The notes beneath the pieces are model-generated. The model had not been told where the DNA came from. It saw nothing but the letters and a program-made list of their open reading frames with translations, and searched no databases. This document shows, piece by piece, positions 1-64,000 of a stretch of DNA of 64,000 nt (position 1 is the first letter of the stretch; each line of letters opens with the position of its first letter). Origin of the DNA: Amphiscolops sp. MND2022 (taxonomy: Eukaryota). The position numbers and the translations under genes are program-made. The DNA lies in contig OZ076409.1 in NCBI GenBank assembly GCA_964187785.1, forward strand, positions 76,696,001-76,760,000. The letters run 5' to 3'.

Positions 1-1575
1 CTACAGATCCAGCGAGATTCAAGCGGCGGAAATGGCGGTTCTTCAACTCTTTTTGATCAAATAAATGGTGCTTTCATCTTGTATTTTTCCCTCATTAGGA
101 ATCGGCAAATAATAAGAAAACGAAAAATAATTTCCGGTTAAACAAAAGTGTTCGCTAGACTTTATCAATCTCTCTACACCGCAATTCTTACTTTTTAGTT
201 ATTGCGTCATCGTGAATGCGCGCATTTCGCATTTGTTCGAAAGTGCCAGTTATGAGGTCAACTAAAAGTGTGACTGAAAAAATGGTGGCTATAAACTCGA
301 GCATGGCAATTGTTCGTTTTAGACCAAATTTCTTTGTTGCAGCTTTGTTGTAAATGAGCTTTTTGAAAAGACTGATTTCGTGATAGATTTTCGGGAAGTA
401 ATCAGCGTGCATTTGCTAGCCTTCTGTTCCAAGCCGCTGCTTCTAAGCAATTTCAATTTGTGCCTCATCATTCGGGATTGCGCTAATTCTAATGGTTGAA
501 TTGGCGCAATTTGATTGAACTTGTCTCACTTTACCTTTGAAAGCAGCTTGTATCCTGCTAAAAATAGTCGTTTCAAATTTTGGGGCATATTTTTTCGTAT
601 TTCTGTCATTTGAATTATCTTAGAGATAAGGCTGAACTCAATGTTAAGAAGATTTTGGTTGATGGAGGTTAATTAATCGATTTTTGAAAGTAAACAATGG
701 CGAAATTTTCACTTATTTTTGAACATTCATCAAATGTAAGTTTTTTCAAAAAAGTTTCTAACGCGTTGTGAGTGTTCAATGAATATAGCATATCAGTTTT
801 GCTATCAAGTTATCAGCGTTCTTTTGAACCACTAGCTAGAACTTAAGCTATTCTTTTCCGCTTTTGACAAGCTTTCGTTCAAGTGGCATGAAAATTCTCA
901 TCAAAAATCTTCCCGCTCATTTCCACTTTTGAAGAAACTGAAATATCACTGAAACTGATTGGACCTATTTTTTCTTGAACCTGCATGATATCTTCGAGCC
1001 ATTCCTTCAATCAGCTAGAGATAGATGTTATTGGAAGAAAGCGTGTTTTGTCTATTGAGTAAAATAATAGTTTGCTGAGAGATTTCTGACATCCTTCAAA
1101 ATAATGAATGCAAAACGTCATTATCACTTGATATTCTCCTTTATTCAGGTGTTTTTAGTCGCCGCTCCCTGTTCAAAAGAGCAGACTATAGTTGTGATTT
1201 TTTAACAGCCTCGCAAACTGACAAATTTATAGAAGCTTTTAACAAAAAAGTCTTAAGGCATATTAAATATAATACGTTTTTTCCTTCAACATCAAAATGC
1301 TGCTGCATCAAACTAGCTTTTCGCAGAATCCAGTTCTCTTAGCCCATTAAAGAGTTCATTCGTAGCAAAAACTTTGTATGCTTCCAGTGAAATTTACTTG
1401 GTTAGTCCTTTTTTACGAAATTCAAAAATCAATAAATTCTCAATGAGATTGATTCTATGAAAAATTCGTGGAAATGAAAAAATTCTTTTTGAATATTGTT
1501 TGAAATCTTTTGTAGTTGCAGAAGTAATACTGTGTCAGTGATGGGCCAATTTTTGGATATACCTCCCTTTCATTG

Positions 1576-1863
1576 CACATGACGAAGTCAATGTGCATTG
1601 CAGTCCAGCTAAGAAAGTTTTTTTTCCACTATAGTCAACTTCATAATGAGCGCTTTTTAGAATAAAGCCAAAACCCCAGAGAGATTCGAACCTGCAGCCT
1701 CCCGATTGCACGGCATAAGTGTTGACCACTGTGCCGTAGGGACGTTATTGAACAAAGTTGAACTGTTGAATATATACGCATGCGATTAAAATAATATATA
1801 TACGCATATTAAAATAATCGATGTCTTCGTCATGTGTTGCGAAGCACCGCTTCGCCTCTGTGT
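1576..1863 (+). mobile_element. Short non-autonomous Helentron-like element (HINE family C), ~290 bp
   Basis: Subterminal inverted repeat CACATGACGAAG (1576) / CTTCGTCATGTG (1825), followed by 3' hairpin GCGAAGC-acc-GCTTCGC (1839-1855). A near-identical copy lies at 10175-10462. Confidence 0.7.
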
Positions 1864-3516
1864 TCTGGGCACTAACATAGTTTTAGGTTTTTTTTCTGTT
1901 CTAACCGGTGTAGAGTGAGCACATAGGAACGTCCTCCTCATCTTCAAGACCATCAAGCTCAATTTCCATTCTTCCTTCCTTCTTTAGTTAGTGTCGCACT
2001 ATCAAAGTGAAATGCCCAACTATGGGAACACCATCTCAATTTTATGTGTTATTCGGCGCAGCTATTTTTACAGCCTGTGTGACTTGCGGGTGCTGAAACC
2101 AATTCAATTCAGGTTTGAAGTCAGTAAATATCCACTGTCGCCCGAGAGTAAAGGACCCGACTAGAATAAATCCTAGCAATATTGCGAAGTTCCTTGTTAA
2201 TCAAATAACCCGAAACAACAATCTATGTAGTATATATTGGGAAACTTGAAATTTCATCATATCGAAAAGCTATGAGAGTGGAAAATTGTTGAAATTCAGA
2301 GCGAGCGTTTATTTTCCTTCGTTAATTTCTAATATAGTAATGATCGAAAGTTAATTTTTGTTGAGAAGAATGAAACGTTTCCCACGCGTTGGATGGGATA
2401 AGATGCTCTTATAAATAATATTTGCGCATTTATCGTGAAATGATATCATGAATGGAACGCGAAGTGTTTTTGGGACGAAATTTTATTTTGGCTTGTGACT
2501 ATTGTGAAGGAAGATAGAACTTGATTGAAATGTTTATAATGATTGCAATTTTTGCGGCCAAAAACGCTTGAAACGTGTAGGACTAGAAACGTGTTGAAAG
2601 GAAATTAGAATCTAGACGGTGAAAAAACGTGAACAATATTCCAACAAAAGGCGCTCATTTGTTTAGTTTATTTGGCAAGCAAGGAACCTTTGGAGTAGTT
2701 AGAGCTGCGGCCTGGATGAAAGGGATGAAAAAAGAAGAGAGAACGCTTTATGGTTTAATTTATGCAAAGGACAATTTTAGCAATCAAAATTCGGAGCCAA
2801 TGTTTTTGGCCATTTGTTGAAATACCATCACGCATGAAAGGAAATGACTCCATCACTCTATAGGTATTTGGTGGCTACGATATAAGGTGCTGCGCGATAT
2901 TTGACAGGGTTGGGCATTGTGAAGTGTCCGAAAGGCTCCAAACAGACTGTCGAATCATCCTCAACCTACTTGTGCATTTACATCTAGCCCACAAGTCATT
3001 TGATCGGCTAATTAGAATTCACATTTTAGCCTCTTGTTCTATTCTCTGCAACTTCCCTTAACCGTTGCTGTTTTTATTGATTTTTAAACGGATCAGATGT
3101 TATATCGGATTTTTGATGTGAAGTTTGCTAATGAAAGAGCGTGTTTGTTCAAAATCCATTGTTCGGTGTAAACTTAGCTAACTGAAAGTTCTGTAGATTC
3201 AATTTTTTAAATTACTACGACCTCGCTTCCAGTCGAAGCTCTATTTTATTTGAAAAAAACTAATTCTCGGTATTTTCTTTAACGATCTGAACGTTTTTTG
3301 GAACACTTGAAATGCAACTTAATTTTATGAAATCGCTTTCTAAATAACATCAAAGTCGGAAATTTTCAGCACTTGTGAATCTGAAGATTATGGAGTCAAA
3401 AAGAAATCAGCGACTCCTTTCAGCTCCATGTTTCGCTACGCCATGTTTATCGATTCTCCGGATCTTTTTGTTATTTTGATCACTGCCGTTTTTTGCCTCT
3501 GTTTTTCAAAGCTATC

Positions 3517-3958
3517 ATAAGCCGGGAACCGCCCAAGTCGGCGCCATATCTAAGGCTCAAAAATAGCAAAAGGACTTCAAAGTGTCAAAGTATTCTCTTC
3601 TACAGTACCCGAAAAACCCAAAAGTTGGACCGAATTGGTGCGCCAGGGGGGACCCTTTGAGATTTTTCATCCATTCTGTCGCAAATCAAAAAATTGAAGA
3701 GGGGACCCTTTGGTGAATTTTTTTTTGAAAAGTTTCACAATGCCGAAAACACTGAAAGGGAGGACCCTTTAGTCTCGTCCACCTTCGTATGTTATGCTAA
3801 AAAAGGAACAACTCATATTCCAGTTCCCTGGGTCAAAAGGTACCATTTGGCGCCTTAAAATTTTGTATAACTTTTGGTAGAACTATTTTGGACACTGACG
3901 AAAAGCCATGACTAATGACTATAGTGGACTCTTTTCTTAAGAAAAGCGCCGACTAAAA
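3517..3958 (-). mobile_element. Non-autonomous Helentron-like element (HINE family A)
   Basis: Inverted pair AGTCGGCGC (3537) / GCGCCGACT (3946) next to an A-run, a GC hairpin at the other end, and an internal GGGGACCC/poly-A/T module shared with 43204-43873 and 62123-62605. Confidence 0.7.
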
Positions 3959-4305
3959 AATAGACCTGAATGGAATGAGCCTGTAAAAATGGAGACCCTC
4001 TGCTGAACGAAATCACTGTTTTGTAATTTAACATTATTTCATTCTTAACTTGTTGCTGAAATCATTTCTTTCCTTATCCTTTAGCTGGCGAGTTGTTACC
4101 TTGAAAATGAAAAATTGGTAATATGACTTGCTGGGCGGTACTAAGCAAAGGCAGATCTAATATCATTTTTCAAAGCTAGCTATCCTATCGAAGTCAATCA
4201 TCGTATAGCCAAAAATTAGGGGGTTTGTATTTGAAGTTTTTAGCTTCCAATTGCCCCTCAAAAAGTCTGTCTCAAGAAAAAATGCAGTGAAATTTTTCAC
4301 CTGGC

Positions 4306-4701
4306 GATAAACAGAAATATGGCAAATCACGTATTTACAGATCATATGCCTGTTAATGTTGTGATAAGCTGATAATTTTTTGAAACCCGTCGGTTAATGG
4401 CGTCAATTGTTGCAAAAATTTATCAAGTAAGTCAGTTAATGGTATCAATTGTTGCTAAAATTGTATCAAGTAAGTCAGTTAACGGTGTCAATTGTTGCGT
4501 AATCATCCTATGCAAAAACAGAAATATCTGTCGATAAATAATAATAATAACAATAATCTGGTCACACTAATCTGGTGATAAACAGAAATAGGACAAATCA
4601 CGTTTTTACAGATAATATGTCTGTTAATGTGATAAGCTGATAATTTTTTGAAACCCGTCAGTTAATAGTGTCAATTGTTGCAAAAATTGTATCAAGTTAG
4701 T
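4306..4701. repeat. Local direct duplication (~125 bp) with internal ~40-bp tandem units
   Basis: gataaacagaaat...gtcaattgttgcaaaaatt...atcaagt occurs at ~4306-4432 and ~4577-4701; the gtcaattgttgc unit recurs between 4388 and 4500. Confidence 0.7.
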
Positions 4702-7700
4702 TGAGACGGCTGTATTCTACACATGGAAAGTTGGTTTAGTGGCAGTTTTAATTTGAAAGTATTGATCGATGGATTCCAGTGCTACCCTAATATTTCGAGA
4801 TTTCCATCCGTGGAATAATGGAAAATGGATGATTGCAGTGTTGTAATAGTCCTAGTTTTGAATACACGGCTAGAATTTAAGAAAATGACGTCATAAATGC
4901 AACGTTCATAGTGTTGAAATGTCTCACCTGTTGAGTGATTTTCAGTGAAGAGTTAATGACAATAATTGAAACAAATGTAACTTCGGTAAAATTAAGAGAC
5001 GGTACAAATCACGCTGTTATTAGCGATATAAATAAGGTATCAAGAAAAGCTATCGAACACTTTTCAGTATAAAGTGTCTATGAATGATGACTTTCTGCGA
5101 GTTGTTTTGGTTTTTTGCTGAAGGCTGCTACACGGGGAGTCGTCCTATCAAGAAGCATCAGGTGATTTCTCCATTTTAGTGTCAATACGTATACACAGCC
5201 TACTAATTAGCTATTGCTGCGTTTTGCTTATAAGAAGCCTTCGGGTTTTCAACATTGCCCTCTTCTTATTCACGGGTGGTTCAATTATACACGGGGTCAC
5301 TCTAAAGCTTTGATATCGGTCATTGGATTGGGTCAACCACTTATCCTTCTTCAAAGATGTAATTGATTCACCTTTAGTTACCTGGGTGCAAAAATTTTTG
5401 AGGAGATATACCAACCATGCTTCTTGGTTTTATCACAGTTCCAGAGAAAGTATTCTGTACTCCCCTTAAATTTTTCAAATATTTGCTTCACTGGACTATC
5501 AGTCAGTTTTTCGGACAATAATTTGGCACATTCGAGCATTTTGTAAAGCTAGATACGTTCCAGAAAATTAATTGTCATTTCGATAGAAACATTGGCAAAG
5601 GTGTATCGTTTGCACATCTATCAGCTAACGTGATTGACTTTTTTCAGTCGTGTGAATGCGATTGATGGTGTTAGCCGGCCGGCCGGACAAATACTTGCGA
5701 AAAAAAGTGCGGAGAAGGAAAAAGAAGCTGCTGGATTTTGAAGTGTGAAAGATTGATGGTCAGGAAACGTGTGACCAACACGAGTCTTCTATATCCGTCT
5801 TTGGCGAAACAACCTTTGATACTTCTCACTAGAGGTCAAGAGCTCACTCGCTACTTATATCTTCAAAGCTCATTCTCTTCATTGAGTTTAGAAGTAGCGG
5901 CGATTATTCTCAATTTGCATTTTGCTCTAACGCTACAGCCGCAACTTGAGTCTTGGTGTGATAACTTTCTACTTCTGAAATTATGTGGGTGCAATCATTC
6001 AGTTGCTTTTTCGTTTTTTTTTTCAAGTTGTTCGAATTAAAGACAAGCGCTGTTCAGATATTAGCACAAATAGTCCTAAACACATCTCATTTTCGTAGCA
6101 TTCGGTCAGTTTGTTGATTTTATACTGATGCTGACTTTTCTCCCAAAATACTGAGGCATCAACACATCAAGAGCTTATAAGTTTTATAGCTTCAATTTAA
6201 GTTTTTAACCCGAAAAAAGCTAGAATGAACATGTTACAACTCGCTTCCTTAAGAAAATCAGTGACGCAGCTGGAATGTTTTCAACGTATCGATCTGGATA
6301 GAAAACACAATTACATTTCCAACTGGTATTGGCGGATGCGTAGAATGAACACCACTACCAATAAAACAGTGCATTTTCGTTGAACTTACCTTCTCGCGGT
6401 AACTGGATTTACTATTTACAGTACGTCTTGAAATATTCGACCAAGTATTTGCGGCATAGGATACAGTAGGTGAGGAAATTGCGTTTAAATAAATTGTGAA
6501 ACCTCAAAGCGAGTGAAACGAAAGTTGCTTTGTGGCGTTAATTATGTATCAAAAGGTGGTTTCAAAAAGAATAAGGAATTGAAAAAAATTGTGATTAGTA
6601 AATTCCAGTGCAGAGTTTTTGCCGTTAAACTCGAGTAATGAGCTTCAGCGCGCCTCAAAGGCTTCAGAATGAAGGGAATGTGTCAAATGTTTTTAGTGTT
6701 GTAACACGCAATTCAAGTTAATATTTCATTCGCAGAACAGTCAGTCAGGAAATATTTGGCAATTCGTTTGGGTTTCGTGGGCCGAACATGTAAGCACAGA
6801 CCTGCCAATCTTGGCCTGGGTCGGTCGGATATTTGAATTTAGAATCAAAACACAGAACGACTGACGTCGGATCCCGTAGGGCTCTGTTTGCGAGATATAC
6901 AGGGAATCGAATTAGCACAAATCATTAATCGTCTTATTTTCTTCTCATATTTCGAGCAATCAAAGTGCCAAGGGTAGTATAGTAAATAAAGAACGTTCAC
7001 CTTAATTCCGGATTCAAAAATTGTTTGTTGCAATTAACAGCAGTTTGGAGGTGTGTTGTAAACATTATGGGCGATTATAAGAACGCGTTCAAATCCCTCG
7101 GTTGTCGACAACTTGAGTATCAGATCATTGAGTTGTCCTGAATTTTGGTCGCGTAGATTCCACGAAGAGCTCGAAGCTTGCTTTGGCTGCATGGGAGGTG
7201 GTTAACTAATTGAAGCAAGCAGAAAATCAATAAAAAGAAAGGGCCATTGAGTTGCAATGTAATATGTCAATACCAAAACCCTCTGTGACTTATTTCTGAT
7301 CGTTTGTTTGAAATGCTGCATTAAAAAGACCACAGGCTGTTGTGCTGAATGAAAGAGAAGCTGCAAGAATATGGCAATGATTGTGACGATGATGTTACCT
7401 TTACTTAACGGCGATGACTTGATCTGACTTGACATTTTAACGATTCTACCCCGTCCTTCAACAAACTAGATGAGACTTGGCGACCTGTGAGACAAGAAGT
7501 GTGTATTATGAAAAGTCAGTCATTGGGAACAACGCACTCACCACAAAGTGACGTGAAGGTAATCAATTGTATGCTAATTGTTCAACCAAGAATTTCGCTA
7601 CTTGCTACTTCTGCTGATGGTCCACAGATAAGATAAAGTGTGGCGGCGGCGTTGGCGGTGGTGCTGGTGGCCCAAATGTCGTCTTGTAACTAACAAACGT

Positions 7701-8699
7701 CACTTCAACTGCTTGCATCCAAGTCTCAGCCAAGTTGTTGCGAACACTGGCGGGTAAATCCAAAAAAGCTGCTGCTGTTGCTACTGCATTTTGGAACAGA
7801 CCACATCAGAGTGAAGAATTGCTGGAATCCCTTTACTACCGTAGGTCTTCATAAGATGCGCGCTGCGTTACCGGTGTATTGTCCAATATGGAGTAGTATT
7901 TTTTGTTTGTTTTCTTAACCCGACTAGCTTCAATTGTAAATAGAAGTTGATTCAGCAGAAATATGCTCTTTCAGCGGCAAGGTTCTTGTCAAATAAAAAT
8001 TTATACAGAGAGCACAGGAAATTTTTATGATTCTCCATTTGAGTCGCAAACAATGGTGGTGTGAGTTTAGCTCAAGAGGCGTCTTTTGTCTGAAGAATTG
8101 GATGGTCCAATGAAATGTAACTTTCAGACTGCATGTTCAATTTACGTTTGTTTGATTGGGGAGTAAAAGACTTTAAAACAACTTCCTGTGCTAATTCTCC
8201 TTTCAAGCGAGTATAATAATCATTCAAGTGTTATCACATCGCGACGCCTCGCAAAAGAAAGCTCCCAATTTATTTCACGCAGACAAACATCAGTCTCACT
8301 GTGATAATTGCATTAAATCAAAAACCTTGCATTTCAACTAAACTTGCGTAAATTTTTTCATCGAGGCTGTTGTAAAGTTGTCCTTTTGAAAACTCGTCGA
8401 CTGCAGTTGTTGCAACTCTAACAGCGTAAAAATTAAAGGTTAACTTTAATTTGGAAATTGATGGGCCGAAAAACAAAAGAACTGTTAAAACTTTTCCCGT
8501 GCAAGGTCTGACTGTCTGTTTTTTGAAGTTACTTTTGAAAATTATGATCGGCACTGGACGCTGCATTGGTTGACGTCACACTTTTTTCTGCATTTTCCAT
8601 TCCTTAGATGATGCTCCTATTTTAATGGAATTTTACTCCGAAATTGAAAAAACTTGTTACATTAAATAAGGTCTTTTCACAGAAATTACATACACCATT

Positions 8700-9210
8700 C
8701 TCTATTCAACAACCATCTACACAACTACACAAGATTTTCGGAGTTCATATTGACAAAAATTTACGGTTTAGGGAGCACATCCAATATGTCGTCAAGAAAC
8801 TGAATCAATTTTGCGGTCTTGTATACCCAAATTTCTTTTGATGTTTTATAAATCGGTTGCTGAAACGGATCACATATGGTGTTTTTGCATACGGCACTGA
8901 TGCAAAAACTAATCTAACAAAAATTGAAAACGTTCAGCGGAGAATTATTAGAGCAATTTTTCCGGAGAAGGTATGAATGTGAATCGTGGTGATATACTTG
9001 TGGATAATTTGTACATGTTGTTGGAACTTTTTTATTGAATTGTTAAGAGCTTTTCAAGCAACTGCGCGGAAACTCGCCGCTTTTGATAGCCGAAAGATCC
9101 TTCGAAACTTTATGACAGTACTCGTTAGGCGCTAAAAGGACTTTGTCCATCAAGATAATCGCACAGTTGTATCTCGAATGTCTTTGTCAAATTCACTTCT
9201 GAAAGCTTAA
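8700..9210 (+). pseudogene. Decayed non-LTR retrotransposon (CR1/L2-like) RT C-terminal fragment
   Basis: Translates to IFGVHIDKNLRFREHIQYVVKKLNQFCGLVY and ITYGVFAYGTDAKTNLTKIENVQRRIIRAIF, typical of the LINE RT thumb region; frameshifted. Confidence 0.75.
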
Positions 9211-9769
9211 AATTTGTGGACTCAAATAGGTCCATTTTATGTTGCCTAGGTTTGCAAGGTAGTAGTTTGCTTGCAACTTAAGGTCCTATGAATTGTTATT
9301 TTGTAGGGGCAAAATATCACGGACAGAATACCACGCCTCAGTAATGCGTGAAACTAAGCCTTCGTCAAAACCAGTCCTTGTCTAGAAAATATTTTTTCGC
9401 AAGATTTTATTTTTTTTGTTGTTTCTGATGTCATTTTCCGTTGAAATTCAAACAATGACAAGATAAAACAAACCCAGAACGGCCAAAGACGCACCCGCTT
9501 AAGGCTCGAAAGCGTTGAAGCCTTTCAACCTAGCTCGAAAGATGTTTTGAAGAAAAAGTTGCCGAAAATGAAAGCAAGAAAAATAGTCATGACGAGGCTC
9601 GAACCTCTCACCTACACATATCAAGTTGTGTATAATACTTTGGTAGTTTGTGATGAAATTTGAAATGCTAGTCTTTATCCCAAGCTTGCAATTTTGCAGA
9701 TATTTAGCAGCTTGAAATCTTATCTGTTAGTAATCTGTGAAATGGTTTAGTCGACGTTTCTCCTGAGAT

Positions 9770-10880
9770 AAAGTGCCCGACTATTATAGTGGCTAGCCTT
9801 TTTTCGTCAGACCACAAAGCTCACCCTGTATGTACCACTTTTTGGTACAGAGGTTAATCGGTTTAGGGGTAACCTGAGTCCCTGCTTCAGCCAGACACTT
9901 TTTCGTGCATTTGCAAAACCGGACGAGACTACAGGGTCCCCTTTCGATTTTCGGCTTTGTGAGACTTTTTTGAATGTCTCCAAAGGGTCTTTTCAATTTT
10001 TTTTGATATTTTGTCACAAAATTCCATTTCCAAAAAGCTGAAAGGGTTCCCCTTTTACAGTTTTCGGCATTGTGAGATTTTTCAAAATGATTTTTTTCAT
10101 CAGGTTTTCTCAGGCCCTGCACGCCATATCCGAATATGTGACCAGACCGGCGTTTTTTCTATTGATTTTTATTGCACATGACGAAGTCAATGTGCATTGC
10201 AGTCCAGCTAAGAAAGTTTTTTTCCCACAGTAGCCAACTTCATAATAAGCGCCTTTTAGAGAAAAGCCAAAACCCCAGAGAGATTCGAACCTGCAGCCTC
10301 CCGATTGCGCGGCATAAGTGTTAACCACTGTGCCATAAGGACGTTATTGAATAAAGTTGAACTGTTGAATATATACGCATGCGATTAAAATAATATATAT
10401 ACGCATATTAAAATAATCGTTGTCTTCGTCATGTGTTGCGAAGCACCGCTTCGCCTCTGTGTTCTAATTTGTTTTCATCGAAGCCCCCTCGATTTTTCTA
10501 GAAAAGAAACGTTTGCGAGCATAAAGGACTCCTCGGTGTTTTCGGGACTATGCGACTTACCGGAAACCTTCAAAAAATTTTTCAAAAAATTTCGAAAGAA
10601 AATTCCTGAATTTTTTAATATTTTTTGAAAGGTTTTCGGTTGAGAAAGTGGGTTTTTTACTGTTTCCAGTAGTGAAAAATGACTTTCGAGTCTTCGGGCA
10701 TTTTTTGGCGCTGTAAAATTGATGAAATTTTAACAAAAATACCTTTTTACCCTTGGTTCTCCGTATGATACGGCTTATTTGGTTTTCTCTTCAAAAGTTC
10801 ACAAGTGTTTGCGAAGCACGGCTTCGCCTCTGTGTTTGAACTTTGAGCTGGGAGCCGACTTTATCCGTTCAAGACTTGTT
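9770..10880 (+). mobile_element. Composite HINE-like element with a nested family C copy
   Basis: Shares long blocks with 46064-47030, ends in the GCGAAGCACGGCTTCGC hairpin (~10810-10830), and is interrupted by 10175-10462. Confidence 0.6.
10175..10462 (+). mobile_element. HINE family C copy nested in a larger HINE
   Basis: Near-identical to 1576-1863. The flanks rejoin to the T-run + tctaatttgttttcatcgaag seen uninterrupted at ~46636-46662. Confidence 0.7.
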
Positions 10881-11069
10881 CTTGAATGCAATGACTGCTC
10901 TGGTATCTCAAGCGTTCAATTTTTTTACCATCAGAACAAAGGTTTCGACCCCGGCTGATTGGGAAGAAAACCGGCCTGGGTATTTGAAACGAATTTTTGC
11001 CGGAAATGATTTTTAGTTGGCGCCTTTTCCGAATGTAGGCGTAGTGGACACTTTTCCTACAGAACTACT

Positions 11070-11523
11070 AAACTAGTGGACGGGCAAGCGGAAACGCATC
11101 TAAGTTAGTGCAAAGGATCCCCCCTTTCGTGTACTCAATTTTTAACGTAAGATGCAAAACAGGACGGGACTATAGGGTCCCCCTTTGAATTTTTTCGATA
11201 ACGTGCGACTTTTTTTTCCAGTTTTTTTGTCTCCAAAGGGTCCCCCTTCAATTTTTTTGATATTTTGCAGCAAACTGAAGTCTCAAAAAGCCCAAAGGTC
11301 TCCCCTTTTGAATTTTTCGACACTGTGAAACTTTTTCAAAATTCTCATTTTTCGTTTTTTTTCGAAAATGTTTTATAGTCTCCAAAGGGTCCTTCATTTT
11401 TTTTGATATTTTGCAACAAACTGGACTTTCAAAAAGCCCAAAATGTCCCACCTTTTACAATTTTAAAAACTGCGCTTTTTGAGCCTTAGATATAGAGCCG
11501 ACTTTAGACCTTCCCGTCTTGTT
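11070..11523 (+). mobile_element. Partial HINE family A copy
   Basis: gggtcccc/ttttttgatattttgca modules and a degenerate 3' end gagccgactttagaccttcccgtcttgt. Confidence 0.55.
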
Positions 11524-12276
11524 TACATTGTAAAATGCTGATAACGTACATGATTTTGGATGAAACAATCTTTCAGAAAAAATGCAATCCTCGTAAGGAT
11601 CTTGCAAGATCCTTGCATTTATTTAATACAGTCGTTGGAAGATTTTGCGAGTAAATGTATTCCTTGCAAGAATCTTACAAGGGAATGTAATCCTTGCAAT
11701 ACCTTTCAAGGAATCATTTTACTTGCAAGATCTTGCCGTAGTTTTTTCCAACTCGGTCGAAGTGACCAAATACAATCTATCGAAGTATTTTAGGATCCTC
11801 ACTTTTGTATTTTCATTTTATTTGGAAAATTATATATGGTTTTTTCGGAACTTTGTATATTTTTTTCGATTCTTTAAATTTCCTGAAAGGGTCCTGTCTT
11901 TGATTTAAAAAATGATTTTCAATTACGAAATAGCCATTTTCGTACCCAAATTTCCCTTTCTCGTTTTTTGGAACTGTTTTCTAGTTAAGTGTTCATTCCA
12001 CAAAGGATTCTTGCTTTGGTTTTTTGATGTTTGTAGATAAAGACTTGCTTTGCACAAATGCGTCCTTCCTTCGATTATTTTTTGGCAGTAAGATTTTGTG
12101 AATTTTTAAAACTTAGTTGTGAAGAACTTGTTGCTTTTTGACTCATGAGCAGGGCGCCGACTTATGCCATGTCAGGCTTGTTCTGGAAGCTATTCCGTTC
12201 TTTTCTTGATCAAACGCTTACTGCATCTGGATTGTCTTCTGCGGAAGCGGTTTTAGAGTTTACTTTCTTTCCGGTT

Positions 12277-12777
12277 GGGCGACAATTCGTCCCAAGCGAC
12301 AATTCGTCCCAAATTCCAAAAAGCGACAATTCGTCCCAAGCGTCAATTCGTCCCATTTTGAAAAAGCGACAATTCGGCCCATTTGTAAAAAGCGACAATT
12401 CGTCCCAAATTGTTTAATTGATCAGCTAATTACCAATCTTTTGAAAGTTGAAACGAAAGAAATAATCAAACCAACTACAAATGAATTCATTCAACCATGT
12501 GAGGAAATGTTGCATTTTAACGTACTAGTCGTGGAATGTTAAAATTAATTGTTGGTACCTGCCTCTAATTGTAATCTTTCTGGATTCATTATTACAAAGG
12601 TCTTTATTGGCAATTAAATTGGGGACAAATTGCAGCTTTTAATAATTGGGACGAATTGTCGCCTTTTCAAAATGGGACGAATTGTCGCCTTTTAAAAATG
12701 GGACGAATTGTCGCTTTTTGGAATTTGGGACGAATTGTCGCTTGGGACGAATCGTCGCTTGGGACGAATTGTCGCTT
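12277..12777. mobile_element. Foldback/MITE-like element with long inverted arms built from 16-bp units
   Basis: Six GCGACAATTCGTCCCA-like units at 12278-12410 face inverted TGGGACGAATTGTCGC units at ~12620-12775. Confidence 0.75.
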
Positions 12778-14039
12778 TACGCTTTCTTTTCCTTTCTCTC
12801 GAGAAGGGGGAATTCCAATACATCAAATGTTAAATCTATTATTTGCAAACTTGTATCATGTTGGTGATAACTTATTTCTCACTGATAAGACTTCCAAAAT
12901 TTGAGGTATGTAAACTTGACAAAAATCCGAAAACTTTTGTTTCTATAATTTTCTTCGGAAAGTTTGACAGTCTTGAGAAATCCTTAGGCGTTCCAAACTT
13001 TTGGAACATGTTTTTCACCACCCCCCCCCCTCCAAACGGCCGCGGAGGGGAATAGGAAACAAGGTTCAAATAACATTACGTCGACATCGTTTGCGTTGAA
13101 ATTTCGTTCCAATAAAATAATTGGTGTCGGCATAATCCATCTTTTACATCAATTAACAGTTAAAGTTGCTCCGTTAATTTGATGCCGGAGAAAACTTGCG
13201 TTGAAATTGGGGCGTGAATGTTTGCTACTTTGGACAATAATATCAAAAATAAGGGACATTTTTGCTGGAAGTGTCAATCAGCTGTAGAGACAATCCTCTA
13301 AGTATTTACAACCATTAACATTTCTCTTAGCAGTGAATTATATATTTTTTTTCAAGTATAAAATGCGCTTTCGTGTTGGGGGGATACGAAACAAGGTGTA
13401 CGAAACAAGGGTTGGAAAAGAGAAATATGGTCCAAACTTTATTACCAAACCGTTCTTTCATCATAAGTCTGTAGATTATTTTGGTAATACTTATGCTTTC
13501 GTGTTCTCTAAAAATTCAAACTATGGAATTGATTTAAATTATCCGTACACGTATAACAGACCACAAAAAGGTTTAAACGTTGTTCAAAGCGTTCATTGAT
13601 TTGATTAATATATTCCTAAATTAAAGAGTTTCAATATGAAATCAGAAAGTTGATTCTGCGATGACTCACTAATACGCTTTGAAACGTAAGATAAGTAATA
13701 ATTCCTTAACTTCCGTAACTGCGATCTTTCCAGAAATAGCTTCATGCTTCAAGGATTTTGAATGCGATTGAATGTGCCTTTTTCTTATATAAAATGTTTT
13801 CCGTAATTATGATTCTTTATTTAGGCTTTCTAAATTGTGAATTGAATGAGTAACCTAGAATTAATTTAATATATGATTCTAATTATACATTTTTGGCCTC
13901 AATCAAAAGATATGCCTTTATATTGATTTAGGCGGAGCCGATTATCGAGTTGTTTTTTTTTCGATAATCACTTGTTCGAAAAAGCAATATTTGTAACTTC
14001 TGGACGACTTCAAACATTGATTGTCTTTTAGTGAATTGT

Positions 14040-14620
14040 AAAAGACTTTTACAGTTTTCGGCATTGTGAGATTTTCTCAGTAGTCCAGCACGCTATATCC
14101 AAACTTCAGACGTTATATCCGAAGTAAGTTGCGTTTCATTGAAGAGGAGGTCGAGGTTCAAAAATACTGCGCTATATCCGAATTTTTGACGTACCCGAAG
14201 AATATTGCGGTTTACTAAGCAGGAAGCGGAGGTTCGAAAAATTGCGCTATATCCGAATTGTGCTGAAGACCTACGGCTTTTTTCGGCACTGCGATTTTTT
14301 CGAAAGAGTTCTCTTTCTGTTAAATGGTACCCCCTTCATTTTAAAGTTTTTGGCTTGGAAAAAGCGTTTTGCGAATTTAATGGGCCTCCTTTTGGGTTTT
14401 TCGGCACTGAGACTTTCCAAAGGAAAAAAATCCGAATTTTTCTCAAAAATGGCTTCTTTGTGGTTTCTATTTGGAGAAAAGTGGATTTCGAGTCTTATGC
14501 GTATCGGGTATTTTTTGGCACTGTAAAATTGATGAAATTTCAACAATAGTGTCCTTTCCATATTTACGAAACTTGGTTTTTTGAACCTTGAGCGGGCGCC
14601 GCCTTGGCCCGTTCCCGACT
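14040..14620 (+). mobile_element. Partial HINE family A copy with internal ~70-bp tandem repeats
   Basis: 3' end ttgagcgggcgccgccttggcccgttcccgactt; the gctatatccgaa...gaggttcaaaa units are the reverse complement of those at 54080-54480. Confidence 0.55.
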
Positions 14621-17600
14621 TTCTTCACTTTTCTGTAAAATGTTAAGCATTGATTCGTGGTGTTTTTCAAGCCTATTTATAAGCGCCTCACTGTTTTCAC
14701 GATGTTTTTGGTATTTTCTTGCTATTTTTTGGGAAAGGTCATCGTTTTTCTGTTGCTCAAACGTGCTCAACTTCTAGCTGGACTCCCCTGGTTCCCGGAC
14801 GCTTACAGAGAGCTATAATTTTAATCGTTCTACGAGTTTCTGATTTCACCTGTAGACAAATTTCAGCTGAGGATTTCTTGGCGTTTTTTGGATGTTCATT
14901 CTCATAGCTCTAAAATTGTTCAACTCGCTTAACCACATGCGTTGAACCTTTCTAGTTTGCTAGTATACAGTTAGACTTAGCCTTAGACAAGTTCAAGCGA
15001 AGCACGGCTTCGCCTCTGTATGTGTGTTGCTAAGAAATCAGTTGCAACAAAAACAATGCTCCGTTCTTTGATGGTTTTTCCTCGCTTGAAAACTGTTGTG
15101 TAGGGTTTGTGGAATAGCAAAATAAATTGTGTACTCTCAATATTTTGTATGAACCTTCCGAGTCTTGTGGTCAAGAGAGGTTTGAAAAGTGTGATAAGTT
15201 TGATTCCTGTAAACAGAGAGTGAGTTTGGTAAAAATAAGTGGACCCAACTTACCAGAGGCAGACTACCTGTTTCAGGAGAAATGATAGGAAATATTAATT
15301 GCTTCCATAAAAGGTCTTCTCTGGTCACGAAATTTAAGAAAAGAAGATTTGAATGAGAAGCAAGGAGATGTGTTTTTATGTGGTGTGGCCGGTGGCTGAG
15401 AAAGCTCTGACAATGTTACCCCTTATGCAAGTTGTGAAAGCGGGAAAAATCAAAGGACCAGTTGGTTGGTTAGGAAATAATAACTTGAACGAGTTGTGGC
15501 CACTACAAAAGATAGGGATGATTATAATCTGATATATATATTTTATGCATCTTGTATCTCGTGCATCGCTCAGTATGCACCTCCTTTGTATCTTTGCCGA
15601 ATAGCAGCACTTTTTGCTTTGCTATGATGGTGTTACTTGGTTCTTTCTACCTTGGTTGGTAGTTGAGGCGGTGGCGGGCTATAGAAACATTGTCGTAAAA
15701 ACAGGCAAAGTTATGAGGTGTTGTTCTCAAAGGTGTTGCTCTATGTTAAGAATGCGGCATCAATAGTTGTAGTAGAGTTAGCGTCGTGATAGTTGCAATG
15801 TGTTAAAGCAACATTTGAGCACCGTTATTTGATAAGTTAATACTTATTGATTATTAGCTATCGACCCAAGCTGGCCATATTTTCTTTATTCTTGTCTCTT
15901 CTTTATTTCCCAAATTTCTTTCAACTTTATAGTCGCTTGTCATGACGCCATGCAACAATCATCTGCCCAGGTAGAAACATAATAACCAAGATTTCCCCTC
16001 TCACTTCCGCTCCTGCTTCTGGTTCTTTTGCCACCCTTTTGGGGGTGCCAGGGGACGGCCGAGTTGTGACGCCATGCATCAAGCACTGGGTGTGGCAGTG
16101 GAGGTTTTGGGGCAAGTAGCAAGTATTGATGTGGTATTTTGGGTATTTTTATGGGAACGGGGTCCTAAGGTTGTTGCGTTGTCTAAGTTCACTAAATCAG
16201 TTGCTCGACCGAATCGGTCACCGCTTTTTACTTGTGCGCCTGTTATGTTACTGCTAGCTCCGGAAAAACTTGCTGATGAGGTTGTCATTCTTGTTTCCAT
16301 TAAAAATTCCATCGGCCACCCATCTTAGTTAAGTCTCCTTTTTAAAACAGTCAATAAAAATCTTGCGCAAAAGTTATTTTGAATTAAAGACATGAATTGA
16401 AGGCAATGCAAATCAAGCGCATGGGGCGAAAAGCATTTACTGAATTTACAGTTGGGATTAAAAATATCCCTCTTTAAATCTTTCTAAATTACAAGTTAAA
16501 GAGGTTTCGAGATGTGCACTTGAAAGCAAACATCTGACAAAATTTTTATTACTCACTGTTTTTAATGGTGGTTGAACTATTAGAAGAGTACATGTCATAA
16601 TCAATAAAATTGGTAAATGAAGGCTCTTGAAGTGGATGAATGTTTGAGCGGAGAGTAGTTGTTAATATGGTGGTAACTTCGCTCCCGGTTGATGTGCTGC
16701 TGGTAAATCGTTGTTAAATCGAGACACCAAAAGTGCTTACAATGAAATAAAAGAAAAAGTGCTTGCTTTCTGATTGTGAAGTCAATTAAGAGCATGAGCG
16801 CGTGTCGTGCATTGAGAAATTGCATGGAATGAAACATGGAATGACGGACAAAATGGAGTCGATGTTGAACTTTTTATGAAATTTTACGGCTCCTTTCAAG
16901 TGAGAGAATTGTTCTGCAGAATCCGTCTGAGAAGGAATAGAGCACAGAGGCAAGGCAATGAAAAACAGATAATGTTGCGCTACTTGTGCTGCATTAATAA
17001 TTGAATAATAAGCCAGTGCGTGTGTCACTGCGAAGAAGGCACAATTAGGAGTTAAGAGAGGAAACCCGAGTTGTTCCTCGGGGTGGGAGGGGGTGCAACC
17101 CTAATCGTGTACCGAGAAGCGATAGTTGCACCAATGGGAAAGTACTGCACCTGAAGTTGATGTGACGTAACGGTGTCTGACGTTTGTGAAGAAGAATACG
17201 GGAAGCGTCTACGCCGCACCGGTGAAAGCAGTTGTAAGAAAGGACAAGGTAATAATAGGCTTTGATTAACACATGTGCTTTTGACAGTGATCCAAAAAGG
17301 CTGTTGGTATGCTTGAGATGGAGTCATGCAAGACACCAAGAATTTTCAGTGTGATCCTTTCATCGAGAGAACTGAGCAGCAGTTTCAAAGTCAAATAAGG
17401 CACTCGAAAATGTCAATCTAGCAGGTAAAGCCACTGACCAGGGCCGGTTGGGAGCAGCAAGCGAGTTGAGCAATGGTAAGTTGAGAAGCAGGCAGAGGAA
17501 GAGAGGGTTTAAGAGCCAATGAAAAGTTGACAGGTCGCTAAGTTGACGACTACAAGAACGCTTGCGTGGACAGTAGTAGAGCGGCAATAGTTAAGTAAGT

Positions 17601-18745
17601 ATTTGCAGAAGCCTATCTCGCCTGAGGAGGGGGAGGGAGGGTCTCGTTGACCAGTATTGACTTGGAAAAAAGTTACAGGTTATAAAAAAAATATTGCAGT
17701 TATAAACGAGCTCTGTGGGTTGGGTGAATTATCAGCTGCTCCGTCTTGCTTTTTATCCTGTTGCTATCACGACCAGTTGTAGTTGCAACTGCCCTTGTAT
17801 TACAATGTGCAGTAGCGAATAAATTTATGCCAATCAAAAACCGGCCAACAAAAAACGGCACGGCTCCAACGCAGTCCCGTACTAGCTACACCTTTGAATT
17901 TCTTGGCTGACAAACGAAGACATGAATTATTCAAGTCGCTTCTAAGCCAGTTACCGTTTTTTTGTTGTCTTGAAAACGCTCCAAATTTCTCATCTACCAA
18001 ACAGTAAGTTTTTGACAGATTTCTTTATCCGAGTATTTTTGTCACGTAATTATAGTATTTGAGATGTTTTCAGTCGCAGCAATGATGCGGCGCGCCTTTT
18101 GTGTACGTCAATTTTATGTGTTCTTTTCTGGCGCTTTTGAACTCGAGAAAATTTAAACATCGATTCTGAAATGTCAATGGTTGAGCGGTTTGAGTATCAG
18201 AGGCTCCGTTTGGATAAATAAATTATAAAACAGTATTTTTGTAGCATTGTTTCCAACAGCAACTGCGATGGCGACCCTGTGGCATTTTCTAATATGCGTT
18301 TTTTGTTTGATAAAAATATCAAGAATGTCACAAAATTTCGAGGATAGTTTCCTTTCAAATTAAGGCACCTGCTTATTTTGTGTGTGTGTTGCTGAAACTT
18401 TGTTGAGAATGGATTATTTTAGCATTACTTACTGCTACTCTTTGCGTGCTTCCATGCTAACCACTTTTTTATATAATCGAATTTTCTTGAGCCACTTTAC
18501 TTTTATTGCATTTTCGTATGATTCCAACGGCTTTGTCCTTTTTGCTGTATGGCAAACGCGCGGAAATTTCAGTTCAAGCATGATCAAGTCATAGGGAAAC
18601 TTTTTATTAGTTCAACTTCGTACAGGACTCTTTTTGTTACAAAATCAAATTACCATCACAAACTTTCAGCGTTTCAGAAAACATGCCAGTGTTTGTTGCC
18701 TCACCATAGAACACATCTCAATTTTGATTTTTCAATTCTGAATCA

Positions 18746-19176
18746 CAGGGGTTGTCAACAATTAATTGCCCCCAAAAATTAATTGGCAAAATAATTGAAC
18801 ACTATGTGATCATTGATTGTTTGAAAATACACAGCACGAAGAATACAAGAAAATCATGAATGAAACGAAATGAAATTTCTCTCAAGTTGTTTCATCATTT
18901 GCTTCGGAGAAGGCAGTAATCTTCACTCAAGGATTAACTGGATTTGCCCATCTTTAAAGCCATTTTCGTTTGTGGACGATGAGTTAAGAACCTAACGCCT
19001 ATGAATCTCGAAACGCAGTTGTTTTTGAGAATGAACGAAGAGTTTTGGGAGACCCCGAACTAGTAACTCAAATCTGCGAACATGTTGCATGGATTGTTCG
19101 TTTTTGTAATTGCAATTAATTAGTTGTTTGCAAATAATTGATTTTTTTCTATGCAATTAATTGTTGACAGCTCCTG
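18746..19176 (+). mobile_element. hAT-derived non-autonomous element
   Basis: 24-bp imperfect TIRs CAGGGGTTGTCAACAATTAATTGC / GCAATTAATTGTTGACAGCTCCTG. The internal remnant NLTPMNLETQLFLRMNEEFW (~18989-19048) resembles the hAT C-terminal dimerisation region. No clean 8-bp TSD. Confidence 0.6.
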
Positions 19177-19387
19177 TACTGAATGGTTTTTTTGCCGCCC
19201 TTTGTTTATAGATTTCAAAGAAACATTCGAGAGTCACGATATTTTTTCGTGAATTACGGAATAATGTCGAGAGCTCAGCTCAGGCTATGTTAATGAAGAA
19301 TTTGACCGCAATTCGTGCGCCTTTAACCAGGAAGTCTCGGGTGTTCGGGTACTGGGCTGTTTTCGTTTTAGTAAAAGTTTAGTTTGA

Positions 19388-20335
19388 ACAAGCTGTAACC
19401 GGCCCAAGTCGCCCCGCTCAAGTTTTGAGAAACCAAAATTTCCCAAATATGCAAAAAAATATATTTCAGCAAAAAAAAACAAGTTTTATAAATTTCTCAG
19501 TCCGGAAAATACCCCAAGGGATACGCATAAGACTCGAGAACCACATTTTCCCCAACTGGAAACACAAAAAACCCAGTTTTTGAAAAATATATTTTTTCGA
19601 AAGTTATTGTCGGGAGTAAGTCTCATAGTGCCGAAAAGGGTGCTTTAATCTCAAAAAACGTTTTTTTTGAAGGCGAAAACATGAAAGTTTTATGGAAACA
19701 CTTTGACTAAACTAAAAATTTTTTTCGAAGACGCACAGTGCCGAAAAAACCGTACGTCATTTCCACAACTATTGAGAGACTCATCCGTTCCACAGGACCA
19801 AAAAATAATCAATGAGGTCACCCTCTTAACTCCGCAAAGTGTTTTCCTCACGAAAAACAAATGAGAGAAAACTTTTTAAAAAATTTTTTCCTCAATTTTT
19901 TAAAATCTTAGGTAAGTCGCGTTGTGCCGGAAAAAAACGAGCATGGCCCTCTATGCTCGCAAAACAGTTTGTTCCTACTAAAAATCGAAAGGGGGCTAAA
20001 AATCACATCATTTCGATTGGAGAAATTTTTGAAAAAAGTCGCATAGTGCCAAAAAAAATTAAAGGGGGACCCTTTGGTCCCCCCGATTTTTGCAAACAAT
20101 AGAAAAATATTTTTTAACGCGAGACTTGAACCGACGTATTTCTGCTTCTCATACCTCGCCACGAGGACAGGAAATCCGCGTCAACCATAAGGCCAAGTGG
20201 CAATGAGAAGTTACTAACTTTGCCAAAATTGAAGAACTTCAAAATTTTATTTTGGCTGGCTCAGGTGTTTCGAAAAAAAAATAACGAAAAGCTATGACTA
20301 TAGTGACTCTTTTTGGAAAAAGCGCCGACTAAAAA
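19388..20335 (-). mobile_element. HINE family A copy
   Basis: Starts acaagctgtaaccggcccaagtcgccccgctcaag and ends aaaagcgccgactaaaaa; collinear with 42163-42948. Confidence 0.7.
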
Positions 20336-22063
20336 TTGTTATAAAGTAGTGAAAATCAAACATTTTCGCAGAAATATCCCGAAGTCAATATGTTGTCGGA
20401 TCTATTCAACGAAAGTATTTCTGCTCGACTAAGCGCCTCGTGGAAATTAAATCGAGGAGTTCGAAATTTGCACTCAGTTAAAAAAATGTACGTTCGTTTT
20501 TCGTGGGGAAAACTTCGGAAGTTCGTCGACTATTTCTTGTTTAATAATTTTGTAATGTTTATTTTATCGGTTTAGTTTGAGCAGTTTTAATTTTCAAATG
20601 ATATAAAATGAACACGATATTGTTTCGCTTCAATGTTGGTTACGATAGAGTTGAGGATCTTATGAATTGAACTGAGGAAGTAAGATGAAATGTGCCTGCC
20701 TGTTCAGTAGAGATTGTAAAATTCAGCCACTGAGAGATATAAAGCCCACCCGATCAAACGAAAGCGACATCCAAGAGATGTCAAGTGTATTAGTTTTGAT
20801 GTATCTGAAGGAAGAAAATCAGTATAACATCAAGTAAGAAACAACTCCTTCGATATTTCGCCTATATGCTTTTTTGTTGTGTCCTGGTTTCTGCTTTTCG
20901 CCGACATGCAACAATAATCTGGGGTTTTTATTTTGAATGTTGCGTTTTGCAAAAAACGATTTTAATCTGAAATTTGCTTTTTACTGTCTTTGAAAATATC
21001 TTCATTGCGGCATCCAAGATAACATCAAAAACATGGTTAAGTAACACTTTGGCTTTTCATTGAAATCTTCATGAAATTTAATCTCAAATGCAACATTCGT
21101 TTTGTTTACGATATGTTGCTATAGACATATCTGGCGTTTGTGTATCGAATTATAGCTACGTCAAAGCGAGCAACTGTGAAGACAGTATTTTGCAGAAATT
21201 TTATGTTCTATAAACATACTCGCCCAGTAAATAGTTTCGTTTGCAATGCGCCTTCATGGTAGCTTTTTAGTTTTGCTTCCTTATTATTTTCCGCCCATAA
21301 TTTCATGTTTTTCCAAATTTGCCATGTTCCACAGAATCCAACTACCATAAGATGGGTTTCGTGAGATTTGTACTTCTAGAGGTGTTTGAACTTCTTTGGA
21401 AATGATTATATTGACCCCAATTTAGTCAAAAATTCCTTTATTCGCAATTTTATTGAATTTTTGAATGCTTTTGTGAATAGAGAAGAATCCGTAAAGCTAA
21501 AGATAAGTCCCCCAAAATGACAGCAAAATTTTCATGACGCAAATTTTTATTCTGTTTTTGAAACGCTTGAAACTCGATTAAATACGAGAACATTCGCCTG
21601 AATATCGAGAACGAACTATACCGCAGATCGAAATGATTGTCTAAAAATGCCACAGGAATTGTTGGGATGTCAGATTCAGATTTTTAGGCATTTCGTATCG
21701 AAGTAGTAATGCTTTTGGGAATGAAATTATTACATTTTTTAAGGGACGCGTTTTCCAAGAAATTAAAAGACGTGGGTTTCACGACAGAATACCAGGCGAT
21801 GAGTCAAAATATCATGGGAAAAACACCACATGACAAAATACCAGCATATTAAACTTCCTATAGTGCCCTTAATACAGGAGCGAAGCGAAGCGACACGTAT
21901 TTCTTGACTGGTGGTTGTTTTTGAAGGCCGGCTTGCAGGGGCGTGAAGCCCACCCCGTAAAGGAGGAAGGCCGAGTCTTGAGTATTTAATGAGACGCTTT
22001 ATTGTTAACTTAGCTTGTTTGTCTTCTGTCATGTCAATGAATTAGTTTCACGTGTCATTAATT

Positions 22064-22489
22064 ACATTTGCGATAGGCAAATGTTATGGGAAAGTGCGGG
22101 TGCTTTTTTCCACGCGACAACTCTCGTTTCAGCCCGCAAGTCGCACAGTTCAGGCCTTCGTGGTCTAGTGGTAAGATGCTCGCTTTTCAACCCAGAAGGT
22201 TCGTGTTCGAACCGGTGCGTATGGATTAATTTTTTACAAGCATTCCGATGCAGACGGTTTCGCGTTTTTCGGCACTATGCGACTTACCGGAGACCTTCAT
22301 CAAAAAAAGTTTTCGAAAAGTTTCGAAAACAATTGAATTTTTCGTTTTTGAAAGGTTTTCAGTTGAGAAAGATGGGGTTTTCGGTGTTTCCAGTTGGGGA
22401 AAAATGGTTTTCGAGATGTCCTTTTACCCTTGGTTCTCCGTATGATATTGCTTATTTGGTTCTCTCTTCGCACGGCTTCGCCTCTGTGT
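22064..22489 (+). mobile_element. HINE family B copy (internally deleted) with a tRNA-like segment
   Basis: 5' hairpin ACATTTGC-gatag-GCAAATGT, tRNA-like A/B-box segment at ~22152-22215, 3' gcacggcttcgcctctgtg; homologous to 46064-47030. Confidence 0.65.
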
Positions 22490-22772
22490 CAAGTCTGATT
22501 TTTGTCCCTGTGGTAATTTTTCCTTATTGTATTGTAACCAAAAGTGAAATCTCACCAGATGTCTGAATTTGAGTTTCGAATCCTGAAGGACTATTCTTTA
22601 TTGCTTTTATTGGCTTTCCTTTGAACTAAATGTTGGTTTTAACGGGTCATAAAGTTGCTTTTTGTTCTGATTAGTACATACTTCAATTCCCTCCCTAATA
22701 TCTTTTTGCTATTGTGACATCTTAACCTGAACGTTTCAAATTAGATTTTTGGCCTTTAAATAATACTGAATA

Positions 22773-22945
22773 CAGTCAACTCCGGTTAATTCGTATCCGG
22801 ATAGTTCGGATCTTCGTCTAATTCGTATAGATTTGAGACCCCCATTTCGTGACGATCGAAGTAATATCATCCAGTTAATTCGTATTTGTCACTATTCGTA
22901 CTAATTTATTCGGTCCCTAGCGAACGAATTAGGCGGATTCCACTG
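22773..22945. mobile_element. Tc1/mariner-type MITE
   Basis: TA on both sides (22771-72, 22946-47) and imperfect 22-bp TIRs CAGTCAACTCCGGTTAATTCGT / ACGAATTAGGCGGATTCCACTG. Confidence 0.75.
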
Positions 22946-23399
22946 TATTACAATTTATTATCGGATTTTTTGAGTAATAATATAATAATAATTGAATTTA
23001 TCAGAGTTCACTATAGATAATATTTCATAATATGCGTACATATATGTTATATATAATCGTATAGAAATATCAACACATAAGTACAAACGTAAAAATAATA
23101 TAGCCCCTGTAAAGGCTTCCCATAAGCACAGAGGTTTTTCGAGGGAAACCTTTTGAAACAGTTTTTTTTTGGTTTTTTTGAGTGGTAAAGATTGACTTTT
23201 ATTCAACAGTTTCTATCTATCCAGCAAAAAAATCAATTGTAAATGAGATCTATTAATTCACCATTACCAAAAATGTAAAGATCTGCAATTTGGTGGTAGA
23301 AATTTTGAATTTTTTGTCCATTTCGCATATCAGTTCGTCAGTAGGTAAAACACCCCACTTGCGCCAGGCATTGATGAGTATTATTGCACGAGAATCTAG

Positions 23400-25130
23400 C
23401 CTATCATTTTCTGTAGGGAGGTTCCAAATCTTTAGACTTCTATTTCTTGTTTGTCGGTTTTGAGTTCCAATGCTAAGAGTTTCGAAACCATTTCGTATGT
23501 TTAATTGAAAACTTGAGAATCTCGTAGACTTGATACTCAAATACTGTTCCGATTCTTAGATGTTTGAATTTGTCTGTAACGCTGGTCCTGGTGGGTAGCC
23601 TTAAGGCTATCCTAATTAACTTTTTGGAATACGAAAATTTTGTGCAATTTGGTTTTCGGGCCCAGTCCATACAGAAGAACGCCACTCTGAAGAAGAGGTG
23701 ATATAAATGATCGAATATATTGCATTAATTGTTTTTCGTTCAACGTTGCCCTTAATTTGCAAAGAATTCCGCTATGTTGCACTAGTTTGGCAGTAACATG
23801 ATTAATATGTTCATCGAAGTTTAATTTTTTATCGAAGTGTATGCCCAGGTATTTGTAACTGTCACAAGAATAATTTTCATGATCCCCAATTACTATATTC
23901 GGATGTTTCACTGATCTTTTCTCGAAAATGATAAACTTCGTTTCCGTCTAATTACAATCTAAGTTCATATTTGCCCAGCTTTGAAACAAAATTTTTTCCT
24001 CGGACTGAGTATTCAGTTTCTCGATCATAACTATCATCAGCATACTTTATAATTTCACTGTGCCAATCTTCATCGACGCCCAGGTCATTGATATAAACAA
24101 GAAATAAGAGAGGGCCTAGTATAGATCCCTATGGGACTCTACATTTTATTAATTTCATGGTTGAGCATTCACCTTCAGTTTTTTCATACTGGAATCTATT
24201 TGTTAAGTAACTCGTCACGAGTTTATGGGAAATACCTCTCATACCGACGTGATTCAATTTCTTCGATAAAACGCTATGATCAACTACATCCAATACTTTT
24301 CTGAAATCAACAAAAACACAGTTCCTTTCAACTTTGGACCTCCAGTTTGCTTCTATTGGTTTGAGAAGCGATGCTGCGGCTTGGACAGAATCTTTCTTTT
24401 TTCTGAACCCGTATTGATTTTCTTAGAGGATTCCAACTTTTTCAAAATAGTTAATCAATCTTTTATGTATTACTTTCTCGAACAGCTTTGATAAGTTTCC
24501 CAGAATAGAAATTGGCCTGTAATTGAAGCTAAATTTGTTTCTCCGGCTTTAAAAATTGGCATTACTTTACGAAACACACCTACATATATGCATTTTTTGA
24601 AGGCAGTTTTTAGATAAGGACTAACAATTTCGGATGTTTTCTTCAAAACTGCCACCTCAATGCAATCCATCCCAACAGATTTTTGTTTTTCAATCTGGAA
24701 GTGTGTTGCAAAATTTCAGCAGCAGTAACTGGACGGAGGAATATTGATCGCGGCTGTTCAGTTTGCTGACTGTTCCATTCGCGAGTTAAGATAGTGTCGG
24801 AGGTATCAACAGCAGTTATGAAGTAATTATTGAAGTCCTCAATAGATGAGACACCACATTCTGTCACTTGATTTCTAGTTCCTTTGTTTTTACATATCTG
24901 AAAAGTTCTTTCGAATTAGTGTGGTCAAGTTTAGTCTGAACTTCATTTCGCTTTGCTTTTTTGATTTCCATATTGACTGCATTTCGTTTCTTCTCGTATT
25001 TCTCGTAATCTTTATTTGATTTTGTTTTGATCCATAACCGAATGTTTTTCTCTGTTTGCGATGTGTCTCTTAATACAATTTGTTATCCATGATTGTTTGG
25101 GTTCACGTCCTTTCACTTGCTTAATTGAGT
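23400..25130 (-). pseudogene. Decayed non-LTR retrotransposon ORF2 (CR1/L2-like reverse transcriptase)
   Basis: Minus-strand translation gives VP*GSILGPLLFLVYINDL (~24081-24140), KYADDS (~24030-24048) and YKYLGIHFDKKLNFDEHINHV (ORF 23612-23911); many stops and frameshifts. Confidence 0.9.
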
Positions 25131-25938
25131 GATTCAGAATGTAACATGTGGACGCCTGAGTCGGCTGCTGCTCTATGGCTTTGAAGCTTCTGAGTTCAGT
25201 TTTTTTCTAAATTTGGTTCGAGATATCATTTTCAATAGCCAAACTCAATATAATTTAGAACCAAATTAATAACGTTTTTATGAAAGGGCGTTATCTAGAT
25301 CTTTCATGACTTGAAGTGTGTTATCTTGAGTTTGTCGAACGATAGTCATACATGAATCGAAGATTACTGTTTCTGAAAAAATGCATTTTGAACTTGAAGA
25401 AAATGTTCGTTGTTGTTTGAAGGCCGATAGTTGCGTCATAAAAATTTCAAAGAGGACATGTCCTACTTGAAATGCGACCTCATACCGTTCCGCCCCCTCC
25501 GGTCATTCAGAATGGTACTTTTTGAAGCCAAGGGCGAACTTATTGTCATTTTTGGACAACAGAGAAGCAACCTTTGTTCTGCTCGGCGAAAGACTTTGAT
25601 GTTTTGCAAAACAATTTTGCATTTGGTATTTACAATGTAAATTACTACTAAAGTCCGATGTTCGCTCAGATTTCTTTTAACTGACGTATTTTAATTATGA
25701 AAATACTCAAACACAAAATCCCAGATTACGTAGGCTATTCAAATTTGGACTGTCATTTGTATCTCATTTTAGATCAGGCGATGTCGGGTGCCTTTGCATT
25801 TCGCTGATGCCATTCAGATGCAGATATGCAACTGAAAAAGCTTTAGTTCATTCAGCAGATAAATTTTCCCCTGCACGGTCAGTCAATTCTTGAGACAAAA
25901 ACTGTAATCCTTGAATCTTTGAAAACAACAAAAATCAA

Positions 25939-27120
25939 ATGCATCAGTCGACCATGTCAGCAGTCCAATCATCTTTCTCTGTTTCTGAGTCTGAGAACTC
26001 ATCGTCTTTTCAAAGGCCCCAAGACCTCCCATCTTCGTCGAATGCCAGTCAGGAGCTTGCAATGGCAATGGCAAGTGCTGCAAGGATGCGGTCACCCAAC
26101 TCTCGCAAAGACTCGGCAGATATCAACAGGTGTTGCTGGGTCTGCTTCGCGGGCGAAGACGATCACGAGTCCAAAGAAGAAATATCCGGAGGCTGGTTGA
26201 AACCGTGCAAATGCCGCAATGCAACCAAATGGGTCCACCAACACTGTCTTCAGCGTTGGATTGATGAAAAACAAAGAGGAAACCCAAGTACTGTTGTTGC
26301 GTGTCCTCAATGCAACTATCCATATGTTATTCAGTTTCCTAAACAAACCAAATTCATCAAACTTCTGGAAATTTATGAACGATGGATCCAAAAGAGCTGT
26401 CCGCTTCTTGCTGCTGCATTCGCTGCCGGTGCAGTATACTGGACCTCAGTCAGTTACGGAGCTTTCACAATTATGCAGATTTTTGGATCCCGGGAGGGAT
26501 TAGAGCTCATTGAGAAGGGTGATCCTCTTTTTCTACTCATCGTCATGCCAGCAATTCCAATCTGTTTAGTTTTGGGAAAATTGGTCAAGTGGGAAGATTT
26601 GGTTCTGAAGCTTTGGAGAAAGCATTCCAAAAAAGTTTTGGACTTCTTTCAGAATGTCCCCGAAAGACGGTACTACGGTCAACGTGGCGTTAACCAACCC
26701 GCTCCCCAAGGTGCACGAGACCCCGTGGAAGCAGCCATCATCTCCGACCCAATAAGTGCAACCAGAGTTTTGTGTGGAGCCCTTGTTCTACCCACTATTT
26801 CTCTAATGTTCGGCAAAGTCCTCTTCTCTAAAGTGCAACCCAGTCTTCAGAGAACAATCCTCGGAGGAATCAGTTTTATCGTTTGCAAAGGTGTCCTCAA
26901 AATGTATTTCAGACAACAGCAGTTTCTACGAACCCTCAAGCGTGAAATCCAGAACTACAGCGAACCTCAGAGCTCAGCGGTGCAGACTTCGAATGTCCCA
27001 GCTGCTCCTCGCAACGAAGGAGTCCAGTTCGACATGCAGATGGGCGAGGATGACGCAACGGATGATGGCGACTCCCACACTGATAACCCCGAAGATGATG
27101 ATGCCTTCACCTCCGATTGA
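25939..27120 (+). CDS. MARCHF5: E3 ubiquitin-protein ligase MARCH5/MITOL (RING-CH domain plus transmembrane region), single exon
   Basis: CWVCFA...WLKPCKCRNATKWVHQHCLQRWIDEKQRGNPSTVVACPQC matches the MARCH5 RING-CH signature. Downstream DPLFLLI, DPISATRVLCGALVLPTI and LQRTILGGISF are conserved MARCH5 segments. AATAAA at ~27427. The exact start Met is uncertain. Confidence 0.95.
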   Translation: MHQSTMSAVQSSFSVSESENSSSFQRPQDLPSSSNASQELAMAMASAARMRSPNSRKDSADINRCCWVCFAGEDDHESKEEISGGWLKPCKCRNATKWVHQHCLQRWIDEKQRGNPSTVVACPQCNYPYVIQFPKQTKFIKLLEIYERWIQKSCPLLAAAFAAGAVYWTSVSYGAFTIMQIFGSREGLELIEKGDPLFLLIVMPAIPICLVLGKLVKWEDLVLKLWRKHSKKVLDFFQNVPERRYYGQRGVNQPAPQGARDPVEAAIISDPISATRVLCGALVLPTISLMFGKVLFSKVQPSLQRTILGGISFIVCKGVLKMYFRQQQFLRTLKREIQNYSEPQSSAVQTSNVPAAPRNEGVQFDMQMGEDDATDDGDSHTDNPEDDDAFTSD

Positions 27121-28639
27121 TATTTATGATCTCAAAGCAAAACTGATCCACTATTCGGCTATAGATGTTGAGTTTATTTAGTATATGGAAGCAACCATTG
27201 TGAGGCAAAACTTTTAATTGCAATCTTAGTTTCTTTAGTTTCCTATTTTTAAATGTTATCCTGAAACACAAAACTGGTGTTTTAACTATTGAATGATCAT
27301 GAATGTTGTTTTTCTATTGTGTTAGATTTTAGATCAATTGCAAGTCTTCAGACTATGAGTTCTTGTTCGAAAACACTCTGACTTGTTGGTCAATGCTGCT
27401 ATGGTAGCCAAATTTCAATTGCGAAAAATAAAAGGAAGTCATTTTTGAGCGAAAAGGTATCTTCGATTTTGTTTCGCATCAATATTTGCGTGTTTAGAAT
27501 GATTTTTTTCATTGACCCTCAAAAATGGAGATGTAAGTGTAAGCAGTAGCAAAACGAGTATCATACGTAGTTTTTACAACCAAAAGTTATTACATTCTCA
27601 AGGCTTCAATAAAAACGATGGAAATCTCGAAGTAGGGCGAATTTTGTCACCATGTACAAGTTGATTTCAGACAGCCACTGATTTCATTGCACAAATTTTG
27701 TCTCCAAGGAATTTTTTGCAATATTAGCTGCTTTGTTGGTACCACAAGGTATTTTGAAGCAAGAAGGTGCAAGTGCATGGGCAGCTGAAGACTTGATCTG
27801 CTGAAAGATTAAATTTTGCCTCACAACTTTTTTGAGTTGTCGACGAAGCTTCCAACTGTTTGGTTCGTTTGCTTTTCACATCATCACATGAAAGAGGCTA
27901 TTTAGTTTGACAAGTGCTAACAGTTAGTAAGAATCAACATTTAATTTGTTAGAAGTGTAGCTAAAAGATCTAAAATGACTTTGTAATTTGGGCTTGGTAA
28001 ATTGCAATAAACTGTTTTCGGAAATCTTTTTTCTTTTGAGTTACCTATGCTACCATAGTATCTAATCCTCAGTTCTTGTTAGAGGTCATTGTTGTATTTA
28101 GAGGGAGGAGTTCATAGTGTAGGACTCAATTAACACCGTAATGTCTTTTGATCGGAACAGCAGAGAATTGAATTCAAGTTTCCTGTTCTTTGAATATGGT
28201 CTGAGAGCAAGTTGTCAAAAACTATTACGGGTGTTTTGAGTCAGACACTGTTAATATACGGAAATACTGTAGAACTTCTTAAATCCAAAAAAAACTTAAT
28301 GATAGCGTATTCAATTTGTTGCCCTAATGAAGTTTCGAGCGGATTCAATCCTGAAAGAAAGTAAATACAGTAGGCTACCAAAAGTTTACGCGCAACAATT
28401 TCCTTTCGATCAAAGCTGTAAACACGAGACGCCATGTTTGAAATTCGTTCTGACGAAGCTTTTGAACAGATCAGCCAGGTAGAAACAACTAACTAATGGC
28501 AATAGACTTCTTTGAAATTTAATTCCGCCATCGCTTATGCTCGGGCCCCACTTTTACTCAATGGAAAACCTTGGGGTATCTGTATTGTCTTTGTTTGGAA
28601 AACCTTGGGGTATCTGTTTTTGAGACCATTTCAATACAT

Positions 28640-28703
28640 ACAAACCGGGACCGGCCCAAGTCGGCGCCCCGCTCAAGTTTCTCAAATATTTTTCTCAAAT
28701 ATG
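28640..28703 (-). repeat. 3' terminus of a HINE family A element, duplicated at the far side of the pPolB element
   Basis: 28644-28689 is identical to 42163-42208 (46 bp); 28691-28703 (tttctcaaatatg) repeats 42197-42209. Confidence 0.9.
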
Positions 28704-28854
28704 AGTAGTAGTCATAAAAGTAGGAACCCTGGGTCACTTTTGCTCCGTTTTCGTGAATGTGAACTAATTTATACGGGGGGGGATTACCGTGAAATTAAGA
28801 CTGTTGGTGTGGGGATATAACCTTGAAATTCAGACTGGTTTAAATGGGTGTGGC
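28704..28854 (+). repeat. Left terminal inverted repeat
   Basis: AGTAGTAGTCATAAAAGTAGGAACCCTGGG...TAAATGGGTGTGGC is the reverse complement of 42013-42164 except for G8 versus C10 and the terminal base. Confidence 0.95.
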
Positions 28855-29485
28855 TTTATTACTCGCGTCGTGGGTTTTTATGTGTACAGTGCCATTTGTT
28901 ATTTTTACCACTTGCGCTGGGGCGAATTCTCAAGTGGTTCTTGTTTAAAAATCGTAAAGGTTTGACTTGTGTGTCAATAAAGAGGGTGCGCCGCGTCTTC
29001 TCAATATTTTCAATATCAAAGAAGTTATTATCGAGTGACTTCAAGAGCTTGGTTAAATAATTGAGTCAAGATGTTAACTAACGGCGAGAAATTCGTTTCT
29101 GAGGTTAATTTGGAATATAATTTTGAGAAACACTCAATCCATGAAAGGAGGTTTCTGGGTTTCAAAGAGATCTGTAAGTCGCTTCCGCATAAAAAGATAA
29201 CGTAATTTTTCGCTTCGAGGGACTGCCTTCAGACTCTTGTGATGGTGAAAATAAAGTGTTAACTCAATCCACGCGGGGGACATAAATTCGAGAGTAATCG
29301 TGACATCGCCACCACTTTCGGTTAAAGTTAATAAAAGTAGATCCTTTTCATGAATCTCTACAGCTATTATAGTGAAGATTTTCTTCAAGTATAGTGAAAA
29401 CCACTTCAAGTTATGGAATTGCATCTGAATTCTTTGGTAAAATGTATAACAATTAATACTGTTTCCACCCTAGCACTCCCTTAAT

Positions 29486-30071
29486 ATGAGTTTTAGCAAA
29501 CATTTCCGTACTTCAAATACTATGATTTATGGAGTTGTGATTAAATGATACGGGAAGCTACACTCCAGGAGTTGATTGTTTCAATATATGTTCAAAAGCC
29601 AAGTGAAAACTTCAGGTTGTTATATCTAGTTATTACAAGAAGTGATATGTATACTTTTTCATTAACAACAAAATTACAGGTATCTTATTATATACCAACG
29701 AACAGACAGTGACAATTTCAAAGAATGCCTCGAACAATTTAAGAGTAACTTTTGGATTCCAGTGGTGGTTAATTGATGTTTCTGAATTGTTTCCAAACAA
29801 AACAGGTAATTTGAAAGAACGATTTTTTTAAAATCTAATATTTCATTAAATTTCAACATGTTTAAGGTGCAAAACTTAAATGGACTATGGTGGAAAATGT
29901 AACAACAGGACAACCAATAAACCCTCTTTATACAGCGTATTTGTTTCCGATAATGACGGTTTTGCTGACGAGTTGAAAGAATTGAGTGATCTAATTGCAA
30001 TAATCTGTCAGAATAGTTATGGACTTTGTTGTATGAATAATCAAAGATGGAATGTTTCAAATTTGAAATGA
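29486..30071 (+). pseudogene. Probable degenerate or complexly spliced paralogue of the 30363-30947 orphan gene
   Basis: MIREATLQELIVSIYVQKPSENFR|YLIIY (GT-AG intron 29616-29679, phase 2) aligns without gaps to LTRKTTLLEVKETIEATTIDSDIK|YYIIF. The C-terminal TTNKPSLYSV...SYGL aligns to TTVTPIQYYV...EYGI (10/39 identical, no gaps). I could not build one continuous frame. Confidence 0.45.
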
Positions 30072-30362
30072 ATACCCAAGAATACTAACAAAAGAAATTA
30101 TTCACAGTTTGTTATTGAAGGTTATAGAAATTGATGATATCTGAGAGAATATTACAAGTTGTGCTTGATTGAAAGAAAAGACTAACACTGAAATATGGCC
30201 AATAGAAAGGTGTTGTCTAACAAATATTCCAGTCATTGTAATTTTTCCCCTATACCATTTCAAGAAAGCCAACCAACTATCAGATTCACTTTATTGTTAC
30301 CTAGACCGTTCTTCTTCTTCGGAAAATCCGGTTTTATTTCAAAATCTTCGAAACGCTTCAAA

Positions 30363-30947
30363 ATGACGTTTACAAGCAACAACACAAAACTGTTTGGTCA
30401 ATACCTAGTTCAAGACGAGATGGTAATGGTGGAGGGAAATATCGATGGTGGTTTAACAAGGAAGACCACACTTTTGGAAGTAAAAGAAACTATAGAAGCA
30501 ACGACTATTGACTCAGATATCAAGTAAGTAAAAAACTCGATTTTTTAAACTGTTTCAAGTATCTCACCCAAGTCGCAATTTGTCTTTTACATATGTTGCT
30601 TCAGGTACTACATAATTTTTTTATATGGATCCTGCAGTTTTTATTCCCGATACTTTCAAGAAATTGCCAGAAAATCGAATAGTGGAGCCTTCGTTTGGAC
30701 AGTGACAATTCAAGAGCAACTCAAACGTTTTTTCTCATCCGCCCCTCCTGTTAAAGCAAAATTCGATTTTGTTGTCCCAAGATTGAACTCATCAACGACA
30801 GTAACCCCAATCCAATATTATGTGGATGGAGACAACTTACAAGGACACGAACAAGCTCTTTGGAGCCTATGTTTCCAGTTGGTAGAGAATGTAAAAAGTG
30901 AATATGGAATAATCATCTATGCCATGAAGCTTGCCCTAATTACTTGA
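30363..30947 (+). CDS. Two-exon orphan protein inside the pPolB element (an alternative upstream start lies at 30195)
   Basis: Donor AA|GTAAGT at 30524 and acceptor TTCAG| at 30604 (or CTGCAG| at 30637, same frame) join ORF 30195-30527 in frame to the stop-free stretch that runs into ORF 30702-30947. AATAAA at 31031. Confidence 0.65.
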
Positions 30948-31649
30948 ACTCCTTGAGCGTTTCCTAAAGCATGTGTTAGATGCTTCGAAAAAATGAATCA
31001 AAAGTCTATGCCTTTGATTGGTTTTAGTGTAATAAAGCTTTCGTTCCAATTCAATCGTGAAACAAAGTGTTGAAATTCAATAATTTATGATTTATAACTA
31101 ACGAAGGTATGTTGTCAATGACTTTGTTTATAACCTTCACGAGCAAATCATGAAACTAATCAATCAAGACTCAATATTTGAATTGAATATCGCTTCTATT
31201 TCGTTTTCTATTTCAAAAGAAGATTACTTTCCTGAGGTTAAAGATTATAAGAATAACTATGAACATGAGTAATGTCTTGAGACTCAAAGTTAAATCGAAA
31301 TTCACTACGTGTTTTGTATCTTTCTAAGGTCCAGAGAAAAACAACTTCTTGAGTTTAAGAAAAACGTCACCTTAACTGAAACTTGCTAGTCATCTAGACC
31401 TTTTCAAGAGGTCACTTTCTGTGGTCAAAAATAGCTTAACTATAACTACAACTAAAACTATACCTAAACAAATAACAAATAATTTATATATGACTTCCCT
31501 AGTATTTAATTTTCAGTAGAAACAACTTCTCTGAGGTCAAGAACAGAATTTTTCGGAAAAACTACAAGAAATTCACAGAATGACTTGAAACATGAATGAT
31601 TGTAAACTCCATGTGATTAAGATCGCAGCAGGGAAACATATTTAATATT

Positions 31650-31784
31650 GCGACCAATAGGAAGTGGCTATCCCAACTTTCCAACATTTTGACCAATACC
31701 TAATGAATTTTTCTGAAAAACAGACTGAAAACTTTTGTTGCAAATACAAGTTGTATATTCTACCCTTCCAGTCGCTCCTCCATT
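31650..31784 (+). promoter_or_regulatory. Putative Pol II promoter of the pPolB gene
   Basis: Two GACCAATA (CCAAT) boxes at 31654 and 31693, upstream of the ATG at 31785; motif evidence only. Confidence 0.3.
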
Positions 31785-34700
31785 ATGGACAGAAAATTTT
31801 GTTGTGAAACTTGCTTAAAATGTTACAAACACAAGCGAAATCTGAACAGACACGTACGCCAAAAACACAGAGATCATTCGAACGACCGTGAGTCAAATTC
31901 TCAAACCAACTCAGAAACAACAAGAGAGAACACAACTGACAGCGATGATTATGATTTTGAAGAGAATACCACACGAAATTACTTGAAAGTTATCTCTTTT
32001 AAACCAAAAAATACAATCCTCGATCCCATTGTTTTCCTAAATAACTTCTATCCGGACCTCTATTCATTAATTATCAAAAACTTACAAGAGGCAACTAGTT
32101 TGAAAATCCAATTATCCTTGTGTGTTTTATTATTCAAACCAACTACTGAATTGGAAATTGAGACTTGTTTCAACTCAAAAATGCAAGCTGTTTATTCAGA
32201 GGGTCTCTCGAGAGAAACATTCGACCAAATTAAAAATCACATTCTGAAACAGTTTGAAAACTTCTGTCAGCATGGCTCTGGATGGAGTGTTAAGAAGATT
32301 TTGAAATTGAGTATTAATTTCGCTCGAAACAAGCCCATCAGAGCTGGAAGCTTTATACCAACACCAACCAAGTTTTCAAACAATAACTTCTTGCTTAATA
32401 TCCGAACAATCAAGGCAAATAATTGTTTTGAGCTTTGTATTCTCGCAGCAAGACATTATCGCGATATAAAAAACAAGAAGAGTCGTCCTAGCACATATGA
32501 AAAGTTTCAAAAATTTGACTTATGTGACGCGGAGAATCCTGTGACAATTAAAGACATTGGCAGGATTGAAGGAGCTAATGATTTATCAATTAATGTTTTT
32601 GCTCTGGATAAGGAAATTTATCCTATTCGTATTTCCAACAAAAATGGATTTCCGGTGGATTTATTGCTACTTGAGGACGATGGTCGTTATCACTACTGTT
32701 TAATTACAAATTTCAATGGGTTTATGCGAAGAGAAACAAAGAAAAAGAATCAATTTTACTGTCGACGTTGTTTGACTGGAAGTTCAAGCTTGAGTCGCTT
32801 CAAGAATCATCAACTCATGTGTTCTGAACAACCTTGCCGAATAAAGATGAAACAAAATGGTAAGATGGCTTGGAAAAGTTTTGCAGCAAGAATGCGAGCC
32901 CCGTTTGTTATTTATGCAGACATAGAGGCCATCACACCAAAAATTACCTACACACCCAACCAATTACATGCACGAAAAGTTGAAAAACAAATACCTTGTG
33001 GCATTCATGCAATATGCTTAAATGAAAAAGGGAAACTGATAAAGCAATATTCCAGTCGGAGTGAGGGGTGTGTCACAGGTTTTTTGGACACGGTTCGAAA
33101 TTGGGCTAAAGAAATATATCGAGACAAGAGAAGATTTTCTTTTTACCAAAAGAAAACCAGTGATTTTACAAAGTTGAGAGATGCTGTTGATTGTTCTATT
33201 TGTGACGAAACACTCGGAAACGACAGGGTTTTTGAGCATAATCATGTTACCGGTAAACTGCGAGGCATAGCCCATAGTAAATGTAACATATCATGCAGAA
33301 CACCAAATTTCACTCCAGTTATTTTTCACAATGGCTCAAAGTATGATTTTAAGCAACTTCTGAGGTATTATCGACCTGGAGACGGTAACGAAAAACTAGA
33401 GTGCATTGCAAACAACTCTGAAGAATTCATCAGCTTTTCAATTTGTGTACCAACAGGGTCTTTCCAGAATGACCAAAATCAAAAGGTAATTACATTTGAA
33501 AAGCTCAAGTTTATTGATAGTTTCCGATTCCAAGCAAAGTCATTGAGCAGCCTTATTGAAACAATGAAGACTGATAATGTTCCCTTTACTACCTTCAAAG
33601 AAGGTTTCAGTCATTTCTCACAAGATCAGCAAAATCTAATTCTTCAGAAAGGAGTTTACCCTTATAGCTATATGGACTCATTTGACAAGTTCCAAGAAAC
33701 CGAACTTCCCCCCATCTGGATTGACACTTTATCCAATGAACCGATATCAGATCAAGACTACCAGCACGCTAAAAAGGTGTGGCAATGCCTAGGTATAAAA
33801 AATCTGGGGGAATATCATGATATTTATCTTCAAGTTGATGTTTACACCCTAGCCGACGTATTTGAGAACTTTCGACAACTGGCTTACAGCAATTTTGGTC
33901 TGGACCCAGCACACTTTCTTACAGCTCCTCATTTTGCATGGGAAGCAATGCTCAAAACAACAAAGGTTGAATTGGATTTACTATCAGAAAAAGACCATCT
34001 TGATATTGTGAAGAGAGGAATCAGGGGTGGAATATGTGGTGTTTTTCACAGTAGATTTTTCAAAGCGAATAATCCACAATGTGAAAATTATAACGCAACA
34101 GAGCCAAAAACCTGGATGATTTTATTAGACGCTAATAATCTCTATGGAGGAGTAATGCGTGAAAGTTTACCCATTGGCAACTTTTCAGAAACAACGGATT
34201 CTCTTGCAACTGTATTAGCAACTGCTGACGATGCTGAATTTGGATTTTTCGTTGTTGTTGATTTGGAATATCCAAAAGAATTACATGATCAACACAATGA
34301 TTATCCATTGGCACCAGAGCATTTAAAAATAACAAAAGAAATGCTCTCACCTTCACAAGCACGAGAAAAGTGTGAATCAGGGGAAACATTCAAGCTTTTG
34401 CAAACATTTAACACAAAGGAATATTACGTGTGCCACTACAGGATTTTGAAATTTTACGTTTCTCATGGGTTACAAGTGGTAAAAGTTCATAAAGTTATCA
34501 AATTTAGGCAGAGCAAATGGATGAAATGCTATATTGACATCAACACAGAAATTCGGCGTAAAGCAAAAACTGATTGTTTGAAAGATCTCGGAAAATTGTT
34601 AAACAATTCAGTTTTTGGGAAATCCATGGAAGATTTGACGAATCGTCAAAATATAAAGCTTTTCACAGATGACACCCATTGTGAAAAGTTTATTAGCAAA

Positions 34701-35585
34701 CCCAACTTCAAATCTTTTAAAATTTTTCAACCGAATCTATGTGCTTTGATTATGGGTAAGTCGATAGTAACCTGGAACAAACCTACATACATTGGAGCTA
34801 CAGTTTTGGATTTGTCCAAGTTGGTTATGTACAAATTTCTCTACCAAACAATAAAACCAACTTATGGGGACAAGGCGAAACTTCTCTACTCAGACACAGA
34901 CTCGCTTTTGTTAGCAATTGAGACGGAAAATTTGTACGAAGACTTTCAAAAAATCCAGGACGAGTTTGACTTTTCAGATTATCCAAACGATCACCCTTTG
35001 CACTGCGATAAAAACAAGAAAGTAGTACTGAAGATGAAAGACGAGATGAATAGTGGAATCATCAGCGAGTATGTCGGACTGAGAGCAAAAATGTACAGCA
35101 TCAAATCATCAGTAAAATCCAAAAAGTGTGCAAAAGGTGTTACGAAGATAGTACAGAAAGCTCTCCATCACGATCTATACAAAAGAGTCCTGTCTGAAAA
35201 GCTAACGATCAAAGAGAAAATGCGAACAATCAAGTCTCACAACTTGGAGCTTTTTGTTGAGGAATGCAACAAAATTGTTTTGAACAGTGCTGATAACAAG
35301 CGATACATTGAAGAAGATGTGAATGAAACCCTAGCTTTTGGGCATTATGAAATACCCCACTCATCGCCAAAAAGTATATTGCCAGAGATTTTAGTTGATC
35401 CAACGATATCAATGGACGAGAAGCACTTTGTTGTGTCATATAAAAGAAGCACAGAGAGCGAGAAAGAAGATATACCTGACCCAGGTTTCCTATCGTCTGA
35501 CACGCCCGACGACGAACAAGTGTACTCACCGCCAAAACGAGCGCGAAAAAACCCATTCATCATGTTTGAAGCTCAAGAAGCCTAA
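31785..35585 (+). CDS. pPolB: Protein-primed family B DNA polymerase polyprotein (Polinton/adintovirus type): C2H2 finger, terminal-protein-like region, OTU-like protease motifs, 3'-5' exonuclease with an inserted EndoVII/HNH-like module, polymerase
   Basis: Uninterrupted 1266 aa. ExoI YADIEA, ExoII FHNGSKYDF, FIDSF, KGVYPY, ExoIII YLQVDV, motif A LDANNLYG, motif B KLLNNSVFGK, motif C YSDTDS, KMY, AKGV. Also CETC-x12-H-x4-H, NNCF...HYCLI, CSIC...EHNHVTGKLRGIAHSKCN and C-terminal PPKRARK. AATAAA at 35733. Confidence 0.95.
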   Translation: MDRKFCCETCLKCYKHKRNLNRHVRQKHRDHSNDRESNSQTNSETTRENTTDSDDYDFEENTTRNYLKVISFKPKNTILDPIVFLNNFYPDLYSLIIKNLQEATSLKIQLSLCVLLFKPTTELEIETCFNSKMQAVYSEGLSRETFDQIKNHILKQFENFCQHGSGWSVKKILKLSINFARNKPIRAGSFIPTPTKFSNNNFLLNIRTIKANNCFELCILAARHYRDIKNKKSRPSTYEKFQKFDLCDAENPVTIKDIGRIEGANDLSINVFALDKEIYPIRISNKNGFPVDLLLLEDDGRYHYCLITNFNGFMRRETKKKNQFYCRRCLTGSSSLSRFKNHQLMCSEQPCRIKMKQNGKMAWKSFAARMRAPFVIYADIEAITPKITYTPNQLHARKVEKQIPCGIHAICLNEKGKLIKQYSSRSEGCVTGFLDTVRNWAKEIYRDKRRFSFYQKKTSDFTKLRDAVDCSICDETLGNDRVFEHNHVTGKLRGIAHSKCNISCRTPNFTPVIFHNGSKYDFKQLLRYYRPGDGNEKLECIANNSEEFISFSICVPTGSFQNDQNQKVITFEKLKFIDSFRFQAKSLSSLIETMKTDNVPFTTFKEGFSHFSQDQQNLILQKGVYPYSYMDSFDKFQETELPPIWIDTLSNEPISDQDYQHAKKVWQCLGIKNLGEYHDIYLQVDVYTLADVFENFRQLAYSNFGLDPAHFLTAPHFAWEAMLKTTKVELDLLSEKDHLDIVKRGIRGGICGVFHSRFFKANNPQCENYNATEPKTWMILLDANNLYGGVMRESLPIGNFSETTDSLATVLATADDAEFGFFVVVDLEYPKELHDQHNDYPLAPEHLKITKEMLSPSQAREKCESGETFKLLQTFNTKEYYVCHYRILKFYVSHGLQVVKVHKVIKFRQSKWMKCYIDINTEIRRKAKTDCLKDLGKLLNNSVFGKSMEDLTNRQNIKLFTDDTHCEKFISKPNFKSFKIFQPNLCALIMGKSIVTWNKPTYIGATVLDLSKLVMYKFLYQTIKPTYGDKAKLLYSDTDSLLLAIETENLYEDFQKIQDEFDFSDYPNDHPLHCDKNKKVVLKMKDEMNSGIISEYVGLRAKMYSIKSSVKSKKCAKGVTKIVQKALHHDLYKRVLSEKLTIKEKMRTIKSHNLELFVEECNKIVLNSADNKRYIEEDVNETLAFGHYEIPHSSPKSILPEILVDPTISMDEKHFVVSYKRSTESEKEDIPDPGFLSSDTPDDEQVYSPPKRARKNPFIMFEAQEA

Positions 35586-37230
35586 CTTTTTAATTTATTT
35601 TATGAAACTTAAACTTTAATGTCTGGCCAATTTAGTATTCCTTTATTACTTTTCAAAACCGAAAGACTACAAGAAGTAAATTTAACTTCCGATGCTAATT
35701 ACATTAAACTTCATTACTGTCTAAAATTGATGAATAAAAACTATTAAAACAAGCAACATAATATATTAAGTGGAATCCACACACACGCATACTTTTTCGA
35801 GACAATCTTTGTAATCAGTTCATAGGTTGTTGGTCTTGTCACTCGAAAATATTGTTGAAAACTCTAGAAATCAGGATTATCTTGAACATTTTTTTGAGCA
35901 TCTCTATCAACGCAATTTGAAAACTTTTTGAAACCTTCATCTTGTAAAACTACTGATAGTTTTTAAAATTTTATTGTATTGTAGTGTGAAAATTGAATGT
36001 TGCTGCAATTCAAAATGTATACGAGAATACCATCCAATTCTCAGATTTTCGACAGTCAAGAGTGGTGTCAATCAAAATTGGTGTGGAACTCGTTCAGGAA
36101 AACATTAGAAGGTTGTGACCGTGGTGGGTTTACAAAAAAATAGGAAAACTGTCGTTTGAAATTTTTTTCATCGAATCGTACTTATTTATTTTGGAAATGA
36201 CAACTGAGGGAAACAAGGTGAACCCATGATCTTATTGACAAATTGTTTTGCCAGTTAAGAGTCAATCTCAGAGATTGATGTATCCAGTTGAAAACAACAA
36301 CAACAAAAAGACCTAATGTTGCTAACGGATTATTACTACCAAAAAGATAACATACTTCCTTCACGTCTTAGAGTCAGTACCGAAAGAAATCACAAGTACA
36401 CTGCATAATGGATAATTTTTGAAAATCAAAATCAATGCTTCAAACATAAACATCAAAATAGAGCAATTTCAAAATAAATAGTTGAACGAGTGTTTACATT
36501 AGACAGGCATTTGAAAGGATTTCAGATGAACATCAGTTGGAAAGATGTGTATCCATTGAGTCCAATGTTTCCAAACCACTTTCAGGCGAGAAAATCTCTA
36601 ACTAGCAATGCTGTTTTTTTTCACTTCTTCTCTGAAATAAAACGTTGCAAATCAAAGTCAAGAAGGCTTATAGGTGAACTGCCAACTACTTGAAGTGCTG
36701 TTTCAACGTTACCTAACAATTAATAAGTCAAAACCTAATGACTATTTTGATACCTTTTACAACTACCAGTAATTATCAGATATTCAGTTCGTTCGAGGTA
36801 AATATTACCAGTTGAAGAAAAGACTGTTATCAGATTGATTAGAAAATGTAATTCAGAACGTTTTTCAAAATGTTTTTCAAACAAATTGAAACAATACCTG
36901 AGATAGAAAACTCGACATAATTCACTCCAACGCAATACAACAATTATTACAGCGAGATATTAGCATCACATCCTGGAGAGGGAGGGCTGAATTTTTCTAG
37001 TTGAAGTACAATTCAACAGAAACCAGACAGAGGACTACTCGTTCCTGTAGAGCGAAGGGTCCTTGAATTCTTTGTATAGTCCATCGAATTTCGAAACGAC
37101 AGTTGTACAATAAGTCCTAGAAATTTTGAAACGGAAACAAGAAGACTGTAAGAAGCTCCAAAAAAAGAGCTAAAGTATACAGGTCGTATTACTTTGAAAA
37201 TACGACCTTGGCTGTATTCTCGTTTATAAA

Positions 37231-37402
37231 GTGTCTACCGGAGTCTCTTTGGTTAATCTCAACCCAACAATGGAGAGTAGAATTTGCTCAATCTACCTGC
37301 TCCAAGAGAGGTTAACCAATACTAAGACCCCAGTAGACACTCGTACTGTGCAGGCTGGGTTAGGCCCGTCTTACCCAGTACATTGTGTCTACATCATGGG
37401 AG
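37231..37402 (+). repeat. Structured direct repeat, copy 1 (candidate ncRNA or cis-element)
   Basis: Core 37292-37392 is identical to 38146-38246 (101 bp) and has extensive internal complementarity. Confidence 0.85.
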
Positions 37403-37595
37403 TAGTGAAATTACCAAATAGCAAATGAGAGGAAGACAAAATTTGCACAAGGAATCGGAAGAAAAATCGACAAAAACGGAAGTATACTAAACAAAACCAT
37501 TTTATGCGACAAAGACAAACTATTCACCAAAATGTCACAAATAAACAATATTTTTTTCAATCGAACTTAGAAGATCCCTTAAAATATTATTCAAA

Positions 37596-37877
37596 ACATT
37601 TAAAAAACAAAAATGGTGGATATAATCAACAATTTTTCAAACCGACAGAACTTATCCCCTATGGAAGTACACTAAAGTAAGCCATTTTGAGGTAAAGACA
37701 TTTAAAAAGCAAAAATGCTGGATATAATCAACAATTTTTCAAACCGACAGAAGTTGTCCCCATGAAAGTACACTAAAGTAAGTCATTTTGAGAGTTAAAG
37801 ACAAATAAAACACTAAAATGCTGGACATAATCAACAATTTTTCAAACCGACAGAACTTATCCCCTATGGAAGTACAA
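37596..37877. repeat. Tandem array of ~2.7 copies of a 102-103-bp unit
   Basis: Units start at 37596, 37698 and 37801 and share ataatcaacaatttttcaaaccgacagaa. Confidence 0.9.
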
Positions 37878-38085
37878 CAGGACATATGATTTCAAAGAAA
37901 CAATTTTCAAAATCTCAAGCTCTCCACTACCAAAAAAAAAGACATTTCATGCCACGTAGAGAAATTGCATAATTTACATGTGATACCGCCATATAGTCTG
38001 TGTAGAGGTATTTAAACTGAAGAGGAAGAAAAGTAAAGATTTGAATCGAATCGAATCGAATCAGTACTTGTGCAGGAGATTTCGA

Positions 38086-38267
38086 GTGCCTACTGGAGTC
38101 TTTGATTAACCTCAACCCGTTTCTTGAAGAGTAGAGCACTAACAGTCTACCTGCTCCAAGAGAGGTTAACCAATACTAAGACCCCAGTAGACACTCGTAC
38201 TGTGCAGGCTGGGTTAGGCCCGTCTTACCCAGTACATTGTGTCTACTCTATGGGAGCTTTTTTTTTT
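38086..38267 (+). repeat. Structured direct repeat, copy 2, followed by a T10 run
   Basis: Matches copy 1; ends tgggagc followed by T10 (38258-38267). Confidence 0.85.
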
Positions 38268-38338
38268 AAAAAAAGGTGAACATTTCGATAAATTAATGAA
38301 ATACAAAGAACAAAACTTTAGCTCACTAAGCTGAAAGC

Positions 38339-41010
38339 AAAGACGAGTTAAAGAAATAATATAGCTCTAAAATGACAGAAATTTAGACCAAATTGTCAAT
38401 TGGACAGAGGTTACCCAAGGTATGTTGCACTGAAATGCTGCCATTTTTACTCAAAGACAAGTTAAAGAAATATTACAGCTCTAAAATGACGGAAATTTAG
38501 ACCAAATTTTCAATTGGACAGAGGTTACCCAAGGTATGTTGCACTGGAATGCTACCATTTTTACTCAAAGACAAGTTAAAGAAATATTAAAGCTCTAAAA
38601 TGACGGAAATTTAGACTAAATTTTCACATAGACAGAGGTTACCCAAGGTATGTTGCACTGGAATGCTGCCATTTTTACTCAAAGACAAGTTAAAGAAATA
38701 TTATAGCTCTAAAATGACGGAAATTTAGACCAAATTTTCAATTGGACAGAGGTTACCCAAGGTATGTTGCACTGGAATGCTGCCATTTTTACTCAAAGAC
38801 AAGTTAAAGAAATATTATAGCTCTAAAATGACGGAAATTTAGACCAAATTGTCAATTGGACAGAGGTTACCCAAGGTATGTTGCACTGGAATGCTGCCAT
38901 TTTTACTCAAAGACAAGTTAAAGAAATATTATAGCTCTAAAATGACGGAAATTTAGACCAAATTGTCAATTGGACAGAGGTTACCCAAGGTATGTTGCAC
39001 TGGAATGCTACCATTTTTACTCAAAGACAAGTTAAAGAAATATTATAGCTCTAAAATGACGGAAATTTAGACCAAATTTTCAATTGGACAGAGGTTACCC
39101 AAGGTATGTTGCACTGGAATGCTACCATTTTTACTCAAAGACAAGTTAAAGAAATATTAAAGCTCTGAAATGACGGAAATTTAGACCAAATTTTCAATTG
39201 GACAGAGGTTACCCAAGGTATGTTGCACTGGAATGCTGCCATTTTTATTCAAAGACAAGTTAAAGAAATATTATAGCTCTAAAATGACGGAAATTTAGAC
39301 CAAATTGTCAATTGGACAGAGGTTACCCAAGGTATGTTGCACTGGAATGCTACCATTTTTACTCAAAGACAAGTTAAAGAAATATTATAGCTCTAAAATG
39401 ACGGAAATTTAGACCAAATTTTCAATTGGACAGAGGTTACCCAAGGTATGTTGCACTGGAATGCTACCATTTTTACTCAAAGACAAGTTAAAGAAATATT
39501 AAAGCTCTGAAATGACGGAAATTTAGACCAAATTTTCAATTGGACAGAGGTTACCCAAGGTATGTTGCACTGGAATGCTACCATTTTTACTCAAAGACAA
39601 GTTAAAGAAATATTAAAGCTCTGAAATGACGGAAATTTAGACCAAATTTTCAATTGGACAGAGGTTACCCAAGGTATGTTGCACTGGAATGCTGCCATTT
39701 TTATTCAAAGACAAGTTAAAGAAATATTATAGCTCTAAAATGACGGAAATTTAGACCAAATTGTCAATTGGACAGAGGTTACCCAAGGTATGTTGCACTG
39801 GAATGCTGCCATTTTTATTCAAAGACAAGTTAAAGAAATATTATAGCTCTAAAATGACGGAAATTTAGACCAAATTGTCAATTGGACAGAGGTTACCCAA
39901 GGTATGTTGCACTGGAATGCTACCATTTTCACTCAAAGACAAGTTAAAGAAATATTATAGCTCTAAAATGACGGAAATTTAGACCAAATTTTCAATTGGA
40001 CAGAGGTTACCCAAGGTATGTTGCACTGGAATGCTGCCATTTTTACTCAAAGACAAGTTAAAGAAATATTATAGCTCTAAAATGACGGAAATTTAGACCA
40101 AATTTTCAATTGGACAGAGGTTACCCAAGGTATGTTGCACTGGAATGCTACCATTTTTACTCAAAGACAAGTTAAAGAAATATTAAAGCTCTGAAATGAC
40201 GGAAATTTAGACCAAATTTTCAATTGGACAGAGGTTACCCAAGGTATGTTGCACTGGAATGCTGCCATTTTTATTCAAAGACAAGTTAAAGAAATATTAT
40301 AGCTCTAAAATGACGGAAATTTAGACCAAATTGTCAATTGGACAGAGGTTACCCAAGGTATGTTGCACTGGAATGCTACCATTTTTACTCAAAGACAAGT
40401 TAAAGAAATATTATAGCTCTAAAATGACGGAAATTTAGACCAAATTTTCAATTGGACAGAGGTTACCCAAGGTATGTTGCACTGGAATGCTACCATTTTT
40501 ACTCAAAGACAAGTTAAAGAAATATTAAAGCTCTGAAATGACGGGAATTTAGACCAAATTTTCAATTGGACAGAGGTTACCCAAGGTATGTTGCACTGGA
40601 ATGCTGCCATTTTTACTCAAAGACAAGTTAAAGAAATATTATAGCTCTAAAATGACGGAAATTTAGACCAAATTTTCAATTGGACAGAGGTTACCCAAGG
40701 TATGTTGCAGTGGAATGCTACCATTTTTACTCAAAGACAAGTTAAAGAAATATTATAGCTCTAAAATGACGGAAATTTAGACCAAATTTTCACATAGACA
40801 GAGGTTACCCAAGGTATGTTGCACTGGAATGCTACCATTTTTACTCAAAGACAAGTTAAAGAAAAATTAAAGCTCTAAAATGACGGAAATTTAGACCAAA
40901 TTTTCACATAGACAGAGGTTACCCAAGGTATGTTGCACTGGAATGCTGCCATTTTTACTCAAAGACAAAGAAATTTTATAGCTCTATAAATATTATGGAA
41001 ATTTAGACTT
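38339..41010. repeat. Tandem array of 23 complete 114-bp units plus a degenerate partial unit
   Basis: aaagac starts recur at 38339, 38453, 38567, 38681, 38795 ... 40961 (exact 114-bp period). All six frames of the consensus unit contain stops. Confidence 0.97.
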
Positions 41011-42012
41011 TTAGACCAACGTAATTATCAATTAGACTTTCAGTTTTGCGTGTGTGTGGATACGAAATATATATTCTGATAAATGTAAGCAGGAGATATA
41101 GCTCTAAATGCAGTGTTTGCTCAAAGTTTTCTTTGACTTAACTGGAGAGTAGTAGCGTCTCATAGTTGTCAGGTTCATTGTATTCCTTGACCATTCTTTG
41201 ATGTTGAACAGTGGCGATGATCTGTAAACATGAAAGTCATTGAAAGCACTGGGAGCAAGGTTTTTCGTATTGGTTTTTTTGGTTACTCTAGTTAATAAAT
41301 CATGAATTTAGACAAAGCAAATAACCAACCTGTATTAGTTTTGCTTGAGTTGTTGCTGGTTTTTTTTTGGTTGCTGCTTCTTGTCCGTTTCGCTTTCTCA
41401 TTCATTGTACTGATTGTTGGAATTTTGAATTGGAATAGAAATCACAATAATCTTCGATGTTTGGCTATCTCTGAAACATTCAGAATCAGGAAATTCAGGA
41501 TTGAAAAGAATTGGTGTACTTAATTCGTTTCAAAATCACTTGAATTGTGAAGATCGGTCAATTCGCCAGAATGTCCAGTTTTTTTAAAATAATAAGTTAA
41601 ACACTTACCAAGCATTTGTTGTTTTTGCTCCAGGTAAAATGGCTGCTGGATTTTCTGGAGTTTTGATCGCTGTGATTGCTATTTGAAAGTATCTGAAAAA
41701 TTATCTGCACATAGGCGAAACAACTCTTGGGCTTTTGTGCAATGACATGAAAGCTGTAACAAATTAAATGAGAAAGAAGCTGTCGACTTGGTTTATCAAA
41801 AGATGAGACCTCACCCAGTTGCCTGACACACAATTCAAGATCACTTGAGAATTGCAAACAATAACCACATGAGATTTGTAAACAAAAACCACTTGAAATA
41901 TTTCCGCGGAGAGCAACTTTACAATCACCATATGCTCGCAGTACATAAAACTAATCAACCATAAAACCACCAGCGTCTAGACTTTCCATATTAAGCGCCG
42001 TAACTAATGAAT

Positions 42013-42164
42013 GCCACACCCATTTAAACCAGTCTGAATTTCAAGGTTATATCCCCACACCAACAGTCTTAATTTCACGGTAATCCCCCCCCCCGTATAA
42101 ATTAGTTCACATTCACGAAAACGGAGCAAAAGTGACCCAGGGTTCCTACTTTTATGACTACTAC
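42013..42164 (-). repeat. Right terminal inverted repeat
   Basis: GCCACACCCATTTA...CCTACTTTTATGACTACTAC; lacks the last T of the expected ...ACTACTACT end. Confidence 0.95.
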
Positions 42165-42948
42165 CGGGACCGGCCCAAGTCGGCGCCCCGCTCAAGTTTC
42201 TCAAATATGCAACGGACACAATTTTCAAACTTTTACCAATTTCTCTAGTGCTGAAAAATACCCCAAGGGGAATACGCATAAGACTCGGAAACCAGTTTTT
42301 CCCAATTGGAAACACAAAAAGTCCGTTTTTGAAAATGTTTTTTTCTCTCGATTTTTTTCCAGAAACGTCTCTTAGTCCCGAAAAAAGCTTTGCTGTCAAA
42401 ACGTTTTCTCAGGCCGAAATCAACTATGAAAGCGAGGGGGTACTCTTTGATCAAATGAAAGATTCGGAAAAAAAACGCACAGAGTCAAAAAACTGAAAAA
42501 ATATTTTCTACAATCATAAAGAAAAGTCATTAGTTCCACAGGATCAAAAAGTAACAAAGAGGTCACCCTCAAGACTCGGGGGCCGATTTACGGAAATCTC
42601 AAGAAGCCCAAAATTTCTCAAGAGAAATTTGTCGAAATTTTCAAGTTTTCGGTAAGTCGCGTGGTGCGGAAAACCTTGAGTGACCATCTATGCTAGCAAA
42701 ACGCTGATGTTTCGGCTGAAAATCGAGGGAGGAAGTTAAGGTTTGGAAAAATTCTGAAAAAATAGTACCCTTGCTTCTTAGACCGCGGGAAATCCGCGTT
42801 AACTAACAACTAGGCCAAGTGACTGACTGACTTTGCAAAATTGAAGACTTTTGGTAGAACTATTTCAGCTAGTTCAGGTGTATCGAAAAAAAACGCGAAA
42901 AGCCATGACGATAGCCACTCTTTTGTAAAGAAAAGCGCCAACTAAAAA
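42163..42948 (-). mobile_element. HINE family A copy that is the insertion target of the pPolB element
   Basis: accgggaccggcccaagtcggcgccccgctcaag ... aaaagcgccaactaaaaa; collinear with 19388-20335. Confidence 0.75.
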
Positions 42949-43203
42949 TATTGGAAAATTTTTCAGAACATGAATAATGAACTAAGGAATGTAAAACCGC
43001 AAAAAAATCAACTTTATTGAGATACCAGTGTGCCGTTGGTATAGCGCCTGGACCGCGAAATGTTTAAGAAGCAAACTCCGATGCACGATTTTTTACAGTA
43101 GTTTCTTTTTTAGCTAAAAGTTTATTTTTTTAAGTTACTAGGTGTGCGTAATTTTTTTTACTTCTGCCAGTGATGTCCTTTTTAAAGATCAATCCCGAAC
43201 TGG

Positions 43204-43873
43204 TTTTTAGTCGGCGCTTCATGAAGTGAAACGCGACTATTATAGTGACTCTTTTTTTTCTATCCACACGAACTGACCAAAATGGTTCTTAAAAGTTCTA
43301 CAAAATATTATTGCACCAAATTGCACTATTTGGCCTAGCGAACTGAACCAAAATGGTTTTACCTGTTTTTCCGCGTAACATACCATACCGGGCGAGACCA
43401 AAGAGTCCCCCCTTTCAATTTTTTTTTCGGCACTGCGAGACATTTTTTTCGGATTTTTTTTCCCGAAAGGGTCCCCCTGCATTTTTTTGATGTTTTGCGA
43501 CAGAATGGATGTTGGAAAATCCCAAAGGGTTCCCCTTTTCAGTTTTTTTTCGGCATTGTGATATTTTTTCCCGAAAATAAAAATTTTTTTCTTCAATTTT
43601 TTCATGTTTTGCGACAGAATGGATGTTGAAAAACCTCAAAGGGTCCCCCTTTCAGTTTTTCGGCATTGTGAGACTTTAGCGCGCCAGGGGCTCTCGCTAG
43701 CGGTCCCCGGCGCGCCACTCGGTCCATATCTTTAGTATGTAATTTTTTCAAAAAAAAAATTTTCGAAAAATTTTCGATTTTCGAGTACTGTAAAAGAATA
43801 ATTGACACTTGGAAGTCCTTTTGCTATTTTTGAGCCTTAGATATGGCGCCGACTTGGGCCGGTCCCGGCTTGT
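43204..43873 (+). mobile_element. HINE family A, complete copy
   Basis: 5' TTTTTAGTCGGCGC with a nearby partial inverted copy (cgcgacta); 3' GCGCCGACT plus hairpin GCCG-gtcc-CGGC plus TTGT. This is the subTIR/IR/stem-loop layout of Helentron-associated elements. Confidence 0.75.
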
Positions 43874-46063
43874 ATAGGCTTCATAAAGGAAATATTTGAA
43901 GTGGGCATGAATGCTGTATCGTATAAACTAAGAGTTGTCCGGCAAGCACTAATAGTGACAGAGTCGGAAAAGCACTGGTGCTTCCCTTCGGCTATTTTTG
44001 ACATCATAAGACCGAAAGACAATCAACACTTCAGAAAATATTTTACAAATTGGAAGATTATGATTTTGCTGTCTTTGGACCTTAAAGCGATAATAGTTTA
44101 AGCACAAACTCACACAAAACTTTCCTGCTTCCTTTTATTCCATTTTCTGTCCATTTTCCATATGGGAATAAAAAAATAATCTCTCAGCCGTGGTTTTTTC
44201 TCTATGTTCCAATTATAAACCGAAAATAAAAATTATAAATATTTATATGGATATGATTATACCCGAATTTCAATGACAAAACAATTAGCTTCTTAGCATA
44301 CTTTTCCATTGTAAAAATATATAAAGCAAAAAGGTGGTATAGATTCTGAATTTTTAAAACTTAGTGCGCGTTTTGTAGAGTTAGGCTCGAGCCCTAAAAC
44401 TGCTTTCCCGAAATATATGAACTAAGTTCAAGCATATATACATGTAGAAATGCAAATTGACTATTCAAAAATAAATGTTTATTCAAGAAGTCATCTTCTT
44501 CGTGGTATGACGTATGATGATAATTCTGAAACGAAGTCAAAATTCGGATAAAGCGCACTTTTCATCTTTCTGTACGTAATATCATACCCTTTAGGCTCAT
44601 AAAACGTTTTTTTTTACAAACCGAAAGCTTCAAAAAATTCAACCCTTTGGTCTCCCCTCTACTTTTGGAAGCATAAGAAAATTTTGTGGTTTAGAGCGAG
44701 ACTCGAACCCACGCTCACCTGCTTCTCAGACCCCAGAAAATTAGCCGGCCAAAAAGTTGAACAAATGAACAAAAAAGTGGACCGATCGCGTTGAACTGAC
44801 GAAAAAAAGTTTAACGCCGACTAAAAGCACATTGTTCCGGTTCATTTTTTGAACAAAATGTGAACATTATATTATTATCGTGATTACCATTTCTGCGTGT
44901 AAATTTAGTTTTTTCTTCATAAAAATTGATGAGATAGCATTTTTTCAAGTATTCAGGCATGTAAACTTTCCTTTCATTCCGAATTATGAAAGTTGATCAT
45001 TTTAACTTTGTAGCTTCGTTTTGATACGGAGCGCGCTACGATAGGTATATGCATAAAAGTATGTCAAGCAGTAATCCTTAAACAAACAGAAGCAAATTAA
45101 ATTTTCGATTGGTGCCATTGTGGAGGAGAGTGGAATAGAGATGTGTGCCATTTTCTTCTTTGCCAATAGCTACTGAGAGCGCGGGTGTGAAAGCAACATT
45201 TTGAGCATTTTTTGAAAAGTTTCAGTATTTAAAATTTTTTTACCACTTCAAATATGCCATGACTTGAAAACTATCCAATTTAAAAAGACAATGTGGATGG
45301 AGAAATTTAATAGACCGGAACGAACAAATTCTTTACAATAGCTAATTATTTGTCGTGGAAGGGACGAAGTAAATTTTGAATTGATTTGGAAAATCCCCAT
45401 CTCAGGAGCAAAATTTGTCGAATGATTTGTTACCCAATGAAAGGTTTTCCTTCTCTTCAACAAACAAAAAATCAATTTCCAATCCTTTTGAAAAATTCCA
45501 GACATGAGATAATGAAATAGAATCTGGTATTCTAGTTTCACTGCATTTGAGTGAAATCAAGTTCATCCTATATCGAGGTCGCACCTCGTTTTAAATTATA
45601 GCTAAGACGTGCAACGGATATTTGAAGGATCAGCTGTATTCTCCGTTTATTAAGCCCAGATACGTTAAGCACAATACGTTATAACAATCAGTTTTTTAAC
45701 GGAAATTGAGAACGTGCTGAAAAATTTTTCTGCAATATTGAATGTATCATACCATATTTGTATAAATACAGAACCACCATTTAGGCTATTGGGAGTTTCA
45801 AGCTTGATACGTAACATGTCACCCATCAATTTTATATTTTGAACAAGCGCAGTGGCACAACGGTATTTTTCGTAATTTCGTCTTCGGCAATTAAGTTGTT
45901 GAAAAATTTGTTACACTTTAGCTTGCCTAGTAAGAATCGTACTTGAATCATTTGATTACACTTGATGCACATTCTGGTGTTTTGATGCACATTTTGATGT
46001 TTTGCTTGTTTTTGGTTCTTGATTTGATAAAAAATTATACGTGTTCCATTTTTGCGAGTCATC

Positions 46064-47030
46064 ACACTTGCGATAAGCAAGTGTTATGGGAAAGTGCGGG
46101 TGCTTTTTTTCCGCGCGACAACTCTCTCGTTTCAGCCCGCAAGTCGCATAGTTCAGGCGTTCGTGGTCTTTTGGTAAGATGCTTGCTTTTGAACCCAGAG
46201 GGTTCGTGTTCGAACCCGTGATATGCGCTAATTTTTTTTTACAAGTATTCCGAAGCAGAAGGTTCTCATTTTTTTCGGCACTATGGGACTCCCTCTCCTT
46301 TTCGGCTTTGTGAAACCAAATGGTCCTCCCGTCATTTTTTTGATATTTTGCAACAGAACGAATGTTAAAAAATCCCAAAGGGTCCCTTCTTTCAGATTTT
46401 TCGGCACTGAGACTGTTGAAAATTCTTTTCTCGAAAATTTTTCAAAGTCTCCAAAGGATCACTCTTCATTTTTTTTGAAATTTTGCAACAGACTGGGATG
46501 TTAAAAAATCTCAAAGGGGCCCTTTTACAGTTTTCGGCATTGTGAGATTTTTCAAAATGAATAATTTTTGTCTTAAGTTTTCAGCACGCTATATCCGATT
46601 TTTGTTTTTTTTGAGACCGATGTTTTTCTATGCTACTTTTTTCTAATTTGTTTTCATCGAAGCCCCCCTTCAATTTTTACTAGAAACGAAACGTTTTGCG
46701 AGCATAAAGGACTGCTCAAAGTGTTCGACACTATGCGACTTACCGGAGACAAAAAAATCAAAAAAAAATCCTCAATTTTTGTCTATTTTTTTTGAAAGGT
46801 TTTCGGATGAGAAAGATGTGTTTTTTGCTGTTTCCAGTTCGGGGAAAATGGTTTTCGAGACTTATGCGTATCCCTTCGGGTATTTTTTGGGTATTTTTTT
46901 GTAAAGTTCACGAAATTTTAACAATGTCCTTTTACCCTTGGTTCTCCGTATGATACTGCTTATTTGGTTTTCTTCAAAAGTTCGCAACTTTCTTCGCAAG
47001 TGTTTGCGAAGCACGGCTTCGCCTCTGTGT
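46064..47030 (+). mobile_element. HINE family B, complete copy
   Basis: 5' ACACTTGCGA with hairpin ACACTTGC-gataa-GCAAGTGT; 3' TCGCAAGTGT (46994-47003) then hairpin GCGAAGC-acg-GCTTCGC (47006-47022); tRNA-like segment at ~46154-46220. Confidence 0.75.
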
Positions 47031-48437
47031 TGATACTTGTCATAGTTTTTATCGTCAGTTGAATGCACCTCAATGTTGGCATTAACCGAAGTGTTAAATT
47101 GAAGCTTGTTTCCGAAAGCAGGTTTCTGATGTTTTTCTTGAAGTTTTAGACTCATTGGAGAATTTTGCAGTTTGTCTAGAAATCATTGATATTTTTTGTG
47201 CCAAAAACTCTTGAGAAATGGAATATATTCGCAAAAATCAGCGAAAACAAAATAATCACCGCGAAAACAAGAATAAGTAAATTGAGATAAGTTTATCTTT
47301 TGAGAAACCACCTCTACCTCACAACACAAAAGATTCTGAACTTCTTTTTAGTTGAAAGCTCTCCCCTTGAAAGGCCTGCGAGCTTACGGGATATCTTTTT
47401 GGGAGATGTGCTAGCTGTGTAAAGTTACTTTATTTGAGTGTATTCGACTCCTGATAAAATGGATTATCATAATTAAAACGCTAATGTACTCTATCGCAAC
47501 TTATATTGGTCACTCAGTTCAGAAATATCAGAAAATATAAATAAGCGAAAGAAAAAATGATTGACCACACCAAGTGTGATTTACGAAAATCTTCAGTGAA
47601 AACGGTCATAGCCTCGGATGGGGACGTGGATTGGCAGTGTTGTCATAATTTTCTATGAAAATTGAAGCAAAAACTGAACGTACTATTTAATGAAGTTCAA
47701 TTTGAAATTATCCCATCAACATTTTCAAATTTTCTATGCCAACTACACTTCTGCTTCTTGCAAAAGTATTTGCAAATTTGACCTTAAGGAAGTCCTTGAT
47801 TGTGAAGTGCGGTCATGTCAATAAGAAGCAAGAAGCCCTGTGATGAAGGAATTCGGAACAAATATCATTTTGCAGGCACATCTTGCAGAAATAAATGTCA
47901 ACGTCTCAATTATAAGTTTGCACTGAGACTTTGGTTGTAATGTAGCACGTGATAACAGCTAGTGTGAATCTTTGAGTGAAGTATTTGTAAATTTTTTCCT
48001 CGTCATCCAAAGGTTTCGTAAATGTGAATATTAGGTCATTTAAATGATGCTTCATTCCAACGCCAATTTTGATACGGGATCCGAAGTTGATGTTCTGACT
48101 TTTATTTAACTGAAAGCTTCGAAACTTATCTTTTTGATGAACAAAAAATCGAGATTAATGCAGTTAAACTATAGTTTAATTGAACTGACCATCCGTTTTC
48201 GGTTTGATCACAGCGTATGCAAAACTACTTTTCTGCAATTGTAATACAGAAGCATTCAGCTCAGAATTCGTTTGTTCTCGATCGCCCTTAATTTTTAATC
48301 TAAGTTTTTCGATGGCCGTGAACTTTTTTTAACCTTTCCGCTTCTTCGTAGCTATAAAAACCAAACGGCCCCCTAATCACAGCAACCATTTGCACTTTCT
48401 CGAAATGTTTCAATTAGGTTTATTAAAATGCAATTGG

Positions 48438-50718
48438 TGTTACGACTATTTACCGGTGTTGTTTTAGAGTTAGTCGCAGTGTGAATCTTGACGGAGTGGA
48501 GTCCTTGTTACGGAAACATTTTCAAGTTCAGAGTCAGAGTCTTGAACATTCATGTGGACAGTTTGTTTCTTGTTTAAAGGTGCTATCAGTTTAAGCATTT
48601 CTTTTTGGTTTTCTGCAAGTATTTTTGTTGAATCAGACATGATTTCTTTCCTTAGAGATGTTTTTATCTCAATCAAACTCTCAGGTTCCACTCTAGGAAC
48701 TTTGCTGGAACTAGCTACGAGGTTTTCAGACGGAGAGTTTTCGGCTACAGAGGTTTCAAAATCTCCAGAAACTAACTCAGCTACAGCTTTCCTTTTCTGA
48801 CTTCTAGTTGTCATTTTTGCAGTTAGAAAAGTAGGTTCTCCGGCAAGAGGTGAATTCTTCGAAGAAGATTTTTGTTTAACGTTAAAGCAACGAAAGAGTT
48901 TAAGTTTATTACAACTCGCAAAGTTAACTAACTAAATTTACATGTTCTGCCTAAGTATTTATACCTTCCTAGCATCATTTGTTCCTCACCTAAAAATTCC
49001 TAGATTTTGTAAAAATCGGGTTTGTTCATCAAAAAGCGCTAATGATTCAAATTATTTCAGTCCCGCGTCATAAAATCAGGTATCAAAATTCCTAGTTGCG
49101 TCGATATTCCGTAATGTTTTTTGAAATCATTTTTGTTCAGACTGTTCACTTCCTGTCTAAGCCTCAAAATTGCGGCAAAATAAAAGTCTAACTAACATTT
49201 TCATCAACGCAGGCACGCCGGCGTGATCAATTAGTCAATTCCCAACTCAAGAAAGTTGAGATTCGAAGCAAAAGAATGACTCGCAAAAATTGTAGCGGAA
49301 CTGAAACGGAGCAAAGGGAATTTGAGAATGCGGATATTTGGATATTATTGAGGAACAAACAATGCTAGAAAAATATAATGACGACCAACAGTTAATTTGT
49401 ATAAACCGAACAGCTACATCTACAATAAACTCAAAATTTGACCTATACATGGTCATATCGTAGCAAGTACAAAATACAAAGTACAAATAGGTGAGAAAAA
49501 TATACCTGCAAACAACAATTACTTTGCACCCGAATGAACATCGTATATGAATGAATAAGAAGGTCATTCTGCAGGAATAGCACTTGGTTTGGATTTGACG
49601 TTAGTCTTACGTTACGTTCTGTGAAATATTTTAGCGATAAGTCACTAACTACTGAATACATGAAAACTTTTAGTGTAACGTAAGGTAAACGTGATTTAAG
49701 AGATTGTCATAATGACTAAGCACTGTCACATAAGCACAGTATCGTTACCCTTCGATCATAGTTTCAATTTCTCTTTACGGTACAACCTTTTACATGAGGA
49801 CTTATTTCCAAAATGCTTCAAGTGCGTCGATTCAGAAAAACCTCGTTTGATTTCCGTTTAAACCAATGCTCCATTGCTACTATTTTACGAATTGCTCCGT
49901 AGATGCTCCGTACGTATTAAGATCAGCTATAGCTGAGCGGCAGAACACAATTTTACAATTCGTTCCGTAGTTGCTTCGTACGTATTAAGGTTGGTTATAG
50001 CCAAGCAACGGTGGCTGACGGAGTTAAAGCGGAGGGCGTAGGCGAATTCAATCTTTCTTTCAGTTAATTGGCGTTGCTAGGGGCAACCAAGCGCGGTTTC
50101 TATTAGCTCGAGCTCAAATAATTCAATCAAGGAGCCACGCTATTGGTCCGTGAAAATAGAAACACCCATGATTAGCTTAGTTGAGTGACGCAGTCAAAAC
50201 GTTGTAAACATTTGTTTAGAATCACTTGACTGGGGTCTTAAACAGATATTTGACAACTATTTTAATACCGGAGAAAATACCTCCTCTGTATTTGTATGTT
50301 TTCTATTTTAGATCGTATGAACTCTGTTGGGGTCTCGGAGTTAATTACTATATTTGATGTTTTTATTTCAGAGTGGAGCAGCGAAGAAAATGATCCCGTT
50401 TAGAAAATGTTTCTGTTTTAATATTTGGATTGGTATGGAAAAATCAGAAGATGAAACCGGAAATGAGAAATAGCGTTGCGCGTGAAAATATTTGACCGGA
50501 AGTTTTAGCTTGCTTAGAATCATATTTGGAAATATTCCGTGGCGTTTACCTTCGATTCTGTATCTGAAAAATTATCTGCAATTATCTAGTTGTACCGTAA
50601 GTAGAATTAAAATAGCTTACGCATTAGTGAGTTTAATGGTTTTTGCAATACCCGCGCCCTCTTCCTCTGCCCATCACGTAGCAGAAACTGCATCCTCGGC
50701 CGGGAGCGGGCCGCGACA
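48438..50718 (-). mobile_element. Solo LTR (2281 bp) of an LTR retrotransposon
   Basis: TGT...ACA termini (tgttacg at 48438, cgcgaca ending 50718) flanked by the 5-bp direct repeat ATTGG (48433-37, 50719-23). Contains the start of a Gag-like ORF. Confidence 0.7.
48470..48814 (-). pseudogene. N-terminal fragment of a Gag-like ORF inside the solo LTR
   Basis: MTTRSQ start (the M-x-TRS pattern is common in retrotransposon Gag), coiled-coil-like EIKTSLRKEIMSDSTKILAENQKEMLKLI; a shifted frame (VKIHTATNSKTTPVNSRN) runs open to the LTR end. Confidence 0.55.
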
Positions 50719-52180
50719 ATTGGTGTGTAAATTCAAACGTTAGTTTGACAGGAGATAATTTGAAAGAGTAGTAATAGTTGAGCTTTTAATAGCCGCTTTT
50801 GAAAAAATGATCTTTATCAATGAAATGATTTTTATCAATTTAGCTGGAAAGTCCAAGTCCTAAGGCTCAATTGTCTACCGGTTACAATGCTAGCTTTGGA
50901 AGCAGTTTGTAGGTCCGAATCCTGCTGAAGAGTAATTTTTTATGTTCTCGAAAAGAGCACTTTACCAATACAGGTTTCTGATATGCATATAATCTTACTC
51001 ATTTTATAACTTCACAAACTTCGGGTTAAAAAAGCAACTAAAAGGTTCTTAGTAAATGGGTGTTTGAAACATTCTTTTAACAATGTTAAACATAATACTA
51101 ATTGTTACGTAAGCTGGTATATTATTTTAACGCAGAATGTCAATTTGAGGTGCTCCGGACAGGAAAATTTCCGTTTTAGAAAAAACTCTGCTCGCTCATG
51201 CTGCTCGTTTCATTTTGTTTTTCTCCGCTGAATGTTTTTTGTCATTACCATACCACCAAGCCAACTATGAAACAATTATGAGGTGAGAAAGATTAGAACC
51301 CGATACCATCCTAAAGCAAATCGATTGCTTGCTCGTTCCACAACACCCTGCTCCCTAAAATAATGAAATTCGAGACTTTGGTAACGAAGAAAAGCAAGCG
51401 ATGGGAAATCGAGCTATTGCATACAAAAAATGTTCCGAGAAATCTTTTTTCATCCATTTCATCTTCGTACAAAAATCTCTGGAATGAAAACCAGTTAAAA
51501 ATACATTTCATATATGCCTCAATGAAGGAATGATTTGAAACCAATTTGTAGCAAAAAAAAAACAAAAATTATAGAAAAGCACATGTAAATGCAATTGTTT
51601 TCTCTCATAAATGCTCGTTTTTACAATAATTCTCAAATTTATGCCGACTGTATTTCCTTTTGATGCGAATATCTTGTAGAGAACTCGAATTATGTACGCA
51701 AATATATCAATGAAATTTTGTTCCCATTCAGTTTACTCTATTTCACCTCAGGAAAAATCCTAAGTTGAAAGCGCCTCTCAACTCTGCCAAAACGTGAAAA
51801 AGTGGCTTTGATGGTAGAAAGAGTAAAAAATTTGGAACTTTGATATCAAGGCCAATAGCGTTGAGTGTTCCTTCGCTTTTGAAAGGCTTTCTTCTTTATT
51901 CGCCAACATAGTAGGGTCCTTTATTCGCCAGCATCCAATTTGTGTATGTATAACCTGTCATTTAGGGAAATCTATCTAACTGACGTGAATTTGGCTGAAA
52001 TTTACAACGAAAGAAGCAATGTTTTTGAAGAATAACGTCTTTTTCAAGTAACAATTTTTTCGAGTAACGTGATCAAGTAAAAAGTATCATTTCAAACGGC
52101 AAACATCGCTTTCTCACGCTTGGCTCACGTCATTCTCTGGAACAGGCACTTTGTAAAGTATAATGTAACCAAAACAGCTT

Positions 52181-53168
52181 GGGCTCGAGCAGAAACGTTC
52201 AATGGTCTGCAGAAGGTGCTACAAATTCTTTAGTTTCCAGGGCCTACAACTTTGTGAACTTTTTAAGTGTCAGATCAGGAAATTCTGATGAAAGAACTGA
52301 AAAAAATCGAATAAAACTTTTTTGAGAAAAATGGAAAAAAATTTTGGCAGAATTCCGAAGGCGTCATACTTTATCACGGAAACTTTGATAACACAAAAGT
52401 AGCCCACATCCTTGCCTCACTTCGTCAGGGAGAATGGTTTTCGTTTCTATTTTCAGTTCTGAGAAAAACCTGCTACAATTTGGAAAATTGAAAAAAATCA
52501 GAAAAATTTTTTCATTACTTTATTTGCTCAAAAAATCCAGAGCGAAAAAAATTGACGTCACTTCTGGCCTAAAACGTAGACGACTCAGGCTTCGTAAAAT
52601 TAACGAAACCATGAACCCCATATTTGGTCTCAGTCATGAGATAGAGGAGCTCAAGTAAAAAAGAACCGAGAATTTTTTTTGGAAAATTCAAGTATTTTTG
52701 GCAGAAAAACGAAGGCGTCATACTTGATGACGAAAACTCTGTTGGTCCAAAAAGTAGTTTACATCCATGTTGTTTTTTCCCGAAAGGGAATGGTTTCTGT
52801 ATCTTTTATCAGTTTTGAGAAATATGAGCTACGAATGAGAAAAAATTTTTCGACTGTTTTTTTCATCTTTTGTTTTGCCCAAAAATGCCAAGTATGAAAA
52901 AAAATTGACGTCAATTTTCCGCCAAAATGTAGCCTATGAAACGCTTGTACAATGTACGAAATGGTGGACCCTGTATTCAGTCTCAGTTCTGAGATATAGG
53001 GGATCAATGATGAAAAACACTGGAAAATCGCATTTTTAGCGGAAACATGATGTCCGTATCTGTTCTGGGTTTTGAGAAGTTTGCCTCACAAGTTTGAAAA
53101 GTTAATACATGTCACGAAATCTGCGAAAAAAGACGTCACCATATGGGCATCTCGCTAAGCTCGAGCCC
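52181..53168. mobile_element. MITE-like element with short TIRs and two internal ~355-bp diverged repeats
   Basis: GGGCTCGAGC (52181) / GCTCGAGCCC (53159); cgaaggcgtcatactt...aaaaattgacgtca blocks at ~52356 and ~52710. Confidence 0.5.
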
Positions 53169-53961
53169 CAAAAGCATTTCAATTCGAATCCTGTTGACCT
53201 TGTTGCGAAAGTGTATTTACCGGCAAAAATTTCGTGACTTAAGTTTGTAAGTCAGCTCAAAGTACCTGAAGAACTTTGCACAATTGTGGGTTAACCCAGA
53301 AAACGTCAAAAATTTGAATTTTGGATCCAAAAACGGTTGTTCGCATTTTAACAGGCAACATTGGAACTAAATTGAATGACTTTGAAACTTTACAATGAAA
53401 AACGAAAACCTGAAATTCGGGTTTGTATGAATTTCTGGAATCCATTTTTGTGATTATTCATATGAAAGAAGAATACTCGACAACTTAGAAGATACAACTT
53501 TGTTCTAAGCTGGCAAGGCAGCATATAGGTACAATTCCACCCACTTTCATATGGCTCCAAGTTCATTTCATATGAATTCCACAATAGTGTCTCACACTAA
53601 TTAGCTAGAAAAAAAACTTTGAAGTTAATCAACTTGTTCTGACAGCTTCATTCTGTTCTGAAGTATTTTAAAGCTGATTCGAATTAGATGTTGACAAAAA
53701 CTTCGAAAGCTCAAAATTTTCGAAGCGTTTGTCAAAAATTCGCGATGTTCGAATTTCAGATTTTTATTCATTAATGTAAAAAAAAACTACTGACGGTTCG
53801 ATTGAATTTAATTTTCAAATCAAGGCGTGAAAACCAGATGACGTCAAATTATATTGGGCCATCTTGAAAGCGTTCGAAAGCCAAAATGTAACCGATATAA
53901 AACGCTTGGTTGCAATGTTCCGTTGGACAATTTGTGGTAACAAAATATTTTTCATTCATGA

Positions 53962-54668
53962 ACAAGCGGCATAAAGATCTCCCCGCCTCGCCTAAAGCTC
54001 AAAAAGATCAAAAGTACATTAACGAATCAAAAAATCTCTTTTGAATAAATTCTGAATTTCACAGTAAGGTAAACACGAAGGGGAAACCTTTTCGAAGGGG
54101 TTGCATGTTTTTTGAACCTCCGCTTCTTCGGTAAAACGCAATTCACTTCAGATATAATGTCAAAAAATTAGACATTTTTGCAAAATTTTGAACTTTCGCC
54201 TCCTCTTTTGTAAAACACAATTCACTTTGGATATAACGCCAAAAATTCGGATATAGCTCAAAATTTTGAAGCTCCGCGTCCTCTTTTGTAAAACGGAATT
54301 CATTTCGAATGTGTTAGCAAATAGCTTAGAAGTTAGCATATAGCATGCTGAACCAAACGGGAGCGCTTTATTTTGAATCTGCGGCTCCTTTACGGTAAAA
54401 CGCAATTTACTTCGGATAAAACGTCAAAAATTCGGATTTAACGCAATATACTCTGGATATGACGTTGCAAATTTGGATATAGCGTAATATTTTGTTCATA
54501 TCAGAAAAGACCATTAATATAGTTCAGTTCCCTAGGTCAAATGGTACATTTCAAGATTTTGTATATCTTCTGAAGAACTATTTTGGGCAGTTCGTGTGGA
54601 TTGAAAAAAAACGTCCAAAAGCTGCAATAATAGTCGCGTTTTTATTCCATAAAAGCGCCGACTAAAAA
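53962..54668 (-). mobile_element. Diverged HINE family A copy with ~70-bp internal tandem repeats
   Basis: Ends aaaagcgccgactaaaaa (~54651-54668); ttttgaa.ctccgc...gtaaaacgcaattcacttcggatata units at 54080-54480. Confidence 0.55.
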
Positions 54669-55959
54669 CGGGGGCAGAATGATGTTTGACGTTGGATACG
54701 TCTAATAGAGATCTCACATAGAAAAATTGCGTGAAATTTTTGGATTACCGAAAACTTCAACACGTGGAAACTCAACACAAAAAATTCAATACAAGAAAAT
54801 CAAAACGTTTGCATTAAAATTCCCAATGACTTCTCGCATAACTTTTTCATTATTCGTGTCACGAAAGTTTTGATTTTCAAAGTGTTTCATGTGTTCTGTT
54901 GTCTTTTTCAGGACGTCCAATCAATTTTTCTTGAACATCTGAGCAATTGTTTGAGAGTCGAAACGAAGTTTTTCTTAGTTTGCGTGAAAACAAATCTTGT
55001 GAAAAGCAAACTTATATGAAACGGTTTTCGGATTGCATCTGGTGTTCGTCATCTTTTTGCTTCATCGAGGGGACCTCCATAATGATTCCAATTCTTCGAG
55101 CAACCCAAGTAACTGCCCTTCGAATATAATTTGATGTGACTGTCCATTTTGTGAAAACTACTATTTTTCTTATGTTGAAAAGTAATTCCAATTGAACAAC
55201 CAGGAGTTGTACATTTGAATCATTGACAGTGTGAAATACGATTTTCGAATTTTTTTTTGAAATAGCTTTCGACAAATGCGCTGAAACGTTTTTGCGGTCA
55301 GCGTTTATTAACAACTGATTCCAATGAAAAAATTCCATTGAATCACATCCAAATCGTATTAGAGCTGAGAGAACAAAACAAGTCAGTAGACTTCAAAGGC
55401 TTGTTATTTTCGCCCACATATAATAGGGAAGGAAAATCATAATCTGTGTTGCGTTTTTTTCCAAATTCTGCCAAATCTCCACTCTGTTACTCCATTTAGT
55501 TAGTAAGTTCTAGTCACCATGGCCCAGTTGGTAGTGTGTCTGCCTGGCATATTTTTCCAAAATTTAAACTTGTAGGTTAGATTCACTGCTACCGGTGAAG
55601 TATTCTCTAACGGTCATTGTTTGTTAATTGACTAGAACTTTCACCAAAATATTGCAATTTGGTTGAAATTGGTCAAATACGAAGTTGCCACGACTTCACA
55701 AATTCCATTGAGAAAGAAATTGCTTATCAATTTTAGAAATTCCTTTGATATGTAGGCGCCGTACTTATGAGCAATTTATTCAAATTTCCATTAAATTGAA
55801 ACGTTTTGAAGCGTGATATTTTCCACTAAAGCAGATATTGTCGCCAGTTCGGGCTGTCCAGTGGACTTTGTTCCTTTGTTCGCACCATCGATCACTGAGT
55901 ATTTTCTTTTCCCCGAGGCGTTCAAGTTGTTTTCGCCTTGAAATATTAACCCTGAGTGA

Positions 55960-56051
55960 AAAAACAGCAGAAAACAAATTGTAGAAAACAGCAGAATTGA
56001 GAATAGATTCTCAATTCTGCTGTTTTCTACAATTTGTTTTCGGCTGTTTTT
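55960..56051. repeat. Near-perfect palindrome, 45-bp arms with a 2-nt spacer
   Basis: 55960-56004 is the reverse complement of 56007-56051 with one mismatch. Confidence 0.9.
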
Positions 56052-57099
56052 GTTCCAAGGAAGTGAAGTGGATCCAAATTTTGAATGTCACAATATGAAA
56101 TCCGAAGTAATAGCGGATGACAATCATTCGGAATCAACTCAAGCAGCTGACGACATATGAGACATCAACAACCTATAATAAATAAAATCAAATAGTTTTT
56201 GAAATGGTATTTTGAGTCTATATGTTGTCGAAACACCCTTATGCTGCATTATATAGAGTCTCGACAACTAAAGGACATCTCGGGCTAACGGATTCTCGGT
56301 GACCCTTTATATGTCTTGATATAAGCCGCCGTATGAAATAATTAAAAGCCTAACTAAACTAATGACTGCCTATGATTTCTTAGTTCCAGCTGCATGTTTT
56401 AGATCAAAGATATTACCTAATTTCAAATGTTGATAATTTTTGACGCTTTCTGTGATGCATTTTCTTTTTGGGAGATTCAGGAGATGATAATGGTGGGCAT
56501 ATTGCAAAAACTATGTACTGTAAGCATTGAAAAACATTCGATGTAATGTAAGTTTTCCTACCTGATTGAACCCTGGGAAAAGGCTCAACCTTGCTGAACT
56601 GAAAGGCTGTGAAGTCTACTCAAGACACGACGACATTAGTTGTTTTTTTTTTACTTATATAGAGTGCCTTTACGACAAAAGTTATAGGAATAGAAATATA
56701 TAATTTAATTGGGTATTCATAAAAATCTTAATATTACATTTACAGAAAAAACCCAATAACGGCGAGAAAGGATCCCGAGAACCAACTTTTGCACATTTAA
56801 TCAATCAATTGTTTCGCCGGAGAAGATTACTTGCCCCGTGAAATTAATTGGATGTAAATACAAGAAAAAGATTGTAAAGAGATTGCGACTGTCAAAAACG
56901 CAAGAAGTTTTTTGATGATATTGGTTGAAATGCGACGGAGTCATGTTTTGTACATCAAATGGTATACAGAGAAGCTCAATCAGCCAGTTATACACTAACA
57001 TTCTCAACCGATTTTTTCTTGGTGACGGATCGACAGGTTGGAGAAGACCTTTAGTTTGATTCGTTGTTAACGATGAGATTTTTTTAATTTCAGGCAAGA

Positions 57100-58100
57100 G
57101 GGCTTCGTGGCGTAACTGCCGTAGAAGAATTCGGTTGTCCCGTAGAATGTCAGTGATACGATCGCATTTAGTTTTGAAAAGATTGCTCTTCGACGCTGCA
57201 CTCTTTCAATTTTCTCAAACTTGTTTTAGCTGCTGAACCCTAGATTTACCAGCCAGACGTAATTTAGGCCACACAACTTGTTCAGTTTTTTCCGAGGTTA
57301 TCGATGTGCAGATTGAACCAAAGCCACTTGTCTAGATGAACGCCTAAATACTTAGAGGATGTTTTTGTAAGTCTCTGGCGTATGTTTATTTTCAAAGGCT
57401 TCGGAAACATCGCAACACCAGTTTTCCGTTATCTTCTTCAACAGTTGCCTTATTAGCGACTAACCAGTCAAAATCCGCATCTAATTCCTCTTCTAATGAG
57501 AAAATATTTTTCCCGGCGTTGATTATTGGCGTGTCATCCGTAAACATTGTTACTTCACTTTCGCCACTACTAGTATCAAGATCATTAGAACATCATACAG
57601 CAAGAAAAACGGTCCCTGTATTGAACACCGGCAACAACTGTGAGAATCTGTTCATTGTCAGTGAAAACTCCATTCAGAATTGTTTGTTGCCATCGATCAC
57701 TGCGGCTACTTTTTATCATCGCATGTAACGGTCCTCTAAAGCCGCATAATTTCTTAGAAAGTAACGAGTGATCTAGCGTATCGAATGCCTTTTGAAGATA
57801 TATGAAACATGATTGTCCAGTTGCCTTTTGTCTCTTTTAAATTCGGATCAGCGGTTGGTAAAACGAGCAGATTGAACCGTACTGACTGATTTTAGAGTTT
57901 TCATTTTGTCACAAACTCTAATTATTCGTATTGGAATTAGTTTTTCAAAGATTTTACCAATAGAACTTATTATGCTATTTGATGTATAATTTTTTTCTAT
58001 CGAATAGTCTATGTATCGGTAATTCATTGGTTTTTTTTCAAAATCTTAGAAACCGTATTTTCTACGACAATTTGTATAATTTATGAACGTATTGGCTATT
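57100..58100 (-). pseudogene. Heavily decayed LINE reverse transcriptase fragment
   Basis: Minus strand gives SSKYLGVHLDKWLWFNLHIDNLGKKLNKLCGL (~57265-57360) and a KAFDT-like segment near 57780-57795. Confidence 0.65.
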
Positions 58101-58149
58101 GGGTTCTCAAAAACTCGGGAACATCATTTAGGTATCTCAATTTTAACTC

Positions 58150-59750
58150 AATCGCAACCTGAAAGCGTTTTGTTTTTCGTTGGTTCAACAATTTTCCTAA
58201 CTGCCAACTGATTTGTTATTTGGATTACTATAGAAATCTTTTGAGGTAACTTTGTATTCATTTTCGTGTTGAGAGCTTGGATGGCAGCAATGGGCCTATG
58301 AAAACAAATTACTCGTTTGTATTTCTTGCATCGAAGAGGCTTGGGCTTGCTTGGTTGTTTCTTTTTCTTGTGTTTTTTAAATGGTTTTAAGCGGAGGATA
58401 ACCTGCAAGTTTTGGTAATTTGCTTCCTGCTGCTACGCTTGTCGAATCATGGATATTGTTCCTCAATACCTTGTGTTTTTGATGATTTTCAGGGGATGAA
58501 TCACAAAATCAAATTTTGGAAGAATTTGTTGCTCTGTTTTTGTGTTTTTTATTTTGTTACTAATCCGGTCGTCATTTTCTCTCGTTGCAATTTTTTCTTT
58601 CTTGGTGCGAATCTGCTCACCCTCACCGCTATTATTTTTGAAAATGACATTACTTGTGCACCGCCTGCTGCGTCATTTACTATTTGCCTCATTTTCGGAG
58701 CTAGGGCAAACAAAAACGTTTGCTCTTTTCTCCCTTTGACTTTCTTCAGATCGTGTACTTTAACATTTGCTTCACTAATTTCCCTACGTCCGGTTTTCAT
58801 TGCAATAGATCCCAGTACTGTCTAATGATCAGAGATGGTTGTTCATTGTGTCGTTGGTTCATTTTGTTTTCCAGAAACAAAGTGTTGAAGGCAGCTTTTC
58901 GACTGTGGTGTTCCTCTTGTGTAATCAATATTTTTTAAATTTATTTGTCAATAGGTTTTCATACTTGGTTTTTTCAGTGTCATCCTTCAAAGTGCCTATA
59001 ATAAATAACCAATGAGGCATGGTTCGTATTATGAGTTCTTGATGTAACATATCATCGTTTCGAATTCTGCGAGGCGGAAGGTGAGTCGGTAAGTTTCAGA
59101 TCGGTGAAGTTTGCAAAATACTTTCACTCCTTGTTGATGAAAATCCACTGTAATAAAAGAGCATTCAATGTTAGTATCTTAGTTTACTAGTTCATAGTCG
59201 ATACTTGTTTTGAAATTGAAGGCGACACGTCTTAGGAAAGTTTTTTTGAGGTTGGCCTCAAGGAATGGTAGTCTTCCAAATTGTACGTTTGACTGTCTTC
59301 GTCTTCCGTCATCCAATTTTCTAAGCTAATATATCTGGCTTCGCAGTGAGTGTTTCCAACGAAACTTTCATTTTATCTTAACGGTAATTTAAACGGCTTA
59401 CTTCTGGCCCTTGGAATAAAATTTTTATTCTCAGTCTTATATGTCAGCAGTTGGTTCCCACCATTATACATGAAATCACTTCGAGAAGACATTTGGTTTA
59501 AAGGCGGTGAGCAAACGTTCAACAAGAGACTGTCACTGAAAAAAAAGAGAAGATCCTGTCAAATTTTCTCATAACCATTTTGTGAGCAACTTCGATTCGT
59601 ACTTTTTGGCACTGGTGTCATATTTGGCGAATCCTCGAAAGGCCTTGGTAGGAACATGTGGTTGCTACAGGTGTTGCTTGTTCGTTCCCTTGGTAGTTGA
59701 TCGATATCCTTTTTTGTTCCGTACCACTTTGGAGATGTATGTAGTCGTAA
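58150..59750 (-). pseudogene. Possible decayed LTR-retrotransposon gag-like region
   Basis: Broken coding-like minus-strand stretches rich in K/E/Q with remnant Cys/His spacing; no intact diagnostic motif. Confidence 0.3.
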
Positions 59751-60009
59751 CAAAGTTCTTAACTTTTAATCATATAATTTCACTTTAATATCTTTTTTCG
59801 GTTTCTTCCCAAGTAAATGGGTTGTTTGTTTTTAGGTAAACCATATTGGGGCGACTTAGAAGCATTTGTCTATTGAAGATATCAGTTTTGTGATGAAAGT
59901 ACAGGAACTTAACAATCACTGATAGTACGTGTCTTTTTCCAAACGTTAACAAATAATAGAATTATTAACATTTGTATTACCATCTTTAGTCTGTTCTTTT
60001 ATTAACAAA

Positions 60010-60451
60010 AGAGCCCGACTATTACAGTCACTCGTTTTTTTTCGTTTTTAACACAGACTCTTTGCGAAGAACGCCAACGTTTTGTTCAGTTTGTTCAACT
60101 AATGGAAACTAAATGAATACCCGGGAAACGCATCCAAGTTATTCCAAAGGGTAACCCCTTGGTTTTTCATTTTTTAAAAGTAACCTACAAAACCGGACGG
60201 GACTAAAACGGTCCCCCTTTCGTTTTTTTCGGCTTCGAAATTGTTTTGTCTGCAAAGGGTCCCCACGTTGGTTTTTTTTGTTTTTTAAACGTAGTTTACA
60301 AAACAGGATGAGTGTAAAGGGCCCCTCTTTTGGTATTTTTTTCGGCACTGTACGACTTTTTCTCGAATTTTTTTTCTGTCTCCAAAGGGTCCCCCCTTCG
60401 ATTTTATTTGAGCCTTAAATATAGCGCCGACTTGAGACGTGCCTGTCTTGT
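60010..60451 (+). mobile_element. Partial HINE family A copy
   Basis: gagcccgactattacagtcac at the 5' side, gggtcccc modules, 3' agcgccgacttgagacgtgcctgtcttgt. Confidence 0.55.
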
Positions 60452-62122
60452 TCATACAAGTAAATGGACCGTATGGGTATTGATGATGTTGAATTTTTTA
60501 TCAGTTGTATTTAAAACCAACTTCAGCTAATGAATGATGAAATGGTTCCACAGGTCATGATTCAAATACCGGAAAAAGCTGAGGTATTTGAAGGAACACA
60601 ATCAACTCACATTAGAATGATCGATTTTCAAAACATCTGAAACAGTTTTCTTTCACCAATTATGAAGTTTCTCTGATATTCAATTAAATATAGAAGTATC
60701 ATGCATTTAAGGATAACGTGAAGAAATGAAACTACTAGGCATTAAAACGGTAACTTGCTCACCCGTTCAAAAAAGTCATAGATGAAACGCGTTGGTGATA
60801 AAAACCTTAATGAAAGTCAGCAAAAAATTGTGTATTCGATGCTGATATTTGAACGTTTCTTGTTTTAAATCATTCGAAATGTTTTCAAACAATTTGGTAT
60901 TCGTTGATGTTATTGTTTTTCAGGTTCATTAGCAACTGAGAAAAAGTCTCAATTTGCATGTTTTCAGGGAGCACGGTGTAGTGGAAAGAATTCAGTTTGT
61001 TTTAGGTTTCATATCTATCTCATATTACCATCTTTGAGCCTTACTTAATCAAGTTCGTATTCCGTAACCTAGTGTGGTCATAGAAAAGTCAACTGTATGT
61101 ATGCCGGAGAAAAGCAACATTTATAACCTTTGTCACATTCAGCAAGCCGCTTCGAAAAAGCAGCTTCAAAGGAACCCTTGCTTGACCACTTGGCTGCCAA
61201 TATGGTACGATAGGGTTGCTCTAGGCAATTATTGTCCCAAAAATGCGCCGAGATAGACAAGCAGAACTGATTACGCGTCTAAGCCTGCGGAACTCGGTAA
61301 ACGGAATAACCTTTCATTTTCAGCATCAGATTTTTTGGAGTGTACATTTGTATGATTTTGATTTCGAAGTGCTTACTCCGTAACAGAACGAACAACACCA
61401 AAGCAAGGGGTCTATCCTTTTTCGAGACTCCTGGAACTTGTTACATGCCGTAGGCCTGCATATAAGGTAATATATTTTGAAAAATTCGAAAAATCAATAA
61501 GCATCAGTGGTAAATCTTGTAGAGTTACACTGCAGTTTCCCCTATTTCTACTAATATCTACCTCTTCGTGACCGGCACGATCAACTTGTTCTTACTTTGA
61601 TTTCTTAACTACTTATCTAATGTTATCACCGCTTCTCAAATAGCACGCTGAATATGGTGCTAGTTTGTTGTTTACATTGTGAATGAAGTCAATTCACTTT
61701 AAGATAGCGGTGAAAACGATAACATCTTAAATGCATCTAAAATAGAACTGCTTCTAAATTAAAGCTGCAAAATTTCAAGGCTTAAATTTGCCGCCAAATT
61801 TAGGATGTTTCTTTCAAACAGCCTGATAAAAGTCCAAGAAAACCGGGCGATATTTCCGCATGAAAGGCTTCGTAGGAGTGTTAGAAAATCATAATGAAAG
61901 CTGGTGGCAGCTTTTTCGAACATTAAAAACGTTCAAACATTTTCAACAAGGGATTTTTCTACAGACCCACCACGCTAGATTCTCTTCCTCATTTTCAAAT
62001 TGTAAGGTATTGCAAACGTATATTGTATAGGAAGTGTGAAAATTTAGTAGAATAAATCACTCCCCAACTAGGCCCATTTAAAATGCACATTCGCAATATC
62101 TTGTCACACTGCGTTATATTAA

Positions 62123-62605
62123 ACAAGCCGGGAACGGCCCAAGTCGGCGCCATATCCAAGGCTCAAAAATAGCAAAAGGACTTCAAAATTTCCAAGTCTT
62201 GGTGAATTGAGACTACTTTTATGGAAATTTTTTTTCTGAAAAAAAGTCTGACAATGCCGAAAAAAACTGAAAGGGAGGACCCTTTGGGATTTTTCAACGT
62301 CCATTCTGTTCCAAAACTCCAAAAAATTGAAGGGGGACCCTTTCGTGGGAATTTTTTTTAAAAAAGTCACAGAGTGCCGAAAAAATCTAAAGGGGGGACC
62401 TTTTGGTCTCGTCCGGTATTGTATGCCACGCGGGAAACCTTTTTGGTTCTGTTCCTTGGGCCAAAAGGTACATTTTGGGGTCTTCTGAATTTTGTAGAAC
62501 TTTTGGTAGAACTATTTTGGTCAGTTCAGGTGGTCTTAAAAAAAACACTGACGAAAAGCCATGACTATAGTCGACTCTTTTCTTAACAAAAGCGCCGACT
62601 AAAAA
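62123..62605 (-). mobile_element. HINE family A, complete copy
   Basis: acaagccgggaacggcccaagtcggcgcc ... agtcgactcttttcttaacaaaagcgccgactaaaaa; homologous to 3517-3958. Confidence 0.75.
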
Positions 62606-64000
62606 AGTCGACAGCTTCAATATAAAGTCGACAGCTTCAAAATATAATACATCAATCAACACATCGAAATTGATTAGTTGAATCATAGTCATAGTCCAAG
62701 ATCTCGACGGCTTTTTTGCTTAAGCGAAAAGCGTGTCTGTTCAAGTTATTAAATTCTTTCCGGGTTTCAGAAACGGTGTCAGGATGTTTCATGTGATGCC
62801 ATGATGCATGTCCTCAAAGACTCTATAAATTTGAAATACTCTGAACTCTTAACCAAACCAATTAGTAAATGTAATCTAATTTAGAAGCTAAGAAACTTCA
62901 TTTAATAGATCCTGTATCAAGCTCCCCTGCTTCATCCTGTCGCTGTCACATTGTTAATTGATGTAACCTACCCTAGTTAATAGAATATATCTACTCGGAG
63001 AAATTGAGAATTCATCCTAGCAATCAGTCTTCCTCCCATACTTTAAGAACTGAGAACTCAGAAATAGATTGTACTCAGAACTAGCTAGCTACAAGATAAA
63101 AGATAAGACGACTTCGCTGTTAAAATCTTAGACTTCTTATGTCAGTACTAACACTTCTAAAAGAATCCACCACACAACTTTTTAACAGCTCAATTGGTGC
63201 GACCATGAAAATTCTTTTTTCTCTCCCATTTATTTCACACATCTACAATTGTTGTACCTCTTTCCTCGACTTTCTCATACGCTATCTCTTTGTTCGACAC
63301 ACAGTTTCTCCACCTCTCAACATCGCCTATCGTTACTAACTTCAACGTTGCAACCAATTTCTATTTGAAATTGGTCCGTGTTGCCATGGTTCTGACTGCG
63401 TTTCTCAACGTAATTCCTGTCAGTCATATTTCTTGGTTCTGACTACGTTTCTTGACGTAATTCCTGTCAGTAAATTTTTCGTTCCAACCACCACTGAGTG
63501 AATTCGTGTTGGCTTTTTCTCTTTCTTCCGTTCCAACCGCAGACGTGCGATACGTGTTGGCCCTTCTACAGTGCTATCCAGCGATACCTGCTAGTAGAAA
63601 TCTCTTTGGTTCTAGCCGCTTGGATCAACTTTAAAGTTGGCACACATATTTAGCACATATTTTCTACATAACATTATTATAATACCTTTCTTATTCTCTC
63701 TTTTACAGTACAAACAGCATACAAAACTCTTTTAAAAACTAGTTTACGGATCCAAATACATAACAATTAAAATATATAACACATACCTCACATATTTCTT
63801 TATATAACTTTCATTTTTCATGACCGATATAAAACAAATTTTAATACAACCTCTTGGACACATTCTTCATTGTACATGCCGCCTTCAGTAGACACTATAG
63901 TTAAACTCATTGTCTGCTTTTGGTTCTTTGTTGCTATCATTGCTGGTCTTGCACTTTTTCTGGACAAATTTTTAATTTCATTCATACCAAAACTTTGAAG

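Follow-up and report, generated by a model that had tools for sequence, protein, structure and literature searches.

We asked how a Polinton-like element that encodes its own protein-primed polymerase (pPolB), and neither an integrase nor a virion module, might spread through its host genome. The element occupies positions 28704..42164 of a 64,000-nt stretch of DNA from Amphiscolops sp. MND2022 (contig OZ076409.1, GCA_964187785.1), referred to here as the window. Published Polintons measure 13-25 kb, with terminal inverted repeats (TIRs) of 100-1500 bp and target duplications of 5-8 bp (10.1101/2023.08.22.554363), and the integrase is regarded as definitional for them (PMC5499653). Our element and its relatives share with Polintons (Mavericks) the pPolB, TIRs with AG...CT ends, a 6-bp target duplication, a size of 13-17 kb and the occurrence in multiple copies. 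Unlike Polintons, the family to which the window copy belongs (family A) has no integrase, ATPase, protease or capsids; it has small spliced genes of its own, and tandem arrays stand where the virion module would be. The evidence below suggests that the element is probably a replication-competent, helper-dependent satellite of Polintons.

Ends and coding content of the window copy

An initial reading made from the sequence alone (the sequence-only reading) described near-identical TIRs starting with (AGT)3. Near-identity was borne out, the arms (28705-28857 and 42010-42164) being 99-100% complementary in two blocks. The (AGT)3 start holds for the left TIR (28704..28857, plus strand), but the right TIR (42010..42162, minus strand) terminates in ACTACT at 42157-42162, and most sister copies begin with AGTAGT. 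Positions 42163-42164 are duplicated target and lie outside the right TIR.

The pPolB gene (31785..35585, plus strand) encodes 1266 aa free of stops and was assigned from the ORF list, Pfam, a motif scan and identity comparison. ORF and motif scan agree with the earlier description of an uninterrupted polymerase with all catalytic motifs: ExoI (DIE379), ExoII (FHNGSKYD514), ExoIII, PolA (LDANNLYG781), PolB (KLLNNSVFG937) and PolC (YSDTDS1035). Exonuclease and polymerase are both full, and no helicase family matched the window pPolB. An insert in the protein resembles EndoVII/HNH, at a sub-threshold Pfam E of 2e-4. As had also been stated, there is no other long ORF, none within the element exceeding 136 aa from stop to stop.

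Searches of family A for integrase, ATPase, protease or capsid genes were negative, whether by tblastn (83 ORFs drawn from five full Polintons of this genome), by profiles of nine genes of these Polintons run against all six frames without regard to stops, by comparison with the proteins of the full Polinton F, or by Pfam applied to 66 frames of at least 40 aa. The integrase tests that were negative on family A detect the integrase in the full Polintons D and F. One 37-aa capsid-like match containing a stop was seen in the related family B (profile E 0.006), and none such in A or the third family, C. The reported absence of an integrase and virion module thus held in every copy examined (tblastn, profiles, Pfam), and no decayed integrase or capsid homology appeared in the six frames of the window element.

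The window copy carries a private deletion of ~1.03 kb with its junction at 36870..36883. The missing segment is present in 15/15 complete sisters, where it holds no ORF >90 aa and gives no Pfam or profile match; the idea of an integrase or capsid gene lost with it was rejected on these grounds. Short open frames do occur in this segment of the sisters and close to the right TIR.

Sister insertions and resident full Polintons

Family A has 16 more TIR-paired copies in the genome, 97-99.6% identical to and colinear with the window copy. Recent activity is likewise supported. All TIR pairs found were colinear with the window copy, so it did not arise by simple deletion from a longer element bearing these TIRs. 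A 43-kb TIR pair on C8, considered as a full-length parent, was rejected, as foreign DNA interrupts it and its interior is without Polinton genes.

Exact 6-bp target duplications at precise AGTAGT ends flank 14 of 15 sister insertions, the footprint expected of an integrase; one insertion has no matching duplication. In 5/5 copies of families B and C such duplications also adjoin precise AGTAGT ends, and one older diverged member with both ends has an exact 6-bp duplication too. The window copy is the exception among its relatives, combining the 1.03-kb deletion with a 47-bp duplication (right copy 42163..42209; left copy, with a 13-14-nt tandem extra, within 28644..28703). Both copies of the duplication are host flank, the left one lying in a dispersed host repeat outside the element. 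A one-ended integration, with the right end joined normally and the left end joined by repair, would account for the 47 bp. The copy first read was therefore the aberrant one.

The main proposal of the sequence-only reading was a nuclear linear plasmid captured accidentally through DNA repair. This could draw on the 47-bp duplication and filler of the window copy, on the sister without duplication and on one locus with a dimer, but repair capture would not yield precise 6-bp duplications in 14/15 sisters and 5/5 B/C copies. These largely refute the accidental plasmid, which we consider hardly credible. The dimer locus is a head-to-tail dimer within a single 6-bp duplication and points to free linear molecules.

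Families B and C share with A the layout and two small genes, and their pPolB proteins are 63-71% identical among the three families. In contrast, A/B/C pPolB is only 35-36% identical to the full-length pPolB of the full Polintons D1-D3 and F. In the pPolB tree, a check that the sequence-only reading had proposed, A, B and C form a separate clade apart from D and F; with nine rows from this genome only, a midpoint root and a long-branch warning, the tree speaks to the clade and not to its origin. Across pol and the small genes dS is saturated or >2.3 and dN is 0.11-0.86, and by this measure pol and the two small genes are under purifying selection in A, B and C. Protein-level conservation between the families is absent from the mid and right regions, including the 2.6 kb behind pol. 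Judged by the low pPolB identity to the sampled full Polintons, A/B/C are an old lineage and not a fresh deletion. Three older diverged members are likewise without helper genes.

These data bear on the idea that a full Polinton recently lost its interior and that the resulting element is now decaying. Full Polintons with AGTAGT ends are indeed abundant in the genome, the pPolB search scored the best 91 of 4030 candidates, and the pPolB frame is uninterrupted only in the window copy and 2/15 sisters, being broken in 13/15. However, among the full Polintons opened, none had a pPolB above 36% full-length identity, and the capsid-less layout and own genes recur in three dS-saturated families, making a recent deletion very improbable. 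Some of the breaks in sisters may be assembly errors. Beyond this genome, pPolB relatives were absent among viral contigs, and metagenomes gave 10 loci of 35-61% identity, every contig being <6.4 kb.

The full Polintons D1-D5 match rve, A32 ATPase and protease, and exact 6-bp duplications were found in D1, D2, D3 and D5. For F, some 50 copies of the integrase were counted at 98-100%, and its pPolB is 1411 aa long. Motifs of the B/C TIRs recur in those of F (77% over 74 nt) and not in D1-D4, whereas nothing past the terminal AGTAGT links the TIRs of family A to any full Polinton. Two further groups, G and H, are palindromic and polymerase-less with F-type ends, and retain only one of the small genes, the two-exon gene, encoded twice; 6-bp duplications were seen in 2/3. 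Among the full Polintons, F is the leading candidate as helper of B, C, G and H, while for family A no helper candidate stands out. One C-like element contains an F pol fragment (89%), and in two F copies a satellite repeat module replaces pol while separate 6-bp duplications are still seen, so F has evidently exchanged DNA with the satellite lineage. A bipartite Polinton composed of polymerase-only elements and polymerase-less F was considered and rejected: the polymerase-less form comprises two copies, whereas pol would fit into most F copies and is present in both that were opened.

Taken together, the element appears to lack functions for its own spread and co-occurs with D1-D5 and F as candidate helpers, as a satellite would. 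The 6-bp duplications and resident helpers favour the helper-dependent satellite that the sequence-only reading had offered as its alternative. By analogy with established pPolB biology, its own polymerase would amplify an excised or new linear copy from the AGTAGT ends. The retrovirus-like integrase of a full Polinton, as the presumed enzyme source, would then recognise the shared AGTAGT and insert the copy, leaving the 6-bp duplication. Such a self-replicating satellite would be integrated, and perhaps also packaged, in trans.

An autonomous element would do without helpers if its own integrase were split into many small exons, for instance in strongly diverged form in the 2.6 kb behind pol, or if the HNH/EndoVII domain of its pPolB did the inserting. 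Spliced genes do exist in the element, and the short frames noted above could be enlisted, but six frames gave no rve signal, and conservation across A, B and C is confined to pol and the two small genes, not the mid and right regions. G/H insert with 6-bp duplications in 2/3 yet have no pPolB and are too tightly filled to house an integrase of this sort. A weak match to the HNH-like insert also occurs in the pPolB of the integrase-bearing F. We regard autonomy as very improbable.

Repeat arrays, element length and known relatives

The region right of pol holds the structured repeat and homogeneous tandem array noted earlier. The former is a ~170-bp repeat in two copies (37230..37405, its core 99-100% identical in family C, and 38084..38256) that folds more stably than shuffles (z -2.9 plus strand, -5.2 minus strand) and has no Rfam match up to E 1. 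A 103-bp tandem unit (x 2.7, 37601..37876), expanded in B and C, lies between them, and the main array consists of 23.1 units of 114 bp with 97% matches (38338..40968; 6-26 units in sisters). The element had been described as free of the host repeats of the flanks, but dispersed repeats do occur in it: a 24-mer from the ~170-bp repeat occurs 172 times in the genome, excluding an element-specific repeat. It lay together with the 103-bp array at 16/16 further loci sampled, and is also found in the two polymerase-less F copies.

The families have similar sizes although their arrays differ (114, 103 and ~490 bp). Lengths are 12.7-17.4 kb in A (16 copies), 14.3 and 16.4 kb in B, 14.1-16.8 kb in C and 12.4-15.2 kb in G/H, with assembly gaps inside two of three G/H; the full Polintons measure 13.7-15.5 kb (D) and 16.2 kb (F). 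All satellite forms thus fall within 12-17 kb, beside helpers of 13.7-16.2 kb. In family A the non-repeat backbone is 10.55-10.64 kb in 15/15 sisters, and the 114-bp array varies inversely with the other repeats (rho -0.50, p 0.057, n 15; permutation p 0.011), a marginal correlation among related, not independent, copies, from 15/16 copies with one carrying a partial terminal duplication excluded. The 114-bp array is therefore a candidate length filler. In the third step of our model helper capsids would package the satellite, the arrays filling it to near helper length; we hold this packaging step to be nearly an even matter, leaning slightly against it.

The competing view keeps the first two steps and differs solely in packaging: a non-autonomous Polinton cross-mobilised only in the nucleus, with a borrowed integrase, arrays that are passive Helentron-like DNA, and lengths set by descent. 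In its favour, the 170-bp plus 103-bp module stands free in host DNA, accompanied by long arrays but by neither TIR nor pol, at 2/3 loci widened; the length correlation is marginal; and capsid-less Polintons are already on record. Table S1 of PMC4028283 gives Polinton-1N1_DR (15.5 kb), Polinton-2N1_DR (11.1 kb), Polinton-2/3_HM, Polinton-1_EI and Polinton-1_TV without MCP, penton, ATPase or protease; it has no column for pPolB or integrase. Polinton-1N1_DR is near full length. Against it, different arrays bring the families to one size, palindromic G/H with one small gene twice still reach 12-15 kb, and no short derivative occurs among the 41 TIR matches (40 of 51 candidates scored). A/B/C also differ from non-autonomous Polintons in their own pPolB clade, long purifying selection and lack of a parent in the genome. 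We consider purely nuclear mobilisation a serious but lesser possibility.

A packaged satellite would have parallels elsewhere. Stuffer-carrying helper-dependent adenoviral vectors, like the phage satellites P4 and PICIs, combine their own replicon or ends with a borrowed capsid and a length matched to it. With other hosts and other genes, these are an analogy and not a relationship. Transpovirons are linear dsDNA with TIRs and no virion genes that use helper particles and originated when the morphogenetic module was lost (PMC5499653), but they are about 7 kb, fuse pPolB to an SF1 helicase and have a giant-virus helper, whereas our elements measure 13-17 kb, have a full pPolB without helicase match, insert into chromosomes with 6-bp duplications and likely have a Polinton as helper. 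AHEV_PLV1 and Ca_PLV1 have pPolB and terminal repeats and are reported to have no detectable integrase; one of them was integrated, and integration in trans has been suggested (PMC11296320); unlike the present families they encode capsids and are single copies with no target-duplication series. Linear plasmids such as pGKL and those of mitochondria also combine pPolB and TIRs without a capsid (PMC11161782), but are cytoplasmic or mitochondrial and not integrase-inserted, while the present element has spliceosomal introns.

The polymerase-only state has been proposed as an intermediate between Polintons and capsid-less replicons; here it is seen in a living lineage with dated copies. One survey demanded five proteins within 20 kb and would miss such elements (10.1101/2023.08.22.554363). 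As an apparent borrower of integrase and capsid genes, the element would show that Polintons can carry parasites of their own, and because its coding content is so small, a satellite that nevertheless stays at helper length would offer a natural gauge of capsid capacity.

Small genes and a possible PIWI likeness

The two-exon gene (30363..30947, plus strand; exons 30363-30523 and 30605-30947, the start being predicted; ~168 aa) is common to A, B, C and the polymerase-less G/H. Its GT-AG intron (30524-30604) has the same position in B and C, and spliceosomal introns would imply transcription in the nucleus. Of the small spliced orphan genes claimed earlier, this one is real; a second gene, a 96-aa ORF, is intronless. 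Fifteen homologs of exon 2 were found, 6/15 of which (P0012-14, P0016-18) were excluded from alignment A3 as long multi-stretch matches.

The product weakly resembles the PIWI domain (PF02171): its predicted strand-helix order fits the C-terminal half, to which the weak profile and structure matches also point. Pfam Piwi hit 2/12 members of the family (best E 0.092, below the family cut-off), and a custom Argonaute profile reached E 1e-4 at best for a single comparison. The family-A protein was outscored by 11-21/200 shuffles. Built from 120 AGO-clade proteins and one host PIWI, this profile is ill suited to revealing descent from the PIWI clade. Decoy ORFs attained the scores of the best Argonautes, and hhalign gave a probability of about 1%. 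A structural search with a model of pLDDT 50 placed Argonautes in 8 of the top 50 rows (Z 2.5-3.1, rmsd 5.2-6.0, 95-106/114 residues aligned), while a model from a 3-sequence alignment matched longin folds, not PIWI, in a wide structural search. Pairwise BLAST, PDB sequence searches and Foldseek on both models returned no PIWI match, and a search for PIWI-clade proteins found none. Unlike Argonaute/PIWI proteins the product is only ~170 aa, without PAZ or MID, and by eye against host proteins the catalytic acidic residues are apparently missing. As a fourth step it might be a catalytically dead PIWI/Argonaute piece that blunts host small-RNA silencing, an idea to which we give slightly less than even odds. 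If the gene is PIWI-derived, a DNA-virus-like element would employ part of the host silencing machinery, for which the literature searched, without most subscription journals and Repbase, showed no precedent.

The full tiered system, with full Polintons as helpers, A/B/C as polymerase satellites, G/H without polymerase, a helper integrase, capsid-size filler and a dead anti-piRNA PIWI protein, is unlikely to be right in every part. Were it true, the limits on size would speak indirectly for the formation of Polinton virions, which according to PMC8097293 have not been observed so far.

A 63-aa frame (29880..30071, plus strand), not seen in B or C, has a weak likeness to a C-terminal PIWI stretch (Pfam Piwi E 0.073; Ago profile E 4.9e-4, 0/200 shuffles) and may be what is left of a second PIWI-like gene, or its last exon. 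For the 96-aa ORF (29134..29424, minus strand), which is 57-61% identical in B and C and under purifying selection, the Atlas gave no usable match, as for exon 2. Its homolog search gave 3 close proteins and ~30% homologs at about 80 other loci, and 2/2 loci inspected adjoin LTR-retrotransposon gag/protease ORFs.

The window copy and its family

The element extends from TIR to TIR over 28704-42162 of the window. Its TIRs of ~153 bp carry (AGT)3 at the left end and ACTACT at the right end, and its sole long ORF (31785-35585) encodes a protein-primed polymerase (pPolB) of 1266 aa. The sequence-only reading had described TIRs around an intact pPolB with no other long ORF, and this description was confirmed. 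The polymerase has the full set of exonuclease and polymerase motifs, together with an EndoVII/HNH-like insert. Tandem arrays of a 114-bp unit (23.1 copies) and a 103-bp unit (2.7 copies) accompany two copies of a ~170-bp repeat, which have more stable folds than shuffled sequences (z -2.9 and -5.2) and match no Rfam family. Short, possibly coding frames sharing a recurring motif lie at 41100-41700 (minus strand) and in a 1.03-kb segment of the sister copies; the same motif builds ~105-bp degenerate repeats in the related polymerase-bearing families B and C. At 25915-27120, 1.6 kb left of the insertion, the host DNA carries an ORF of 401 aa without introns that contains a RING-CH-type motif and is presumably MARCH5-like.

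With 40 of 51 candidates scored, a search of the 1.07-Gb genome with the TIR of this family (family A) returned 41 matches. These belong to the window copy, to 15 complete sisters (12.7-17.4 kb) and to a 43-kb pair in which foreign DNA interrupts the element. All family A copies found are colinear, and the layout is unchanged in three older copies of ~90-94% identity. The non-repeat backbone measures 10.55-10.64 kb in 15/15 sisters. The window copy has a backbone of 9.6 kb and lacks the 1.03-kb segment, in which the sisters have no ORF > 90 aa. Longer copies with the same TIRs that carry integrase and capsid genes, named beforehand as contrary to a lineage lacking them, were looked for among the TIR matches and not found.

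Full Polintons resident in the genome (D1-D5) have matches to integrase, A32 ATPase and protease, their capsid ORFs being assigned from size and position. In a tblastn search with 83 ORFs of D1-D5, pPolB alone matched family A. With profiles of nine D1-D5 genes, no six-frame hit in families A and C exceeded the reversed controls, proteins of a further full Polinton, family F, revealed no helper gene in family A either, and Pfam detected no viral family among 66 non-polymerase frames of at least 40 aa. The proposed lack of an integrase or virion module was borne out for family A by each of these searches. In family B the nine-gene profiles returned a single weak capsid-like stretch, a 37-aa match to the major capsid protein of Polintons, close to the right TIR (L071:9049-9177; E 0.006 versus 0.18 for the best reversed control), which contains a stop and is possibly a remnant or a chance match.

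Insertion and mobility

A target duplication of 5-8 bp is characteristic of retrovirus-like integrases. At 14/15 sister insertion events the ends are AGTAGT/ACTACT and the flanking duplication is exactly 6 bp; 10.1101/2023.08.22.554363 gives 5-8 bp as normal for Polintons. These precise duplications largely rule out accidental capture as the mechanism of the family, contrary to the earlier proposal of endogenisation by accident. The window copy itself lies within a host repeat, flanked by a 47-bp duplication and a short filler, and is best read as a one-ended integration event, completed by repair. A dimer locus (L043-L045, G000:C13:10098752-10127205) is arranged head-to-tail within a single 6-bp duplication, which suggests free linear molecules. 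Three ACT units are present at the dimer junction and at its outer right end, and the left end of the window copy, presumably joined by repair, has three AGT units; speculatively, free ends may be one repeat unit longer than integrase-joined ends at these 2 loci. Apart from the window copy, 2/15 sisters have an uninterrupted pPolB. The mostly broken sister frames count against activity; single-base breaks may be assembly errors.

We regard the element as a real, multi-copy, recently mobile non-autonomous Polinton with its own polymerase lineage, most probably using the integrase of a helper, and hold this view with good though not full confidence. By analogy, it would resemble Polintons in replication and insertion, and transpovirons and phage satellites in dependence. 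It departs from Polinton membership in that the integrase, which PMC5499653 includes in the Polinton definition, is absent. Capsid-less and non-autonomous Polintons are tabulated in PMC4028283 Table S1, where pPolB or integrase status is not given, and integrase-less Polinton-like viruses with capsids are recorded in PMC11296320. The literature searched contained no polymerase-only, integrase-borrowing Polinton lineage. Capsid-less Polintons were already known, and it is the polymerase-keeping, integrase-borrowing state that would be new among the non-autonomous ones.

Related families and candidate helpers

The plan of family A recurs in families B and C at 14.1-16.8 kb, and 5/5 opened copies (2 of B, 3 of C) have 6-bp duplications. 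Their pPolBs are 63-71% identical to that of A and form one clade with it, to which the full-length pPolBs of D1-D3 and F show 35-36% identity. All three families have an ORF of 96 aa as well as a two-exon gene whose intron position is identical. Among them synonymous sites are saturated, while dN is 0.11-0.86. Helper genes are likewise absent from three further diverged, broken members. The shared absence of these genes and the saturation argue, at the level of sequence, that the lineage is old and was capsid-less before A, B and C diverged. Distant homologs of the 96-aa ORF (L147:8001-8267 and L149:7001-7264) adjoin LTR retrotransposon gag and protease ORFs, and this ORF family would appear to be an accessory gene common to retroelement and satellite.

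The genome is very rich in Polintons, with at least 91 pPolB and 137 integrase matches that fall into several families and include many open frames. Family F has ~50 integrase copies of 98-100% identity and a pPolB of 1411 aa. TIR motifs of B and C resemble those of F (77% over 74 nt) and have none in common with D1-D4; family A TIRs carry subterminal repeats as in B and C and have AGTAGT alone in common with any helper. Family F is a likely helper candidate, chiefly for B and C, as judged from its sequence. In two F copies, at G000:C1:4424682-4438785 (L126, L127, L130) and C2:99462707-99477086 (L106, L128, L129), the satellite module of ~170-bp repeat and 103-bp unit replaces pPolB. They are 99.6% identical and flanked by different 6-bp duplications, so this form moved in trans. 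One C-like element contains an F polymerase fragment (89% identity), which together with these F copies points to DNA exchange in both directions.

A search with an exon 2 homolog of the two-exon gene gave 129 matches. The three opened, at G000:C4:12242298-12257533 (L143-L144), G000:C5:36469767-36482182 (L145-L146) and G000:C7:40270425-40283229 (L150-L151), are near-palindromes of 12-15 kb (G/H elements) with the gene in both arms and an assembly gap at the centre in 2/3. Their ends are F-type (87-91% over ~480 nt), their arrays consist of ~490-bp units related to an F-internal repeat, and pPolB is absent, one of them retaining a short A/B-type polymerase remnant. A clear 6-bp duplication flanks 2/3, and such elements have many copies in the genome. 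Polymerase-only, polymerase-less F and palindromic elements would represent three forms of trans complementation within one genome.

Element length and the two-exon gene

Shortening is the usual fate of non-autonomous DNA transposons. Here, elements of all three kinds (polymerase-only, polymerase-less and full) measure 12.4-17.4 kb, a pattern to be read with the relatedness of the copies and the partly dispersed nature of the filler in mind (one 24-mer has 172 exact genome matches). Coding content varies tenfold across these forms, and the filler unit differs (114, 103 or ~490 bp). In family A, two repeat components are inversely related (rho -0.50, p 0.057, permutation p 0.011; 15/16 copies). 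A capsid-size constraint would account for the shared length, and we consider packaging conceivable at slightly less than even chances. The 170-bp and 103-bp module also stands alone at L122-L125 (G000:C1:8.71 Mb, 54.53 Mb) and ~100 further loci, with arrays of at least 6 kb, inverted repeats in subterminal position and a small hairpin at the terminus, and may be a Helentron/DINE-type non-autonomous element.

The two-exon gene is the sole gene retained in every satellite tier, and Pfam Piwi is the sole family recurring among its weak matches. An Argonaute profile matches the family C protein (E 1.2e-4, 0/200 shuffles) and, in the same C-terminal stretch, two database homologs and a second family A frame; with this profile, the two-exon proteins of families A, B, G and H do not stand out from shuffled sequences. 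When a model of pLDDT 50 was compared with 48,161 chains, 8 of the 50 best matches were Argonautes, at a Z of only 2.5-3.1, with 95-106 of 114 residues aligned to the C-terminal PIWI half. Foldseek, hhalign, PDB sequence searches and a second model gave no PIWI support. We treat a PIWI origin of this gene as a tentative lead, not a finding, and somewhat more doubtful than its alternative. The host genome has Argonaute/PIWI genes of its own.
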